Positions 1-64,000 are shown, numbered from the stretch's first letter. The stretch is DNA of 64,000 nucleotides from Candidatus Aegiribacteria sp. (GCA_030620995.1 JAUXIK010000001.1:65796-129795), one strand, 5' to 3'. Notes: generated from the letters alone by a model not told the origin. Program-made: numbers and translations.

Positions 1-194
1 TTCCAGTAATCATCCGGTTCGTCAACCTGTTTTCTGAAGACAACACATGCTACCAGATCACCTGTATCTTCACCTGGAATGGACAGGTACAAATGAAGGC
101 GATCTCCAGCATCGTTTGGTCTGTCCTGCACATCAGTGATTTCTATTGCTGGCTGAAGAAGCATCAGGGCGGTGAGTACGATTGAATTTATCAT
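1..194 (-). CDS. hypothetical secreted protein, N-terminal fragment (gene runs off the left window edge)
   Basis: The ATG at 194 reads leftwards as MINSIVLTALMLLQPAIEITDVQDRPNDAGDRLHLYLSIPGEDTGDLVACVVFRKQVDEPDDYW and stays open to position 1. It has a hydrophobic N-terminus followed by a motif block resembling the ectodomain of the 5235..6560 protein. It is absent from the ORF track because it is truncated. Confidence 0.45.
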   Translation of the reverse strand, partial: MINSIVLTALMLLQPAIEITDVQDRPNDAGDRLHLYLSIPGEDTGDLVACVVFRKQVDEPDDYW

Positions 195-276
195 GCGCAG
201 ACGTCCTTTTCGCTGGTCACAGTACAACATTCCATTTTATGTAGTATGCATGTCAGAATAAAAAAAAGAAAGGTTT

Positions 277-717
277 TCAATCCTCTGTTCTTGTTCCCAG
301 ATATTTCTCACCAATGAGTACCTTGCTCATTACTTCAATATCATGTCTTGTGTGCCATCCTGTCTTCTCGTAAAACCTTATAGCCGTATTGTCAGAATAG
401 ATGAAGAGGTGAGCCTTTTCGATACCAGCGTTCCTGAGAGCGTTCTCCGCTGCGCTCATAAGTGCAGCGCCTGTTCCTTTCCCCTGGAGGGATTCGTCGA
501 CTGCAAGATGGTATATATACCCCCGTCTTGTATCGTGACCTGCCATAACAGAACCGACAATTCTGTTATTCAAAAGCACGCTGAAACAGTATTCACCGTT
601 CATCTCAAGAAAACTCTCAAATCCTTCTCTGCTATCGGCTCCGGTCATGGTTGTACCTGGGAAACCGCTCCAGAGCTCTACCAGGGATAAGTAATCATCC
701 TTTTTCATTAACCGCAT
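277..717 (-). CDS. GNAT family N-acetyltransferase
   Basis: 146 aa. It carries the acetyl-CoA binding core HLAVDESLQGKGTGAALM (Q/RxxGxG/A) and a C-terminal FYEKTGW motif typical of GNAT. Confidence 0.85.
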   Translation of the reverse strand: MRLMKKDDYLSLVELWSGFPGTTMTGADSREGFESFLEMNGEYCFSVLLNNRIVGSVMAGHDTRRGYIYHLAVDESLQGKGTGAALMSAAENALRNAGIEKAHLFIYSDNTAIRFYEKTGWHTRHDIEVMSKVLIGEKYLGTRTED

Positions 718-725
718 CTTCTTCT

Positions 726-1820
726 TTATCGATTCCTTTCATCAAGAACCTCGCGGTAAAGCCTCAGGTACTCATCAACTGTAGATTCTATATTGAAAAG
801 AGAGGCTCTTTTCAAACCGCACAGACCCATATGTCTCGCGCTGTCCTGATTATCGATAAGGTTCAACAGGGCCTCAGCCATCTCTCCGGGTGAATGGGGA
901 TTCACCAGGGTTCCGCAGCTTCCATCCCTTCCAACCACATCACCGATCCCAGGAACATTAGAAGCCACAACGGGAAGCCCCGAAGCCATCGCTTCAACAG
1001 CAGCAATACCGAACCCCTCCCTTGCGGAAGGCATGAAGAGAATATCAGCTCCCTGCATAAGAGCAGGTATATCCTTCACGTCCCCGGGGAATTCCATATT
1101 CGAAGAAACACCAAGCTCAGCCGCAAGTTCTTTGAGTTCGCTTTCAAGATTCCCGCTTCCAGCGATCACGTACTTCAGTCCGGTTCTACAGCTACCCTGG
1201 AGTATTGAGAATGCTTCTATTGCAGCATGGTAATTCTTTGCGGCTGAAAGCCTTCCAACGGATAATATCACCAGCGGATCCTTATCCTCAAATATTCCTG
1301 CTGCCTTGAAATCCGAAAGATCTATTCCGTTTGATATTACTTCAAGGCGATCAGATACGTCCGGAATCCAGTACTCCAGCTCTGCTGCGGCTCCATCACT
1401 GACACATACGATTCGATCATATAGGGAATAGAACAACCTGTCGGTGAGTCTTCCTGAAACAGTTCCGCGTCTTCGGTTTGAAGTGCTGTGCTCAGTTGTT
1501 ATCAATCGCCCGTTCAAAGGTTTTCCCTCCCGGACAAGACTGACTATCAGCTGTGAGGGAAACAGGTGCGAATGAATGATGTCAGCATTCTCCAGAAACG
1601 TTTCCTCCGGCATTCCGGCCAATCGTGAAAATGCCCGGGGATCGTAGGGAGAAGAAAGCCCAAGGGAAAATATACCTGTCTCTGTCCACCCGTACTCACT
1701 TCCGGCAATGGAGATGAGAATACTTTTTTCTCCACGAGTATGGTATCCCTTATGCAGGCTCAAAGCAAGCCTTTCAGCTCCTCCTGTTTCGAGACTGTTG
1801 ATTACCTGAACAATTATCAT
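726..1820 (-). CDS. glycosyltransferase, GT-B fold (family 4-like)
   Basis: 364 aa. The N-terminal GGAERLALSL and C-terminal EGFGIAAVEAMASGLPVVASNVPG (E-x7-E region) are characteristic of GT4/GT1 enzymes. Confidence 0.85.
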   Translation of the reverse strand: MIIVQVINSLETGGAERLALSLHKGYHTRGEKSILISIAGSEYGWTETGIFSLGLSSPYDPRAFSRLAGMPEETFLENADIIHSHLFPSQLIVSLVREGKPLNGRLITTEHSTSNRRRGTVSGRLTDRLFYSLYDRIVCVSDGAAAELEYWIPDVSDRLEVISNGIDLSDFKAAGIFEDKDPLVILSVGRLSAAKNYHAAIEAFSILQGSCRTGLKYVIAGSGNLESELKELAAELGVSSNMEFPGDVKDIPALMQGADILFMPSAREGFGIAAVEAMASGLPVVASNVPGIGDVVGRDGSCGTLVNPHSPGEMAEALLNLIDNQDSARHMGLCGLKRASLFNIESTVDEYLRLYREVLDERNR

Positions 1821-1938
1821 TGTATTATTTCTTTGATGAGACCATATTGATTAAAAATAATTATGGTGTAAATCTAAGCGCAGCCGTACCGAATGAGAAG
1901 TTAACCCCTGAATGGGGATGCGTTCTGGAATGAAGAAC

Positions 1939-2014
<76 letters not shown>

Positions 2015-2077
2015 ACCGGAAGAGCCAATTTACGAAAACGGATTCAAAAGGTCAAGCTTTTAAGCTCCGGGAAAACC

Positions 2078-2875
2078 TCAGAATTCCAATTCTTTCTGAA
2101 GATCATTCATATCAAGATCATCCCTTATCCCTAAACGTGTCAGAGAAAAATCGTATTTCACAGGATCATCAGGACACAGGATTCTGAAACCTTCCGTGAT
2201 TTCCTCCACCGTCCTCCAGTCAGCCGTCCGTCTTAAAGTGAATCCGAGGAGCTTCGCTGCTCTGAACATGTGCGTGTCAAGCGGCACGTACAGCACAGCG
2301 GTCTCAATCCCGCTCCATCCTCCAGGATCTACATCATCGTTGCGCACCATCCACCTCATCCAGAGATTCAGTCTTTTACAGGCGCTTCCTTTTGAAGGCA
2401 GGGATAACATGCTCGAAGTACTCAAACCGGCTTTTCTCATAATCGCAGCGACCATCAGTTCCAGAGCCTCGACGTATCCCTTTGATGAAACGTTTTTAGT
2501 CAGCAGATTACCCAGGCTTCCATATTCAATCTGCAGCTCGGAAGCTGCCTTCAGAATACATGCAACTTCCGAACCCTTCGTGAAGCGGTATTTGAAATCA
2601 CTGTAAAGATTCTGAAGTATTTCAAGAGATGTCTCACGAAGGAACAGGGATGGTGAAGATCCAAGTTCACCAAGCACAGAACCGGCAGCGTTTATTATCT
2701 GTGAAACTCTTCCGTATGCCAGTCCCGATGCAACAAGTCCGGCGATTTCTCTGTCACAAAGATCTTCATATTGATAGAGATACACCAGAGGATCCGGGTG
2801 GACATATTCTTTTCTGTTAAGACGAAGATAGAGGTTGTCGAGAGAATATTTGAGAGCATGGGGGACATGCAGCAT
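2078..2875 (-). CDS. TIGR02757 / DUF2400 family protein (function unknown)
   Basis: 265 aa. The motifs GLAYGRV, PLDTHM and the C-terminal DPVKYDFSL match my memory of DUF2400. This was not verified by a search. Confidence 0.55.
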   Translation of the reverse strand: MLHVPHALKYSLDNLYLRLNRKEYVHPDPLVYLYQYEDLCDREIAGLVASGLAYGRVSQIINAAGSVLGELGSSPSLFLRETSLEILQNLYSDFKYRFTKGSEVACILKAASELQIEYGSLGNLLTKNVSSKGYVEALELMVAAIMRKAGLSTSSMLSLPSKGSACKRLNLWMRWMVRNDDVDPGGWSGIETAVLYVPLDTHMFRAAKLLGFTLRRTADWRTVEEITEGFRILCPDDPVKYDFSLTRLGIRDDLDMNDLQKELEF

Positions 2876-2930
2876 AGCTTGTCATGCTTTTTGGGGACAC
2901 GCAGCAGAGCCTGCATGTCCCCATATACTG

Positions 2931-3560
2931 TTATTCAATTAAATGCAGCCAGTCTCCAAGCAGATACTGAATTCTGCCGATCAGAAGGCTGATACGGCCC
3001 ATGACGGTGAAACCGAAAGTGGCTCCGAAACCGAGCATGATAACCCAGATACCAATTTTCGAACCCGTGCCGAAGAAAAGCCCCTTGTGCGGCTTGGAAA
3101 AGAAGAAGTAGATGAGAGCCGCAAGGGTTCCGAATATCATCACGATATTCCCGAAGACCTCGTACCATGGCATTCCAGAAGAGTAGAGAGGAACCATAGC
3201 AGCTTCAAGCTGGCGAAGCACATATGCCTTCATTGTGAGTGGGAAGGCTACACCCATCGCAGTACCCATGATAAAGGCGATGGGATATCTTGAAAGCCAT
3301 GCAATACTGGGTATGAACCTGGTAATGTACAGCAAACCTAGCAAACCTGGAATAATGAGTATCAAGTGATTGCCGGCGAATATAGGTTCAAGAAGTTTAG
3401 GAAGTATGACTGAATTGTAGATCAGAACCATCGTATATCCCAGAGAAATACCAACAACCAGGTGTTCAGCAAGGCGATAGACAGGGTTCTCCTTGTAAAG
3501 GAATGAGTAAATGGCAAGCGTGAAGAAAGCGCCAACCCAGATTCCTATTGTATCGTACAT
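2931..3560 (-). CDS. polytopic membrane protein, about 6 TM (P4 of the unknown four-gene operon)
   Basis: 209 aa with six hydrophobic segments. It starts 3 nt after the upstream gene ends. It shares a C-terminal IMLGFGATFG motif with the 4566..5210 protein. Confidence 0.75.
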   Translation of the reverse strand: MYDTIGIWVGAFFTLAIYSFLYKENPVYRLAEHLVVGISLGYTMVLIYNSVILPKLLEPIFAGNHLILIIPGLLGLLYITRFIPSIAWLSRYPIAFIMGTAMGVAFPLTMKAYVLRQLEAAMVPLYSSGMPWYEVFGNIVMIFGTLAALIYFFFSKPHKGLFFGTGSKIGIWVIMLGFGATFGFTVMGRISLLIGRIQYLLGDWLHLIE

Positions 3561-3563
3561 CTT

Positions 3564-4565
3564 CTACCTCCTTCCCTTCAGCCTGGTCTTTTTATGGAAA
3601 CCGCCTGCGAAAAACGCGATGTTACCCATTATGATCAGAAGGATTATGAATATATGCGCAGCTGACTGCACATCCATACCTCTGAAGGCTTTACCAGTTG
3701 TCCTGGTTATGCCGTTCTCCTTGAGCAGCACTTCGTATTCCGCGGCTCCTCTAAGTCCGCCCATCTGCCCGACGATCTGACCGGACTGTATGTATGGGAA
3801 GTAATCAGTTGCCATAACACCTGTTACACCAAATGCGATGGGAAGTCCTATTTTCTCCCTGGCATAAGTTATCCAGGCCGTGCAGGCAGCTGATCCGGAA
3901 GTAGTAAGGGCAAGATCCACCTCGCGAAGGCTTTTATGTTCCATTAATATGGGCATTCCCCCAATTGGATTATTATGATAATCCACAGGGAACTGTGTTT
4001 CGATGGAACCCGTCATTCCGAGTATTACAAGGTGAAAAAGAGGAAGGTATCCCAGCAAAACGTAATCCCTTCCCTCGAAGACCCAGCCTGCAGCACCTTC
4101 CGAAAGCACGTTTCCGTCACTTTCCCAGGCAGCTGTAAGTTCTTCTTTATTAGTAATACCGGCCTCGCGATAATCCGCCCAATCCTCAAAAAGAACTCTT
4201 TCATAGTAGCCATCCGTCTTAGGATTTGTGACGTAATCAAGAGCTGCAACAGCCATTCCCTTACCAAGCGGCACATACGCAGTCATAAACACAGGAATGC
4301 GGTTGTGAAATGCGTGCCTCATGACAGCTACGGCCATCGGCATATTCTCAGCCTGAGTTCCCGGCGCAAAATCGAATCCTATGAAGATGGCGTCATCCGG
4401 TCCGAGTTCATCCACATAATCGAAAATACCCTCAACCTCTATTGTTGTAGTTATCGGCATTCCAAATCCAATGAGGAATGGAACGATCGACACTATTCCT
4501 ATGCCAAGGAAGATCCAGCGCCTGTCAACGTTCAACATTTTTTCCCAGATATTCACAGCGCTCAC
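3564..4565 (-). CDS. bitopic membrane protein with a roughly 270-aa central domain (P3 of the unknown operon)
   Basis: 333 aa. It has an N-terminal TM (WIFLGIGIVSIVPFLIGF) and a C-terminal TM (AAHIFIILLIIMGNIAFFAGG). It directly abuts the upstream gene (4565/4566). Confidence 0.75.
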   Translation of the reverse strand: MSAVNIWEKMLNVDRRWIFLGIGIVSIVPFLIGFGMPITTTIEVEGIFDYVDELGPDDAIFIGFDFAPGTQAENMPMAVAVMRHAFHNRIPVFMTAYVPLGKGMAVAALDYVTNPKTDGYYERVLFEDWADYREAGITNKEELTAAWESDGNVLSEGAAGWVFEGRDYVLLGYLPLFHLVILGMTGSIETQFPVDYHNNPIGGMPILMEHKSLREVDLALTTSGSAACTAWITYAREKIGLPIAFGVTGVMATDYFPYIQSGQIVGQMGGLRGAAEYEVLLKENGITRTTGKAFRGMDVQSAAHIFIILLIIMGNIAFFAGGFHKKTRLKGRR

Positions 4566-5210
4566 CTACTTCCCTGCTCCGCCGAGCCAGTTACGCTCGA
4601 CGCCAAATATTATTTTAAGGTTGGTTGCCAGCATTCCGAACCCGACTCCCAGCATGATCGCACGCTTGGCAGCAAGGTTGGGATAACGGAGTATCCACAG
4701 TCCGGTGTTCGGAAGCCATTTTCCAAGAACATCACCGATCGGAACCTGGCCAAGCATGACGATTACAGCTGCAAGTAACAGTATGGTTGCCAGTGCTGAC
4801 TTTGCTCTGAAAGCCCTGAAAGCGGCGCTTGCGATATAGAAAGCAAGCAGGCTGAACATTGTGGATTGAATCGGTACCTGAATATGCATGAACAGAAAAT
4901 CGTGAACTCCATGCACTTCCGATCCGCCGCCAAGTGATTGAGGTACAATTAGAGCAAAGAAAGGCATTCCGAACAGCGGTATCAGCACAGCCCAGCTGTA
5001 CTGCCAGTTTTTGGCCTTCCTGCGTATTTTATGCGTATGCAATCGCGTAAGACTACCGACACCAAGTATTAAAGCGAAAGCTCCCACAATCGGAGCCCAC
5101 TCAACATAATTGTCTAAAATTACCTGAGAGTATTGATGTGGAATGAAATACTGAACCATCATCAGTATTCCGCCCACCATCACGATCATAAGCGGAACAG
5201 TTCTTTTCAC
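4566..5210 (-). CDS. polytopic membrane protein, about 6 TM (P2 of the unknown operon)
   Basis: 214 aa. The start is GTG at 5210, preceded by AAAGGAG with an 8-nt spacer. The C-terminal motif is IMLGVGFGM. Confidence 0.75.
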   Translation of the reverse strand: MKRTVPLMIVMVGGILMMVQYFIPHQYSQVILDNYVEWAPIVGAFALILGVGSLTRLHTHKIRRKAKNWQYSWAVLIPLFGMPFFALIVPQSLGGGSEVHGVHDFLFMHIQVPIQSTMFSLLAFYIASAAFRAFRAKSALATILLLAAVIVMLGQVPIGDVLGKWLPNTGLWILRYPNLAAKRAIMLGVGFGMLATNLKIIFGVERNWLGGAGK

Positions 5211-5234
5211 TGTTCTTTCTCCTTTCCGGTGGGC

Positions 5235-6560
5235 TTACTCAACAATGGACACGGTTACCAGATTGCGCAACCAGTCCAGTGTGTGAGTATTTGCAACAAG
5301 ATCAAGAATTCCAAGAACCAGCGCAAGCGTTATCAAACTCATGACAATAGCCTTGCACGCATCCTGTCCCTTAACCGCTCCTATCTGCTTGGGTTCATGT
5401 CCCAGATAAGCGCTGGCAGCGTACAGTTCCTCACCGATTAAAGTGTAATCGCATGTAGTGATGAAGAAAGGCAGCTGAGTCACGGCATCGGTTCCCGCTA
5501 TCTGTATCGCTCCGGAAAGTGATCCGGTTTCAGCAAGTATGAGAGATTCAGCATAGAACATACCGAGGTAGAAGTTGGTCGCTGGTCTGTCTCGCATCAT
5601 AATTCCATTGACACCTGCAACATATGCGAACTGACTCTGTGTCAGAAAGAAAACTGAATCCTGATCATAGGAATCCGGACGTCCAGCTTCAAGGTAAGCC
5701 TGCTTTACAACCTCCTCTGCAACAGTGTATACAATCGGATCGTAATTCGGGACTATTATTCGAGTCTGATATTCTGCAATCTTTCTCGCGACCCGTCCAA
5801 GAATTGTAAGACTGGCAATTGTCGCTACATCAGAGATTGTTGAAATCCCGGGAACATAGAGAATGGGTTTGCCCATCTCCGTCGCTCTTCCAATAGCTTC
5901 ATCGATCGCCTCTATGCCGGCTATCGGTCTGAGATACATCTTTGCGCCTCTCTGAGCTCTGCCGAAGTAGTAGAAAATGAGAAGAATGAACAGAGAAGCG
6001 GCGATCAGCAATCTGACTTTGTCGGTATGGAACCATTCACCTTCCGCAGCTACCGTTGCACCGTAAACCGGACCAAAATACTCAGCATCTTCCAAAGATA
6101 CAGAAGCGATTTTGTATTCGTACAAGATTCCTGGTTCTATTGGGTATTCAGGATCGTATCCGTCTATAAACTCCGACGGCTCATCAGCAGGAATTACCTT
6201 GACAAGATTCCAGGTATCTTCGCTTTCCTCGCCGATTACACGTCTATAGACATTGTAACAGTGAATACCTTCAGGATTCACAGCAGGTTCAAACGTAACA
6301 ACAAGTTGATTTCCAGCATTGTTGGGTTTGTCCTGAACAGTAATCATGCCTGGTATATCTAACCCGGGATCAGTTTCCAGCAGCGGTTCTCCTGCTACAG
6401 GCTGAGTTTCAGTTTCCTCAGCAGCAGCATCCTCTGTCACCACTTCTGAAACGGTATCATCAGTGGGTGTCAAATTTTCGACACTATCCTGGGCCGCGGA
6501 CAGTGAAGGGATCATAAGGAGAATCAGAGCGGCTGGAATACCTATCCAGTTAATCCGCAT
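5235..6560 (-). CDS. secreted/membrane protein: signal peptide, acidic linker, Ig/fn3-like ectodomain, TM, roughly 230-aa domain and C-terminal TM (P1 of the unknown operon)
   Basis: The ORF track begins at a TTG at 6587. The ATG at 6560 (MRINWIGIPAALILLMIPSLSAAQD) has an AAAGGTGG SD 4-5 nt upstream and starts directly with a signal peptide. Confidence 0.75.
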   Translation of the reverse strand: MRINWIGIPAALILLMIPSLSAAQDSVENLTPTDDTVSEVVTEDAAAEETETQPVAGEPLLETDPGLDIPGMITVQDKPNNAGNQLVVTFEPAVNPEGIHCYNVYRRVIGEESEDTWNLVKVIPADEPSEFIDGYDPEYPIEPGILYEYKIASVSLEDAEYFGPVYGATVAAEGEWFHTDKVRLLIAASLFILLIFYYFGRAQRGAKMYLRPIAGIEAIDEAIGRATEMGKPILYVPGISTISDVATIASLTILGRVARKIAEYQTRIIVPNYDPIVYTVAEEVVKQAYLEAGRPDSYDQDSVFFLTQSQFAYVAGVNGIMMRDRPATNFYLGMFYAESLILAETGSLSGAIQIAGTDAVTQLPFFITTCDYTLIGEELYAASAYLGHEPKQIGAVKGQDACKAIVMSLITLALVLGILDLVANTHTLDWLRNLVTVSIVE

Positions 6561-6594
6561 GGATCCACCTTTCACTTTAGTGTTCAACAGTGTT

Positions 6595-7509
6595 CTATTC
6601 GAAAAATTCGTTTATCTCGCGGGCTACTTCAGCTCCTACACGCTTCTTCGCGGCCGAGCTTCCGGCCCCGATGTGAGGGGTAGCCACGGTTCTTTCATAT
6701 TCCACAAGGGGATTCCCCGTGGCTGGTTCCTCTTCGAAGACATCAACTCCGGCGGCAAAAACCTTCCCGGAATTCATTGCGTCAAGAAGGGTTGCTTCAT
6801 TGATGGTTCCGCCTCTGGCGCAGTTCACTATTACAACGCCATCCTTCATCATATCGAATTGCTTCGTATCAAGAAGGTAATGAGTTTCTTTATTGTGAGG
6901 AATATGAAGACTGATAAAATCGGATTCTCTGCAGAGTGTTTCCAGATCAACTTTCTTCGCTTCTATTCCGTCAACGCTGTCTATGTACGGATCGAAGAAA
7001 ACTACATCCATCTCGAATCCCTTTGCGCGTCTGGCGACTTCCTGAGAGATTCTGCCAAAGCCGATCAGACCTAGTGTAGAGTGCCAGAGTTCCTTGCCCT
7101 TACCGTATGCTTTCTTGTTCCATTCACCCTGCTTCATCGTGCAGTTGGCCGGTCCGAGGAAGCGGCTGCATGCAAGCATATGGGCAATTGCAAGCTCTGC
7201 AACGGCGACACTGCTTGCCGAGGGTGTATTTCTTACGGCAATGCCAAGATCAGCCGCTACATCAAGATCAACATTATCAAGACCAACGCCGCCGCGAACC
7301 ACAAGCTTCAGATTTCCAGCGGCTCCCTTTTCAAGTACGGGCTTCCTTACCTTTGTCGCGCTTCTGATGACCAGCGCATCAAACGCCGGAGCGGTTTCAA
7401 TCAGTTCTTCAGGTGTCATGCCGGTTTTCTCGACAACCTCGTGTCCGCCTTTCCGGATTGCTTCAAGAGCATCTTCAGCAACCGGATCACAGATAAGTAT
7501 TCGTGCCAT
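6595..7509 (-). CDS. D-isomer-specific 2-hydroxyacid dehydrogenase, short phosphoglycerate-dehydrogenase-like form
   Basis: 304 aa. It has the NAD fold GLIGFGRISQEVARRA and a catalytic region ending TPHIGA. No ACT domain is present. Confidence 0.85.
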   Translation of the reverse strand: MARILICDPVAEDALEAIRKGGHEVVEKTGMTPEELIETAPAFDALVIRSATKVRKPVLEKGAAGNLKLVVRGGVGLDNVDLDVAADLGIAVRNTPSASSVAVAELAIAHMLACSRFLGPANCTMKQGEWNKKAYGKGKELWHSTLGLIGFGRISQEVARRAKGFEMDVVFFDPYIDSVDGIEAKKVDLETLCRESDFISLHIPHNKETHYLLDTKQFDMMKDGVVIVNCARGGTINEATLLDAMNSGKVFAAGVDVFEEEPATGNPLVEYERTVATPHIGAGSSAAKKRVGAEVAREINEFFE

Positions 7510-7611
7510 TTAATTTCTCCTTTTTCAATCTCATGAATTATGATTAGCAACAAACCCCAAGATATGATGCATACTACAGATGAGGGTATTTCAAGTCAAT
7601 GAGAAACCGGT

Positions 7612-8547
7612 CTATTCCTCCAGTAATTTCACAGCTTTAAATACTATCATTTCAGCTGTAAGTTCGTACTCTTCTCTCACTTCAGCGGGAGTACCGCTTG
7701 TTCCGAAACTGTCTCTGACCGCAACGACACCCACAGGAACAGGATGCTCTGGCGCAAGGGTTTCGGCCACAGCTCCAAACAACCCTCCTACTGCCTGGTG
7801 ATCTTCAGTGACAACAACTGCTCCGGTTTTTTTCGCCTGCTCAATTAGAAGCTTCCTGTCGAGCGGTTTGACGGATACCATATCGATAACTCCAGCTGAG
7901 ATTCCACGTTTCGACAGTATCTCTCGAGCGGTGAGCGCCATGCTGACCATGGCTCCGCATGCGACCAGGGTTATGTCACTTCCATCCTCCAGAAGATGCC
8001 CCCTACCTATTTTAACTGATGCGTCAACAGGATATATCTGTGGAACAGGATTCCTCCCGAAGCGGATGTAAACCGGACCGGCCGTGTTCACGGAAGTCAG
8101 TACCGCGGCTCTGGTCTGATTCGCATCAGCCGGTACAAGCACATGCATATTGGGAAGCACACGCATCAGGGCAACATCCTCAAGAGCCTGATGAGTGGCT
8201 CCGTCAGGACCCACACTTACTCCTCCATGAGCGCCGGCGATCTTTACGTTCAGATTCATGTAGCAGATGCTCGTTCTTATCTGATCCCATGCTCTTCCGG
8301 CAACGAAAACGCCGTATGTGCCAACGAATGGAATGAATCCAGCCAGCGCGAGTCCTGCCGCTTCTCCAAGCATGTCCTGCTCACTGACTCCAAGATTGAA
8401 AAACCTTTCAGGAAATTCCTCGCCGAACGATGCGCTTCCGATCGACCTCGAGACATCTCCTTCAATTACCACTACGCGATCGTTCTCTCTGCCTGCCTGA
8501 AGGATTCCTTCAACGTAACCTTCTCTTGTGGGTCTGAGGTTTTTCAT
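7612..8547 (-). CDS. transketolase, C-terminal (pyrimidine-binding) subunit
   Basis: 311 aa. It overlaps the N-terminal subunit gene by 4 nt. The EQDMLGEAAGLA and GATHQALEDVA motifs are present. Confidence 0.9.
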   Translation of the reverse strand: MKNLRPTREGYVEGILQAGRENDRVVVIEGDVSRSIGSASFGEEFPERFFNLGVSEQDMLGEAAGLALAGFIPFVGTYGVFVAGRAWDQIRTSICYMNLNVKIAGAHGGVSVGPDGATHQALEDVALMRVLPNMHVLVPADANQTRAAVLTSVNTAGPVYIRFGRNPVPQIYPVDASVKIGRGHLLEDGSDITLVACGAMVSMALTAREILSKRGISAGVIDMVSVKPLDRKLLIEQAKKTGAVVVTEDHQAVGGLFGAVAETLAPEHPVPVGVVAVRDSFGTSGTPAEVREEYELTAEMIVFKAVKLLEE

Positions 8548-9374
8548 GAGAGTCCTCCATGAATTTCCTCAACAGCGGCTTCGTATTCCTTTTCATCGGG
8601 ACACCTTCCGTGCCAGAGACAGGTGTTTTCCATAAAGGATACGCCTTTACCTTTAACGGTATTCGCGATGATAACCGATGGAAATTCGGTTTCACCGCAA
8701 TGTTCAAATGCCTTTTCGAGGGAAATAAAACTGTGACCGTCAGCGACGATCACATCCCATCCGAATGCAAGCCATTTGTCTACAAGAGGTTCGATCTCCA
8801 TGACATCAGATACGTGTCCATCAAGCTGTACAAGATTCCTGTCCACAATTGCGGTAAGATGTTTTAGATCGTAGTGAGACGCGGTCATCGCCGCTTCCCA
8901 GATATTTCCCTCCTGAAGCTCGCCATCACCGAGAAGACAGTAAACGCGGCTTTTCCTTTTATCAAGTCGGATCCCGTGAGAAATCCCACACGCAATCGAC
9001 AGACCTTGACCGAGACTTCCTGTGGAAGCGTCCAATCCCGGCAGTTTACTCATATCCGGATGTCCCTGGAGCCTTGAATTGAATTTCCTGAGTGTCAACA
9101 GTTCGGCAGGATCAAAGTATCCTCTTCTGGCAAGTACGGAATAGAGAGCCGGGCAGGCATGACCCTTGGATAGAATAAATCTGTCCCTGTCTTCCCAGTT
9201 CGGTTCTTCCGGACGTATTCTCATGATTTTCCAGTAGAGTTCGACAAGAATCTCAACCGTGGAAAAAGATCCCCCGGGATGCCCGCTGCCCGCTGCCCGT
9301 ATCATCTCCAGAACATCAAGCCTCACACGATTAGCAATTGGGGTCAAACCTTGTATTTTAACATTTTCCATCAT
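8544..9374 (-). CDS. transketolase, N-terminal (TPP-binding) subunit
   Basis: 276 aa. It has SGHPGGSFS and the TPP motif GDGELQEGNIWEA, as in the split transketolase arrangement. Confidence 0.9.
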   Translation of the reverse strand: MMENVKIQGLTPIANRVRLDVLEMIRAAGSGHPGGSFSTVEILVELYWKIMRIRPEEPNWEDRDRFILSKGHACPALYSVLARRGYFDPAELLTLRKFNSRLQGHPDMSKLPGLDASTGSLGQGLSIACGISHGIRLDKRKSRVYCLLGDGELQEGNIWEAAMTASHYDLKHLTAIVDRNLVQLDGHVSDVMEIEPLVDKWLAFGWDVIVADGHSFISLEKAFEHCGETEFPSVIIANTVKGKGVSFMENTCLWHGRCPDEKEYEAAVEEIHGGLS

Positions 9375-9675
9375 TAACTGATTCCAATCAAACTATAAAT
9401 GTTGCAATCTATAGATATTACTGAACAGGAAGGTATATGACTATTTTGCAAACATCACCTCCGCCAAAAAGGTTCTCGATAACTTCCACCTCGACAGGCA
9501 TTTGAAGAATAGCATCTCCTGCACTGGAATCAATCGCACTATTCAATTTGCGCAACCATTGTTTTTCGAAATCGTATGCTTCAGGCATTAGTTTCATTTC
9601 TTCAGTAAATATTACATTTATATATTAAATATTCCTATTATCACGAACAAATGTTAAAATACAAGGTTTGACCCC

Positions 9676-19115: not shown

Positions 19116-22100
19116 GTGATTCCCCGTCCTGTTCAGAAGCTTCTGCTCAGCGGGAAGCGATCATGTTCCTGCAGCAATTGCATACTGCTTCTTGATATGA
19201 ACGGTTTTACATCGATGACAGAACAACTTATGGAGCACGGAAAGGCCGGAGCAGAAATCCTCTCACAGATCCTTGGTAGAATTCTGTCAAGATCAATACA
19301 CGAAATCTACGGGCGAGGTGGCCTGATAGCACAATTTGAAGGTGATTCCATTATCGCGGTATTCCCGGAATATCCTCCAGTGGCTGCTTACAATGCGGCA
19401 ACATCTCTGATGGATTACTTCAAACAGAATTGCATCCGACGAACAAGATTCGGCACCTGGAAAGTATCAGCCTCATTTGCTCTTGCGCATGGTTCTGTTG
19501 AGTGGGGAATAGCAGGAAGAGAAAGACTGATTCACTATATCAGAGGTGACGCAATATCAAGGGCAGCCCTTCTGTCAAAGCAGGGAGACGCGGGTCAGCT
19601 ATTAATAGACACCAGTTTCTTCGAGTTTACAGGATACGGAAGCATTGAGGATTTTAATCACATTCCCCGGGACAGAACTGAAATCATCCATCAGGATTTG
19701 CAGAGGATTCAGAGAAAAGTTGCTTCAAAATTTGTTCCGGATCTTATCATTTCAAGCAAACTGACCGGAGAATTTCGAGAAATAACTACGGTCTTCCTGT
19801 CACTCAGAACCGGTGAATACGAAAACATAGATCATTCTGTGCGAAGCATTCTGGAAGCGGCTTCTTTCTATGGTGGTCACGTATGCGGTCTGCATTTTAC
19901 ATCTGATTATCCGGTTATCCTTGTTCTGTTCGGAGCGCCGGTCTCATGGGAAAACAATTCCGCTCGAGCATGCAGTTTCGCAAGCGAGTTAATAAAAAGC
20001 CAGTTCAGCAGCAGTATTCGAATCGGAATTGCTTCAGGAACAGTTTATGCCGGTATGACCGGTAACTCCAAAAGGTGTACCTATACGGTATACGGAGATG
20101 TAATCAATACGGCAGCAAGGCTTTTATTCAGAGCAGACTGGGGTGATATACTTGTCACTGAAAAAACCTGTGAGAAAGCCGGCAGTGAATATGTCTGGAG
20201 CGACATCACCAGCTTGATGCTGAGAGGAAAAACAGAAAGTACGAGAGCACGGAAACTATTGTACTGTCAGAACAATGGTATTAATCGCATTTATGAAGGA
20301 GAGATGGTCGGTCGTTCTGCAGAATTGAATTATATCATCAATCGTATTTCTCCTCTGAAACACGGGGCTTTCGCCGGGATGACTCTGGTCTATGGTGAAG
20401 CTGGAATTGGAAAATCCCGACTGCTTTTTGAAGCAGTTAAAACTCTTGCACCAATCTGTCAGACCGTGGTTCTGAAGTGTGATGATATTCTGAAGATCAG
20501 CCTGAATCCGTTCGAGTATTTTCTCAGGAATTACTTCCAGCAGAGCGATTCAAACACAACAGATTTCAATAAAAAACTATTTGAAGAAAAAATGAGATCT
20601 ATTGTTTCGATACTTGAATCCGGTTCACACACTTCTGAAAATAAAACCCTTGCTGAAGACCTGCGTCGATCAATATCCATTATAGGTTCATTGCTCGGAC
20701 ACTTCTGGAAAGATTCAGTTTTTGACAGGATGGAACCCGGGCAGAGATTCGAGAATATTGCCGTAGCAATCGAAACCTTCATCAGATATCTTTCTACTCT
20801 TAAACCTCTGATAATCCTCATCGAGGATCTACACTGGATGGACAGCGATTCAAAAAGACTGCTTCAAATGATAATAAAAGATACTAAACGCAATCCTGTC
20901 GCAATTCTGGTTTCCAGCAGATACCGGGACAATGGATCAAGACCGGAAACAGAAATAGAAGCTTTTATCAGCACTGAATCAATCGATCTTAATCCAATAG
21001 ATGAAAAGGCATCAGTATCTATCATTACAGCCAGACTCAATGCGGAATCCGGACCGGAGCTTACAAGATTCATACTGGACAGAACAGAGGGGAATCCATT
21101 CTATATAGACCAGTTCTGCATATATCTTAAGAATTCCGACATGATTACATTCAAGAGCGGCGCATGGCACTTGATAAAAAGAGAAGTGGAAGTTCCATCC
21201 GGAATAAAATCCATACTTGTAGCACGAATAGACCGTCTTCCCGGGAAATTGAGGTCTCTTGTACAGATAGCCTCAATACTGGGTCAGGAGTTTGATATCA
21301 GTGTACTTTCTGAAGTTTCCGGTGAGACAACCGTTAATTCCCTTCTCAGAAATGGTATCGAAGAGCGACTGTGGTCCAGAATTTCCGAAACGGAGTACTC
21401 TTTCAACCATGCTTTGTATCGTGACGCATCATACGGAATGATTCTTGAGAAGGAACTCAGAAAACATCACAGAAAAGCTGCTGAGACAATTATCAGACTC
21501 AACATTGATGACACCGAGCAGGTCGCAGGGAAAATCGCGTTCCATATGGATAACTCGGGGCAGAGTTCTGAAGCTCTTGACTGGGGATGGAAGGCACTGA
21601 CTGTCGCGGACCGGAATTACAGACTGTACGAATGCCTTGACTGGGTAAATAAGCTTCAGGAAAAGCTCATGACAGACAATGATTCCACCGGTAGAAATGA
21701 ACTGCTTCAGAGTGTGCTTTTCAAAAAGAACAGCGCTCTTTCAAATCTTGGCAGGCACAAGGAACAGAAAGAGAACATTGAACTTCTGAAAAAACTCTGC
21801 AGGGAAGAGAACTGGAAGGACAGGACTATTGATCTTCATATTATACAGGCGCACTATTACAGCAGTATCGGTAAAACCAACAAGGCATTTGCCCTGTATG
21901 AAAAGGGTCTATCTGCTGCTGAAAAAGCCGGAGATAAAAAAAGTGAAGCGATGATTCTCGATAACATCGGCATACTTCACAGAGGCGCAGGTAATATCGA
22001 TGAAGCTGAGAAGTGCTACAGGCGAGCTCTGAATTTTTATCGGGAAACCGGTGATCGAAGAGAAGAGGGAAAGACTTTAGGAAATCTGGCACTTCTTATC

Positions 22101-22775
22101 AGGCAACAGGGATTGAAGAGCAAATCGGAAACACTCTACAGAAAGGCGCTGAAAATACACAGAGAAGTAGGAAACCGCAGAGCTGAGGGTTATGTACTGA
22201 ACGGTCTTGGTAATCTTCAGGAGGATGATGAGAAAGCTCTGTTCTGGTTCAGAAATGCTTTGCGTATCAACCGGGAGGTTGGTGACAGGAGAGCGATTGC
22301 CATAGCACTGGGAAATATAGGCCAGATAGAATCCAATAGAGGAAACTACTCCACCGCGACGGATAATCTGAACATTGCCTTGAAGATATTCAGAGAAATA
22401 GATAACCTGCCGCTTCAAGCTGGAACGCTCCAGATATTCGGGGAGATGTACATCCTGCAGGGAAAACTGCGAGAAGCTCACAAATGCCTTCAGGACTCGC
22501 TTGAAATAACCAGACAGACCGGTAGAAAAAGACTCGAAACTATGGTAACAGTTCAACTCGGTCTGGTATCTGCTTTGAAGGGGGACACTGAAAAAGCACT
22601 GAGACTCTATTCCACGGCTTACGATTTTATTATGAAGCATGAATTTTCGAAAGAAATCAATGAGGATTTCAGCAGATTGCGCTCCCTCCTTCTGAAGACT
22701 GATGTAGAAGAGGATAACCTTCCCTGGCCGGATATCTGGGATATACAGGAATCCAAGCCTAACGAACGCGGGTGA
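19116..22775 (+). CDS. signalling protein: tandem class III nucleotidyl-cyclase homology domains, AAA/STAND P-loop NTPase and TPR array
   Basis: 1219 aa. CHD1 has LLLDMNGFT and FEGDSIIAVF, and CHD2 has YTVYGDVINTAARL. The P-loop is GEAGIGKSRL and the C-terminal third has many TPR repeats. The start is GTG at 19116, or CTG at 19107 with a GGGAG SD. Confidence 0.9.
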   Translation: MIPRPVQKLLLSGKRSCSCSNCILLLDMNGFTSMTEQLMEHGKAGAEILSQILGRILSRSIHEIYGRGGLIAQFEGDSIIAVFPEYPPVAAYNAATSLMDYFKQNCIRRTRFGTWKVSASFALAHGSVEWGIAGRERLIHYIRGDAISRAALLSKQGDAGQLLIDTSFFEFTGYGSIEDFNHIPRDRTEIIHQDLQRIQRKVASKFVPDLIISSKLTGEFREITTVFLSLRTGEYENIDHSVRSILEAASFYGGHVCGLHFTSDYPVILVLFGAPVSWENNSARACSFASELIKSQFSSSIRIGIASGTVYAGMTGNSKRCTYTVYGDVINTAARLLFRADWGDILVTEKTCEKAGSEYVWSDITSLMLRGKTESTRARKLLYCQNNGINRIYEGEMVGRSAELNYIINRISPLKHGAFAGMTLVYGEAGIGKSRLLFEAVKTLAPICQTVVLKCDDILKISLNPFEYFLRNYFQQSDSNTTDFNKKLFEEKMRSIVSILESGSHTSENKTLAEDLRRSISIIGSLLGHFWKDSVFDRMEPGQRFENIAVAIETFIRYLSTLKPLIILIEDLHWMDSDSKRLLQMIIKDTKRNPVAILVSSRYRDNGSRPETEIEAFISTESIDLNPIDEKASVSIITARLNAESGPELTRFILDRTEGNPFYIDQFCIYLKNSDMITFKSGAWHLIKREVEVPSGIKSILVARIDRLPGKLRSLVQIASILGQEFDISVLSEVSGETTVNSLLRNGIEERLWSRISETEYSFNHALYRDASYGMILEKELRKHHRKAAETIIRLNIDDTEQVAGKIAFHMDNSGQSSEALDWGWKALTVADRNYRLYECLDWVNKLQEKLMTDNDSTGRNELLQSVLFKKNSALSNLGRHKEQKENIELLKKLCREENWKDRTIDLHIIQAHYYSSIGKTNKAFALYEKGLSAAEKAGDKKSEAMILDNIGILHRGAGNIDEAEKCYRRALNFYRETGDRREEGKTLGNLALLIRQQGLKSKSETLYRKALKIHREVGNRRAEGYVLNGLGNLQEDDEKALFWFRNALRINREVGDRRAIAIALGNIGQIESNRGNYSTATDNLNIALKIFREIDNLPLQAGTLQIFGEMYILQGKLREAHKCLQDSLEITRQTGRKRLETMVTVQLGLVSALKGDTEKALRLYSTAYDFIMKHEFSKEINEDFSRLRSLLLKTDVEEDNLPWPDIWDIQESKPNERG

Positions 22776-23994
22776 TCAGGCGGGAAATGTCTTTGAACAT
22801 TATCAGGACAAAGATCATCAGTATCAGAATCATACCGGTCTGCTGAATAATCTGAACATGTTTTTTGGAGATTGGTTTTCCTCGAATACCTTCACAGATA
22901 AGGATAACGATCTGTCCTCCATCCAGTATCGGGATTGGAAGAAGATTGAAAATCATGATGGCCAGTGAGATGCTTGCTATTGTCCAGAGGTAGCTTGGCA
23001 GTCCCGATCTTGCCTGCTGACCAAGTGTTTCCGCAACATAGATAGGTCCTCCCGAACTCTCTGCAAGTTCAGCGGGTTTTTTAATCAGCTTGATGAGTGT
23101 TACGCAAATGCCGACAGTTCCGCGTCCGGCAGCCTTTAATCCTTCCACAAAGGCTTCACCAGGCGGTAATTTCACTCTCTCAGAAGGTAATTGAACAGTT
23201 ACACCGGATAATATTTGTCCATCGTATTCGTGAGGCGTAACATAGACCGTATCCTTGATTCCATTCCTGCAGAAGGTTATTGCCAGTTCATCAGTGGTGC
23301 TGGTAACCATTCTCTGATAGTCATACCATATTGCCACAGATATGCCATTGATTGCCGTTATGCTGTCTCCTGCTCGAATACCTGATTCATAAGCCGGTAA
23401 GCCTATGATGGATTCTCCTATGACTACCGGAACAAGTGGATAAAACGGAATTGAATCCGGTGGGATTGAGTATTCGACATCTTTTCTGCCCGGGTCAGAA
23501 CCTATGAGAAGAGTGCCCTCGGGAGATTCAATCAGTTTGTTCAGCATTCCATAATAGTCAGCCACAGGAGCACCGTTGACTGAAAGTACCGTGTCACCGA
23601 CACCAAGTCCGAAAAGATTGTCAGAGTTTCCAACTATCGCAGGAGAAATGGAAATATCCCAGCCCACCACACCGAAAATGAGGATGAGGATTACAGCGGT
23701 GAGTACAAGATTCGCAAATGGACCCGCGAGCGCGACAAGAGAACGCTTGAACCAGGATATATCCTCAACCGGATCGCCTGTTGTCCCGAGATTAACCTTG
23801 ACATACCCTCCAAGCGGTACCGCGCCGATGCAGTATTCAGTATCTCCCAGTTTCTTCCTGAAAATAAAGGGAGGAAAGCCGATGGAGAATCTTGGAACAT
23901 CAAGACCGACTGCCTTCGCCATGAGAAAATGCCCCATCTCATGAAAGAATACAATCACTCCCAGTCCGAATATTATGGCAGCGACACTCAGCAT
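22759..23994 (-). CDS. rseP: RIP metalloprotease RseP (site-2 protease, M50) with PDZ domains
   Basis: 411 aa. It has HEMGHFLMAK and the C-terminal NLLPIPILDGG motif. Confidence 0.9.
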   Translation of the reverse strand: MLSVAAIIFGLGVIVFFHEMGHFLMAKAVGLDVPRFSIGFPPFIFRKKLGDTEYCIGAVPLGGYVKVNLGTTGDPVEDISWFKRSLVALAGPFANLVLTAVILILIFGVVGWDISISPAIVGNSDNLFGLGVGDTVLSVNGAPVADYYGMLNKLIESPEGTLLIGSDPGRKDVEYSIPPDSIPFYPLVPVVIGESIIGLPAYESGIRAGDSITAINGISVAIWYDYQRMVTSTTDELAITFCRNGIKDTVYVTPHEYDGQILSGVTVQLPSERVKLPPGEAFVEGLKAAGRGTVGICVTLIKLIKKPAELAESSGGPIYVAETLGQQARSGLPSYLWTIASISLAIMIFNLLPIPILDGGQIVILICEGIRGKPISKKHVQIIQQTGMILILMIFVLIMFKDISRLITRVR

Positions 23995-25100
23995 AATTTA
24001 CTCACAATTCCGGCCGCAACGGTTCTTGCATTCCTGTCAGCCTCGAGTACATCCTCAAGACTCCGGATATGATAGGATCGATGAAGGGACAGTACTTCAT
24101 CAATGATTTCCGCAATATTACCAAAGAGAATTCTGCCATCTAGAAATGCTTGAACAGCAACCTCATCTGCTGCATTTGCCACAGCAGGGAAAGTCTTTCC
24201 ATCGATTCCGGTCTGAACAACAGTATTGAATGCAGGGTACCTTTCCTCATCCATCCTGCTGAACGCCAGTGTTCCCCAGTCAAAGGGTTTATCACCGGCA
24301 ATTACATCAAGTTCCCTGTCCGGCCACTCCAGCGCGAATTGAATCGGTATCCTCATGTCCGGCTGACCGAGCAGCGCTTTCCATGAGCCGTCCTCGAGTC
24401 TGATGAATGAATGCACAATACTCTGTGGATGAATTACCACCTCAACAGGAATATTCTCGAACAGCCAGCCGGCTTCTATAACCTCGTATGCTTTGTTAAC
24501 CATGGTTGCAGAATCCACAGTGATCCTCGCACCCATTTCCCATGTTGGATGTTTGAGAATCCGCTCGGGTCCTGCAGTCCTGATTTCATCAATTGGCATC
24601 AAAAGTACGGAACCGCCACTCGCAGTTAAAGTAATCCCTCTGACAGGTCTTTTCTCTGACTGAAGACATCTTTCAATTGTACTGTGCTCGCTGTCTACCG
24701 GTATTACTTTCCCTGCCTTCAGATGATCTCTCAGAAGTTCACCACCGATAACAAGGCTCTCCTTGTTCGCAAGCGCAAGCGGTATATCCAGTTTCTGACA
24801 GAGAATGCTGGCTCTGAGCCCGGCACTTCCAACTATTGCGTTGAGAACTATGTCAGCGCCTTCAACAGCCTGATCAAGAACTTCCGCGCCTTTAATGATA
24901 TCAGGCGGGATATTTCCTTCGGGTGATACAATTGCGCTTATGGAAGGGAGAAATTTCTCCTTCTGCTGTAGAAGAAGGCCGATGTTTCTCCTGCATAGAA
25001 TTGAATGAAGTTCAAGATCCGGCCTGGCATCAATTATTTCCAGTGCCTGTTTACCGACAGAGCCGGTACTGCCGAGAACCGCGACTTTTCTGATACTCAT
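23988..25100 (-). CDS. dxr: 1-deoxy-D-xylulose 5-phosphate reductoisomerase
   Basis: 370 aa. It has GSTGSVGKQAL, LANKESLV and VDSEHS motifs. Confidence 0.95.
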   Translation of the reverse strand: MSIRKVAVLGSTGSVGKQALEIIDARPDLELHSILCRRNIGLLLQQKEKFLPSISAIVSPEGNIPPDIIKGAEVLDQAVEGADIVLNAIVGSAGLRASILCQKLDIPLALANKESLVIGGELLRDHLKAGKVIPVDSEHSTIERCLQSEKRPVRGITLTASGGSVLLMPIDEIRTAGPERILKHPTWEMGARITVDSATMVNKAYEVIEAGWLFENIPVEVVIHPQSIVHSFIRLEDGSWKALLGQPDMRIPIQFALEWPDRELDVIAGDKPFDWGTLAFSRMDEERYPAFNTVVQTGIDGKTFPAVANAADEVAVQAFLDGRILFGNIAEIIDEVLSLHRSYHIRSLEDVLEADRNARTVAAGIVSKLC

Positions 25101-25921
25101 AGGGAACTCCCTGCAGATCCGTAGAACATAAGTATGAGCCAGACCACAGGAACTACAGCAAGAATGCTGTCAAACCGGTCAAGTACACCTCCGTGCCCCG
25201 AAAGAATTGAGCCGGTGTCCTTTATGCCGACGTCTCTTTTCAGAGCGGATTCAAACAGATCCCCTGCAGCAGCAGCGATACCACCTGCTATTCCGGTCGC
25301 GACCATTAGAAACAGTGGCAATCCTGCTCCGGTTGTACCGGCGAACACTGCTCCCGCAACAGCTCCCGCTATACCCGCAATGAAACCCTCCCAGGATTTT
25401 GCCGGGCTGACAGCGGGTGCCAGTTTGTGTTTCCCGAAAGCACTTCCGATGAAATAGGCCATCGAATCTGCAATCCAGCACAAAATAAGCGGTATAAATA
25501 GAATCCAGGGCGACTCAAAATCAAGTCTTAATCTTGCCAGAAGGCCAAAACCGAGTGCGATAACGACCATAATTCCGGTGCTGCCGGCAATCCTTTTTCC
25601 AGCATCGGTAACACCATCTCCAAGAACCCACCAGAGTGACATTACGATCCCCGGAATCAGAAGTATCACTAAAGCGAAAGCAGGATCAAGCAAAGAAACA
25701 GACGCAGCTGCACCACCAGCAAGTATCGCTCCTCCTGCTTTCTTTGAAATCCCTGCACCTGAGTCGAGAAGAGAAATCGCCTCTGATCCACACAATGCCG
25801 CTATCGATGAAAAGAATATAACTGTAAGAATCGGTGTATTCAGAAGAGCTACCGCAACAAATAGTCCAATACCGGGAACGGCAATGGCAATTCTATTCAC
25901 AAGTGAATGAAATGGCTTCAT
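25097..25921 (-). CDS. cdsA: phosphatidate cytidylyltransferase
   Basis: 274 aa polytopic protein with the signature SALKRDVGIKDTGSILSGHGGVLDRFDS. Confidence 0.9.
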   Translation of the reverse strand: MKPFHSLVNRIAIAVPGIGLFVAVALLNTPILTVIFFSSIAALCGSEAISLLDSGAGISKKAGGAILAGGAAASVSLLDPAFALVILLIPGIVMSLWWVLGDGVTDAGKRIAGSTGIMVVIALGFGLLARLRLDFESPWILFIPLILCWIADSMAYFIGSAFGKHKLAPAVSPAKSWEGFIAGIAGAVAGAVFAGTTGAGLPLFLMVATGIAGGIAAAAGDLFESALKRDVGIKDTGSILSGHGGVLDRFDSILAVVPVVWLILMFYGSAGSSL

Positions 25922-26664
25922 CAGTTACCGCCAATATCTCCAAAACGTCTCCGCCTGGCCCCGTAGTCCGCGAAAGCTTCCTGCAGGTGTTTCCGTCTGA
26001 AATCAGGCCACAGAGTATCGGCAAAATACAATTCTGAATACACTGACTCCCATAGAAGGAAGTTGGAAAGCCTTTTCTCTCCGCTTGTGCGAATTATCAA
26101 ATCAGGATCGGGTACGTCAGGAAGGTACATGTACGAAGTGATTGATTCTTCTGTAATATCCATCGCGGATTTACTTCCGGTTTCAATATCAGCGGTCAGA
26201 CGTTTCACGGCATCGACTATTTCGGCTCTGCCTCCGTAGCTCAATGCGAGAATCAGATTCAGACCCTGATTCGATTCTGTCCTGGCAATCGCTGCGTCAA
26301 GATCAGCCCGTGGTTTTGAAGGAAGGTCATCCAGTCTGCCAGCTGCGCGAATTTTAACATCTTTTCTGTCAAGATTTTCAATGTTTCTTTTTATGAATCT
26401 GCTGAGAAGGAACATTATGAAACTGACTTCAGCTTTAGGGCGTTTCCAGTTCTCGGTAGAAAAGGCGAACAGAGTAAGGTATTTGATTCCAATCTCACCG
26501 CAGTATTCAACTGCTTCATGAATGGATTCCTCGGCAGCTTTATGTCCATCAATTCTTGGGAGACCGCGGGATCTTGCCCAGCGACCGTTGCCGTCCATAA
26601 TAATACCAACATGGGTGAGCAAAGAGTTATCAGACCTCAAGAATGTCAGCTTCCTTCGCCTCAA
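25921..26664 (-). CDS. uppS: isoprenyl transferase (undecaprenyl-diphosphate synthase)
   Basis: 247 aa. It has IIMDGNGRWA and the FSTENWKRP, IRTSGEKRLSNFLLW motifs. The called start overlaps the frr 3' end by 35 nt, so the start is uncertain. Confidence 0.9.
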   Translation of the reverse strand: MRRRKLTFLRSDNSLLTHVGIIMDGNGRWARSRGLPRIDGHKAAEESIHEAVEYCGEIGIKYLTLFAFSTENWKRPKAEVSFIMFLLSRFIKRNIENLDRKDVKIRAAGRLDDLPSKPRADLDAAIARTESNQGLNLILALSYGGRAEIVDAVKRLTADIETGSKSAMDITEESITSYMYLPDVPDPDLIIRTSGEKRLSNFLLWESVYSELYFADTLWPDFRRKHLQEAFADYGARRRRFGDIGGN

Positions 26665-27187
26665 GCAGTCTGTCTATCTCGGAAATGGCATTATCTGCTG
26701 ATTCCTGTATGTCGTTCAGAGCTTTGCGCTCTTCATCCTCGGTAATCTCGCTTGCTTTGCTGGCCTTATGCAGTAATTCGTTACCACTTCTCCTGATATT
26801 CCTGATAGCTGTTCTTCCCAATTCTGCCATCGTTTTGACATGACGGCTCAGTTCCTTTCTGCGATCATCGGAGAGTTTTGGCACGGGGATCCGTATAACC
26901 GGACCGTCCGAAACAGCTCTGAGTCCAAGGTCTGATTTCTGAATCGCTCTTACTATGGCATCAGATGTTGACGGATCGAAAGGTTGAATAACGATAAGCC
27001 TTGGTTCCGGAGCTGAAAGACCGGCAACCTGCTTTATCGGATGCTGTCCTCCCCAGCATTCCACCCGGATATTGTCAAGCAGAGCCGGGCTGGCTTTCCC
27101 GGTTCTGATAACAGCCATTTCACGGGCAGTACTTTCTACAGTTTTCTTCATTTTACTTTTCTGATCGACAATAAGCTCGGTCACCAT
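26630..27187 (-). CDS. frr: ribosome recycling factor
   Basis: 185 aa, consistent in length and sequence with Frr (RTGKASPALLDNIRVE ... IPVPKLSDDRRKEL). Confidence 0.95.
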   Translation of the reverse strand: MVTELIVDQKSKMKKTVESTAREMAVIRTGKASPALLDNIRVECWGGQHPIKQVAGLSAPEPRLIVIQPFDPSTSDAIVRAIQKSDLGLRAVSDGPVIRIPVPKLSDDRRKELSRHVKTMAELGRTAIRNIRRSGNELLHKASKASEITEDEERKALNDIQESADNAISEIDRLLEAKEADILEV

Positions 27188-27906
27188 GAATCTTTCCCCC
27201 CAACAATACTTCCAATAGACGGTTCTGAAAGAATCCTGACGATATTTGCCGGATCCCTTATATCAAAAATACTGATAGGAAGTTCGGCATCGCGACAGAT
27301 GGCAACAGCGGCAGCATCCATAACCTTCAGATCAAGTTTGAGAACCTCCTCGAACGATAGCTGCGCAAACCGTTTCGCATCGGGATTATGCTCCGGATCA
27401 CTATCGTAAATGCCATCGACTTTCGTACCTTTCAGCAACAGAGAACATCCTGTCTGAACCGCTCTGAGCGCTGCCGCAGTGTCTGTTGTAAGGCATGGAT
27501 TGCCGGTTCCGCCGGCATAAATGACAACATATCCTCGTTCAAGGAAGTCATTCGCCAGGCGGGATGAGAAGAATTCCACAAAACCGGGCATCTGAATGGC
27601 AGAAAGCACGACAGCATTGCCACCGTGCTTCTCAATAGCGTTTCTCAGTGCAAGACTGTTAATTACAGTTGCAATCATTCCCATCTGGTCTCCGGTGATT
27701 CGATCTACTGACAAAAGATCTCTTCCGCGGATGAAATTGCCCCCACCGGTTACAATTCCAACCTGAATACCATCTGAAACAAGGTCCATCAAGGACTCTG
27801 TCAGTCTCTTTACCGTAAGAGAATCAATCCCGTGACCAGCTTCGCCAGCAAGAACCTCTCCACTTATTTTCAGGAGAATCCTGACAGTCTGGTCTTCCTC
27901 TTTCAT
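27181..27906 (-). CDS. pyrH: UMP kinase
   Basis: 241 aa. It has ILLKISGEVLAG, VTGGGNFIRG and VDGIYDSDP motifs. Confidence 0.95.
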   Translation of the reverse strand: MKEEDQTVRILLKISGEVLAGEAGHGIDSLTVKRLTESLMDLVSDGIQVGIVTGGGNFIRGRDLLSVDRITGDQMGMIATVINSLALRNAIEKHGGNAVVLSAIQMPGFVEFFSSRLANDFLERGYVVIYAGGTGNPCLTTDTAAALRAVQTGCSLLLKGTKVDGIYDSDPEHNPDAKRFAQLSFEEVLKLDLKVMDAAAVAICRDAELPISIFDIRDPANIVRILSEPSIGSIVGGKDSW

Positions 27907-28502
27907 CAGATTCCTATGGAAAATCTGGCGAACCGACTGATAACTATGTTTTCACGAAGTTTCGCTATCAGATTGGTAAGTGCATCTTTAACTGTTCCTA
28001 CGTCAGGATCATCTGCCCATTCCTGATCAAGAAGACAGGCTTCCGAGTAATATTTGTCCAGACGTCCTTCAATGATCTTCTCAATGATGTTAGCCGGTTT
28101 ACCTGAATCTTTCAGCTGCGCAAGAAGTACTTTTTTCTCAGCTTCAATTTCTTCCTCAGGCAGGTCATTGCGGGATACAACATTTGGAGGATATGCCGCT
28201 ATGTGCATCGCAACCTTTTTGGCAAACTTCTGGAAATCATCGGTTCTGGCAACGAAATCAGTTTCACAGTTAATCTCTACCAGCACTCCCAGTTTGCCGG
28301 GAGGATGTATGTATGATACAACCAACCCCTCCGAAGCTTCTCTGTGAGCTTTCCTGGATGCTACTTTAACACCCTTTTCCCGAAGGAAAGAAATTGCTCC
28401 CTGCATGTCTCCGTTACTTTCTTCGAGCGCTTTCTTGCAGTCCATCATTCCTGCTCCAGTGGCTTTTCTCAGTTGTTTCAGATGATCCAGATTAACGGAC
28501 AT
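27906..28502 (-). CDS. tsf: translation elongation factor Ts (short form)
   Basis: 198 aa with the N-terminal UBA-like LRKATGAGMMDCKKALEESNGDM. It lies within the rpsB-tsf-pyrH synteny. Confidence 0.93.
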   Translation of the reverse strand: MSVNLDHLKQLRKATGAGMMDCKKALEESNGDMQGAISFLREKGVKVASRKAHREASEGLVVSYIHPPGKLGVLVEINCETDFVARTDDFQKFAKKVAMHIAAYPPNVVSRNDLPEEEIEAEKKVLLAQLKDSGKPANIIEKIIEGRLDKYYSEACLLDQEWADDPDVGTVKDALTNLIAKLRENIVISRFARFSIGI

Positions 28503-29545
28503 TATTCACCCGATTCCTTTCCCTCTTCCTGAGCTTCCTTCGGCTTTTCGTTGACTGAAGCTGTATCCGTTGATGTATCTACAACAGTTTCTTCTGCCGC
28601 AGTCTTCTTTTCAGTCTTCCTTGCCGTAGTTTTCTTTGCAGGTGTGTCTGCTGTCTTCTTCTCAGGTTTTGCAGCAGTTGTTTTCTTCTCCGGTTTTGCA
28701 GCAGCTGTCTTCTTCTCAGGTTTAGCAACAGTTGTTTTCTTCTCAGGTTTGGCAGCAGCTGTTTTCTTCTCCGGTTTGGCAGCAGCTGTCTTCTTCTCAG
28801 GTTCAACGGCATCCGTGATGTCATCCGTCGGGATCAGTTTCTCCATTGAAGTATCAGGAGCAGCCCCTTCAGCACCAAGAAGGACGTGATCGGCCAGAGT
28901 GCCTATGATCAGCGAAATAGATTTGATTGCATCATCGTTTCCCGGAATAGGATAATCAACTTCCGTCGGATCACAATTCGTATCAACCATTCCGATACAG
29001 GGAATATTAAGTTTCCTTGCTTCACGAACGGCGATCTGCTCCTTCTTGATATCGACAACCACAACTGCTCCAGGCAGCTTTTTCATGTGACGAATACCTG
29101 AAAGATCCTTCTCCAGTTTTTCCCTTTTCCTTCTTTTTTGAAGAATCTCCTTTTTTGTCATGCTTGCAGGAAACCCATCCTTCTCAGCTTTTTCAAGCTC
29201 AATCAGAGTTTCAATGCCTTTGGAAATGGTCTTGAAATTGGTGAGCATGCCGCCCATCCATCTTTCAGTGACATAGTACTGACCACATCTGATGGCGTGC
29301 TCCTTCAGGCATTCCCTACCCTGCTTCTTGGTGGCAACGAAAAGAACGCTTTTCCCGGACGCGACAGTTCTGGCAATCAGATTGGAGGCATCCTCCAGAA
29401 GAGCTCTGGACTTTTTGAGATCAATGATATGAATGCCATTTCGAGCCATGAAGATGTAATTCCGCATCTTCGGGTTCCATCGGCTTTTCTGGTGACCGAA
29501 GTGAATTCCGGCTTCCAGCATTTCCTGCATGGAAGGTATTTCCAT
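28502..29545 (-). CDS. rpsB: 30S ribosomal protein S2 with a roughly 110-aa Lys/Ala/Thr-rich repeat tail
   Basis: The N-terminal 235 aa are canonical S2 (MLEAGIHFGHQKSRWNPKM). The C-terminus carries KPEKKTAAA-type repeats. Confidence 0.95.
   Translation of the reverse strand: MEIPSMQEMLEAGIHFGHQKSRWNPKMRNYIFMARNGIHIIDLKKSRALLEDASNLIARTVASGKSVLFVATKKQGRECLKEHAIRCGQYYVTERWMGGMLTNFKTISKGIETLIELEKAEKDGFPASMTKKEILQKRRKREKLEKDLSGIRHMKKLPGAVVVVDIKKEQIAVREARKLNIPCIGMVDTNCDPTEVDYPIPGNDDAIKSISLIIGTLADHVLLGAEGAAPDTSMEKLIPTDDITDAVEPEKKTAAAKPEKKTAAAKPEKKTTVAKPEKKTAAAKPEKKTTAAKPEKKTADTPAKKTTARKTEKKTAAEETVVDTSTDTASVNEKPKEAQEEGKESGE
28651..28805. repeat. 27-nt tandem repeat, about 5.7 copies, inside the rpsB 3' region
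   Basis: The plus strand shows cttcttctcaggttttgcagcagttgtt-type units repeated head to tail. They encode (KPEKKTAAA)n on the minus strand. Confidence 0.9.
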
Positions 29546-29675
29546 TTAATTATCCTTTCGGTTATCCACCGGTCGGTTTGATCGAACCAATCTCCATATA
29601 CAGGAGACACCGAGGCCATCACCACCAACCGTGTGTGTTCAGATGAGACAGAAAGATATCAGGCACACCTGTGTT

Positions 29676-30062
29676 TTATCGTTTTGAGAACTGGAAGCGC
29701 TTTCTTGCTTTCGGCTGACCGTATTTCTTTCTCTCGACTATCCTCGGGTCTCGCCGAAGCATACCTTCCGATTTCAGCAAAGGTCTGAATTCGGGATCTA
29801 TCGTAACCAGAGCTCTTGCTATTCCGAGTCTGATTGCACCGGCCTGTCCGGTAATTCCTCCACCGTGAACATTTACAAGCAGATCGTACTTGTTCGATAC
29901 TCCAACTGTTTCAAGCGGCTCAAATGCATGCTCGAACTGCCTGCGAAGGTTGAAATACTCTCCTGGATCTCTTTGGTTAACCTTAATCTTACCGTTTCCA
30001 GGCTTCAGATAGCACCTTGCAGTTGCTCTTTTCCGTCTTCCTACACCTATGTACTGCTTCAT
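29676..30062 (-). CDS. rpsI: 30S ribosomal protein S9
   Basis: 128 aa ending in KARKRFQFSKR, with a GGGITGQAGAIRLGIARAL core. Confidence 0.95.
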   Translation of the reverse strand: MKQYIGVGRRKRATARCYLKPGNGKIKVNQRDPGEYFNLRRQFEHAFEPLETVGVSNKYDLLVNVHGGGITGQAGAIRLGIARALVTIDPEFRPLLKSEGMLRRDPRIVERKKYGQPKARKRFQFSKR

Positions 30063-30514
30063 CTCACCTCCCTGGAAACATTAATTTCAAGAACCTGTGG
30101 TTCCTGAGCTTCATGCGGGTGTTCATTTCCCGCATATATCTTCAGCTTTCTGATCTGCTTTCGAGCAAGTCTGTTCTTTGGCAGCATTCCCCGAACAGCT
30201 TTTCTGAGAATTCTGTCAGGATGCTTATCAAGCAGTTCTATCATCCGAGTAACCTTCCTGCCGCCAGGATATCCTGTATGACGATGGTACTCTTTCTGCT
30301 CGAGCTTTCTACCCGTAAACCGCATTTTCTCAACATTTGTTACAATAATGAAATCACCGGTATCGATATGCGGAGTATATACCGGCTTGTTTTTGCCCTG
30401 AAGTATCATGGCAATTGTCGAGGCCAATCTTCCAGGAGAGTGTCCCGCGGCATCAACCAGCCACCATTTTCTCTCAATTTCTCCGGTCTTGGCCGAATAG
30501 GTCTTCACTTTCAT
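30059..30514 (-). CDS. rplM: 50S ribosomal protein L13
   Basis: The start is re-called to the ATG at 30514 (MKVKTYSAKTGEIERKWWLVDA), which has GGAGG 5 nt upstream. It overlaps rpsI by 4 nt. Confidence 0.95.
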   Translation of the reverse strand: MKVKTYSAKTGEIERKWWLVDAAGHSPGRLASTIAMILQGKNKPVYTPHIDTGDFIIVTNVEKMRFTGRKLEQKEYHRHTGYPGGRKVTRMIELLDKHPDRILRKAVRGMLPKNRLARKQIRKLKIYAGNEHPHEAQEPQVLEINVSREVR

Positions 30515-30759
30515 GAACCTCCATTGATCAAGCAAACTTCCTAAACCAGTACTGTTGCACCGGCTTTTTCAGTATTCCCTTAAAAGAATATTACTGGAAC
30601 ACACTTACTTACAAGAATTGCCTTCCACTTATCCGAAAGCTGCACTATCCCTGAAAGTCCTGCTTTCCAGATAACTCCCGCAACGCCGGAGGATATTATC
30701 GGATGCAAAACTGCCGAAGGGAACAGGTAAACTGCTTGAATTCAGTGAAAAAGTCAAGG

Positions 30760-31602
30760 TCAGAAGATGTACTCATTCTCTATAATCCCGGTTATTTCTT
30801 CAAGCAGCTCACGTCTTCGAGCCGAGTTATAGGTTCTGGCAGCTTTTGAGCCGCCGTAGATATTCCCGCCGTAGAAAGAAAGGCTCAGCCATCCGAGAAG
30901 GACAGATGTGGTTGTATTCTCTTCCCGCAGTGATTCGTAGAACAGGTAGCCCATTAATCCATTAACTCCAAGCGCGATCACTCCATCCGTGAAATGTCCG
31001 CATATCATCTGTCCGGACCCTGGTAATACCGCGCTGGACAATCCGCACCAGAAAGGACTTCGAACAGGCAGAGAAGAACCTCTGGAGACAATTTCGGCAA
31101 GTTGTTCCGCTCCTGAAGCAAACGGTCCTCCGGAAGATGATATTCTTGAAAGCTCTTCTGCCGAACTGTCCCATCTTCCCATTCTTGCGTACATAAGCCC
31201 TGCCATGATGTCTGCTCTGTTCTTAATTTCAATATCTACCGCAGTACGAACAGCATCGACATACGCAAGCCTTGCCGAAGTGAATTCGCCGATTTCCTCC
31301 AATACGGCTCCTGCTCCCATGAGAGCGCCCGCCCGCATATCCCGATCAGGCAGATTTGCTCCAAGAAAAGTATAGAGAAACAATGCGTCGCTGAAACGGT
31401 CAAGTTCCCGCAGGCATCCGGCCAGCCGGAGTGAAACCAGAGGGCAGGAGATAGTGTCAGCATCATTAGCATAAATAATTCTGAGATATTCACCTGCAGC
31501 CAGCTCGTATTCTCCGCTTGAGTACAGAAAATCGGCATAGCCTGAGTCAGGAGATGAATTTGGAAATACTGTCAGAATGGCAGCAAGAATTGTCCCCAGC
31601 AT
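30760..31602 (-). CDS. hypothetical protein, TPR-like N-terminal half and C-terminal two-TM module
   Basis: 280 aa. The C-terminal LPGSGQMICGHFTDGVIALGVNGLMGYLFY ... LLGWLSLSFYGGNIYGG is a membrane hairpin. No family was recognised. Confidence 0.6.
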   Translation of the reverse strand: MLGTILAAILTVFPNSSPDSGYADFLYSSGEYELAAGEYLRIIYANDADTISCPLVSLRLAGCLRELDRFSDALFLYTFLGANLPDRDMRAGALMGAGAVLEEIGEFTSARLAYVDAVRTAVDIEIKNRADIMAGLMYARMGRWDSSAEELSRISSSGGPFASGAEQLAEIVSRGSSLPVRSPFWCGLSSAVLPGSGQMICGHFTDGVIALGVNGLMGYLFYESLREENTTTSVLLGWLSLSFYGGNIYGGSKAARTYNSARRRELLEEITGIIENEYIF

Positions 31603-31991
31603 ATACTTTCCTCTCTATGATCTACCGGATCCGCTACAGTGTACATTCCCGCTTTCGGATAATCCCCATATCCAGGGGATGCCGGATGACATCTGGTCCA
31701 CCTTTCCAGGGCCATCATCAATCCTATGATAAATCCGTGCTTCTGCATCGATTCCTGGCCGTACTGTGAACAGCTGGGAGAAAATACACATTTTCTGCCC
31801 AGGAGGTCTCTGAAAACAGCCCTGTATTGAACAAAAAGCACATCACTGAGAGGATTTTCGATCTGATTTTCATTATTCATATCAACAGGATTACCCAATG
31901 CGCAGGAATGATTCGCATTATCCCCGGATAGCACGAACACGATAACAATCAGGCAGATAATCGAGATTCTCATGAAAATCCGTGTTCGCAT
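31572..31991 (-). CDS. YidD-like protein (membrane protein insertion efficiency factor family) with an N-terminal TM/signal extension
   Basis: 139 aa. It has the motif CVFSPSCSQYGQESMQKHGFIIGLMMALERWTRCHP, which matches the YidD signature C-x-F-x-P-x-C-S-x-Y ... R-C-H-P. Confidence 0.7.
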   Translation of the reverse strand: MRTRIFMRISIICLIVIVFVLSGDNANHSCALGNPVDMNNENQIENPLSDVLFVQYRAVFRDLLGRKCVFSPSCSQYGQESMQKHGFIIGLMMALERWTRCHPASPGYGDYPKAGMYTVADPVDHREESICWGQFLLPF

Positions 31992-32485
31992 ACGCTGTCA
32001 AGTCTGTCCAGGGAGCATGCTTTAACTCCGCCATTCCTGAAGACAGATATGATTTCATCATTCCAGACAGCCGGAACCACCCATAGTTCATATCCCTCCA
32101 GCAGAGCCGCTGCGGATCTGCCAACCAGTGACAGAGCTCTTTTCGAAGGAGGAATTCTTTCTGAAAACGACTGAGGGATCACAGCGATGTTGTCCTTATA
32201 AAATGGCAGAAACAGTGAAATTCCCGGCCAGGGCTGCAATCTGAGAGGGCGACTGAATCCGTGTTCCCTGAGTATCTCCCAGGTATACCTGTAGATATAC
32301 CTTGCCTTTCTTGAATCAAGCCGCTTCTCAAGCTGTAGGACGGACCTTCTCACTGCAGGGGGAGATGATGAAAGAACTTCTGCCATGACCGATGGAAGAT
32401 ACCGGGGAATCTCAGAAGCGGAATCAGGCTCGAGCATCCTTCTACCGAGTTCTGTCCAGAAAAAGAGGAACCACCGGTTCCTCAT
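31970..32485 (-). CDS. hypothetical protein
   Basis: 171 aa ORF that begins 1 nt after the recX stop and overlaps the yidD-like gene by 22 nt. No motifs were recognised. Confidence 0.5.
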   Translation of the reverse strand: MRNRWFLFFWTELGRRMLEPDSASEIPRYLPSVMAEVLSSSPPAVRRSVLQLEKRLDSRKARYIYRYTWEILREHGFSRPLRLQPWPGISLFLPFYKDNIAVIPQSFSERIPPSKRALSLVGRSAAALLEGYELWVVPAVWNDEIISVFRNGGVKACSLDRLDSVCEHGFS

Positions 32486-32486
32486 T

Positions 32487-33014
32487 TCAGGTCATCTCCT
32501 TATCATTAAACGCACTCTTCAACACCATCATGATAAGATCTGAGTTGAATCCTCTGCGCTTCAGGTAACCGGCTGCTCTTCGAAATGCCTTATCATGGTC
32601 AAGGTGGGCATATCTACTCTTCACAGTTCTGATCAGAACCTCAGACAACTCCCTGTCATCATGTTCCTCAAGAATACTATCTATGATCCTTTCTTTAATA
32701 CCCCTTCGCATGAGTTCAGCACGAATCCGGTATTCCCCCATTGGAGAGTTACCGGAATGGCTTCGCAGAAAAATGGATGCATATCTTTCATCGTCCACAA
32801 GATTGCTTCGCTTCGCCCACTCCAGAGTATCTTCAATGACTTGTTTGTGATATTGTCTTTCAAGAAGAAATTTTCTGAGCTGGCTGACTGTACGCTCGGA
32901 TTTCGCCAGGTGTCTCTCGGTGTCTTTTCTGGCTGCCGGTGCCTGTTTACGAATAGCAACTTCTTCAACAACAGCAACATCAATGTTCACATCAGATTCA
33001 AGCCCCATTCGCAC
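32487..33014 (-). CDS. recX: recombination regulator RecX
   Basis: 175 aa of three-helix repeat type (LVDDERYASIFLRS ...). It lies immediately downstream of recA. Confidence 0.85.
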   Translation of the reverse strand: MRMGLESDVNIDVAVVEEVAIRKQAPAARKDTERHLAKSERTVSQLRKFLLERQYHKQVIEDTLEWAKRSNLVDDERYASIFLRSHSGNSPMGEYRIRAELMRRGIKERIIDSILEEHDDRELSEVLIRTVKSRYAHLDHDKAFRRAAGYLKRRGFNSDLIMMVLKSAFNDKEMT

Positions 33015-33110
33015 GATGTGATCCTGCGGAAGCAGCCATGATCTTCCGCCTGCTGTTACAAGGAGCCAGCCCTTCCTGATCTGTCTGATCTCCTCTATGA
33101 GAGCCAGCCT

Positions 33111-34157
33111 CTACTCCTTCTTCTCTCCGGGTTCTTCCTGTGTATCCGCCTGTCCGGGTATTTCAAGTTTCTCTCTGATCTTCATTTCAAGGGAATCTGC
33201 AATATCAGGGTTTTCCTGAAGGAATATCCTGCTGTTCTCGCGTCCCTGTCCGAGTTGGATGTCCTCCATTGAATACCACGTTCCCCTTCGCGTAATAAAA
33301 CCGGCATCCATTCCCAGATCAATGAGCTCTCCATGTCTGGATATTCCGAAACCATGAAGGATATCGCATTCGATATTACGGAAAGGAGGAGCCAGCTTAT
33401 TCTTTACAACTTTTATCCTTGTGCGGCTCCCTATAACTTCATCGCCCTGCTTAAGAGACGCAATTCTTCTTACATCCAGACGTACACTGCTGTAAAATTT
33501 CAGTGCCCTGCCGCCGGTTGTAGTTTCAGGATTGCCGAACATCACGCCAATCTTCATCCGGATCTGGTTTATGAACACCACAGCGCAATTCGAGTGAGAC
33601 ACAGCACCTGTCAGTTTTCGGAGAGCCTGTGACATCAGCCGGGCCTGCAGACCTACATGGCTGTCACCCATCTCCCCTTCAATTTCAGCTCTGGGCACAA
33701 GCGCCGCAACAGAATCAATCACTATGACATCAACCGCATTACTTCTGACAAGCATTTCAGTTATTTCCAGTGCCTGCTCACCGTTTGAGGGCTGAGAGAC
33801 CAGAAGATCATCTACTATAACACCCAGTCTTTCAGCATAAGTGGGATCAAGAGCATGTTCAGCATCGATAAACGCAACCTCACCCCCGTTTTTTTGTGCA
33901 CTGGCAATGATATGAAGGGCGAGAGTTGTTTTTCCTGAAGCTTCAGCTCCATATATTTCCGTAACCCTTCCCCGGGGTATACCTCCTATTCCCAACGCGG
34001 CATCAAGAGCAATTGAACCTGTTGAGATTATGTCCACTTTCATGTGAGGGTGTTCACCCAGTCGCATGACCGCGCCCTGTCCAAATTGTTTCTGGATCTG
34101 GAGAAAAGCCGCTTTTAGAGCTTTCTCCTTCTCGGCAGATTTACGTTTTTCAGTCAT
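33111..34157 (-). CDS. recA: recombinase RecA
   Basis: 348 aa. It has Walker [13 protein letters not shown] and the [34 protein letters not shown] motifs. Confidence 0.97.
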
Positions 34158-34701
34158 TGAAACACCTTTCTGCTAAATGAAAATCGAATCTTTTCAGTCT
34201 GCTGTACTCAGGCCCGGCCGGAGTTAGTCTGCTGTTGAATATAACTGCTTCATGGAATACTCCCTGCATCAACGGTGGTTCCGGAAGTTGCGGTGATGCG
34301 GATGACATTCTGCGTCTGGCAATCGTTATATGCGGAAGATATTGCTTTCTGCTGATCCTGCCTTTATCGTCCGGAATTTTTCCGAGTTCTTCTGCAAGAT
34401 ATGATATTTCAGATGGAAAGCTACCTCCAAGCCAGTATACGAATGGAAGTTGATCCTTACCACAAAAAGTTCCAAGTTTATCAAGTGTGAATTCCAGTGA
34501 TCCTATTTGTCTGGAAGACAGCATTTTCTCAACTTCAATCATTCTGTTTCTTTTTATGTCTCCAAAGAATCTGAGAGTCAAGTGCATGTGCTCAGGTTTG
34601 ACCCATTTGAGTGAAGGATGAAGAGACACTAATTGTTCCTGCCAGCCTTGAATTTCCCTGATAATATGTTCGGGCAGCTCAAGCGCTACGAATATCCTCA
34701 T
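34150..34701 (-). CDS. thpR: RNA 2',3'-cyclic phosphodiesterase (2H family, ThpR/LigT)
   Basis: 183 aa with two H-x-T/S-x motifs: HLTLRF and HITIAR. Confidence 0.85.
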
Positions 34702-35213
34702 TTTCCATCTTCTCGTAATCTCGAATACAACATCGAAAGAAGATAGCTTGCCGATGCCTTTCTGACCGCTTCTCTCGAATGTGAATTGGAGAAATGCTTC
34801 ATCACTGTTGTGCAGGATCTGCCACTATCGACTGCCATGCAGACAGTTCCTACCGGCTTTTCGAGTGTTCCACCTGTCGGACCCGCGATTCCGGATACGG
34901 AAAGTGAATAGTCAGTTCCGGTAAGGCTTCGAATACCGCCGGCCATGGCAGCGACCACCTCAATGCTTACAGCGCCATACTCCTGAATCATTTCTGAGGG
35001 CACACCGAGCAGATCTGTTTTTATCCTGTCCGCATAAGCTATGACTCCGCCCGCGAACCATTTTGATGAACCGGGTTCGGAAGTAAGCAGCATTCCTACG
35101 AGTCCTCCGGTGCAGGATTCAGCAACTGAGAGCGTCTGTTCATTCTGCCGCAGAATGGCACCGATCTTACCCACCAGAATTTTGTCAGACAATTCCATGG
35201 AGTTGACTTCCAA
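34698..35213 (-). CDS. pncC: nicotinamide-nucleotide amidohydrolase (CinA C-terminal domain only)
   Basis: 171 aa. It has LSVAESCTGGLVG and SVSGIAGPTGG motifs. Confidence 0.88.
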   Translation of the reverse strand: MEVNSMELSDKILVGKIGAILRQNEQTLSVAESCTGGLVGMLLTSEPGSSKWFAGGVIAYADRIKTDLLGVPSEMIQEYGAVSIEVVAAMAGGIRSLTGTDYSLSVSGIAGPTGGTLEKPVGTVCMAVDSGRSCTTVMKHFSNSHSREAVRKASASYLLSMLYSRLREDGK

Positions 35214-35652
35214 TAAAGATGATAATTGCTGATATTACGCCGGCAGCAACATCATCGAGCAGTATCCCAGCCGGAGATTTCATTCTGTCAAATACTGATA
35301 CCGGCCATGGCTTCAGAATATCGAATACTCGGAACAGAATAAAAGCAACTGCAATTCCGGTAATGCCCCATGAACCGGGAACCGCAAGGCATGCAATCCA
35401 GCACCCGGCAAATTCATCAATCACCACCCGCGAAGGGTCGTCGCCCCATAATCTCTGGCCTATTGAGCCACTCCAGTATCCAATCGGAAGGATAACTGCA
35501 AGAACAAGTAAATGGAGAGAATTTCCAGCTGGAATCAAGAAGAACACTATCGCGGATATGAGACTTCCAGCAGTTCCGGGAGCAACCGGGAAATACCCTG
35601 CTCCAAAGACTGTCGCAATAGCTGTTCCAGTATACCGGGCCAGAGGTTTCAC
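35185..35652 (-). CDS. pgpA: phosphatidylglycerophosphatase A
   Basis: 155 aa. It has FGAGYFPVAPGTAGS and DDPSRVVIDE(F)AG motifs. Confidence 0.88.
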   Translation of the reverse strand: MKPLARYTGTAIATVFGAGYFPVAPGTAGSLISAIVFFLIPAGNSLHLLVLAVILPIGYWSGSIGQRLWGDDPSRVVIDEFAGCWIACLAVPGSWGITGIAVAFILFRVFDILKPWPVSVFDRMKSPAGILLDDVAAGVISAIIIFIGSQLHGIV

Positions 35653-36266
35653 AGTACCAGTCGCCGGAGAATAGACCTGTTTCTCCAGAAATAATCTACT
35701 CCGGAGATTATGGAGAGAAATACAGCGATGAGCAGCAGGATGTCAGCAGATAAAAGCAGGAGGTTTTTGATGGATAATAAAGATTCGGGATCAGTAAAGG
35801 ATAGAAATGCTCCTCTCTCAATATGTGATCCATAATATAGAACTGAAAACAGCAGATAACAGAACATGGACAACATTTGAGATAAAGTCTTGTATTTGCC
35901 CATTCGCGATGGCAGAATAAGCACTCCTGCATATGCTGCTATTGCTCTGAGCCCTGTAACCAGAAGCTCCCGGCCTATTATCAGGTATAGAGCCCACGCA
36001 GGCACAAGATCAATCTGATTGAGACCTATAAGCGCAAGAGCTACCAGCAGTTTGTCTGCCAGAGGGTCCAGAAATTTCCCGAGGTTCGTTATCCAGCCGT
36101 ATTTCCTTGCGAGGTATCCATCGTAAAGATCGGTGAGAGATGCAAAAGCAAAGACTCCAAGAGCAGCTATACGTGATCCCTTTCTGTTATCAATAAGAAG
36201 AATCATGAATAAAGGGCTAAGAAGAATTCTGAGAAGGGATATCCGGTTGGGCCAGTTCAACTGCAA
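35649..36266 (-). CDS. pgsA: CDP-diacylglycerol--glycerol-3-phosphate 3-phosphatidyltransferase
   Basis: 205 aa with the CDP-alcohol phosphotransferase motif DLYDGYLARKYGWITNLGKFLDPLADK. Confidence 0.9.
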   Translation of the reverse strand: MQLNWPNRISLLRILLSPLFMILLIDNRKGSRIAALGVFAFASLTDLYDGYLARKYGWITNLGKFLDPLADKLLVALALIGLNQIDLVPAWALYLIIGRELLVTGLRAIAAYAGVLILPSRMGKYKTLSQMLSMFCYLLFSVLYYGSHIERGAFLSFTDPESLLSIKNLLLLSADILLLIAVFLSIISGVDYFWRNRSILRRLVL

Positions 36267-36269
36267 CTG

Positions 36270-36857
36270 TCAAACCTTCTGTCTGCCCTCAAACGCCTGC
36301 ATAAGCGTAAGAGAATCAGCAAATTCCACAGAAGCTCCAGGTGGAAGACCTCTGGCAAGTCGAGTAATCTGAATACCGGTTTTTTCAAGAGTCCTGGCAA
36401 GATAGGCTGATGTTGCTTCTCCGTCAGCTGTGGAGTCCAGCGCCAGAATAATCTCATCGGCTTCAGAACTCTCTATCATTTTCCTCAATTTGCTGATACC
36501 AAGCTCATCAGGTCCCGTTCCATCCAGGGGAGCAAGAAATCCATGCAATACGAAATACTTGCCCCTGTAAAGCCCGGCGTCTTCAATTGTACGCATATCA
36601 GCTGGATTGTGAACTATACATATTGAATCATGACGAGAGGTGCTTGAGCAGATATCACATACTTCATTCTCCGTGATATTTCTACAGACCTGACACTCTC
36701 CAACTTCTTCCCATGTCAGTTTCAGAATATCTGAAAGATCCTTCGCAAACTCCTTGTTATCCGCAAGATTGAATGCAAGCCTTAAAGCGGTTTTTCTGCC
36801 GATACCGGGTAATCTCTGGAGCTGCTCGGCGAGCCTGTCGAAAAGCACAGAGCTCAC
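36270..36857 (-). CDS. recR: recombination protein RecR
   Basis: 195 aa. It has LPGIGRKTA (HhH), the C4 zinc finger CQVCRNITENEVCDIC and a Toprim domain. Confidence 0.95.
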   Translation of the reverse strand: MSSVLFDRLAEQLQRLPGIGRKTALRLAFNLADNKEFAKDLSDILKLTWEEVGECQVCRNITENEVCDICSSTSRHDSICIVHNPADMRTIEDAGLYRGKYFVLHGFLAPLDGTGPDELGISKLRKMIESSEADEIILALDSTADGEATSAYLARTLEKTGIQITRLARGLPPGASVEFADSLTLMQAFEGRQKV

Positions 36858-37168
36858 ATCATCCCCCCGATTCCCGGTATTCCCAGGGCATCCATCTTGC
36901 TTTTTGACAGCCTCTGGCTCTCGGATACAGCATTTTTTACCGCAACGAGAATAAGATCCTCCAGCATTTCAATATCATCAGGATCAACTGCGTCCTTTGA
37001 TATATTGAGTTCAACCAGTTCACCCTGTCCGGTAACTACTGCTTTGACAAGACCATCTGCAGCGGTACCTTCTATTCTGGCATCTTCAAGCTCCTCCTGA
37101 ATTTTCTGCATGCCGTTCTGCATTTTCTGAGCTTGAGCCATCATTTTCCTGAGTTGTTTCTGATCCAT
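36854..37168 (-). CDS. ybaB: nucleoid-associated protein YbaB/EbfC
   Basis: The start is re-called to the ATG at 37168 (MDQKQLRKMMAQAQKMQ), which has a GGAGGA SD. It lies within the dnaX-ybaB-recR synteny. Confidence 0.9.
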   Translation of the reverse strand: MDQKQLRKMMAQAQKMQNGMQKIQEELEDARIEGTAADGLVKAVVTGQGELVELNISKDAVDPDDIEMLEDLILVAVKNAVSESQRLSKSKMDALGIPGIGGMM

Positions 37169-37194
37169 TAATCCTCCTGCATGCTCCAGACAGA

Positions 37195-38658
37195 TCAAAC
37201 GGCGTCAAACAGGCTAAAGATCTTCCTGGAAGTCTTCTTTTCCTTCTCTTTATCGATACCGTTCTTTAAAATAGCATCCTCTTCTTTGTTTTCTACTTCA
37301 CCTTCACCTTTAACTTTATCTTTACATTCGTGTGGATCTTCGTGCGAGTCCTGTGTAATTATTTCAGAATCCTCTTCAGCTGATTTCGCATAACTTATTT
37401 GTTCAACGTTTTCTTTCCGCTCATTATCAGAGATTTCAGTTTCACTGCCGGGTTCCATTTCCCCTTCGCGCGAGCTGTCCGAAGTAACCGATTCACCTGA
37501 TGAAGGGATAGTCTCAGCTTCATTCCGTGCGATTGTCACAGCTACAGCAGGCAGATCGCTAATTGGAAATACACAGGATAGTTTGGAGGCTGTCATTATC
37601 GCAGTTTCAAGAACAACTCTGGGAAGATTACTTCGTTTGACCTGCATTGCGGCTCCGCTGATAATTCTCAGGATGTTGAGAACCGCCACATCAGGAATAT
37701 TCGACGCAATTGATCTTAGAAGTTCAATTTCAGAATCCGGAACATCTTCCAGGCTGCCTGAAGCACCGGAAACAATCAGAAGTAAATTTCGAAGGAAAAC
37801 AGTTAAAGCATCTATCAATTCATCCACACCATAACCTCTTGCAAGTGCTGCGGAAACCGAATCTATAGCTTTCGCTGTCTCTCCTGCCAGTATATTTGAA
37901 GTAATAACTGCAAGAAGGTCGGTCTCTACGATACCAAGAAGTTTTACTACTTCCTCGCCACGGATCTCGGTGCCCGAAAAACTTACAAGCTGATCCATCA
38001 ATGAAAGAGCATCCCGCATACTTCCGCCGCTGGATCTGCAAACGAGACTAAGTGCTGCAGAATCAAGTTTGATTCCTTCTTTAGAGGCTTCCCTTTGAAT
38101 ATACCCGGACATATCAGTTACAGAGATCCGTCTGAAATCAAATCGCTGACATCTGCTGAGAATCGTATCAGGTACTTTCCTCGGCTGGGTGGTTGCAAAG
38201 ATAAAAATCACAGAATCAGGGGGTTCTTCCAGGATCTTCAACAGAGCGTTGAAAGCCTCTTTTGTAAGCATGTGAACCTCATCGATGATGTAGATCTTAT
38301 GTCTTCCGGATACTGTTGCGTATCTGGCTTTCTCGCGGAGATCCCTGATCTGGTCAATACCTCTATTGCTTGCACCGTCAATCTCCAGAACATCCATATG
38401 ATTACCAGCGGTGATCTGTCTGCAGGAATCACATTTCTGGCACGGATTCGGAGTTGGTCCGTTTTCACAGTTCAGAGCCTTTGCAAGTATTCGCGCAGTT
38501 GTGGTTTTTCCAACTCCGCGAGGACCGGTCATCAGGTAAGCATGTCCAATCCTGCCGGTTTCAATTGCATTTCTTAGAGTAACAGTCACATGATCCTGAG
38601 AAAGAACCTCTTCAAAAGACTGAGGACGCCACTTTCGCGCAAAAACCAGATAACTCAA
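37195..38658 (-). CDS. dnaX: DNA polymerase III subunit gamma/tau
   Basis: The start is re-called to the TTG at 38658 (LSYLVFARKWRPQSFEEV), which has GGAGG 5 nt upstream. The ORF-track 5' extension would overlap the SRP RNA. It has Walker A GPRGVGKTT, a zinc module CQKCDSC and the IIDEVHMLT box. Confidence 0.92.
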   Translation of the reverse strand: MSYLVFARKWRPQSFEEVLSQDHVTVTLRNAIETGRIGHAYLMTGPRGVGKTTTARILAKALNCENGPTPNPCQKCDSCRQITAGNHMDVLEIDGASNRGIDQIRDLREKARYATVSGRHKIYIIDEVHMLTKEAFNALLKILEEPPDSVIFIFATTQPRKVPDTILSRCQRFDFRRISVTDMSGYIQREASKEGIKLDSAALSLVCRSSGGSMRDALSLMDQLVSFSGTEIRGEEVVKLLGIVETDLLAVITSNILAGETAKAIDSVSAALARGYGVDELIDALTVFLRNLLLIVSGASGSLEDVPDSEIELLRSIASNIPDVAVLNILRIISGAAMQVKRSNLPRVVLETAIMTASKLSCVFPISDLPAVAVTIARNEAETIPSSGESVTSDSSREGEMEPGSETEISDNERKENVEQISYAKSAEEDSEIITQDSHEDPHECKDKVKGEGEVENKEEDAILKNGIDKEKEKKTSRKIFSLFDAV

Positions 38659-38680
38659 GCAAACCTCCAATCGGGGAATG

Positions 38681-38951
38681 CTGGCCGTACAAATCTGCTG
38701 GACATGCTTCACGAACTGTAAAATGCAGCCAGCTCAAATCAGGTTGGCCTGAGTCACCCGACAGTCTCCGTTTACCGCTGCTACCTTCCGGTCCTGACGG
38801 GGTTCGCGGGCTGGCGTCGCTCAAGTCCTGATCATCAGCACCGCTTACAATGAGACAGACTCGTTACACAATGCCGCACAGAGTATCTCAGCCCCGCTAT
38901 AGCGGATTGCGGGTACAGGGCACCGCTAGCTCCCCGCCCAGCACGGCCAGC
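38681..38951 (-). ncRNA. ffs: signal recognition particle RNA, large (Alu-domain, Bacillus-type) form, about 271 nt
   Basis: The minus strand begins GCTGGCCGTGCTGGGCGGGGAGCTAGCGGTGCCCTGTACCCGCAATCCGC, close to the B. subtilis scRNA 5' Alu domain as I recall it. Helix 8 reads GTCAGGACCGGAAGGTAGCAGC with a GGAA tetraloop. The 3' end GTACGGCCAG pairs with the 5' end. It lies directly upstream of dnaX, the classic position. Ends are accurate to about 5 nt. Confidence 0.85.
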
Positions 38952-39003
38952 AAAAAGAATATACTTCCAGGAGATAAATGAGAGAAGAGGGAGTTTCTAT
39001 TCA

Positions 39004-39813
39004 TTACATGTTCAGAGGCATAACAATTTCCTCTGAGGAAGTTGCAGAGTCCGGTGATTCTGTACCGGAATTTGCATTAATGTATTCCCGTTTATTACAC
39101 AGAATTGAAAGTGCGATAAGCACCAGAGTTCCGAACAGCACTATGAAAATACCATACTTCTTCAAGAGTCCCGTAATCCTCTTTGAACCTGATCCGGATC
39201 TCACCGCGGCAATTGAACCGCCTTTCTTTCTGAATCTGATGCGGGTTTCCGTGACCATCTCTTCAAGGCATTTTGCAAGTGGATCATTGTAAAGGGATAT
39301 GTACTTGGCAGCAACTGCTGAACCAATAAGTTTTCTGAGTCCGTGAGTTACAAGGATTACAGATTGGCCATTTTTTAATACTAACCGATTGGGAAGGACA
39401 TCAATAATCGTGGAACTGCCTGAAATACTCTCCTCCTGAATGGCTCCATTCGTTAGAAATGCATGGCATGTCCCTGTGCTGACAACCCGGACTTCACAAC
39501 CAAGAACCGCAATAGAAGCTATTGAGCACGAGTCATGTCCATTCTCAGAGTTTTTCTTTTCAACTTCATCGAAAGCGTTGTTCAATGCGTCTTCAACACC
39601 GTAAGCTACTCCCTCCGCAAATGTATCCCTTACTATCGCTGCAGATGTCATGGCGCAGACGGGATCATCTTTTTTACATTCTGCGACAACAACTACACTT
39701 GCATACGGGGGTGAGGCTTGAAAGCCGTCTGAAACCGATGCCATTTTCGTTGGCATACGTCCCGGCTGATTCAGCCAGGCAATCTCTATTTCACCGGGAT
39801 TACCAGCCTGCAT
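39004..39813 (-). CDS. membrane-anchored protein with a degenerate PP2C-like fold (hypothetical)
   Basis: 269 aa. The spacing of beta-strand motifs (ASVVVVAE ... SIASIAVLGCEVRVVSTGTCHAFL ... SVILVTHGL) resembles PP2C, but the metal-binding DG(x)GG motifs are absent. It has a C-terminal TM (IFIVLFGTLVLIALSIL). Confidence 0.5.
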   Translation of the reverse strand: MQAGNPGEIEIAWLNQPGRMPTKMASVSDGFQASPPYASVVVVAECKKDDPVCAMTSAAIVRDTFAEGVAYGVEDALNNAFDEVEKKNSENGHDSCSIASIAVLGCEVRVVSTGTCHAFLTNGAIQEESISGSSTIIDVLPNRLVLKNGQSVILVTHGLRKLIGSAVAAKYISLYNDPLAKCLEEMVTETRIRFRKKGGSIAAVRSGSGSKRITGLLKKYGIFIVLFGTLVLIALSILCNKREYINANSGTESPDSATSSEEIVMPLNM

Positions 39814-39845
39814 ATTCTTCCAATACTGAAATCATTCGTAAAAAA

Positions 39846-39921
39846 TGGTGGAGATGAGCGGGATCGAACCGCCGACCTCTGCCTTGCGAAGGCAGCGCTC
39901 TTCCAACTGAGCTACATCCCC
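39846..39921 (-). tRNA. tRNA-Ala (CGC)
   Basis: The reverse complement reads GGGGATGTAGCTCAGTTGGAAGAGCGCTGCCTTCGCAAGGCAGAGGTCGGCGGTTCGATCCCGCTCATCTCCACCA. It has the G3:U70 identity pair, anticodon loop TTCGCAA and an encoded CCA. Confidence 0.95.
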
Positions 39922-39984
39922 ACCGACAGGTTGAAATTCTGAAATAATCTCGAAGGTGAATAAGTGCACCGTTCTCCCTGGAGT

Positions 39985-41745
39985 TCACTCGATGAGATAG
40001 AGTTTTCCAAACCCAGTTATCGCTGTGTAATCATCCGGGGAATTCTCATTCGACAGTACTATTCCTGGATCTGAAGCAATTATGGATACAGTTCTGACGT
40101 TGAAAATCCGTTTATTCCCTCCGAGTAGAATAACACGTACTGGAGAAGGAGTCCTGAATACACCTTTCATAAGCACCTGATCCTTCAATACAGCAAGAGA
40201 ATTGTCCAGTTGACCATCCAGTGGTTCAGAACTTATCGATCCGGTAGTAAGGATCAGAGCACTGAGCCGAACTGTCATGTTCTCTGACAATTCCAGAATC
40301 AGCGGCTCCTCAGGACCACAGTTCAGCAGGAAGGTTCCGCAGCCGGCAATATTGCAGGTTCCGTCTTTATTGATATCAACAGAAAGAGTATCCTCGAATA
40401 CAGTAAGCAGGCATTGATCAATATTAACTGAACCGGAAGTCAGATGAACGGTAAGCAGTCCTGAATCTATGGACCAGGAATCAAAATTCAGAACGGTTTC
40501 CTCTTCCTGAATCTGCTCCCGGGGTTCTTCCTCTTCCTTAGTCTGCTCCTCAACTTTTTCCTCTTCCTGAGCCTTCCCTATTAGAACTTCAATACGAGAA
40601 GAATCGGATTCACTTTCCCCAATGGTTTCTTCTTCGACAATTTCGGTATGAGTTTTTTCCGTCTCTGCATGATTGAAGATCGCCTGTAGAGATTCACTGG
40701 AATCATACGTAGGTTCACTCTCCTCTGCAGTATCCGGAACCTCAGCGTCAGTTTCCGTATCTGAAGCCGGCTGATCGGAATCTTCCTGTTCCTGTTCCTG
40801 CGCTTCTTCCTCAACAGTTTCTGTTACTTCAACAGTTTCTGTTACTTCTTCACCTGATTTTTCAATTTCTTCTTCACTCGCGGAAGGAGTTGATGCTGTA
40901 CCGAAGATTTCATCCAGAGTTGGGCCAGCCGTTTCCTTCTTCGTATCAGAGATCTCTTTGTCAGTTGGCTCTGTATCTTCCTGGTCGTCGGATTTTGAGT
41001 CTTCAGTGATGTCTGTTTTTGAACTGTCTGATGTATCTGTATCCTCTACATCGGATTCTGAGAAAACAGACTGAAGAGTCTCAGAAGTTGAAACCCCTAT
41101 ATTCTCAAGCAATTTTGAGATATCATCTGAACTATCCTCTTCAGATTCATCGGGGGATAATCCTATATTTTTGAGAAGTTTCTCAATACTGTTCTCTTTT
41201 TCATCCTCTGAATCAGCAAATAAGCTATCGGTTGGAACGTCGGGAAACACCTGTATACCCTCCCTGAGTTGTTCATTATCCTGTTTTTCATCCGGGGCAG
41301 AATCAGTGGAAGTTTCTGTTTTGCCGCTGGATGCAGCAAATATGTCAGCAAGATTCACCCCTGATTCTTTTGTTCTTGCGGCAATCCGCTTTAATGCGAC
41401 CACAGCACCATGATGGTCTGGTTCATCTTCACGTACTACACTGTAATTATCAAACGCAAGCTGATATTCGCCAAGCTCCTCCAGAACCTGAGCTAACCTG
41501 AAATTATTACCTACATTACCATCTTCAAGTGTAATAAGTATCTCCAGCTGAGACCGGGCTTCAGACCAGAGTTCCATACTCATACAGGTATCGGAAAGAA
41601 TACTTCTTGCTTTAGGTCTGGTTCCGATAAGCGATATAGCCTTTAGTAAAAGTTCTCGAGCCTGTTCGGGAGATCCGCCAGCAAGGTAATTTTCAGCATC
41701 TTTACAAAGTGTATTGTAAGTTTCATCGGTAAATGTATCAGACAT
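39985..41745 (-). CDS. hypothetical protein: N-terminal TPR, roughly 300-aa hyper-acidic low-complexity centre and beta-rich C-terminal domain
   Basis: 586 aa. The centre is dominated by E/D/S/T, including a duplicated VTETVE. The C-terminal 170 aa are ordered (LLTVHLTSGSVNID ... GFGKLYLIE). Confidence 0.7.
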   Translation of the reverse strand: MSDTFTDETYNTLCKDAENYLAGGSPEQARELLLKAISLIGTRPKARSILSDTCMSMELWSEARSQLEILITLEDGNVGNNFRLAQVLEELGEYQLAFDNYSVVREDEPDHHGAVVALKRIAARTKESGVNLADIFAASSGKTETSTDSAPDEKQDNEQLREGIQVFPDVPTDSLFADSEDEKENSIEKLLKNIGLSPDESEEDSSDDISKLLENIGVSTSETLQSVFSESDVEDTDTSDSSKTDITEDSKSDDQEDTEPTDKEISDTKKETAGPTLDEIFGTASTPSASEEEIEKSGEEVTETVEVTETVEEEAQEQEQEDSDQPASDTETDAEVPDTAEESEPTYDSSESLQAIFNHAETEKTHTEIVEEETIGESESDSSRIEVLIGKAQEEEKVEEQTKEEEEPREQIQEEETVLNFDSWSIDSGLLTVHLTSGSVNIDQCLLTVFEDTLSVDINKDGTCNIAGCGTFLLNCGPEEPLILELSENMTVRLSALILTTGSISSEPLDGQLDNSLAVLKDQVLMKGVFRTPSPVRVILLGGNKRIFNVRTVSIIASDPGIVLSNENSPDDYTAITGFGKLYLIE

Positions 41746-41856
41746 ATAAGCCTCCCTGATGAAAAAATCTCATACACCGCAGATCAATTTGCAAATAAGA
41801 CTCAATCAGCTCACTGACAGATACTCAGAGCATTTGAAATCGGCATACAGCCAGGG

Positions 41857-41949
41857 TGGCGGAGAGAGAGGGATTCGAACCCTCGAGAACGAATACACGC
41901 TCTACACGGTTTCCAACCGTGCTCCTTCGGCCAGCTCGGACATCTCTCC
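41857..41949 (-). tRNA. tRNA-Ser (GGA)
   Basis: The reverse complement reads GGAGAGATGTCCGAGCTGGCCGAAGGAGCACGGTTGGAAACCGTG, then a long variable arm, then GAGGGTTCGAATCCCTCTCTCTCCGCCA. The anticodon loop is TTGGAAA and CCA is encoded. Confidence 0.95.
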
Positions 41950-42034
41950 GCGCAAGTATTAATTGATAGATAATATACGGTAATCTGTCAACTTCAGAAA
42001 CCATTCAAGAATTTCTGAACAGGATCTGTTACAA

Positions 42035-43711
42035 TTAATCCATGCATCTGGGACATTCGCTCGAAATCTCCTTTGAAATGCCCTTGTTCCCATACGCTTT
42101 ATCGAAATGTGCCTTGAATTCTGAAGCCAGCTTCTCTGCCCGGCTCCTGTAGGCTTCTCGATCATCCCAGGTATTCACGGGATCAAGCATTGAATTATCA
42201 GTCAATCCAGGACAGGTATCCGGAACCATAATGCGAAATATCGGGTCTTCATGAAAGCTCACATCGCTGAGTTTTCCGGAAAGTACAGCATCCACCATTA
42301 TCCGGGTGAGGGGAAGGTCTATCCTTGAACCAACTCCATAAGAACCACCGCTCCAGCCGGTATTGATAAGGTATACCTCTGTTCCGTGCGCATCCATTCT
42401 CTTACCCAGCATGGAAGCGTAAACCTCCGGGTTTCGGGGCATGAAGGGTTCCCCGAAGAAGCGAGAGAATGTGCTGACAGGCTCGGTTATTCCGGTTTCG
42501 GTTCCAGCAAGCTTACTGGTGTAGCCCATAAGGAACCAGAACATGGCTTGTCCTCTGTTGAGCTTTGAAATTGGAGGTAGTACACCGTTTGCATCGGCTG
42601 TGAGAAAAAGAATTGTTGTTGGATGCCCGGCCACAGATGATTCCTTTATGTTGGAGAGGTAACGAAGCGGATAGGAGCCTCTGGAGTTTGGCGTAAGCCT
42701 GTCATCATACAGATCAAAGTGACCGTCAGGATACATCATGGTATTCTCGATAATGGATCCATGTTCAAGGTAATCATCAATATGGAAGCAGGCGTTGAAT
42801 ATCTCGGGTTCATTTTTTTCGCTGAGATTGATAAGTTTTGCATAGCATCCGTTTTCAAAATTCGCTATTCCGGAAACACTCCAGCCATGTTCATCATCTC
42901 CAAGAAGTGCTCTTGAAGGATCTGCTGAAAGTGTTGTCTTTCCTGTTCCTGAAAGTCCAAGAAGGAGAGCGCTTCTGCCATCGAGACCCTCGTTCGCGCT
43001 GCAATGAAGAGGAAGAATACCTTCTTCAGGAAGATAGTAGTTCATTACGGTAAATATCAGCTTTTTAACGCTGCCGCAGTAGGCCGATCCGAAAACAATC
43101 CCGATCCGTCTGTCCATATCCATGCCAACCATCATAGTCGAGGTGTGGCCGAGCCGTGGATCTACCCTTAGGCGGCCCTTATATTTCTCCGGATCCAACT
43201 TGTGATATGGAAGTGCTATAAGTGTAAATGGTCTGTCTCTGAAACACGACTTTTCAGCAACGGTTTCATCCCATGGTCGGAACATATTGTCTGTGAATAG
43301 GGCAATAAGGGCCATATCTGTTATTGTCCTGACCGGCAGGGAATACGAAGGTTCTGCTCCAATAAGCCTGTCGGTGACAAATACTTCGGGAACTTCCTTC
43401 AATGCCTTCAATGCATCCTCGAAAACCATGTCAAAGGTTTCCTGATCAACCGGAATATTATTGGGACTGGTCCAGTCAATCGTATCTTCACTTGAACTGC
43501 GTTTCACGATTATCGTATCTTTGGGACTTCTGCCGGTAGACTCCGGAGGTGTCCAGGTTTCAAGAGCGCCGCAACTGCTTACAAGAGCTTCTCCGTTATC
43601 GACTGCTCTTTTAATCATCTCTCTGCGGGAAATGTTCTCCAGTACATTATTTCTCGAATCCAGAACCGCTGATACGGACTGATCAAGTGTCATCTGAATC
43701 CTTTCGATCAA
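42035..43711 (-). CDS. pckA: phosphoenolpyruvate carboxykinase (ATP)
   Basis: 558 aa with the kinase-1a loop GLSGTGKTTLS, plus IGDDEHGW-like LGDDEHGW and FENGCYAK motifs. Confidence 0.95.
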   Translation of the reverse strand: MIERIQMTLDQSVSAVLDSRNNVLENISRREMIKRAVDNGEALVSSCGALETWTPPESTGRSPKDTIIVKRSSSEDTIDWTSPNNIPVDQETFDMVFEDALKALKEVPEVFVTDRLIGAEPSYSLPVRTITDMALIALFTDNMFRPWDETVAEKSCFRDRPFTLIALPYHKLDPEKYKGRLRVDPRLGHTSTMMVGMDMDRRIGIVFGSAYCGSVKKLIFTVMNYYLPEEGILPLHCSANEGLDGRSALLLGLSGTGKTTLSADPSRALLGDDEHGWSVSGIANFENGCYAKLINLSEKNEPEIFNACFHIDDYLEHGSIIENTMMYPDGHFDLYDDRLTPNSRGSYPLRYLSNIKESSVAGHPTTILFLTADANGVLPPISKLNRGQAMFWFLMGYTSKLAGTETGITEPVSTFSRFFGEPFMPRNPEVYASMLGKRMDAHGTEVYLINTGWSGGSYGVGSRIDLPLTRIMVDAVLSGKLSDVSFHEDPIFRIMVPDTCPGLTDNSMLDPVNTWDDREAYRSRAEKLASEFKAHFDKAYGNKGISKEISSECPRCMD

Positions 43712-43889
43712 TGTTGACTAAAAGTGGACTGCTGCAAGTCCTGTAAAATACTCTATGGGCTTTACTCGAACCAGCATGAAAGTACACTCACGCTTTGAAG
43801 GAATTCACCAACCGTTTATGTTCTTGCGGTGAAAAGGAGGATCTTCTCTGAAAAGAATATTCAGATTATCGCCTGAGAATGCCTGGTGC

Positions 43890-45140
43890 ATGTACGACTG
43901 GGGAAACTCCGCATTCGTTACAACTGTAATTGCCGCGATATTGCCTGTGTACTTTGCTGAGACAATTTGTGGTGGAAACACTGTAGAGTGGGCATTTCTC
44001 GGAAAACAACTTATAAGCAACGCCACTTCGCTCTGGGGATATGCAATGGCTCTTGCCGCACTCTTCGTTGCAATACTCGCTCCAATTCTAGGAGCTACAG
44101 CCGATGCCGGAGGAAGAAGAAAACAATTCCTGGCAATAATGACTGGAACGGGTGTGCTGGCAACTATTCTACTTTCAATGACCGGAGCTGGAGATATCTG
44201 GCTTGTTCTGGGAATCCTTGTTCTGGGACAGATCGGCTTTGCCGGAGCAAATGTTTTCTATAATTCACTGCTTGTTTCCGTAGCAACACCCAAGAGAAGA
44301 GATCTAATATCCTCGAGAGGATATGCATTCGGCTACCTGGGTGGCGGCATCCTTCTCGCAATAAACCTTCTAATGATCAGAAAACCATCCATATTCGGTT
44401 TTGCTGATGCATCCATTGCTCTGAGATACGTTTTTCTTTCAGTAGCTGTATGGTGGTCTATTTTCTCGATTCCGCTCTTTCTCAGGGTTCCGGAGGGGCC
44501 TTCAGGGGGCGAACGAACTTTCACCGGTTCTCTGAAACACGGAATATCAACGCTTTTCTCAACATTCAGTCATATCAGGAAGAACAACAATATTTTCCGA
44601 TTCCTGATTTCATTCCTTCTGTATAATGATGGCATACAAACTATTATCATGATGGCCACGATCTACGGAAAAGTGGAACTCGGACTGAGTTCCGGAAATC
44701 TTATCGGCGCTCTTCTTCTGACTCAGATCGTGGGAGTTCCAGGCAGCCTCCTCTTTGGCCAGCTCGCAAATAAGTACGGCTCAAAGCAGATGCTGTTCGT
44801 CGGCATAATTGCTTATGTATTTGTCATCATCTACGCTTTCTGGATGAAAAGAGCTCTTGATTTCTGGATACTCGCAGGAATAGTCGGCCTGTTCATGGGC
44901 GGAATCCAGGCAGTGAGCCGGGGATTCTACTCAAAGCTTATTCCGGATGGAATGAACGCTGAGTATTTTGGTTTCTTCTCGGTTTCTCAGAGATTTGCAA
45001 GTATATTCGGACCACTGATGTTCGCTTTGATAACTGATATTACCGGAAGTTCCAGGCTATCCATCCTGTCTCTTGCAGTTCTATTCCTTGCAGGTGGTCT
45101 TATCCTGGTAAAGGTCAAAACACCGGAAGAAGCAGTATGA
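43890..45140 (+). CDS. MFS transporter, UMF1/Atg22-like family
   Basis: 416 aa with about 12 TM. The N-terminal W(C)MYDWGNSAF motif is typical of UMF1. That family motif starts upstream of the ATG, so the true start may be the CTG at 43848, which has a GGAGG SD with a 7-nt spacer. Confidence 0.85.
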   Translation: MYDWGNSAFVTTVIAAILPVYFAETICGGNTVEWAFLGKQLISNATSLWGYAMALAALFVAILAPILGATADAGGRRKQFLAIMTGTGVLATILLSMTGAGDIWLVLGILVLGQIGFAGANVFYNSLLVSVATPKRRDLISSRGYAFGYLGGGILLAINLLMIRKPSIFGFADASIALRYVFLSVAVWWSIFSIPLFLRVPEGPSGGERTFTGSLKHGISTLFSTFSHIRKNNNIFRFLISFLLYNDGIQTIIMMATIYGKVELGLSSGNLIGALLLTQIVGVPGSLLFGQLANKYGSKQMLFVGIIAYVFVIIYAFWMKRALDFWILAGIVGLFMGGIQAVSRGFYSKLIPDGMNAEYFGFFSVSQRFASIFGPLMFALITDITGSSRLSILSLAVLFLAGGLILVKVKTPEEAV

Positions 45141-45949
45141 TTATTGTATCGTTTATATCGTTCTTTCTTCTGATACTGGAAGAACTTTTTCACAGACTTA
45201 ATAAAGCAGTTCCCTTAATGAATATCGATCTGACTGATGACTCCTTCGACAGACTATCCAATGGAAATCCATCAAGAATAACCAGATTACTTGTATGGAT
45301 ACGCATTGGACAGCTCCTGGTCTTCGGGGTTCTTTTTGCCTTGATCGCAGCTTTGTCAGGAATGAAAGTTCTATATACAACACCCGGTCAGCTGGCCGGT
45401 TTGATTTTAATGATTCAGGTTGTCAGGATAGCTAACAGAAGAATCATCAAACAGTGGGCAGTACTTGGAAGCGCTGTGTTCCTGCAGGTCATACTGCTTA
45501 TTCTCCTTATCCTTACCGGATTGACAACAATAACTGCACACGAGTCCGCTTTCTATCAGACTGATTGGGTATTGTCATCATTATCTTTCATTGTGCTTTT
45601 CATGTTGTCTCTTTCATTTCCGCTCGTATGCACATATTTTATCCGACTTTTCGCAAGGGAAGGCAGTAATATCTACTATTTTTTTCCACCTCTTGCATTT
45701 TCGGAGTACTGGATAAGACGAATAATCCGTACTACTGTCTGGATAGCACTTGCGGCGTTTCTGTTTCATCTTTTTCTGGTTTTGCAGTCCGGTAATCAAG
45801 CGGGTCCGGCAATACTTCATTTAGTACTCACGATCCTGCTCTTTACATCCGTATTTCTGTTTCGGAATAAATGCAGGCTTCATCATCCTTTCGCCTTTGC
45901 TCTGATAATAATTGCCTGGATTGTGAACATCTCCTGGCTTCTTACCTGA
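45137..45949 (+). CDS. polytopic membrane protein, function unknown
   Basis: 270 aa with about 7 hydrophobic segments. It has an ATGA overlap with the MFS gene stop. Confidence 0.6.
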   Translation: MIIVSFISFFLLILEELFHRLNKAVPLMNIDLTDDSFDRLSNGNPSRITRLLVWIRIGQLLVFGVLFALIAALSGMKVLYTTPGQLAGLILMIQVVRIANRRIIKQWAVLGSAVFLQVILLILLILTGLTTITAHESAFYQTDWVLSSLSFIVLFMLSLSFPLVCTYFIRLFAREGSNIYYFFPPLAFSEYWIRRIIRTTVWIALAAFLFHLFLVLQSGNQAGPAILHLVLTILLFTSVFLFRNKCRLHHPFAFALIIIAWIVNISWLLT

Positions 45950-47772
45950 TTGACAACAGCAAGCAGGACCTGGATTGGTTAGGGGCTGATATCGAAACCT
46001 TACTTATGCAGCTTCCATTAAATCCATCCGCGCCACTCGAATTAACAGGAAATGTTCCTCTTGCCGGCGCTTCTCTGGCGAGTGCAACAGGGCTTCATCG
46101 GGATTCGATTCTTGATCAGAATACAGCAGACATATCCGGAGACAGAACGCTGGTTAACCTGGTCATCGAAAAGTCTCCCCGGCTTATTTCCTTTACTCTT
46201 TATTCCTGGAATGTGGAAAGAAGCATTTATATCGCCAAAGAAATAAGGAGAGGAATGCCTGATATCATCATTGTAGCAGGCGGCCCGGAAGTTACAGCTG
46301 ATAATGAATGGCTTCTGAGAAATAAGGAATTTGATCTTTTCGTTTCTGGTGAGGGTGAGCCCGGTGCCAGTGAAGTTCTTAAATATGATTCAGTAATTAA
46401 TATCATCAAGACTGCTTCAGGTTTTCTGGAAACAGGGCAAATGGATTTCATCCCCGGATCGTGGCCAAACCCATGGCTGACCGGTTATCTGGACCCTTCC
46501 AAAGGGGCTTCAATTCATATTGAAACTGTGAGAGGATGTTCCGGCTCCTGCAACTATTGCTCATACAGAAGAAACCATCCGGTTCCCAGGATACTTCCGG
46601 CAAAGGACGCAATTATACTTCTGAAGAAACTATCCAGCGCTGGAGCAGGAGAGATTGTGTTTCTCGATCCGACATTCAATAATCGGCCGGATCTCATCGA
46701 GCTTCTTGAAGGAATGGTCGATCTCCGTATTGACTGTTTTGGTGAGATGAGAGGTGATATGATATCAAAACATATTGCGGATGCACTTGCCCGGGCAGGA
46801 TTCAGGAGTGCTGAAATTGGTTTTCAATCAGGAAATCCTGAGGTTCTCATACAATCCGGACGATTGGGAAATCCTCAGGACATACTTGATGGCGCTCTTA
46901 ATCTGAAAAATGCCGGTGTAACACCTGTTATCGATCTAATGCTTGGTCTGCCGGGCGATACTCCGGCAGGCGCAATCAGATCAGCCGGCATAATCAGAGA
47001 TATGGGTCTGCACCAGCAAGTTCAGGTTTTTCATCTCTCAATGCTTCCCGGAACACAGATAAGAATAGATTCGACTGACCGGTTCATGCCCCGTCCACCC
47101 TACTACCGATTCACAGACATGAGTATGGGAGGATATGCAGCAGCAAGAGAGGAAATAGCTGATATTCTTGGTTATGATCTTGATCTTGACCCCAGACCGC
47201 TGCTTTTTGATGAATGGGCTGGTACAGAGTATATCGATCTTTCAACAGACACCGAAACATCCAGACAAATGCCCTCATTCAGGCATGGCGCGATAAGATT
47301 CAGATCGGAAAATCCATGGAACGACAGGAAGCAGATCATCGAATTCGTCAGAAGCAGGTTACAGTCCGATCCATTCTGCGTTCTTGACGTAATACTTGAA
47401 CCCGCCGTCGAATTCCCGCTTGACCTCATCGGCCTTCTGCGTCAACTCGACAGTCCTATTGACTACTCCGGAAGAGTTGCAAGGGTACTTGGCAGACAGG
47501 GTAACCTCAGAATAACCATCCTTCTCGCTGACTGGCGTGAATTCAAGCCAACCTGGATTGAAGCTGCCACCGGTACGTGCGCTGTTGTAGCAGACGAAGC
47601 TTTTCCAACAGGACTGCCGAAGGAATTCTGGGACATGGGGGTATCTGTCAGATTGCCCGGGATTGAATGGAACATCAGAGATCTTTCAGCACGCGTCCCA
47701 TCAATACACCAGGTTCTCTTCCAGAACAGGATCATGGAAGAACGATGGAGCAGAGAGATCCTTGAAATTTGA
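45871..47772 (+). CDS. B12-binding-domain radical SAM protein
   Basis: 633 aa. It has a cobalamin-binding-like N-domain (IIIVAGGPEVTAD) and the radical SAM cluster motif CSGSCNYCSY. The start is uncertain, either 45871 (79-nt overlap with the upstream gene) or the ATG at 46006. Confidence 0.85.
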   Translation: MQASSSFRLCSDNNCLDCEHLLASYLIDNSKQDLDWLGADIETLLMQLPLNPSAPLELTGNVPLAGASLASATGLHRDSILDQNTADISGDRTLVNLVIEKSPRLISFTLYSWNVERSIYIAKEIRRGMPDIIIVAGGPEVTADNEWLLRNKEFDLFVSGEGEPGASEVLKYDSVINIIKTASGFLETGQMDFIPGSWPNPWLTGYLDPSKGASIHIETVRGCSGSCNYCSYRRNHPVPRILPAKDAIILLKKLSSAGAGEIVFLDPTFNNRPDLIELLEGMVDLRIDCFGEMRGDMISKHIADALARAGFRSAEIGFQSGNPEVLIQSGRLGNPQDILDGALNLKNAGVTPVIDLMLGLPGDTPAGAIRSAGIIRDMGLHQQVQVFHLSMLPGTQIRIDSTDRFMPRPPYYRFTDMSMGGYAAAREEIADILGYDLDLDPRPLLFDEWAGTEYIDLSTDTETSRQMPSFRHGAIRFRSENPWNDRKQIIEFVRSRLQSDPFCVLDVILEPAVEFPLDLIGLLRQLDSPIDYSGRVARVLGRQGNLRITILLADWREFKPTWIEAATGTCAVVADEAFPTGLPKEFWDMGVSVRLPGIEWNIRDLSARVPSIHQVLFQNRIMEERWSREILEI

Positions 47773-47780
47773 TAAGCTCC

Positions 47781-47931
47781 AGGGTCAGGTCTTGCATTCA
47801 AGCGTTTATTGTCCTTTTAAATCAACTATTGCAATAAATGCTTAAATGCAAGACCTGACCCTACCATCAAGCGTTTATTGTCCTTCTAAATCAACTATTG
47901 CAATAAATGCTTAAATGCAAGACCTGACCCT
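47781..47931 (+). repeat. two 64-nt direct repeats (47799-47862 and 47868-47931, one mismatch) with nested inverted repeats
   Basis: Read directly from the sequence. The left arm agggtcaggtcttgcatt (47781-47798) is the reverse complement of aatgcaagacctgaccct, which ends each unit. Each unit also holds an inner 12-bp hairpin, aagcgtttattg / caataaatgctt. Confidence 0.9.
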
Positions 47932-47941
47932 AATGTAGTTA

Positions 47942-47970
47942 TTGACATAAACACCATGCGGATATATACA
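47942..47970 (+). promoter_or_regulatory. candidate sigma70-type promoter for the 48020 gene
   Basis: TTGACA (47942-47947), a 17-nt spacer, then TATACA (47965-47970). This lies about 50 nt upstream of the ATG and its GGAGGGG SD. Confidence 0.35.
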
Positions 47971-48019
47971 TAGCTATCAAGTATTAAGCTATATGCCTAT
48001 TTTATTGGAGGGGATAACA

Positions 48020-48409
48020 ATGAATAAGGTTGTTGTGCATTTTGTAGGCGGCAGTATACAGAAGGGGTATACCAGCGATTTCTCTATGAACAGGACTACG
48101 TTTCATCTTGCTGGTATTGAAGATCACAAAACGGAAATAATAGATTTTCATAAGCTGAAAGCTGTCTTTTTCGTAAAAGACTTCGAAGGTAATCCTAAAT
48201 ATACGGATTCAAAGGATTTTGATAGTTCTCAGACTGTATATGGCAAGAAATACCGCGTGCTTTTCAGGGATGGCGAAGAGGTCATCGGGACAGGTGTGGG
48301 ATATAACCCCAACAAACCCGGGTTTTTCTTAACGCCCTGTGACCCTGATAGTAACATTTTAAGAGCTTTTGTCAACATTGAATTCATCAGCAAAATAGAA
48401 CAGATATAA
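48020..48409 (+). CDS. small hypothetical protein (129 aa), beta-rich
   Basis: The start is re-called to the ATG at 48020 (MNKVVVHFVGG), which has GGAGGGG 6 nt upstream. The motif KAVFFVKDFEGNP ... GFFLTPCDPDSNILRAFV is not assignable by me. Confidence 0.65.
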   Translation: MNKVVVHFVGGSIQKGYTSDFSMNRTTFHLAGIEDHKTEIIDFHKLKAVFFVKDFEGNPKYTDSKDFDSSQTVYGKKYRVLFRDGEEVIGTGVGYNPNKPGFFLTPCDPDSNILRAFVNIEFISKIEQI

Positions 48410-48456
48410 CCGGAGATCATTCCGGCTGGCCGCTTTCTGAAATAAGTGCTGACAGG

Positions 48457-49080
48457 TTACTTGTTATTACCGTTTTTCTCTTTAAGACATTCAGGTACCG
48501 GGCGCTTCCTGTCATAAGCGACTGGAAGTCGCCCCTCTTCAACGTGTAGTATCTCCCTGCCTTCCTTATGTCCCAGTTCGAATGCTTTCAGGTTCATCTT
48601 GATGAATCTTTCAGGAACTGTTTCTTTCAGAGAAGTAATCCAGATTTCCAGGCTGAACAATCTGCATAGAGATGCTATCATTCCAACCGCTATGATATTC
48701 GCAGCCATTGGAGTTCCATACTCCCCAATACTTTTCCCGGTAAGCGGATATTCATAAACCTTGCCTTCAGGTATCTGGTTTACAAATGTTGTATCCACAA
48801 GAATAATCCCGTCTTCTTTCACTTCTCCGGCAAACTTGTCCGCACTCTCCTGATTCATTGCGAGGAGAATATCAAGTTCCCTGCAATTAGGGAAGAGAAT
48901 CTCTTTTCTGGAGATTATGATGTCAGTACGGCTGGCTCCGCCTCTTGCTTCGGGACCGTAGCTCTGAGTCTGACAAACATCGAAACCGGATTTAATGGAC
49001 GATTGAGAGAATACTCTTCCAGCAAGACCCAGCCCCTGTCCGCCGGCGCCGGATAATCTGATTTCATAATAGTTCTTCAT
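48457..49080 (-). CDS. 2-oxoacid:ferredoxin oxidoreductase, gamma subunit
   Basis: 207 aa with the GAGGQGLGLAG motif. It is the last gene of a delta-alpha-beta-gamma operon, the same order and sizes as the OorDABC type. Confidence 0.9.
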   Translation of the reverse strand: MKNYYEIRLSGAGGQGLGLAGRVFSQSSIKSGFDVCQTQSYGPEARGGASRTDIIISRKEILFPNCRELDILLAMNQESADKFAGEVKEDGIILVDTTFVNQIPEGKVYEYPLTGKSIGEYGTPMAANIIAVGMIASLCRLFSLEIWITSLKETVPERFIKMNLKAFELGHKEGREILHVEEGRLPVAYDRKRPVPECLKEKNGNNK

Positions 49081-49919
49081 CTCGAAGCTCCCGCCAAATT
49101 TCCGGCTTTCTCACAAAGCTTATCGTAGCGTTCTTCATACGAGATTGAAACCTTGTCGACAAAAACACCACGAACGATTTTCCCATGAGCATCCTCCGGC
49201 TTCATTGCCTTCGCCTGACTGATGTTTATGGTATTCTCCTTCAGGAGTTTCATCATTTCTACAGGTCCGCCCAGTCTGTTTGCCCGGCCAAAGTTCGTCG
49301 GACATGGGGCAAGAACCTCAACTACACTGAACCCCTTCTTCCTGAAGGCTCTCGTCAGTATCCTGTCAAGTTCTACTATATGGTAGACAGTTCCACGAGC
49401 GACAAAGGGCGCTCCGGCACCCTCCATAAGATTACATACATCGAATCCGGGTTCAATCATCCCGTAAGGCGTTGTAGCAGTTTTGGCTCCCTCGGGAGTA
49501 ACGGGTGAAAACTGTCCGCCGGTCATTCCGTAATTGTCATTATTAACAATGATGGCAGTGATATTAATATTTCTTCTGGCAGCATGGATTATATGGTTTC
49601 CTCCGATCGCCAGAGCATCCCCGTCACCCATTACAGCCATTATGTTAAGTGAAGGATTAGCCATCTTCACTCCGGTGCCAAAAGCCAGCGCCCTGCCGTG
49701 AGTAGTATGAATTGTGTTGAAATCGACATAGACCGGCATTCTGGAAGTACATCCAATACCGGAAACCATAACGATGTTATCCTTTTCCCATGACAGAGAG
49801 TCAACAGCCCTGATAATCGATCCCATGACTATTCCGATTCCGCAGCCGGGACACCAGACATGTGGAAATTTCTTCTTTGACCTGAGATATTTGTACTCAT
49901 ACGGAAGCGGAGCAGGCAT
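49077..49919 (-). CDS. 2-oxoacid:ferredoxin oxidoreductase, beta (TPP-binding) subunit
   Basis: 280 aa. It has WCPGCGIG and the TPP motif GDGDALAIGGNH. Confidence 0.92.
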   Translation of the reverse strand: MPAPLPYEYKYLRSKKKFPHVWCPGCGIGIVMGSIIRAVDSLSWEKDNIVMVSGIGCTSRMPVYVDFNTIHTTHGRALAFGTGVKMANPSLNIMAVMGDGDALAIGGNHIIHAARRNINITAIIVNNDNYGMTGGQFSPVTPEGAKTATTPYGMIEPGFDVCNLMEGAGAPFVARGTVYHIVELDRILTRAFRKKGFSVVEVLAPCPTNFGRANRLGGPVEMMKLLKENTINISQAKAMKPEDAHGKIVRGVFVDKVSISYEERYDKLCEKAGNLAGASR

Positions 49920-51061
49920 TACATCACCTCCAGAACAGCATTTACGATTTCTTCAGGAGTGATTTCGTATCCGTCTATACGGTGAAGAGGAACCACTCTT
50001 ACAGAATCACTTGTCATTCTTTCAACTTCATGAATCAGTTGTCCCTGATTCAGCTCCGGAACCAGAATGACTTCTTTTGAGTCAAGTTCTTCCTTGACAG
50101 TTCTATCAGGGAAGGGCCACAGCGTAACAGGACGAAAAACACCGACTTTCTTCTTTCTCTTCTTGAGCATTGCCTGGGCGGCAAGAGCAGATCGATAGAC
50201 AGAGCCGTAAGCGAAAATCGTAACCGGGTTCTCTTCTACATCATGCATGCGGACATCTTCAAGCTCATCGAGTCTTCTGGTTATCTTATGCTTGAGACGA
50301 TTCATTTTCCCGATGACTTCCTTTTCTTTCCTGGTGGGAAATCCATGAACATCATGGGTCAGTCCGGTTACGTGAAACCTGTAACCGCTTCCGATACATG
50401 CCATCGGGGACACGTTCGAGGCAGTAACGTGGTAATGCTCATACCATTCAACCGGTACATCCGGAACCGGTTTTGGTTCTACATAAAGATCTCCCTCGGC
50501 TGGAAAAGTAATGCGCTCTCTCATATGGCCGATTATCTCATCCGGAAGGAGAATTACAGGTGTTCTGAACTGCTCCGAAAGATTGAAAGCCCGGATGGTC
50601 ATCTCAAAACACTCTCTGACATTTGATGGAGCCAGCGCAATAACGGGATGATCTCCATGAGTTCCCCATCTTGCCTGCATGATGTCTCCCTGAGCAACCT
50701 GGGTGGGAAGACCTGTTGAGGGGCCACCTCGCATCACATTAACTAAAACAAGTGGAACTTCAGCCATACAAGCGTATCCAAGGCCTTCCTGCATGAGACT
50801 GAATCCCGGACCACTGGTAGCAGTCATGGATTTTGCACCCGCAAGCCTTGCGCCTATTAAAGCGCTTATACTTGCTATCTCATCCTCCATCTGGATCCAT
50901 TTCGTGCCAAGGAGGGGCATGTATTTCGCCAGGAGTTCAGCAATCTCCGTTGATGGAGTAATGGGGTATCCGGCAAAGAACTCTATTCCTGCAGCAACCG
51001 CTCCAAGAGCAACTGCTTCATTTCCCTGCACAAGTCTGGTTTCTCCCCAAGGTACAATCAC
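49919..51061 (-). CDS. 2-oxoacid:ferredoxin oxidoreductase, alpha subunit
   Basis: 380 aa. It has GNEAVALGAVAAG and YPITPSTEI motifs. Confidence 0.92.
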   Translation of the reverse strand: MIVPWGETRLVQGNEAVALGAVAAGIEFFAGYPITPSTEIAELLAKYMPLLGTKWIQMEDEIASISALIGARLAGAKSMTATSGPGFSLMQEGLGYACMAEVPLVLVNVMRGGPSTGLPTQVAQGDIMQARWGTHGDHPVIALAPSNVRECFEMTIRAFNLSEQFRTPVILLPDEIIGHMRERITFPAEGDLYVEPKPVPDVPVEWYEHYHVTASNVSPMACIGSGYRFHVTGLTHDVHGFPTRKEKEVIGKMNRLKHKITRRLDELEDVRMHDVEENPVTIFAYGSVYRSALAAQAMLKKRKKKVGVFRPVTLWPFPDRTVKEELDSKEVILVPELNQGQLIHEVERMTSDSVRVVPLHRIDGYEITPEEIVNAVLEVM

Positions 51062-51426
51062 CTGGAATCACCTTCTCCCCTTTTGGCCGTTACTTCTGGC
51101 AGTCTATCCAAATTGTTCTGTTTCTCATTCACCCGTCCGGTTTCATCTGCAATTCCAATTGCGAAATCAGGACATCTCCTTGCGCACAGATAACATCTGA
51201 TACACTTTTCAGGATGTACAACCACTGCTTTCTGGTTTTTCATTGAAAGAACACCCGCAGGACAGAAAGCAACACAGATCGCACAGCCTTTGCACCAGTC
51301 AGGAAAGACATGTATGAAAGAATCGGTCATTTTTTCCTTCTTCGGCATTCCTATCTTCTCCTTCACCTTCCCACCATTTTTCTTTCTGGTGAAGGTTTGT
51401 CTGTCAGGTGAAGTTTTACTGGTCAT
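51058..51426 (-). CDS. 2-oxoacid:ferredoxin oxidoreductase, delta subunit (2x[4Fe-4S] ferredoxin)
   Basis: It has two cluster motifs, CKGCAICVAFCP and CIRCYLCARRCP. The start is uncertain: the ATG at 51426 has GGGAGG 10 nt upstream, and alternatives are 51465 or 51348. Confidence 0.8.
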   Translation of the reverse strand: MTSKTSPDRQTFTRKKNGGKVKEKIGMPKKEKMTDSFIHVFPDWCKGCAICVAFCPAGVLSMKNQKAVVVHPEKCIRCYLCARRCPDFAIGIADETGRVNEKQNNLDRLPEVTAKRGEGDSR

Positions 51427-51530
51427 TAAACCTGTACCTCCCTTTTGTTTTGCACAGGCAAACAAATAATTACGCAGAAAGACAGGTAATTATCCTGCCC
51501 TCCTGCATAGTTTCTCATAGATAATTTCCG

Positions 51531-52856
51531 TTACTTCACAAATGACTCCAGAATTTCATGAAGATCAGGTCTTCCGATTTCCTGGAGTTCGTATCCCACT
51601 CTAACAACAGGCTTATTTATCTTGATTATTCTTGTGAGATCAATTGGAGTAGCAATTACAACGACATCACAATCAGCTGCATTGATACTCTGCTGAAGAT
51701 CTCTCATCTGATCCTCACCGTAACCCATCGCGGGAAGAATATATGCTTCTTCTCTGTCAGCGTAGTATTTCTCATAAGTATCAATTATGGTGCCTACAGC
51801 AAAAGGTCTGGGATCAACATAATCTCCGGCACCGAATTTCTCAGCTGCCACAAATCCTGCGCCGAATTCCATCTCACCGTGGGTAAGAGTAGGTCCATCC
51901 TCAACAACAAGAACTTTTGCGCCTGTAATGAGGGAAGGGTTGTCTACAGTCAATGGACTTGCAGCATCAACAATCCTGGCGTCCGGATTCACAGCACGGA
52001 TGTTTGATCTTACTTCATCAACATCCTCAGGATAGGCGCTGTCAATTTTATTGATTACCACGACATCGGCCAGTCTGAGATTGGTCTGTCCGGGGTAGTA
52101 GGATATTTCGTGTCCGGGTCTGTGAGGATCGACAACAGTGATTGTGAGATCAGGTTTGTAGAAAGAAGTATCGTTGTTTCCTCCATCCCATAGAATAATA
52201 TCCGCCTCTTTCTCAGCCTCTTTCAGTATTGCTCCGTAGTCTACTCCGGCATATACAACAGTACCGCGCTGAATATGAGGTTCGTACTCCTCCATCTCTT
52301 CAATTGTGCAGTTGTTTATTGAAAGATCCTCTATGGTCTCGAATCTCTGGACCTTCTGAGCCACAAGATCTCCATATGGCATGGGGTGTCTTATAGCAAC
52401 AACTTTTTTTCCTGCCGCCTGAAGAATCTCGATTACACGCCTGGTTGTCTGGCTCTTGCCACAACCTGTCCGAACAGCACATACAGCAATGACCGGTTTC
52501 GTACTCTCAATCATTGTTCTGGAAGCTCCAAGCATCATATAATCGGCTCCGGCCGCGTTAACTTTAGAACAAAGCTCCATTACAGCATTATCGGAAAGAT
52601 CACTGTAAGACATGATGCAGAGTTCAATTTTCTTATCGTGGATAATCTGTTCGAGATTATCTTCTGAAAGGATAGGAATACCATCCGGATAAAGCTCTCC
52701 AGCAAGTTCTGCAGGGTATTTTCTACCGTCAATATCAGGAATCTGTGTAGCAGTAAATGCTACTATTTCGTAATCCGGATTATCCTTATAGAGAACATTG
52801 TAATTATGAAAATCGCGCCCTGCTGCGCCCAGTATCAAGGTTCTGATCTTGCTCAT
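51531..52856 (-). CDS. COG2403-family P-loop protein (cyclic 2,3-diphosphoglycerate synthetase-like / predicted GTPase)
   Basis: The start is re-called to the ATG at 52856 (MSKIRTLILGAAGRDFHNYN). It has a P-loop-like RTGCGKSQTT. The family assignment is from memory of N-terminal and P-loop motifs. Confidence 0.65.
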   Translation of the reverse strand: MSKIRTLILGAAGRDFHNYNVLYKDNPDYEIVAFTATQIPDIDGRKYPAELAGELYPDGIPILSEDNLEQIIHDKKIELCIMSYSDLSDNAVMELCSKVNAAGADYMMLGASRTMIESTKPVIAVCAVRTGCGKSQTTRRVIEILQAAGKKVVAIRHPMPYGDLVAQKVQRFETIEDLSINNCTIEEMEEYEPHIQRGTVVYAGVDYGAILKEAEKEADIILWDGGNNDTSFYKPDLTITVVDPHRPGHEISYYPGQTNLRLADVVVINKIDSAYPEDVDEVRSNIRAVNPDARIVDAASPLTVDNPSLITGAKVLVVEDGPTLTHGEMEFGAGFVAAEKFGAGDYVDPRPFAVGTIIDTYEKYYADREEAYILPAMGYGEDQMRDLQQSINAADCDVVVIATPIDLTRIIKINKPVVRVGYELQEIGRPDLHEILESFVK

Positions 52857-52933
52857 CTGTCGTCCTTTCCGCAAGAGGATGAGTACTTGCGGGAAAGCAA
52901 CAGCGAACCGCAAGCGGTTCGGCCTCTCCCATG

Positions 52934-52962
52934 TTAAAAAGTCCGGTCAACTCCTGACCGGA
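52934..52962 (-). terminator. rho-independent terminator after the Na/Pi transporter gene
   Basis: On the minus strand, tccggtca pairs with tgaccgga around loop ggagt, followed by cttttt (the plus-strand A-run at 52936-52940). Confidence 0.6.
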
Positions 52963-53019
52963 TATATATAAATCTCTTGGTCTTAAACAAGAATGTCAAC
53001 TCATTAACTTAAACAGATA

Positions 53020-55080
53020 TCAGTGCATATCATCTGTGCCGTGCCAGACACCCCCGCCAAGCAATGACTGAGCTATGTTGGTCAGATGATCTCCGATACG
53101 TTCGCAATACTCTATGAAATCAAGCATTGCCAGACCTGTCATTCCATCATTATCCTTATTTGAAAGGCTGTCGGAATAATAATTTCTTGCATCTTCTTCA
53201 AGTCTGTTCAGTTTTTCTTCAAATACAAGAACCCTCTGAGAGTCAACTCTTTCATGAAACCGAAGTGCTGTCTCAATTGAATCCAGCATACTCTTTACAG
53301 TCGAAGCAGCTTCCTGAACGGCATCAGGAAGTGGACCGGATTTTGCCGAAAGATTACCCGACACCCTGTCTCTGGCTTCAACCATATTGACTGCGTGATC
53401 AGATATCCTCTCAATATCATTGATAGTATGAATGATAACAGGCAGTTTCAAAGATTGATCCTGATCCAGATCCCGCTGGAAGATTTTGGATGCATAGATA
53501 GTCAGATCTCGCTGCATATAATCGACCGTATCTTCCATGGATATGATTTTTTCCGGGTTTGGACTCCCGGTCATGAAACATGAAATCCCGTGCTGGATTG
53601 TTGACCCTGCATATTTAGCCATTTTAACCATCTCACGTTCCAGATTATCTATCGCAAGGGAAGGGGAATCAAGAAGATTCTCGTCCAGCGTAAGATCTAT
53701 TTCTTCCTGCCCTGTTTTTTCTTTGTCTGGAATGATGAATTCGCACAGCCTGGCCAGCAGCGGGACAAGAGGAAGGAACAACAAAGCGTTGAATATGTTA
53801 AACATACTGTGAGCATTGGCTACCTGTCTCATTGAATCACCGGACGTTGAACGCACGAAATTGAGAATGAATCCATTGTTATTGGTAATTAGCAATCCCA
53901 TGTATACTGCGCCGATAAAATTGAAAAGAGTATGTGCCATTGCAGTCTGACGGGCGGCTCTGGTACCTCCTATCGCTGAGAGCTGTGCTGTGATGGTGGT
54001 ACCTATATTGTCTCCCAGAACAAGGTAAAAAGCTCCCTGGAGATTTATCAGACCAGCACCGGCAAGAGTCATGGTCAATCCAACTGTCGCGCTTGAACTC
54101 TGTATAATCGATGTTACTAATGTTCCCGCCAGAATTGCAAGCAACGGATTCGTACTGAAGGTCATGAAGAAACTTTTCACAGCCATGCTGGTTTTAAGAG
54201 GGTCAAGAACCCCTTTCATTACAGTCATTCCAATGAAAATCAGAGCAAGACCGGTAAGAGCCTTTCCCCAGAACTGGGTTTTACGATTCTTCGAGAAAGC
54301 CAACATCGCGAATCCAATGGTCAGCATCGGGAAAGCATAATGTGTGATCTTGAAGGCTATCAGCTGGCCGGTAATAGTAGTACCTATATTTGCACCTATT
54401 ATGACGCCAACAGCTTGTTTGAGCACTATAAGACCGGAATTGACAAAGCTCACCGCTATAACGGATGTAGCGCTTGAACTCTGTATCGCCGCTGTTACCA
54501 GAGCTCCTGCCATAAGTCCGAGGAACCTGTTGCTGGTAACTTTCTTGAGTATGCCTCGCATTTTGTTGCCGGCAACTCGCTGAAGCGACTCGGACATCAT
54601 CTTCATGCCAAGAAGGAAGATCGCCAGTCCACCCAGTATCTGGAAAATTATGGTTTTCAGATCAACAGCAAGAGCGGAGAAATCGATTTCTTCTTCAGAA
54701 CCGTCCGGAAGAATAACAGTTGCTTCAATAGTATTATTACTGGATATTTTTCCGAGTTTAAGCGAAATTGCTGCAATTCCATCTGACCCGGTAAGTATTC
54801 TGACAGATGAAAAGTTTCCTGAAGCAGAATCACCCTCCAGGATTAAGGGATATTCTCCAATTATTGGATACGCAAGAGATCCCTGATCAGATCTCATCTC
54901 GAACTCGACCGGAACTCCGCTGACAGGTTCTCCGGAAGAATCCCTGATAACTATTTCAAGCGGGTCAGCAAGAACTGTCTCAATTCTGCCATGCTGGGAA
55001 TTACCGCTTACCTCAACAGTGTAAGCTCCTGCAAAAGCAGATAATGCTGAAAATATCAGAATAATTGAGACTGGCCGCAT
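53020..55080 (-). CDS. Na/Pi-cotransporter family protein with C-terminal PhoU-like repeats and an N-terminal Ig-like ectodomain
   Basis: The start is re-called to the ATG at 55080 (MRPVSIILIF), which has an AAGGAG SD. It has duplicated QSSSAT motifs (Na/Pi cotransporter II-related) and a PhoU-like tail (ERISDHAVN, ERIGDHLTN). Confidence 0.88.
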   Translation of the reverse strand: MRPVSIILIFSALSAFAGAYTVEVSGNSQHGRIETVLADPLEIVIRDSSGEPVSGVPVEFEMRSDQGSLAYPIIGEYPLILEGDSASGNFSSVRILTGSDGIAAISLKLGKISSNNTIEATVILPDGSEEEIDFSALAVDLKTIIFQILGGLAIFLLGMKMMSESLQRVAGNKMRGILKKVTSNRFLGLMAGALVTAAIQSSSATSVIAVSFVNSGLIVLKQAVGVIIGANIGTTITGQLIAFKITHYAFPMLTIGFAMLAFSKNRKTQFWGKALTGLALIFIGMTVMKGVLDPLKTSMAVKSFFMTFSTNPLLAILAGTLVTSIIQSSSATVGLTMTLAGAGLINLQGAFYLVLGDNIGTTITAQLSAIGGTRAARQTAMAHTLFNFIGAVYMGLLITNNNGFILNFVRSTSGDSMRQVANAHSMFNIFNALLFLPLVPLLARLCEFIIPDKEKTGQEEIDLTLDENLLDSPSLAIDNLEREMVKMAKYAGSTIQHGISCFMTGSPNPEKIISMEDTVDYMQRDLTIYASKIFQRDLDQDQSLKLPVIIHTINDIERISDHAVNMVEARDRVSGNLSAKSGPLPDAVQEAASTVKSMLDSIETALRFHERVDSQRVLVFEEKLNRLEEDARNYYSDSLSNKDNDGMTGLAMLDFIEYCERIGDHLTNIAQSLLGGGVWHGTDDMH

Positions 55081-55278
55081 TACGCTCCTTCCGAGCAATG
55101 AATCCCAGATATTGAATCTTTCAATTGCCGGATATTAAACTGGGAACCGTTATTACTGTTGTTAACCCGTAACAGAAATAAGACAAGAAACCGTCTCACT
55201 GATGTGAGCAATATAATGATCATATCTGGAATGAACAGAACTGTTTCTTAACAGTATTGTTAATTATTGTTATGTGTT

Positions 55279-56196
55279 ATGAAGACATTATCAGCTCTTT
55301 TAAAAAATCTCCGAATTAGATCATGGACGAAGAATCTCTTTGTCTTTGCAGGAATCCTTTTTGGAAATCACTGGGATGATCCCAGGGCAATCGGCTTGAC
55401 AGCACTGGGGGCTTTAGGCTTCTGTCTGCTTTCAAGTTCGGTTTACCTTATAAATGATATTGCTGACCGCGATCGGGATAAATGCCATCCTGAAAAGAAG
55501 AACAGACCCATTGCTTCTGGGGCTCTACCTGTCTCACTTGCAGCAGTGGCCGCATTCCTGCTTGCCTCAGGTGTGTTGATCACATCATGGATTCTGGCAC
55601 CGACATATGCTCTGGTTCTCAGCATATATCTGATAATGCAGTTGTCTTACTCTTTTAAATTGAAACATGTTGTCATACTGGATGTGCTGATAATAGCAGC
55701 CGGATTCGTACTTAGAGCTTTGGCGGGAGTCACTCTGGCCATGGATGCGGGCTACTCGGACATATCAATATCTCACTGGTTAATAGTCTGCACTTTCTTC
55801 CTTGCGATATTCCTTGCATTCGCAAAGAGGAGATACGAAGTTGTTTCTCTTGGGGAAAATGCAGCCGGACACCGGGAAATTCTCGAGGAGTACAGCATTT
55901 CCCTTCTTGATGAACTGATGGGAATAGCAACAGCCGCAAGTATTATTGGATATTCGATCTATTCAGTAAGCCAGAGAACTATGGAACTGGTATCAACCAA
56001 GCTGTGGCTAACAATCCCCTTTGTAACATATGGTATATTCAGGTACCTCTATCTTATACATATAAAAGGTCATGGAGGAAGTCCTGACAGAATCATCCTC
56101 ACTGACAAACCCCTCCTGCTTAATATTCTGCTCTGGGTGATTGCGGTTGCTCTGGCACTGACTCTATTCCCGGGTACTGAATCCATCCCGGCGTGA
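55279..56196 (+). CDS. UbiA-family prenyltransferase, decaprenyl-phosphate phosphoribosyltransferase-like
   Basis: It has RSWTKNLFVFAG and NDIADRDRDKCHPEKKNRPIASG motifs and about 8 TM. The ORF track starts at the TTG at 55267, and the ATG at 55279 is equally possible. Confidence 0.78.
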   Translation: MKTLSALLKNLRIRSWTKNLFVFAGILFGNHWDDPRAIGLTALGALGFCLLSSSVYLINDIADRDRDKCHPEKKNRPIASGALPVSLAAVAAFLLASGVLITSWILAPTYALVLSIYLIMQLSYSFKLKHVVILDVLIIAAGFVLRALAGVTLAMDAGYSDISISHWLIVCTFFLAIFLAFAKRRYEVVSLGENAAGHREILEEYSISLLDELMGIATAASIIGYSIYSVSQRTMELVSTKLWLTIPFVTYGIFRYLYLIHIKGHGGSPDRIILTDKPLLLNILLWVIAVALALTLFPGTESIPA

Positions 56197-57062
56197 ATAT
56201 TTCCCTGATCGCACCCGCGAAAATAAATCTCGGATTAAGAATTTCAGGTTCACGACCAGATGGTTTTCACGATATCCGCAGCATTTTTCAGGAAATATCG
56301 CTGCATGATACCGTTCACATTGCCGCAAAACCCGGAAGCGGTAACATCTCACTTACATGCTCAGATGATAGAGTACCATCCGATTCTTCAAATCTTGCCT
56401 GGAAAGCTGCAGCTCACTTTCTTTCTCTTTCAGAAGAGAACCTGGACATAGAAATAGATCTTGTAAAAAGAATCCCATCTGAGGCTGGTCTTGGAGGTGG
56501 CAGCAGCGATGCCGCAACTGTTCTTCTGGGGCTGAGAACCCTTACTGCAAGACCGGCTCTGGATCTTTCAAGAGCTGCTTCAGCGCTTGGCAGCGATGTT
56601 CCATTCTTCCTGCATGGCGGCACCGCGCTTATTGAAGGAAGAGGTGAAAAGATAACACCTGTTCCTTCAGTCCCTTTCCATGCTGTTCTTATTCATCCTT
56701 CTGTCACAATTTCTACGGCATGGGCATACAACGAATGGGATAGAATGGGCTCGTCCTTGACAAACAATGGTATTCTTAAGCATTATTCAGCCTCGTCAGC
56801 AGTATGGCATGAGGGTAAGATTTTCCCGCATAACCTGTGGAATGATTTCCTACCACTGTTAGAGAAACACTTCCCTGAAATAGAAGAGCTGGCGCGTTTT
56901 CTGAAAGATTCCTGTGAAAACTGGGGCTTATCAGGATCCGGACCAACCTTCTATGCGCTTTTCAGAATGGAGAGCGAGGCGGTAAGTTTCTCACAAATAC
57001 TGACAGGGAATTATACCCTGTGCAGATCAGCAGAGGCTGCTGGGGCGTCGTCAAATGGTTAA
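56193..57062 (+). CDS. ispE: 4-diphosphocytidyl-2-C-methyl-D-erythritol kinase
   Basis: 289 aa. It has APAKINLGL and the GHMP motif PSEAGLGGGSSDAA. Its last 22 nt overlap tRNA-Gln. Confidence 0.9.
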   Translation: MNISLIAPAKINLGLRISGSRPDGFHDIRSIFQEISLHDTVHIAAKPGSGNISLTCSDDRVPSDSSNLAWKAAAHFLSLSEENLDIEIDLVKRIPSEAGLGGGSSDAATVLLGLRTLTARPALDLSRAASALGSDVPFFLHGGTALIEGRGEKITPVPSVPFHAVLIHPSVTISTAWAYNEWDRMGSSLTNNGILKHYSASSAVWHEGKIFPHNLWNDFLPLLEKHFPEIEELARFLKDSCENWGLSGSGPTFYALFRMESEAVSFSQILTGNYTLCRSAEAAGASSNG

Positions 57063-57115
57063 GACACAGGGTTTTGGTCCCTGCATTGGGGGTTCGAATC
57101 CTCCCGCCCCAGCCA
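57041..57115 (+). tRNA. tRNA-Gln (UUG)
   Basis: It reads TGGGGCGTCGTCAAATGGTTAAGACACAGGGTTTTGGTCCCTGCATTGGGGGTTCGAATCCTCCCGCCCCAGCCA. The anticodon loop is TTTTGGT and CCA is encoded. Confidence 0.95.
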
Positions 57116-57153
57116 TCATTCCAGAGTAATCGGAAGAAAGAAAGGATATAGTA

Positions 57154-57834
57154 ATGCCTGAAAAGAAAACGTTGGGAATTGCCGAACGATTGGAGTTCGG
57201 ATCCAGAACAGCAAGAAGACTCCGTCGCACAGGAGTTATTCCGGCTGTTGTTTACGGCAGAGGAGGCAGTGAACTGACCGTTGCCGTAAATGAGAAAGAG
57301 TTTATGGACACTATTGGTTACTCCACCTCTACCGGTATCATCAATCTTAAAATGGGTAGAAAATCTCCGTTAACAGTAATTGTCAAAGATGTTCAATGGA
57401 ACATAATTACAGACAAACCTGTTCACATTGATTTTCTAAGAGTTTCTGCGGATCAGATAGTCTCGGTTCCCGTACATATACGCCTTGAGAATATTCCAGT
57501 GGGCGTTACGATGGGTGGAGTTCTTGAACACACCCTTCATGAGATTATCATCAAGGTTAGAGCGAAGGACATTCCAGGTTCCATAACCGTTGATGTAGGA
57601 CATCTCGAAATCGGAGATTCAATTCATCTCTCGGATATCGTGCTTTCGGATACTTTAACTCTTGATATGGACAGCGATCTGGTTGTGGCATCCGTTGTTG
57701 CTCCAAGTGTCGCGAAGGTCGAAGTTGAAGAGGAAGAACTTCTCGAAGGAGAGGAAGGTGCTGAACTCGAAGGTGAAGAGGGAGAAGAAGAAGAAAAAGA
57801 GAGCAAAGATACTCCCACCTCCGAAGAAAAGTAA
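57154..57834 (+). CDS. rplY: 50S ribosomal protein L25 / general stress protein Ctc
   Basis: 226 aa. It has RRLRRTGVIPAVVYG and a two-domain Ctc form with an acidic tail. Confidence 0.92.
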   Translation: MPEKKTLGIAERLEFGSRTARRLRRTGVIPAVVYGRGGSELTVAVNEKEFMDTIGYSTSTGIINLKMGRKSPLTVIVKDVQWNIITDKPVHIDFLRVSADQIVSVPVHIRLENIPVGVTMGGVLEHTLHEIIIKVRAKDIPGSITVDVGHLEIGDSIHLSDIVLSDTLTLDMDSDLVVASVVAPSVAKVEVEEEELLEGEEGAELEGEEGEEEEKESKDTPTSEEK

Positions 57835-57837
57835 ACT

Positions 57838-58407
57838 TTGGCTAATCTCCGGCTTATCGCATGTCTTGGTAATCCGGGGAAGAAGTACTGCATGACATGG
57901 CATAACGCCGGCTTCTGGGTGGCCGATATACTGGCCAGAGAAGCCGGCGTTCAATTCATAAATGCCGGACTTTTTATCGCAACCGTTCTACCAGATGGTC
58001 CGGACCTTATCAAGCCTGCTGATTACATGAACAGGAGTGGTAAAGCAATAGCAGCATTTCTCGATATCAAAGATTATGATGCTGATGAATTGCTGGTTGT
58101 CTGTGACGATGTCAACCTTGATCTTGGCCATCTCAGACTAAGAGCCAGGGGGTCTCATGGGGGACATAACGGTCTGAGAAATATTATCGAATGTCTCGGT
58201 ACCGATGATTTCTCCCGCCTTCGAATCGGCACCGGTCCTGCACCGGATGATTCTGATCTGGCGGATTTCGTTCTTGACCCCGTTCCGGAGAAACTGGAAG
58301 AGGAAGCTTCACGGATGGCTCATATAGCGGCTGATTGCGTAAGTTTCTTCATAAATGAGGGAATAGTTGCAGCGCAGGAAAAATACAACAGAAAACCTGT
58401 TCTATAG
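57838..58407 (+). CDS. pth: peptidyl-tRNA hydrolase
   Basis: 189 aa with a TTG start 3 nt after the ctc stop. It has LGNPGKKY and GSHGGHNGLRNI motifs. Confidence 0.92.
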   Translation: MANLRLIACLGNPGKKYCMTWHNAGFWVADILAREAGVQFINAGLFIATVLPDGPDLIKPADYMNRSGKAIAAFLDIKDYDADELLVVCDDVNLDLGHLRLRARGSHGGHNGLRNIIECLGTDDFSRLRIGTGPAPDDSDLADFVLDPVPEKLEEEASRMAHIAADCVSFFINEGIVAAQEKYNRKPVL

Positions 58408-58409
58408 AG

Positions 58410-58447
58410 TTATCGGCAATCACAACAGTGACTGCCGATAATCTTTA
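58410..58447 (+). terminator. hairpin terminator after pth
   Basis: ttatcggca pairs with tgccgataa, with an inner tcac/gtga extension, followed by tcttt. It sits between convergent genes. Confidence 0.5.
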
Positions 58448-58464
58448 AAGCTGTTTAAGCTTGA

Positions 58465-60123
58465 TTACTGACTCAGAGATCCAAACATCTGAATCGCCTG
58501 TCCTATGAATGCAGCCATTCCCGTTCCTGATACATGGAAATGCTTTATTACGCCTCCGCCTGTAAAATCCACCTCTATTTCGAGCCAGACAGGATCAGCG
58601 TCGATGGAAGGGACTTCAAGTCCGGACATGGACATCGCCATGTTGAGATATTCAGGAACGTTGATCATCATCGCGATCTCCGCCGAATCTGAAATATTCC
58701 GCATTGCAGGCATGCTCCCAACAGTCTCTCCCTGCCAGGTTCCGGCAATTAACTGAGATACTGTCAAGGGCTGCTGGGCCATCTCGAGGTAGAGGATTCC
58801 ATCACTGACAGTCATCCAGGCTTTCCATGAGACGTTCTGAGCAAGCGGAGCGCTGTCTTCCACATCAGGCTGGAGTGCAGTCATATCCATATCCATGCCA
58901 AATGTGACCCATTCAATCCCATCAAGTTCCGCATACTGCACTTCTGAAAGAGAAAGACCGGGCATGTCAAGAATACTATCTATAACAGATAGCTGCATAT
59001 CGAAAACCTCATGTACCTGTTCAAGTCCGGCTCCTTCCGGCATCTCGTAAACAGCAATGATATGCATCGGATTGTCGGGATCAGAGGTCATTGACATGGC
59101 TGTATTACGAGAACACTGAGCCCAGAATGTGACCATGTCCCGGGGAATATCTTCAATGCCTATGGCATCAAACACAGCATTCATTGCGACCTCACTGGTC
59201 AGAGGATCTATACTGATCCTGGCAGCGATTGCATTACCGGTCGGCACTAATCCTGTCATATCGTCAATTTCAGCAGGAATGATGTACTGGTCAAGAGAAG
59301 ATCCTGGTACAAATCTCACGGAAGAAGTTCCGGTAATAAACTCGGATTCAAATGACAATACGAGATCAACAGAACTTGTTTCCAGCAGGAACAGATTAAT
59401 TAAATCAAAATACATTCCAAGTACTTTTTCGGTGAGTTCAACCCCAGCACTATCTGCAGTATCCATACTGGCAATTATCTGTGGCCTAATCATAGCGAGC
59501 TGGCTGGCAGCTATTGGACCAAATGATGCCACATTCGCGTAGAAGTAGAGACTTCCATCAGGAATACCGGGTATTGAAGCGGGCAGGGATCCGTCAATTC
59601 GTTCAAGCATGCTCTGAAGCCCCGCTCTGCTTCCTGCGCCAAGGAGAAGTCCGCGAGTGCTGCAGAAATACAGGTTGCCGAATTCGACATCAATTGTACT
59701 GACTTCATAACCGTCCAGCGGTTCACCGGCTTCAGGAGTCAGGCCGATGTTAGTCCAGAAAACATCAGCATCGGTGACAGACATGGCCGCGCCAATGCTC
59801 TGTGGCATCATGCTCTGCATGAAGAAAACAAGATTGCCATCAATGTTAATGCCGAGTTTTGTTTCAACTTCAGCCATATCCGCACAATCCAGAAGTGATA
59901 GTATCCATCCTGAAACAGCAGTTTCCCCAAGAATTGGAATTCCGGAGCCATACAGATCAAGGGAAGAGATAACTATTGCCGGATTGATAATGGCCATGGA
60001 GAAAAGAACATCATCCGGAAGAATATCCAGGGCGGATATTGGTGCCTCATCCTCCGGTTGAACACCGCATGCAGCAAATAAAGCTATAAGCACAGCTGCA
60101 GCAAATATCATTATTGTTTTCAT
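58465..60123 (-). CDS. hypothetical lipoprotein
   Basis: 552 aa with lipobox LIALFAACG. The AGGAA/GGAG region upstream reads ...tttggaggaattATG. No family was recognised. Confidence 0.7.
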   Translation of the reverse strand: MKTIMIFAAAVLIALFAACGVQPEDEAPISALDILPDDVLFSMAIINPAIVISSLDLYGSGIPILGETAVSGWILSLLDCADMAEVETKLGINIDGNLVFFMQSMMPQSIGAAMSVTDADVFWTNIGLTPEAGEPLDGYEVSTIDVEFGNLYFCSTRGLLLGAGSRAGLQSMLERIDGSLPASIPGIPDGSLYFYANVASFGPIAASQLAMIRPQIIASMDTADSAGVELTEKVLGMYFDLINLFLLETSSVDLVLSFESEFITGTSSVRFVPGSSLDQYIIPAEIDDMTGLVPTGNAIAARISIDPLTSEVAMNAVFDAIGIEDIPRDMVTFWAQCSRNTAMSMTSDPDNPMHIIAVYEMPEGAGLEQVHEVFDMQLSVIDSILDMPGLSLSEVQYAELDGIEWVTFGMDMDMTALQPDVEDSAPLAQNVSWKAWMTVSDGILYLEMAQQPLTVSQLIAGTWQGETVGSMPAMRNISDSAEIAMMINVPEYLNMAMSMSGLEVPSIDADPVWLEIEVDFTGGGVIKHFHVSGTGMAAFIGQAIQMFGSLSQ

Positions 60124-60272
60124 AATTCCTCCAAAGAATTAGTAGTAACTGTTTTCATCGGCTTTTACTTATTATACATAATTACAGAGAATTTCAAAAA
60201 ATCCTCAGAATTCCGGATGAACGAAGAGGGTTTTTCATCAGATTTGCGGGTTAGAACATTGGGAATTAGTAT

Positions 60273-61085
60273 ATGCTTATGAACAACGAACTCGATCTCT
60301 TCGCCAGCGCAGGCAATCAAGGGGAAACCCGGAGGGTCCTGTATCTTGACACCGAAACCACCGGTATCGATACCGAAACATCACAGATATGTGAAGTTGC
60401 TTTTTTACTAAGCACTTACAATGGCTTTTCAAGAATCCCTGATCAGGACATCGAGCTGATTGAACTTGTGCTGCCGCAGGATCCAGTACCTCCGGAAGCA
60501 TCTGCTATTCATCACATAACAAACAACATGCTGGAGGGAAAACCATCTATTGAGAGCATATCGGATAGCATTCAGGAACTTATTGGTAAAGCAGATCTTA
60601 TATGCGCTCACAATCTTCCATTCGATCTGGGAATACTGACCCGGCAACTCCCTGGAGTTTTCAGTGATATCACACCTGATATGAAGCTGGATTCACTCAG
60701 ACTCTCCAGACATACATGGCCTTCTATTCCCTCCCATGCGCTTCAGGTTCTGAGATACAGATTCGAACTGGATGCCAGTATTTCCGGTAATGCTCACAGA
60801 GCAATGTTTGACACAAAACTTGTTCGAGCGCTCGTAGAGTTCATTATTGAACAGCATTTAACAACTTCTGAGAACTGGAAGAAATTGGTGGAATTCACAC
60901 AATCCTCATTGGAAATAAAGATATTCTCGTTTGGTAAGTACAGAGGCAAACTTGTAGAGGATATTGTAGCACAGGATGAGGATTATATCAGATGGCTCCT
61001 CCGACAGCATTGGGTACCTGATGATTATCCTGATCTTTATCATACTCTTCTCCGCAAAACCGGAAATAAAGGAAGCAAAAAATGA
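60273..61085 (+). CDS. DEDDh 3'-5' exonuclease (DnaQ-like) fused to a DUF3820-like C-terminal domain
   Basis: 270 aa. The Exo motifs are LYLDTETTG, CAHNLPFDLG and HRAMFD. The C-terminal FGKYRGKLVEDIVAQDEDYIRWLL matches my memory of DUF3820. Confidence 0.8.
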   Translation: MLMNNELDLFASAGNQGETRRVLYLDTETTGIDTETSQICEVAFLLSTYNGFSRIPDQDIELIELVLPQDPVPPEASAIHHITNNMLEGKPSIESISDSIQELIGKADLICAHNLPFDLGILTRQLPGVFSDITPDMKLDSLRLSRHTWPSIPSHALQVLRYRFELDASISGNAHRAMFDTKLVRALVEFIIEQHLTTSENWKKLVEFTQSSLEIKIFSFGKYRGKLVEDIVAQDEDYIRWLLRQHWVPDDYPDLYHTLLRKTGNKGSKK

Positions 61086-62398
61086 CACTTCAACCATCCG
61101 ATGCTTACATTGTCGAAGGAGGTAAACCGCTATCGGGAGTATTGAACCCTTCAGGCAGCAAGAATGCTGCTCTTCCAATTCTCTCCGCATGTATTCTTTC
61201 AGACCAGGACATTGTTCTTCACAACCTGCCTGAAATCAGAGATGTAAAAGCAATGCTTTCTCTTCTGGCGAGCATCGGTGTTAAAATAACCACACTTGGC
61301 GGCGGCTCATACAAGTTGAACGCGGCATCTATCAATCCCGATAACATTGATGAAAACACGTGCCGGGCAATAAGAGCATCTATCCTTCTCGCAGGTCCGC
61401 TCGTGGCAAGAACCGGCCGAGCGAAACTTCCACCTCCCGGCGGGGATGTAATAGGAAAAAGAAGGTTGGATACACACTTCCTGTTTCTCGAACAGATGGG
61501 TGCTGAAGTTGGTCTGGTTGACAGAAAGCTATCATTCAGGGCGAAGAAATTGATAGGCAGACCGATTCTTCTTGATGAACCATCCGTAACAGCAACGGAA
61601 AACGCCCTGATGGCAGCTACAATCGCCGAGGGAGAAACCGTTATCTACAATTCTGCATGTGAGCCAAACGTGCAGGATCTGGCAACAATGCTGGTTTCCA
61701 TGGGAGCTTTGATCACCGGGATCGGCACAAATAGAATCCATGTTACAGGTAGAAACCGGCTTCTGGAAGGCACGGAATATACAATAGCGCCCGATCATAT
61801 CGAGATCGGCAGTTTCATCGGTCTTGCTGCATGCTGCGGCGGAGAAGTAATAATTCCGGGTGTTCCGGAAAGTATCATTCAGCCAACCATGAACGGGTTT
61901 TCAAAACTGGGAGTTACTATTGAATTCAAGGATGGCTCAATTATCATAGATGGCAGCCGGACCCTGGAAGTACAGCCTGATCGAGGCGGGTCTATTCCGA
62001 CCGTTTACGATGCTCCATGGCCGGGATTTTCACCGGATCTTACCAGTACTGCAGTAGTGGTAGCAACTCAATCCAGAGGAACTTCGCTTATCTTTGAGAA
62101 GATGTTTGAAAGCAGACTCTTCTTTGTTGATAAGCTGGTCGCGATGGGTGCAGGCATCATTCAATGCGACCCGCATAGAGTAGTGGTGTCAGGTCCTTCA
62201 AAACTTCATGGAACAAATGTAAGCAGCCCTGATATAAGAGCGGGAATGGCACTTCTGACCGCTGCTCTTTGTGCGGAAGGAATCAGCATAATACGAAATG
62301 TACACCAGATCGAACGGGGTTATGAAAACCTTGTCAGCAGGCTTAACAAACTGGGCGCCAGTATTACTATCGGACCTTCATGCAGCAACAATCTGTAA
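61082..62398 (+). CDS. murA: UDP-N-acetylglucosamine 1-carboxyvinyltransferase
   Basis: 438 aa. It has GSKNAALPIL. The active-site loop PPPGGDVIGKRRLDTH carries Asp where E. coli has Cys115. Confidence 0.95.
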   Translation: MTLQPSDAYIVEGGKPLSGVLNPSGSKNAALPILSACILSDQDIVLHNLPEIRDVKAMLSLLASIGVKITTLGGGSYKLNAASINPDNIDENTCRAIRASILLAGPLVARTGRAKLPPPGGDVIGKRRLDTHFLFLEQMGAEVGLVDRKLSFRAKKLIGRPILLDEPSVTATENALMAATIAEGETVIYNSACEPNVQDLATMLVSMGALITGIGTNRIHVTGRNRLLEGTEYTIAPDHIEIGSFIGLAACCGGEVIIPGVPESIIQPTMNGFSKLGVTIEFKDGSIIIDGSRTLEVQPDRGGSIPTVYDAPWPGFSPDLTSTAVVVATQSRGTSLIFEKMFESRLFFVDKLVAMGAGIIQCDPHRVVVSGPSKLHGTNVSSPDIRAGMALLTAALCAEGISIIRNVHQIERGYENLVSRLNKLGASITIGPSCSNNL

Positions 62399-62455
62399 CA
62401 GATGTATCGTGTCTCAACTATTGATGAATTCAGTGAATCAGTATCGGAGTATCTA

Positions 62456-63370
62456 ATGAAATATACCATTATTGTATTGACAGTTATTTTGACGGCTCTA
62501 TTTACGGCATGTGGAAGCAATCCTTCGGAGATCGAACAATGGCCGGATGGAGCATATCTTTATCTTGCCGGCAACTACCCTGATACAGCTCTTGCCTGGT
62601 CACCATATGGAGGCGTTCTTCTGTTTACGTCGTATAGCGGTACATCCCCGTGCTTATATGGTTTCGATGGATTTGGACCCCCTGCACTCATGACATGCTC
62701 CAACCTGAACGAATCAGTTGGGGCAACAGGCTGCTGGAGTGCATCCGAAGGCAAAGTCGTTTTCACGACTTTTTCCGGAAACACAAACTCGGATATATGT
62801 ACTATTCCGGGAAACACCGGATATCTCACCGTTATACTTAGTGATGGTCTGAAACACCTTCATCCAACATGGTCACCGAACAGTGATTCGCTGCTTTTCT
62901 GTACATATTCCGATGCATACTGGGGCCTCTGGAAGGCGGAGTACAGCACGGATAGTATTACATGCAATTCTTTCTATACTCCATCTTCTGATTGCCTGCG
63001 CCCTTCATATTCACCTGATGGACAGTGGATTCTATTTCAGGTTAATGACGGTACGCAGTCAGATATCTGGCTCATCCACCCGGATGGTTCAAATCCTCAT
63101 GCCGTCATTGAAAACAGTTCTGATGATATTCATCCGTGCTGGGGACCCGAGAATGATTGGTTCGCCTTCTCATCGGACAGATCAGGACAATGGGATATCT
63201 GGATCAGTGATCTTGATGGTAATACACTTGTTCAGATTACTGATGATCCGGGAAAGGATATATACCCGGCCTGGAATCCTGAATACGGCTGGTTTGCCTT
63301 CTCGTCGGACAGAGTAGGTGGTGCAGAGAATTATGACATCTTCTCAATCGATGCCCCCGTTTTTAAATAG
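62456..63370 (+). CDS. TolB-like PD40 beta-propeller lipoprotein
   Basis: The start is re-called to the ATG at 62456 (MKYTIIVLTVILTALFTACG), which has a GGAG SD. It has repeated WSP(D/N)G...F.S.R....DI(W/F) PD40 units. Confidence 0.8.
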   Translation: MKYTIIVLTVILTALFTACGSNPSEIEQWPDGAYLYLAGNYPDTALAWSPYGGVLLFTSYSGTSPCLYGFDGFGPPALMTCSNLNESVGATGCWSASEGKVVFTTFSGNTNSDICTIPGNTGYLTVILSDGLKHLHPTWSPNSDSLLFCTYSDAYWGLWKAEYSTDSITCNSFYTPSSDCLRPSYSPDGQWILFQVNDGTQSDIWLIHPDGSNPHAVIENSSDDIHPCWGPENDWFAFSSDRSGQWDIWISDLDGNTLVQITDDPGKDIYPAWNPEYGWFAFSSDRVGGAENYDIFSIDAPVFK

Positions 63371-63391
63371 TGACAGGCACTATTTATTTTT
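63365..63391 (+). terminator. hairpin plus T-run between convergent genes
   Basis: aaatagtg pairs with cactattt around loop acagg, followed by atttttc. It overlaps both stop codons. Confidence 0.4.
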
Positions 63392-64000
63392 CAACGGTCT
63401 TCCTCGTTTTTTTCTGGATAAATCATAACCTGTTATTGTTTCAACTCTTGCGATGAACGATTCATCTCCATATGGTTTTCCTGACAGGGTAGTCTTCCTT
63501 ATATTATTCAACTCGTCAATATCCATTTCCGAAGCGAATATATTATCCCAGTTGTTTGATAGATTCAATAATCTATCGTCATTAACAAGAGGATCACGAT
63601 AGATCTTCCTCATAAAATATAGAGCACTCGACCACCTGTAATCTTCCACCCGTGTAACCAGACCTGCACGAACTGGATTTTGATGGATATAACGAGCTGC
63701 TGCCTGGCAGTGTTTCCAATCCATAGGTGTTGAATAAAATCTCTCTCCGAATAGATAACCTTTCAATCCCAGTTTCTTATTGAACATTTGTGTATAAGTA
63801 TGGTGAGCTATTCCTATTGCTCTGGCAAGACTATCTTTCTCCTGTGGAATAGCAACCAGGTGAATATGGGTTTTCATAAGACACCAGCAGCAGAACCGCA
63901 CTCCATACTTCTTCCCCATTTCGGAAATGATTCTCATATATGCGATTCTATCCCTGTCTGTATTGAAGATAGGCATAGACCGCACACCACGTTGTGTAAC
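63380..64000 (-). CDS. IS200/IS605-like Y1 transposase homolog of REP-associated (RAYT) type, 5'-truncated by the window edge
   Basis: It has the HUH motif THIHLVA and the catalytic Tyr context ARYIHQNPVRAGL ... YRWSS. The frame stays open upstream of the listed Met (VTQRGVRSMPIF) to position 64000. Confidence 0.8.
   Translation of the reverse strand, partial: VTQRGVRSMPIFNTDRDRIAYMRIISEMGKKYGVRFCCWCLMKTHIHLVAIPQEKDSLARAIGIAHHTYTQMFNKKLGLKGYLFGERFYSTPMDWKHCQAAARYIHQNPVRAGLVTRVEDYRWSSALYFMRKIYRDPLVNDDRLLNLSNNWDNIFASEMDIDELNNIRKTTLSGKPYGDESFIARVETITGYDLSRKKRGRPLKNK

What the first reader, a model, noticed from the sequence alone, without database searches (positions are those of the whole stretch)
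2931..6587. Four-gene membrane operon that looks like a duplicated two-gene module, with no recognisable family
Four same-strand ORFs are packed with gaps of 24, 0 and 3 nt, which suggests co-translation. P1 (5235-6560) has a signal peptide, an acidic linker and an Ig/fn3-like ectodomain (ITVQDKPNNAGNQLVV ... YNVYRRV). This is followed by a TM, a roughly 230-aa domain and a C-terminal TM. P2 (214 aa) has about 6 TM. P3 (333 aa) has an N-terminal TM, a roughly 270-aa domain and a C-terminal TM. P4 (209 aa) has about 6 TM. P2 and P4 are the same size and share a C-terminal IMLG(V/F)G..FG motif. P1's C-domain and P3 share the bitopic layout and weak motif similarity (..I(L/F)(Y/I).. then R-I-(I/P)-V). 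So the operon reads as (bitopic subunit + 6-TM subunit) x2. I see no Walker motifs, HExxH, heme or FeS motifs, and no transporter or secretin signature. It sits between a serA-like dehydrogenase and a DUF2400 gene. This is the strongest candidate for an uncharacterised envelope or transport complex in the window.
Basis: partly seen in the sequence, partly recalled or inferred. Interest (0 to 1): 0.75.

Follow-up and report, generated by a model that had tools for sequence, protein, structure and literature searches.

The report
Conserved uncharacterised four-protein membrane machine

Summary
The four minus-strand genes exist as described: P1 5235-6560, P2 4566-5210, P3 3564-4565, P4 2931-3560, with gaps of 24, 0 and 3 nt. 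The window comes from Candidatus Aegiribacteria (Fermentibacterota).

P1 has a signal peptide, an fn3 domain, then TM + Pfam DUF6754 + TM. P3 has a Rossmann-like domain between two TM helices (AF2 pLDDT 90), with no PDB relative. P2 and P4 are roughly 6-TM proteins with no family.

The order P1-P2-P3-P4 is invariant in about 140 loci. These come from Fermentibacterota, Zixibacteria, Eisenbacteria, Ignavibacteria, Riflebacteria and Bradymonadales. The cassette often occurs as 2-3 tandem copies.

Profile-profile tests find no P2/P4 or P1C/P3 homology, so the "duplicated two-gene module" reading is not supported. The unit that duplicates is the whole cassette.

New finding: in most lineages the cassette follows an accessory set. 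This set is a 2-TM protein, a small protein, a GlmL/MutL-like ASKHA ATPase and a barrel-sandwich-hybrid (BSH) protein. In Fermentibacteraceae the ATPase and BSH protein are fused into one 916-aa protein directly after P4. None of these accessory genes lies in this window.

No paper, Pfam function, PDB entry or defence model covers the system. My best reading is the membrane core of an ATPase-coupled trans-membrane machine. Its function is unknown.

The parts
5235..6560 (-). P1 (441 aa). Signal peptide (aa 1-23), acidic linker, periplasmic fn3 domain (aa 73-162), TM helix (179-203), cytoplasmic DUF6754 alpha/beta domain, C-terminal TM helix (390-423).
   Evidence: ORF; RBS and ATG 6560. Pfam PF20539 at E 3.7e-116. 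AF2 model. Foldseek fn3 hits. At least 8000 homologue clusters.
6075..6344 (-). fn3 ectodomain of P1 (aa 73-162). It carries the family-wide invariant D-x-P-N-D-x-G motif (D77, N80, G83).
   Evidence: AF2 beta-sandwich with pLDDT about 85. Foldseek hits to titin, neogenin and fibronectin fn3 at E 1e-5 to 5e-4. Invariant columns across phyla.
5295..6044 (-). DUF6754 region of P1 (aa 173-422). Its most conserved stretch is aa 336-386 (AESLxLAETG...IQIAGT...PFFxxxCDYTLIGEELYAASAYL).
   Evidence: Pfam match; invariant columns. The AF2 model has pLDDT below 50 exactly over aa 336-374.
4566..5210 (-). P2 (214 aa). Polytopic protein with about 6 TM, N-terminus inside. Invariant motifs: TMFSLLAFxIASAAxRAFRA, an arginine-rich cytoplasmic end of TM4, and PNxAAKR...LGxER.
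   Evidence: No Pfam, NCBIfam or PDB relative.
3564..4565 (-). P3 (333 aa, or 330 aa from GTG 4556). Cytoplasmic N-terminus with an invariant DRRW motif, TM 15-32, periplasmic Rossmann-like alpha/beta domain 42-283 with a lineage-specific insert of about 50 aa, TM 292-320 with invariant D298, Q300, H304 and N315, and a basic C-terminal tail.
   Evidence: Alignment. AF2 pLDDT 90.1 and pTM 0.86. No Foldseek PDB match (best E 2e-3, TM 0.25). 4423 representatives in the exhaustive search. Topology.
2931..3560 (-). P4 (209 aa). Polytopic protein with about 6 TM, N-terminus outside. Invariant motifs: SFLYKxNPxY..E, TRF...WLSR, YFFFSxxHxG and FGxxFGxTVMxR.
   Evidence: No Pfam, NCBIfam or PDB relative.
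1..194 (-). N-terminus (64 aa, cut by the window edge) of a second, orphan P1/DUF6754 paralogue. It carries the DVQDRPNDAGD fn3 motif. Relatives have this gene after the GNAT gene.
   Evidence: The translation matches the paralogue in L010. The same synteny is seen in L006, L010, L017, L020, L027 and L066.

Best explanation
The four genes encode the subunits of one hetero-oligomeric inner-membrane complex, which I call the DUF6754 cassette. It is the membrane core of a larger, conserved and so far unstudied machine.

Shown:
- P1 spans the membrane twice. It puts a variable fn3 ectodomain in the periplasm and an extremely conserved Rossmann-like DUF6754 domain in the cytoplasm.
- P3 spans the membrane twice in the opposite sense and puts a different Rossmann-like domain in the periplasm.
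- P2 and P4 are conserved polytopic subunits.
- The four genes always travel together in this order.
- In most lineages they directly follow four accessory genes: a 2-TM protein, a small hairpin/coiled-coil protein, a GlmL/MutL-like ASKHA (actin/Hsp70-fold) ATPase with intact phosphate-1 and phosphate-2 motifs, and a barrel-sandwich-hybrid (BSH) protein.

Inferred:
- The ATPase/BSH pair docks on the cytoplasmic face. Candidate docking sites are the DUF6754 domain, the arginine-rich P2 loop and the P3 DRRW motif.
- ATP-driven conformational change passes through P2 and P4 to the periplasmic P3 domain and the P1 ectodomain.
- The result is either movement of a substrate across the membrane or work on an envelope component.
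- P1 is an exchangeable specificity subunit, because orphan P1 paralogues exist and its ectodomains are highly variable.
- One ATPase set serves one to three cassettes.

In this Aegiribacteria window only the core and one orphan P1 are present. The accessory genes must lie elsewhere in the genome or be absent. The transported or modified substrate is unknown.
For: - Translational coupling and RBS sites.
- Invariant gene order: all 80 species-level genome loci scanned with P3; Bradymonadales, Riflebacteria and three further remote loci; and the cassette-bearing metagenome loci.
- Tandem repetition: 2-3 whole cassettes occur side by side.
- Accessory genes appear in three different arrangements. 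They lie upstream in Eisenbacteria-type loci, downstream in Riflebacteria L090, and as a 916-aa GlmL-BSH fusion directly after P4 in Fermentibacteraceae.
- Reverse test. I fetched 80 metagenome loci with the BSH protein alone. Of those carrying small+GlmL+BSH, 17 are followed by P1-P2-P3-P4, 2 are not, and 10 are too short to tell.
- A further accessory gene of about 150 aa with 2 TM occurs in 26 loci.
- Topology by the positive-inside rule on 84-130-sequence families.
- Large CARDB-like and HEAT insertions fall in the P3 loop, and P1 ectodomains run up to about 1000 aa. This fits exposed, adaptable periplasmic parts.
- The most conserved DUF6754 segment is unmodelled in the monomer, as expected for an interface.
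Against: - No experiment or physical-interaction prediction was possible, so the complex is inferred from gene order only.
- The accessory genes are absent from this 64-kb window and from the +/-6 kb flanks of all Aegiribacteria loci. The core may therefore work without them.
- About half of BSH loci with long flanks have no cassette (11 of 24), so the ATPase/BSH pair is not exclusive to this system.
- GlmL-family proteins are known, from background knowledge, as accessory proteins of B12 mutases and not as membrane-machine motors.
- No ASKHA-driven transporter is known.
- No conserved neighbour points to a substrate.
Confidence: 0.4

Rival explanations
1. Self-contained secondary transporter or channel. 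P2 and P4 form the permeation pathway and the double-anchored periplasmic P3 domain acts as a tethered substrate-binding domain. P1 is a regulatory or anchoring subunit, and no ATPase is needed.
For: - The window and all Aegiribacteria loci lack the ATPase genes.
- P2 and P4 are the size of small permease subunits.
- The weak P3 hits are to periplasmic sugar-binding proteins: Foldseek 5ix8 and 4ru1 at E 6e-3 to 1e-2, and AcbH at E 0.5.
- Tandem paralogous cassettes resemble paralogous transporter operons.
Against: - The binding-protein hits are not significant (TM-score 0.15-0.2).
- There are no internal or inverted repeats in P2 or P4.
- No transporter family appears in Pfam, NCBIfam or PDB profile searches.
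- The tight, multiply rearranged linkage to an ATPase in most lineages argues for energisation.
Confidence: 0.2
2. Membrane-bound envelope-biogenesis enzyme complex. The periplasmic P3 domain or the cytoplasmic DUF6754 domain is catalytic, for example modifying a glycan, lipid or peptidoglycan. The GlmL-like ATPase would act as a maturation or reactivation chaperone, as GlmL, EutA and DdrA do for B12 enzymes.
For: - Invariant acidic and polar residues cluster on the P3 domain: D65, T70, E73, D167, D195, D254, E276 and E278.
- Envelope genes lie nearby in several lineages. These include GT4 and GNAT here, Wzy_C and Wzz in Riflebacteria, SLT lytic transglycosylases, and PS decarboxylase.
- The GlmL family is annotated as an enzyme accessory protein.
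Against: - No neighbour recurs beyond clade-level synteny (at most 9 of 53 loci).
- No catalytic-family match appears by Pfam, PDB sequence search or Foldseek.
- The GlmL-like protein scores far below the GlmL equivalog cut-off (238 vs 475 bits).
Confidence: 0.15
3. The operon is an ancient duplication of a two-gene module (bitopic subunit + 6-TM subunit), giving a pseudo-symmetric heterotetramer.
For: - The gene pattern alternates bitopic, polytopic, bitopic, polytopic.
- Both bitopic subunits carry an alternating beta-alpha Rossmann-like domain between two TM helices.
- P2 and P4 are of similar size.
- The predicted opposite orientations of P1C vs P3 and P2 vs P4 would fit an antiparallel pair.
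Against: - BLASTP, jackhmmer and hhalign find nothing above mismatched controls, even with diverse 114-131-sequence profiles.
- The conserved motifs of the paired proteins are unrelated.
- The shared IMLGxG string is low-complexity TM sequence.
Confidence: 0.12
4. Trans-membrane sensor or signalling complex. The variable periplasmic fn3 and P3 domains sense an envelope or external cue and relay it to the cytoplasmic DUF6754 domain and its partners.
For: - The periplasmic parts vary strongly while the cytoplasmic domain is near-invariant.
- Domains sit on both faces of the membrane.
Against: - No kinase, cyclase, HTH or other output domain appears in any of the eight gene families or their recurrent neighbours.
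- Four membrane subunits plus an ATPase is unusual for a sensor.
Confidence: 0.08

Closest known systems
Pfam PF20539 (DUF6754) / proteins annotated by NCBI as "fibronectin type III domain-containing protein"
   Same: P1 is a full-length member (E 3.7e-116, 250 of 257 profile positions). Homologues carry these source names.
   Different: The entry is only a catalogued domain of unknown function. No paper mentions it. The entry does not cover P2, P3, P4 or the operon.
GldA/GldF/GldG-type ABC-2 transporters with an auxiliary subunit (Flavobacterium gliding; from background knowledge)
   Same: Both pair a bitopic subunit, anchored by N- and C-terminal TM helices around a large periplasmic alpha/beta domain, with a permease subunit of about 6 TM. 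Both occur in FCB-group bacteria and are coupled to a cytoplasmic ATPase.
   Different: P1-P4 do not match ABC2_membrane, ABC_transp_aux or ABC_tran. The linked ATPase is ASKHA-fold, not ABC. A second bitopic subunit has a cytoplasmic domain.
ECF transporters with a shared energising module (from background knowledge)
   Same: Both have small membrane subunits of about 200 aa and 6 TM, and one cytoplasmic ATPase set shared by several membrane modules. Here one trio precedes 1-3 cassettes. P2 has an arginine-rich cytoplasmic motif reminiscent of EcfT coupling helices.
   Different: There are no EcfA, EcfT or S-component profile hits and no ABC ATPase. P1 and P3 have no counterpart.
GlmL/MutL, EutA and DdrA: ASKHA-fold accessory or reactivating ATPases of B12 enzymes
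   Same: The linked ATPase matches Pfam MutL PF13941 at E 1e-128 and the NCBIfam GlmL models. It keeps the DxGSTxTK and DIGGATTD phosphate motifs (sequence).
   Different: It scores below every NCBIfam cut-off (238 vs 475 bits). It carries a C-terminal extension of about 120 aa or is fused to the BSH protein. It is linked to membrane proteins rather than to a mutase. It is absent from this window.
MreB-MreC-MreD/RodZ (actin-fold ATPase with bitopic and small polytopic membrane partners; from background knowledge)
   Same: An ASKHA-fold cytoplasmic protein is encoded with a bitopic periplasmic-domain protein and a small polytopic protein. Lytic transglycosylase genes are occasional neighbours.
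   Different: No profile similarity was found. GlmL-type proteins are not known to polymerise. Tandem cassette copies and variable ectodomains have no parallel.

Membership tests
Pfam PF20539 DUF6754 | Profile match above the gathering score (27 bits) over the whole domain. | tested here: met
   P1 residues 173-422 score 387 bits, E 3.7e-116, covering profile positions 2-251 of 257.
Fibronectin type III fold (P1 ectodomain) | Seven-strand beta-sandwich superposable on solved fn3 domains. | tested here: met
   AF2 strands lie at 73-162 with pLDDT about 85. Foldseek probability is 1.00 to titin, neogenin and fibronectin fn3, with target-normalised TM 0.55-0.83. Pfam PF00041 itself is not hit in the window protein at E<=1, but it is in some homologues.
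   BLASTP E 0.47. hhalign probability 0.3-0.9%. Comparisons of half-proteins are negative.
   BLASTP E 9. hhalign probability 0.6-0.7%, aligning only TM helices. A fold-level comparison of the two models could not be run.
ABC / ECF transporters | An ABC ATPase gene in the conserved neighbourhood, and permease, EcfT or S-component profile matches. | tested here: not met
   P1-P4 and family members give no such Pfam or NCBIfam hits. No ABC ATPase is among the recurrent neighbours.
GldF/GldG-type ABC-2 transporter with auxiliary subunit | Matches to ABC_transp_aux (PF09822) and ABC2_membrane. | tested here: not met
   No hit at E<=1 for P3, P2 or P4, or for 15-30 family members each.
MotA/ExbB/TolQ-type ion-driven stators | MotA_ExbB and ExbD/MotB profile matches. 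| tested here: not met
   No hits.
Extended DUF6754 system (cassette plus 2-TM protein, small protein, GlmL-like ATPase and BSH protein), defined here | Accessory genes adjacent to the cassette. | tested here: not met
   Neither tblastn nor a six-frame HMM search finds any of the four accessory families in the 64-kb window. They are present next to the cassette in Fermentibacteraceae, Eisenbacteria, Riflebacteria and 17 metagenome loci. The rest of this genome could not be searched.
GlmL (methylaspartate mutase accessory protein), tested on the linked ATPase in related loci | NCBIfam equivalog cut-off (475 bits) and a mutase gene context. | tested here: not met
   238 bits for NF040745 and 177 vs 204 bits for TIGR01319. 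The neighbours are membrane proteins, not glmS/glmE.
Known anti-phage defence systems | Match to a PADLOC model. | tested here: not met
   No hit at E<=1 for any of the four proteins.

The most novel reading that the evidence does not exclude
The cassette is the membrane part of a new class of envelope machine, found across many mostly uncultured phyla. In this class an actin/Hsp70-fold (GlmL-like) ATPase, rather than an ABC, AAA+ or P-type ATPase or an ion-driven stator, powers transport or mechanical work across the cytoplasmic membrane. Interchangeable P1 subunits would set the periplasmic specificity.
Probability: 0.3. Interest if true: 0.85.

Novelty: categorically new. Interest (0 to 1): 0.7.

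Why it matters
The P3 family alone has 4423 representatives at 50% identity, and DUF6754 has at least 8000 clusters at 90% identity. Even so, three of the four core proteins and three of the four accessory proteins have no family entry, no solved or similar structure and no literature.

The system is a large blind spot in the envelope biology of Fermentibacterota, Zixibacteria, Eisenbacteria, Ignavibacteria, Riflebacteria and Bradymonadales. If the linked ASKHA ATPase really energises the complex, that would add a new energy-coupling principle for membrane machines.

This work also gives a concrete eight-gene definition. With it, the system can be annotated and tested by AlphaFold-Multimer, cryo-EM or genetics in a cultivable carrier.

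Tried and rejected
- Pfam, NCBIfam and PADLOC scans of P1-P4 found only DUF6754. Family-wide Pfam scans of P2, P4 and P3 gave only scattered noise.
- PDB sequence and profile searches for P1, P2, P3, P4, the BSH protein and the GlmL-BSH fusion found nothing significant.
- Foldseek of the P3 model against the PDB gave only generic Rossmann-like hits (best E 2e-3, TM 0.25). Foldseek of the P1 model was swamped by fn3 hits, so the DUF6754 domain could not be assessed on its own.
- The duplication hypothesis was rejected at the sequence level using BLASTP, jackhmmer, hhalign with small and large alignments, and half-protein comparisons.
- Biotin or lipoyl carrier role for the BSH protein: the candidate lysine is not conserved, so I rejected it. 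The LplA-like neighbour is clade-specific (9 of 53 loci).
- B12 binding by the Rossmann-like domains: no conserved DxHxxG motif is present.
- Promoter and terminator scans around the operon gave counts no higher than shuffled sequence, so the transcription unit boundaries stay open.
- A search for further recurrent neighbours found nothing beyond the accessory set.
- Literature searches for DUF6754, PF20539, PF13941 and GlmL/ASKHA returned nothing relevant.

Full report
**Observation**

The region holds four minus-strand ORFs:
- P1: 5235-6587 from TTG. The real start is ATG 6560, which lies 6 nt after AAAGGTGGA, giving 441 aa.
- P2: 4566-5210, GTG start after AAGGAG.
- P3: 3564-4565. An alternative start is GTG 4556, which gives the 330-aa form seen in the 100%-identical database protein P0001.
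- P4: 2931-3560, ATG start after GGAGG.

The flanking genes are a D-2-hydroxyacid dehydrogenase (6595-7509) and a DUF2400 protein (2078-2875). A tRNA-Phe, a GT4 glycosyltransferase and a GNAT gene follow. Promoter-like and terminator-like sites are no more frequent than in shuffled sequence. The four genes therefore sit inside a long co-directional array whose transcript limits are unknown. Homologues at 92% identity come from Candidatus Aegiribacteria MAGs, so the window is from Fermentibacterota.

**Anatomy**

P1 residues 173-422 match Pfam PF20539 (DUF6754) at E 3.7e-116. Nothing else in Pfam or NCBIfam matches P1-P4.

The AF2 model of P1 has mean pLDDT 71. In order it shows:
- a signal peptide;
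- a disordered acidic linker;
- a beta-sandwich at 73-162, which Foldseek assigns to fn3 (titin, neogenin and fibronectin; E 1e-5 to 5e-4);
- a TM helix at 179-203;
- an alternating helix-strand domain;
- a 34-residue TM helix at 390-423.

The most conserved stretch of the whole family is AESLxLAETG...IQIAGT...PFFxxxCDYTLIGEELYAASAYL, which is invariant across phyla. This is exactly the part the monomer model cannot place: pLDDT is below 50 at residues 336-374.

P3 is modelled with confidence (pLDDT 90.1, pTM 0.86). It has an amphipathic N-terminus with an invariant DRRW motif and a TM helix at 15-32. A Rossmann-like beta-alpha domain spans 42-283, and a TM helix at 292-320 carries invariant D298, Q300, H304 and N315. 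A basic tail ends the protein. Foldseek against the PDB finds nothing better than E 2e-3 and TM 0.25. PDB profile searches are also empty.

P2 and P4 each show about six hydrophobic segments and strong private motifs. They have no relatives in Pfam, NCBIfam or the PDB.

I applied the positive-inside rule to families of 84-130 sequences. It places the P3 domain in the periplasm, because both P3 termini are basic. It places the DUF6754 domain in the cytoplasm. P2 comes out N-in and P4 N-out.

**Is it a duplicated two-gene module?**

No evidence supports this:
- BLASTP gives E 0.47 for P2 vs P4 and E 9 for P1 vs P3.
- Three-round jackhmmer families of the four proteins share no member.
- hhalign gives probabilities of 0.3-0.9% for the proposed pairs, the same as or lower than the mismatched control pairs. 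This held with first-pass alignments and with alignments of 114-131 diverse sequences.
- Half-protein comparisons are also negative.

The shared IMLGxG string is real, but it is ordinary glycine-rich TM sequence. Both bitopic proteins carry beta-alpha domains of similar secondary-structure order, so a very old fold-level relation cannot be excluded. I could not superpose the two models.

**Conservation**

- A scan of one genome per GTDB species with the P3 profile found 303 encoding stretches. In all 80 loci kept, the order P1-P2-P3-P4 on one strand is intact wherever the contig allows. These loci come from Fermentibacterota, Zixibacteria, Eisenbacteria and Ignavibacteria.
- Outside Fermentibacterota the cassette is usually present as two, and sometimes three, tandem copies.
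- An exhaustive profile search finds 4423 P3 representatives at 50% identity, 820 of them below E 1e-30.
- DUF6754 saturates the 8000-candidate limit of the word-indexed search.
- Remote members show the same four genes: Bradymonadales, Riflebacteria (named through), a genome that also encodes a T9SS-tailed protein, and two others.
- P1 ectodomains range from almost nothing to about 700 extra residues.
- Long P3 members carry CARDB-like repeats, HEAT repeats or coiled coils at the same loop where the window protein has its 50-residue insert.
- Fermentibacterota also keep an orphan P1 paralogue downstream. Its first 64 codons are visible at window positions 1-194.

**A larger system**

In Eisenbacteria-type loci three genes precede the cassette on the same strand:
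- a protein of about 125 aa;
- a 600-aa protein matching Pfam MutL PF13941 (E 1e-128). It matches the NCBIfam GlmL models below their cut-offs and has intact ASKHA phosphate motifs;
- a 374-aa protein with weak Biotin_lipoyl and RnfC_N (barrel-sandwich hybrid, BSH) matches.

In Riflebacteria the same three genes follow the cassette. In Fermentibacteraceae a 916-aa fusion of the ATPase and the BSH protein starts 77 nt after P4.

I then ran the reverse test, fetching 80 metagenome loci with the BSH profile alone:
- Of the 24 loci with at least 6 kb on both sides, 13 carry the cassette.
- Among loci with the full trio, 17 are followed directly by P1-P2-P3-P4, 2 are not, and 10 are too short to tell.

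A fourth accessory gene, about 150 aa with 2 TM and no Pfam match, precedes the trio in 26 loci. No other neighbour recurs beyond clade synteny. None of the four accessory families is encoded anywhere in the 64-kb window.

**Interpretation**

Three lines of evidence point one way. Gene order is invariant. Whole cassettes duplicate as units. The accessory genes are linked to the cassette in three arrangements: upstream, downstream and fused. Together these are the classical signatures of subunits of one machine.

I infer a hetero-oligomeric inner-membrane complex with domains on both faces of the membrane. It would be coupled in most lineages to an actin/Hsp70-fold ATPase, with P1 as an exchangeable periplasmic specificity subunit. 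What it moves or modifies is unknown.

The rivals are listed with their evidence in the rival-explanations section.

**Comparison with known systems**

Only P1's domain is catalogued, and only as a DUF. Searches of the literature for DUF6754, PF20539, PF13941 and GlmL/ASKHA gave nothing relevant, and PADLOC gave nothing.

The nearest known architectures are three: GldFG-type ABC-2 transporters with a double-anchored periplasmic auxiliary subunit, ECF transporters with a shared energising module, and MreBCD. None passes a membership test here.

**Verdict**

The claim of an uncharacterised envelope complex is supported and extended to an eight-gene system. The duplicated-module reading is not supported. 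I rate the system as far from every characterised kind and of high but still speculative interest.

Noticed in passing
window 1-194 (-): This is the start of a second, orphan DUF6754/P1 paralogue (MINSIVLTALMLLQPAIEITDVQDRPNDAGDRL...). It runs off the left edge of the window, downstream of the GNAT gene, as in related Aegiribacteria loci.
   Followed up: yes
L035, L039, L040, L042, L045, L057 at about 7700-10450 (Fermentibacteraceae): A 916-aa fusion of the GlmL/MutL-like ASKHA ATPase with the barrel-sandwich-hybrid protein lies directly after P4. It is a Rosetta-stone link between the two accessory proteins and the cassette.
   Followed up: yes
L073, L082, L092, L097, L103, L105, L107, L150, L152 and 17 more loci: A further conserved accessory gene of about 150 aa lies upstream of the small protein and the ATPase. 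It has two TM helices and a C-terminal globular part, and has no Pfam family.
   Followed up: partly
P1 residues 336-374 (window 5439-5555, -): The most conserved segment of the whole DUF6754 family is the only part of the domain that AlphaFold cannot place (pLDDT below 50, no secondary structure). This is unexplained. It may be an interface or a re-entrant element.
   Followed up: no
L078, L107 (and L071, L080, L085, L087): Two to three complete P1-P2-P3-P4 cassettes lie in tandem behind a single accessory-gene set. L078 and L107 show at least three cassettes.
   Followed up: partly
proteins P0379, P0380, P0448, P0431: Some P3 relatives have large insertions at one loop: CARDB-like beta-sandwich repeats, HEAT repeats or coiled coils. 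One protein (P0379) is a tandem P3-P3 fusion.
   Followed up: partly
window 4556-4565 (-): The P3 start codon is ambiguous. GTG 4565 abuts the P2 stop codon. GTG 4556 (MNIWEK...) matches the start of most homologues and has AGGTGA 6 nt upstream.
   Followed up: partly
window 7612-9374 (-): Transketolase is split into separate N-terminal (8544-9374) and C-terminal (7612-8547) genes that overlap by 4 nt. A UvrD/PcrA-type helicase gene lies upstream at 9676-11853.
   Followed up: no
window 1939-2014 (-): A tRNA-Phe (GAA) gene lies between the DUF2400 gene and the GT4 glycosyltransferase gene.
   Followed up: no
L092 11681-13993; L092 and L093 flanks: In two remote lineages the cassette lies next to SLT lytic transglycosylase genes. 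In L092 it also lies next to a 770-aa pentapeptide-repeat protein and two FGE-sulfatase-domain (GldJ/GldK-like) proteins. This is a possible envelope or gliding link, seen in too few loci to count.
   Followed up: no
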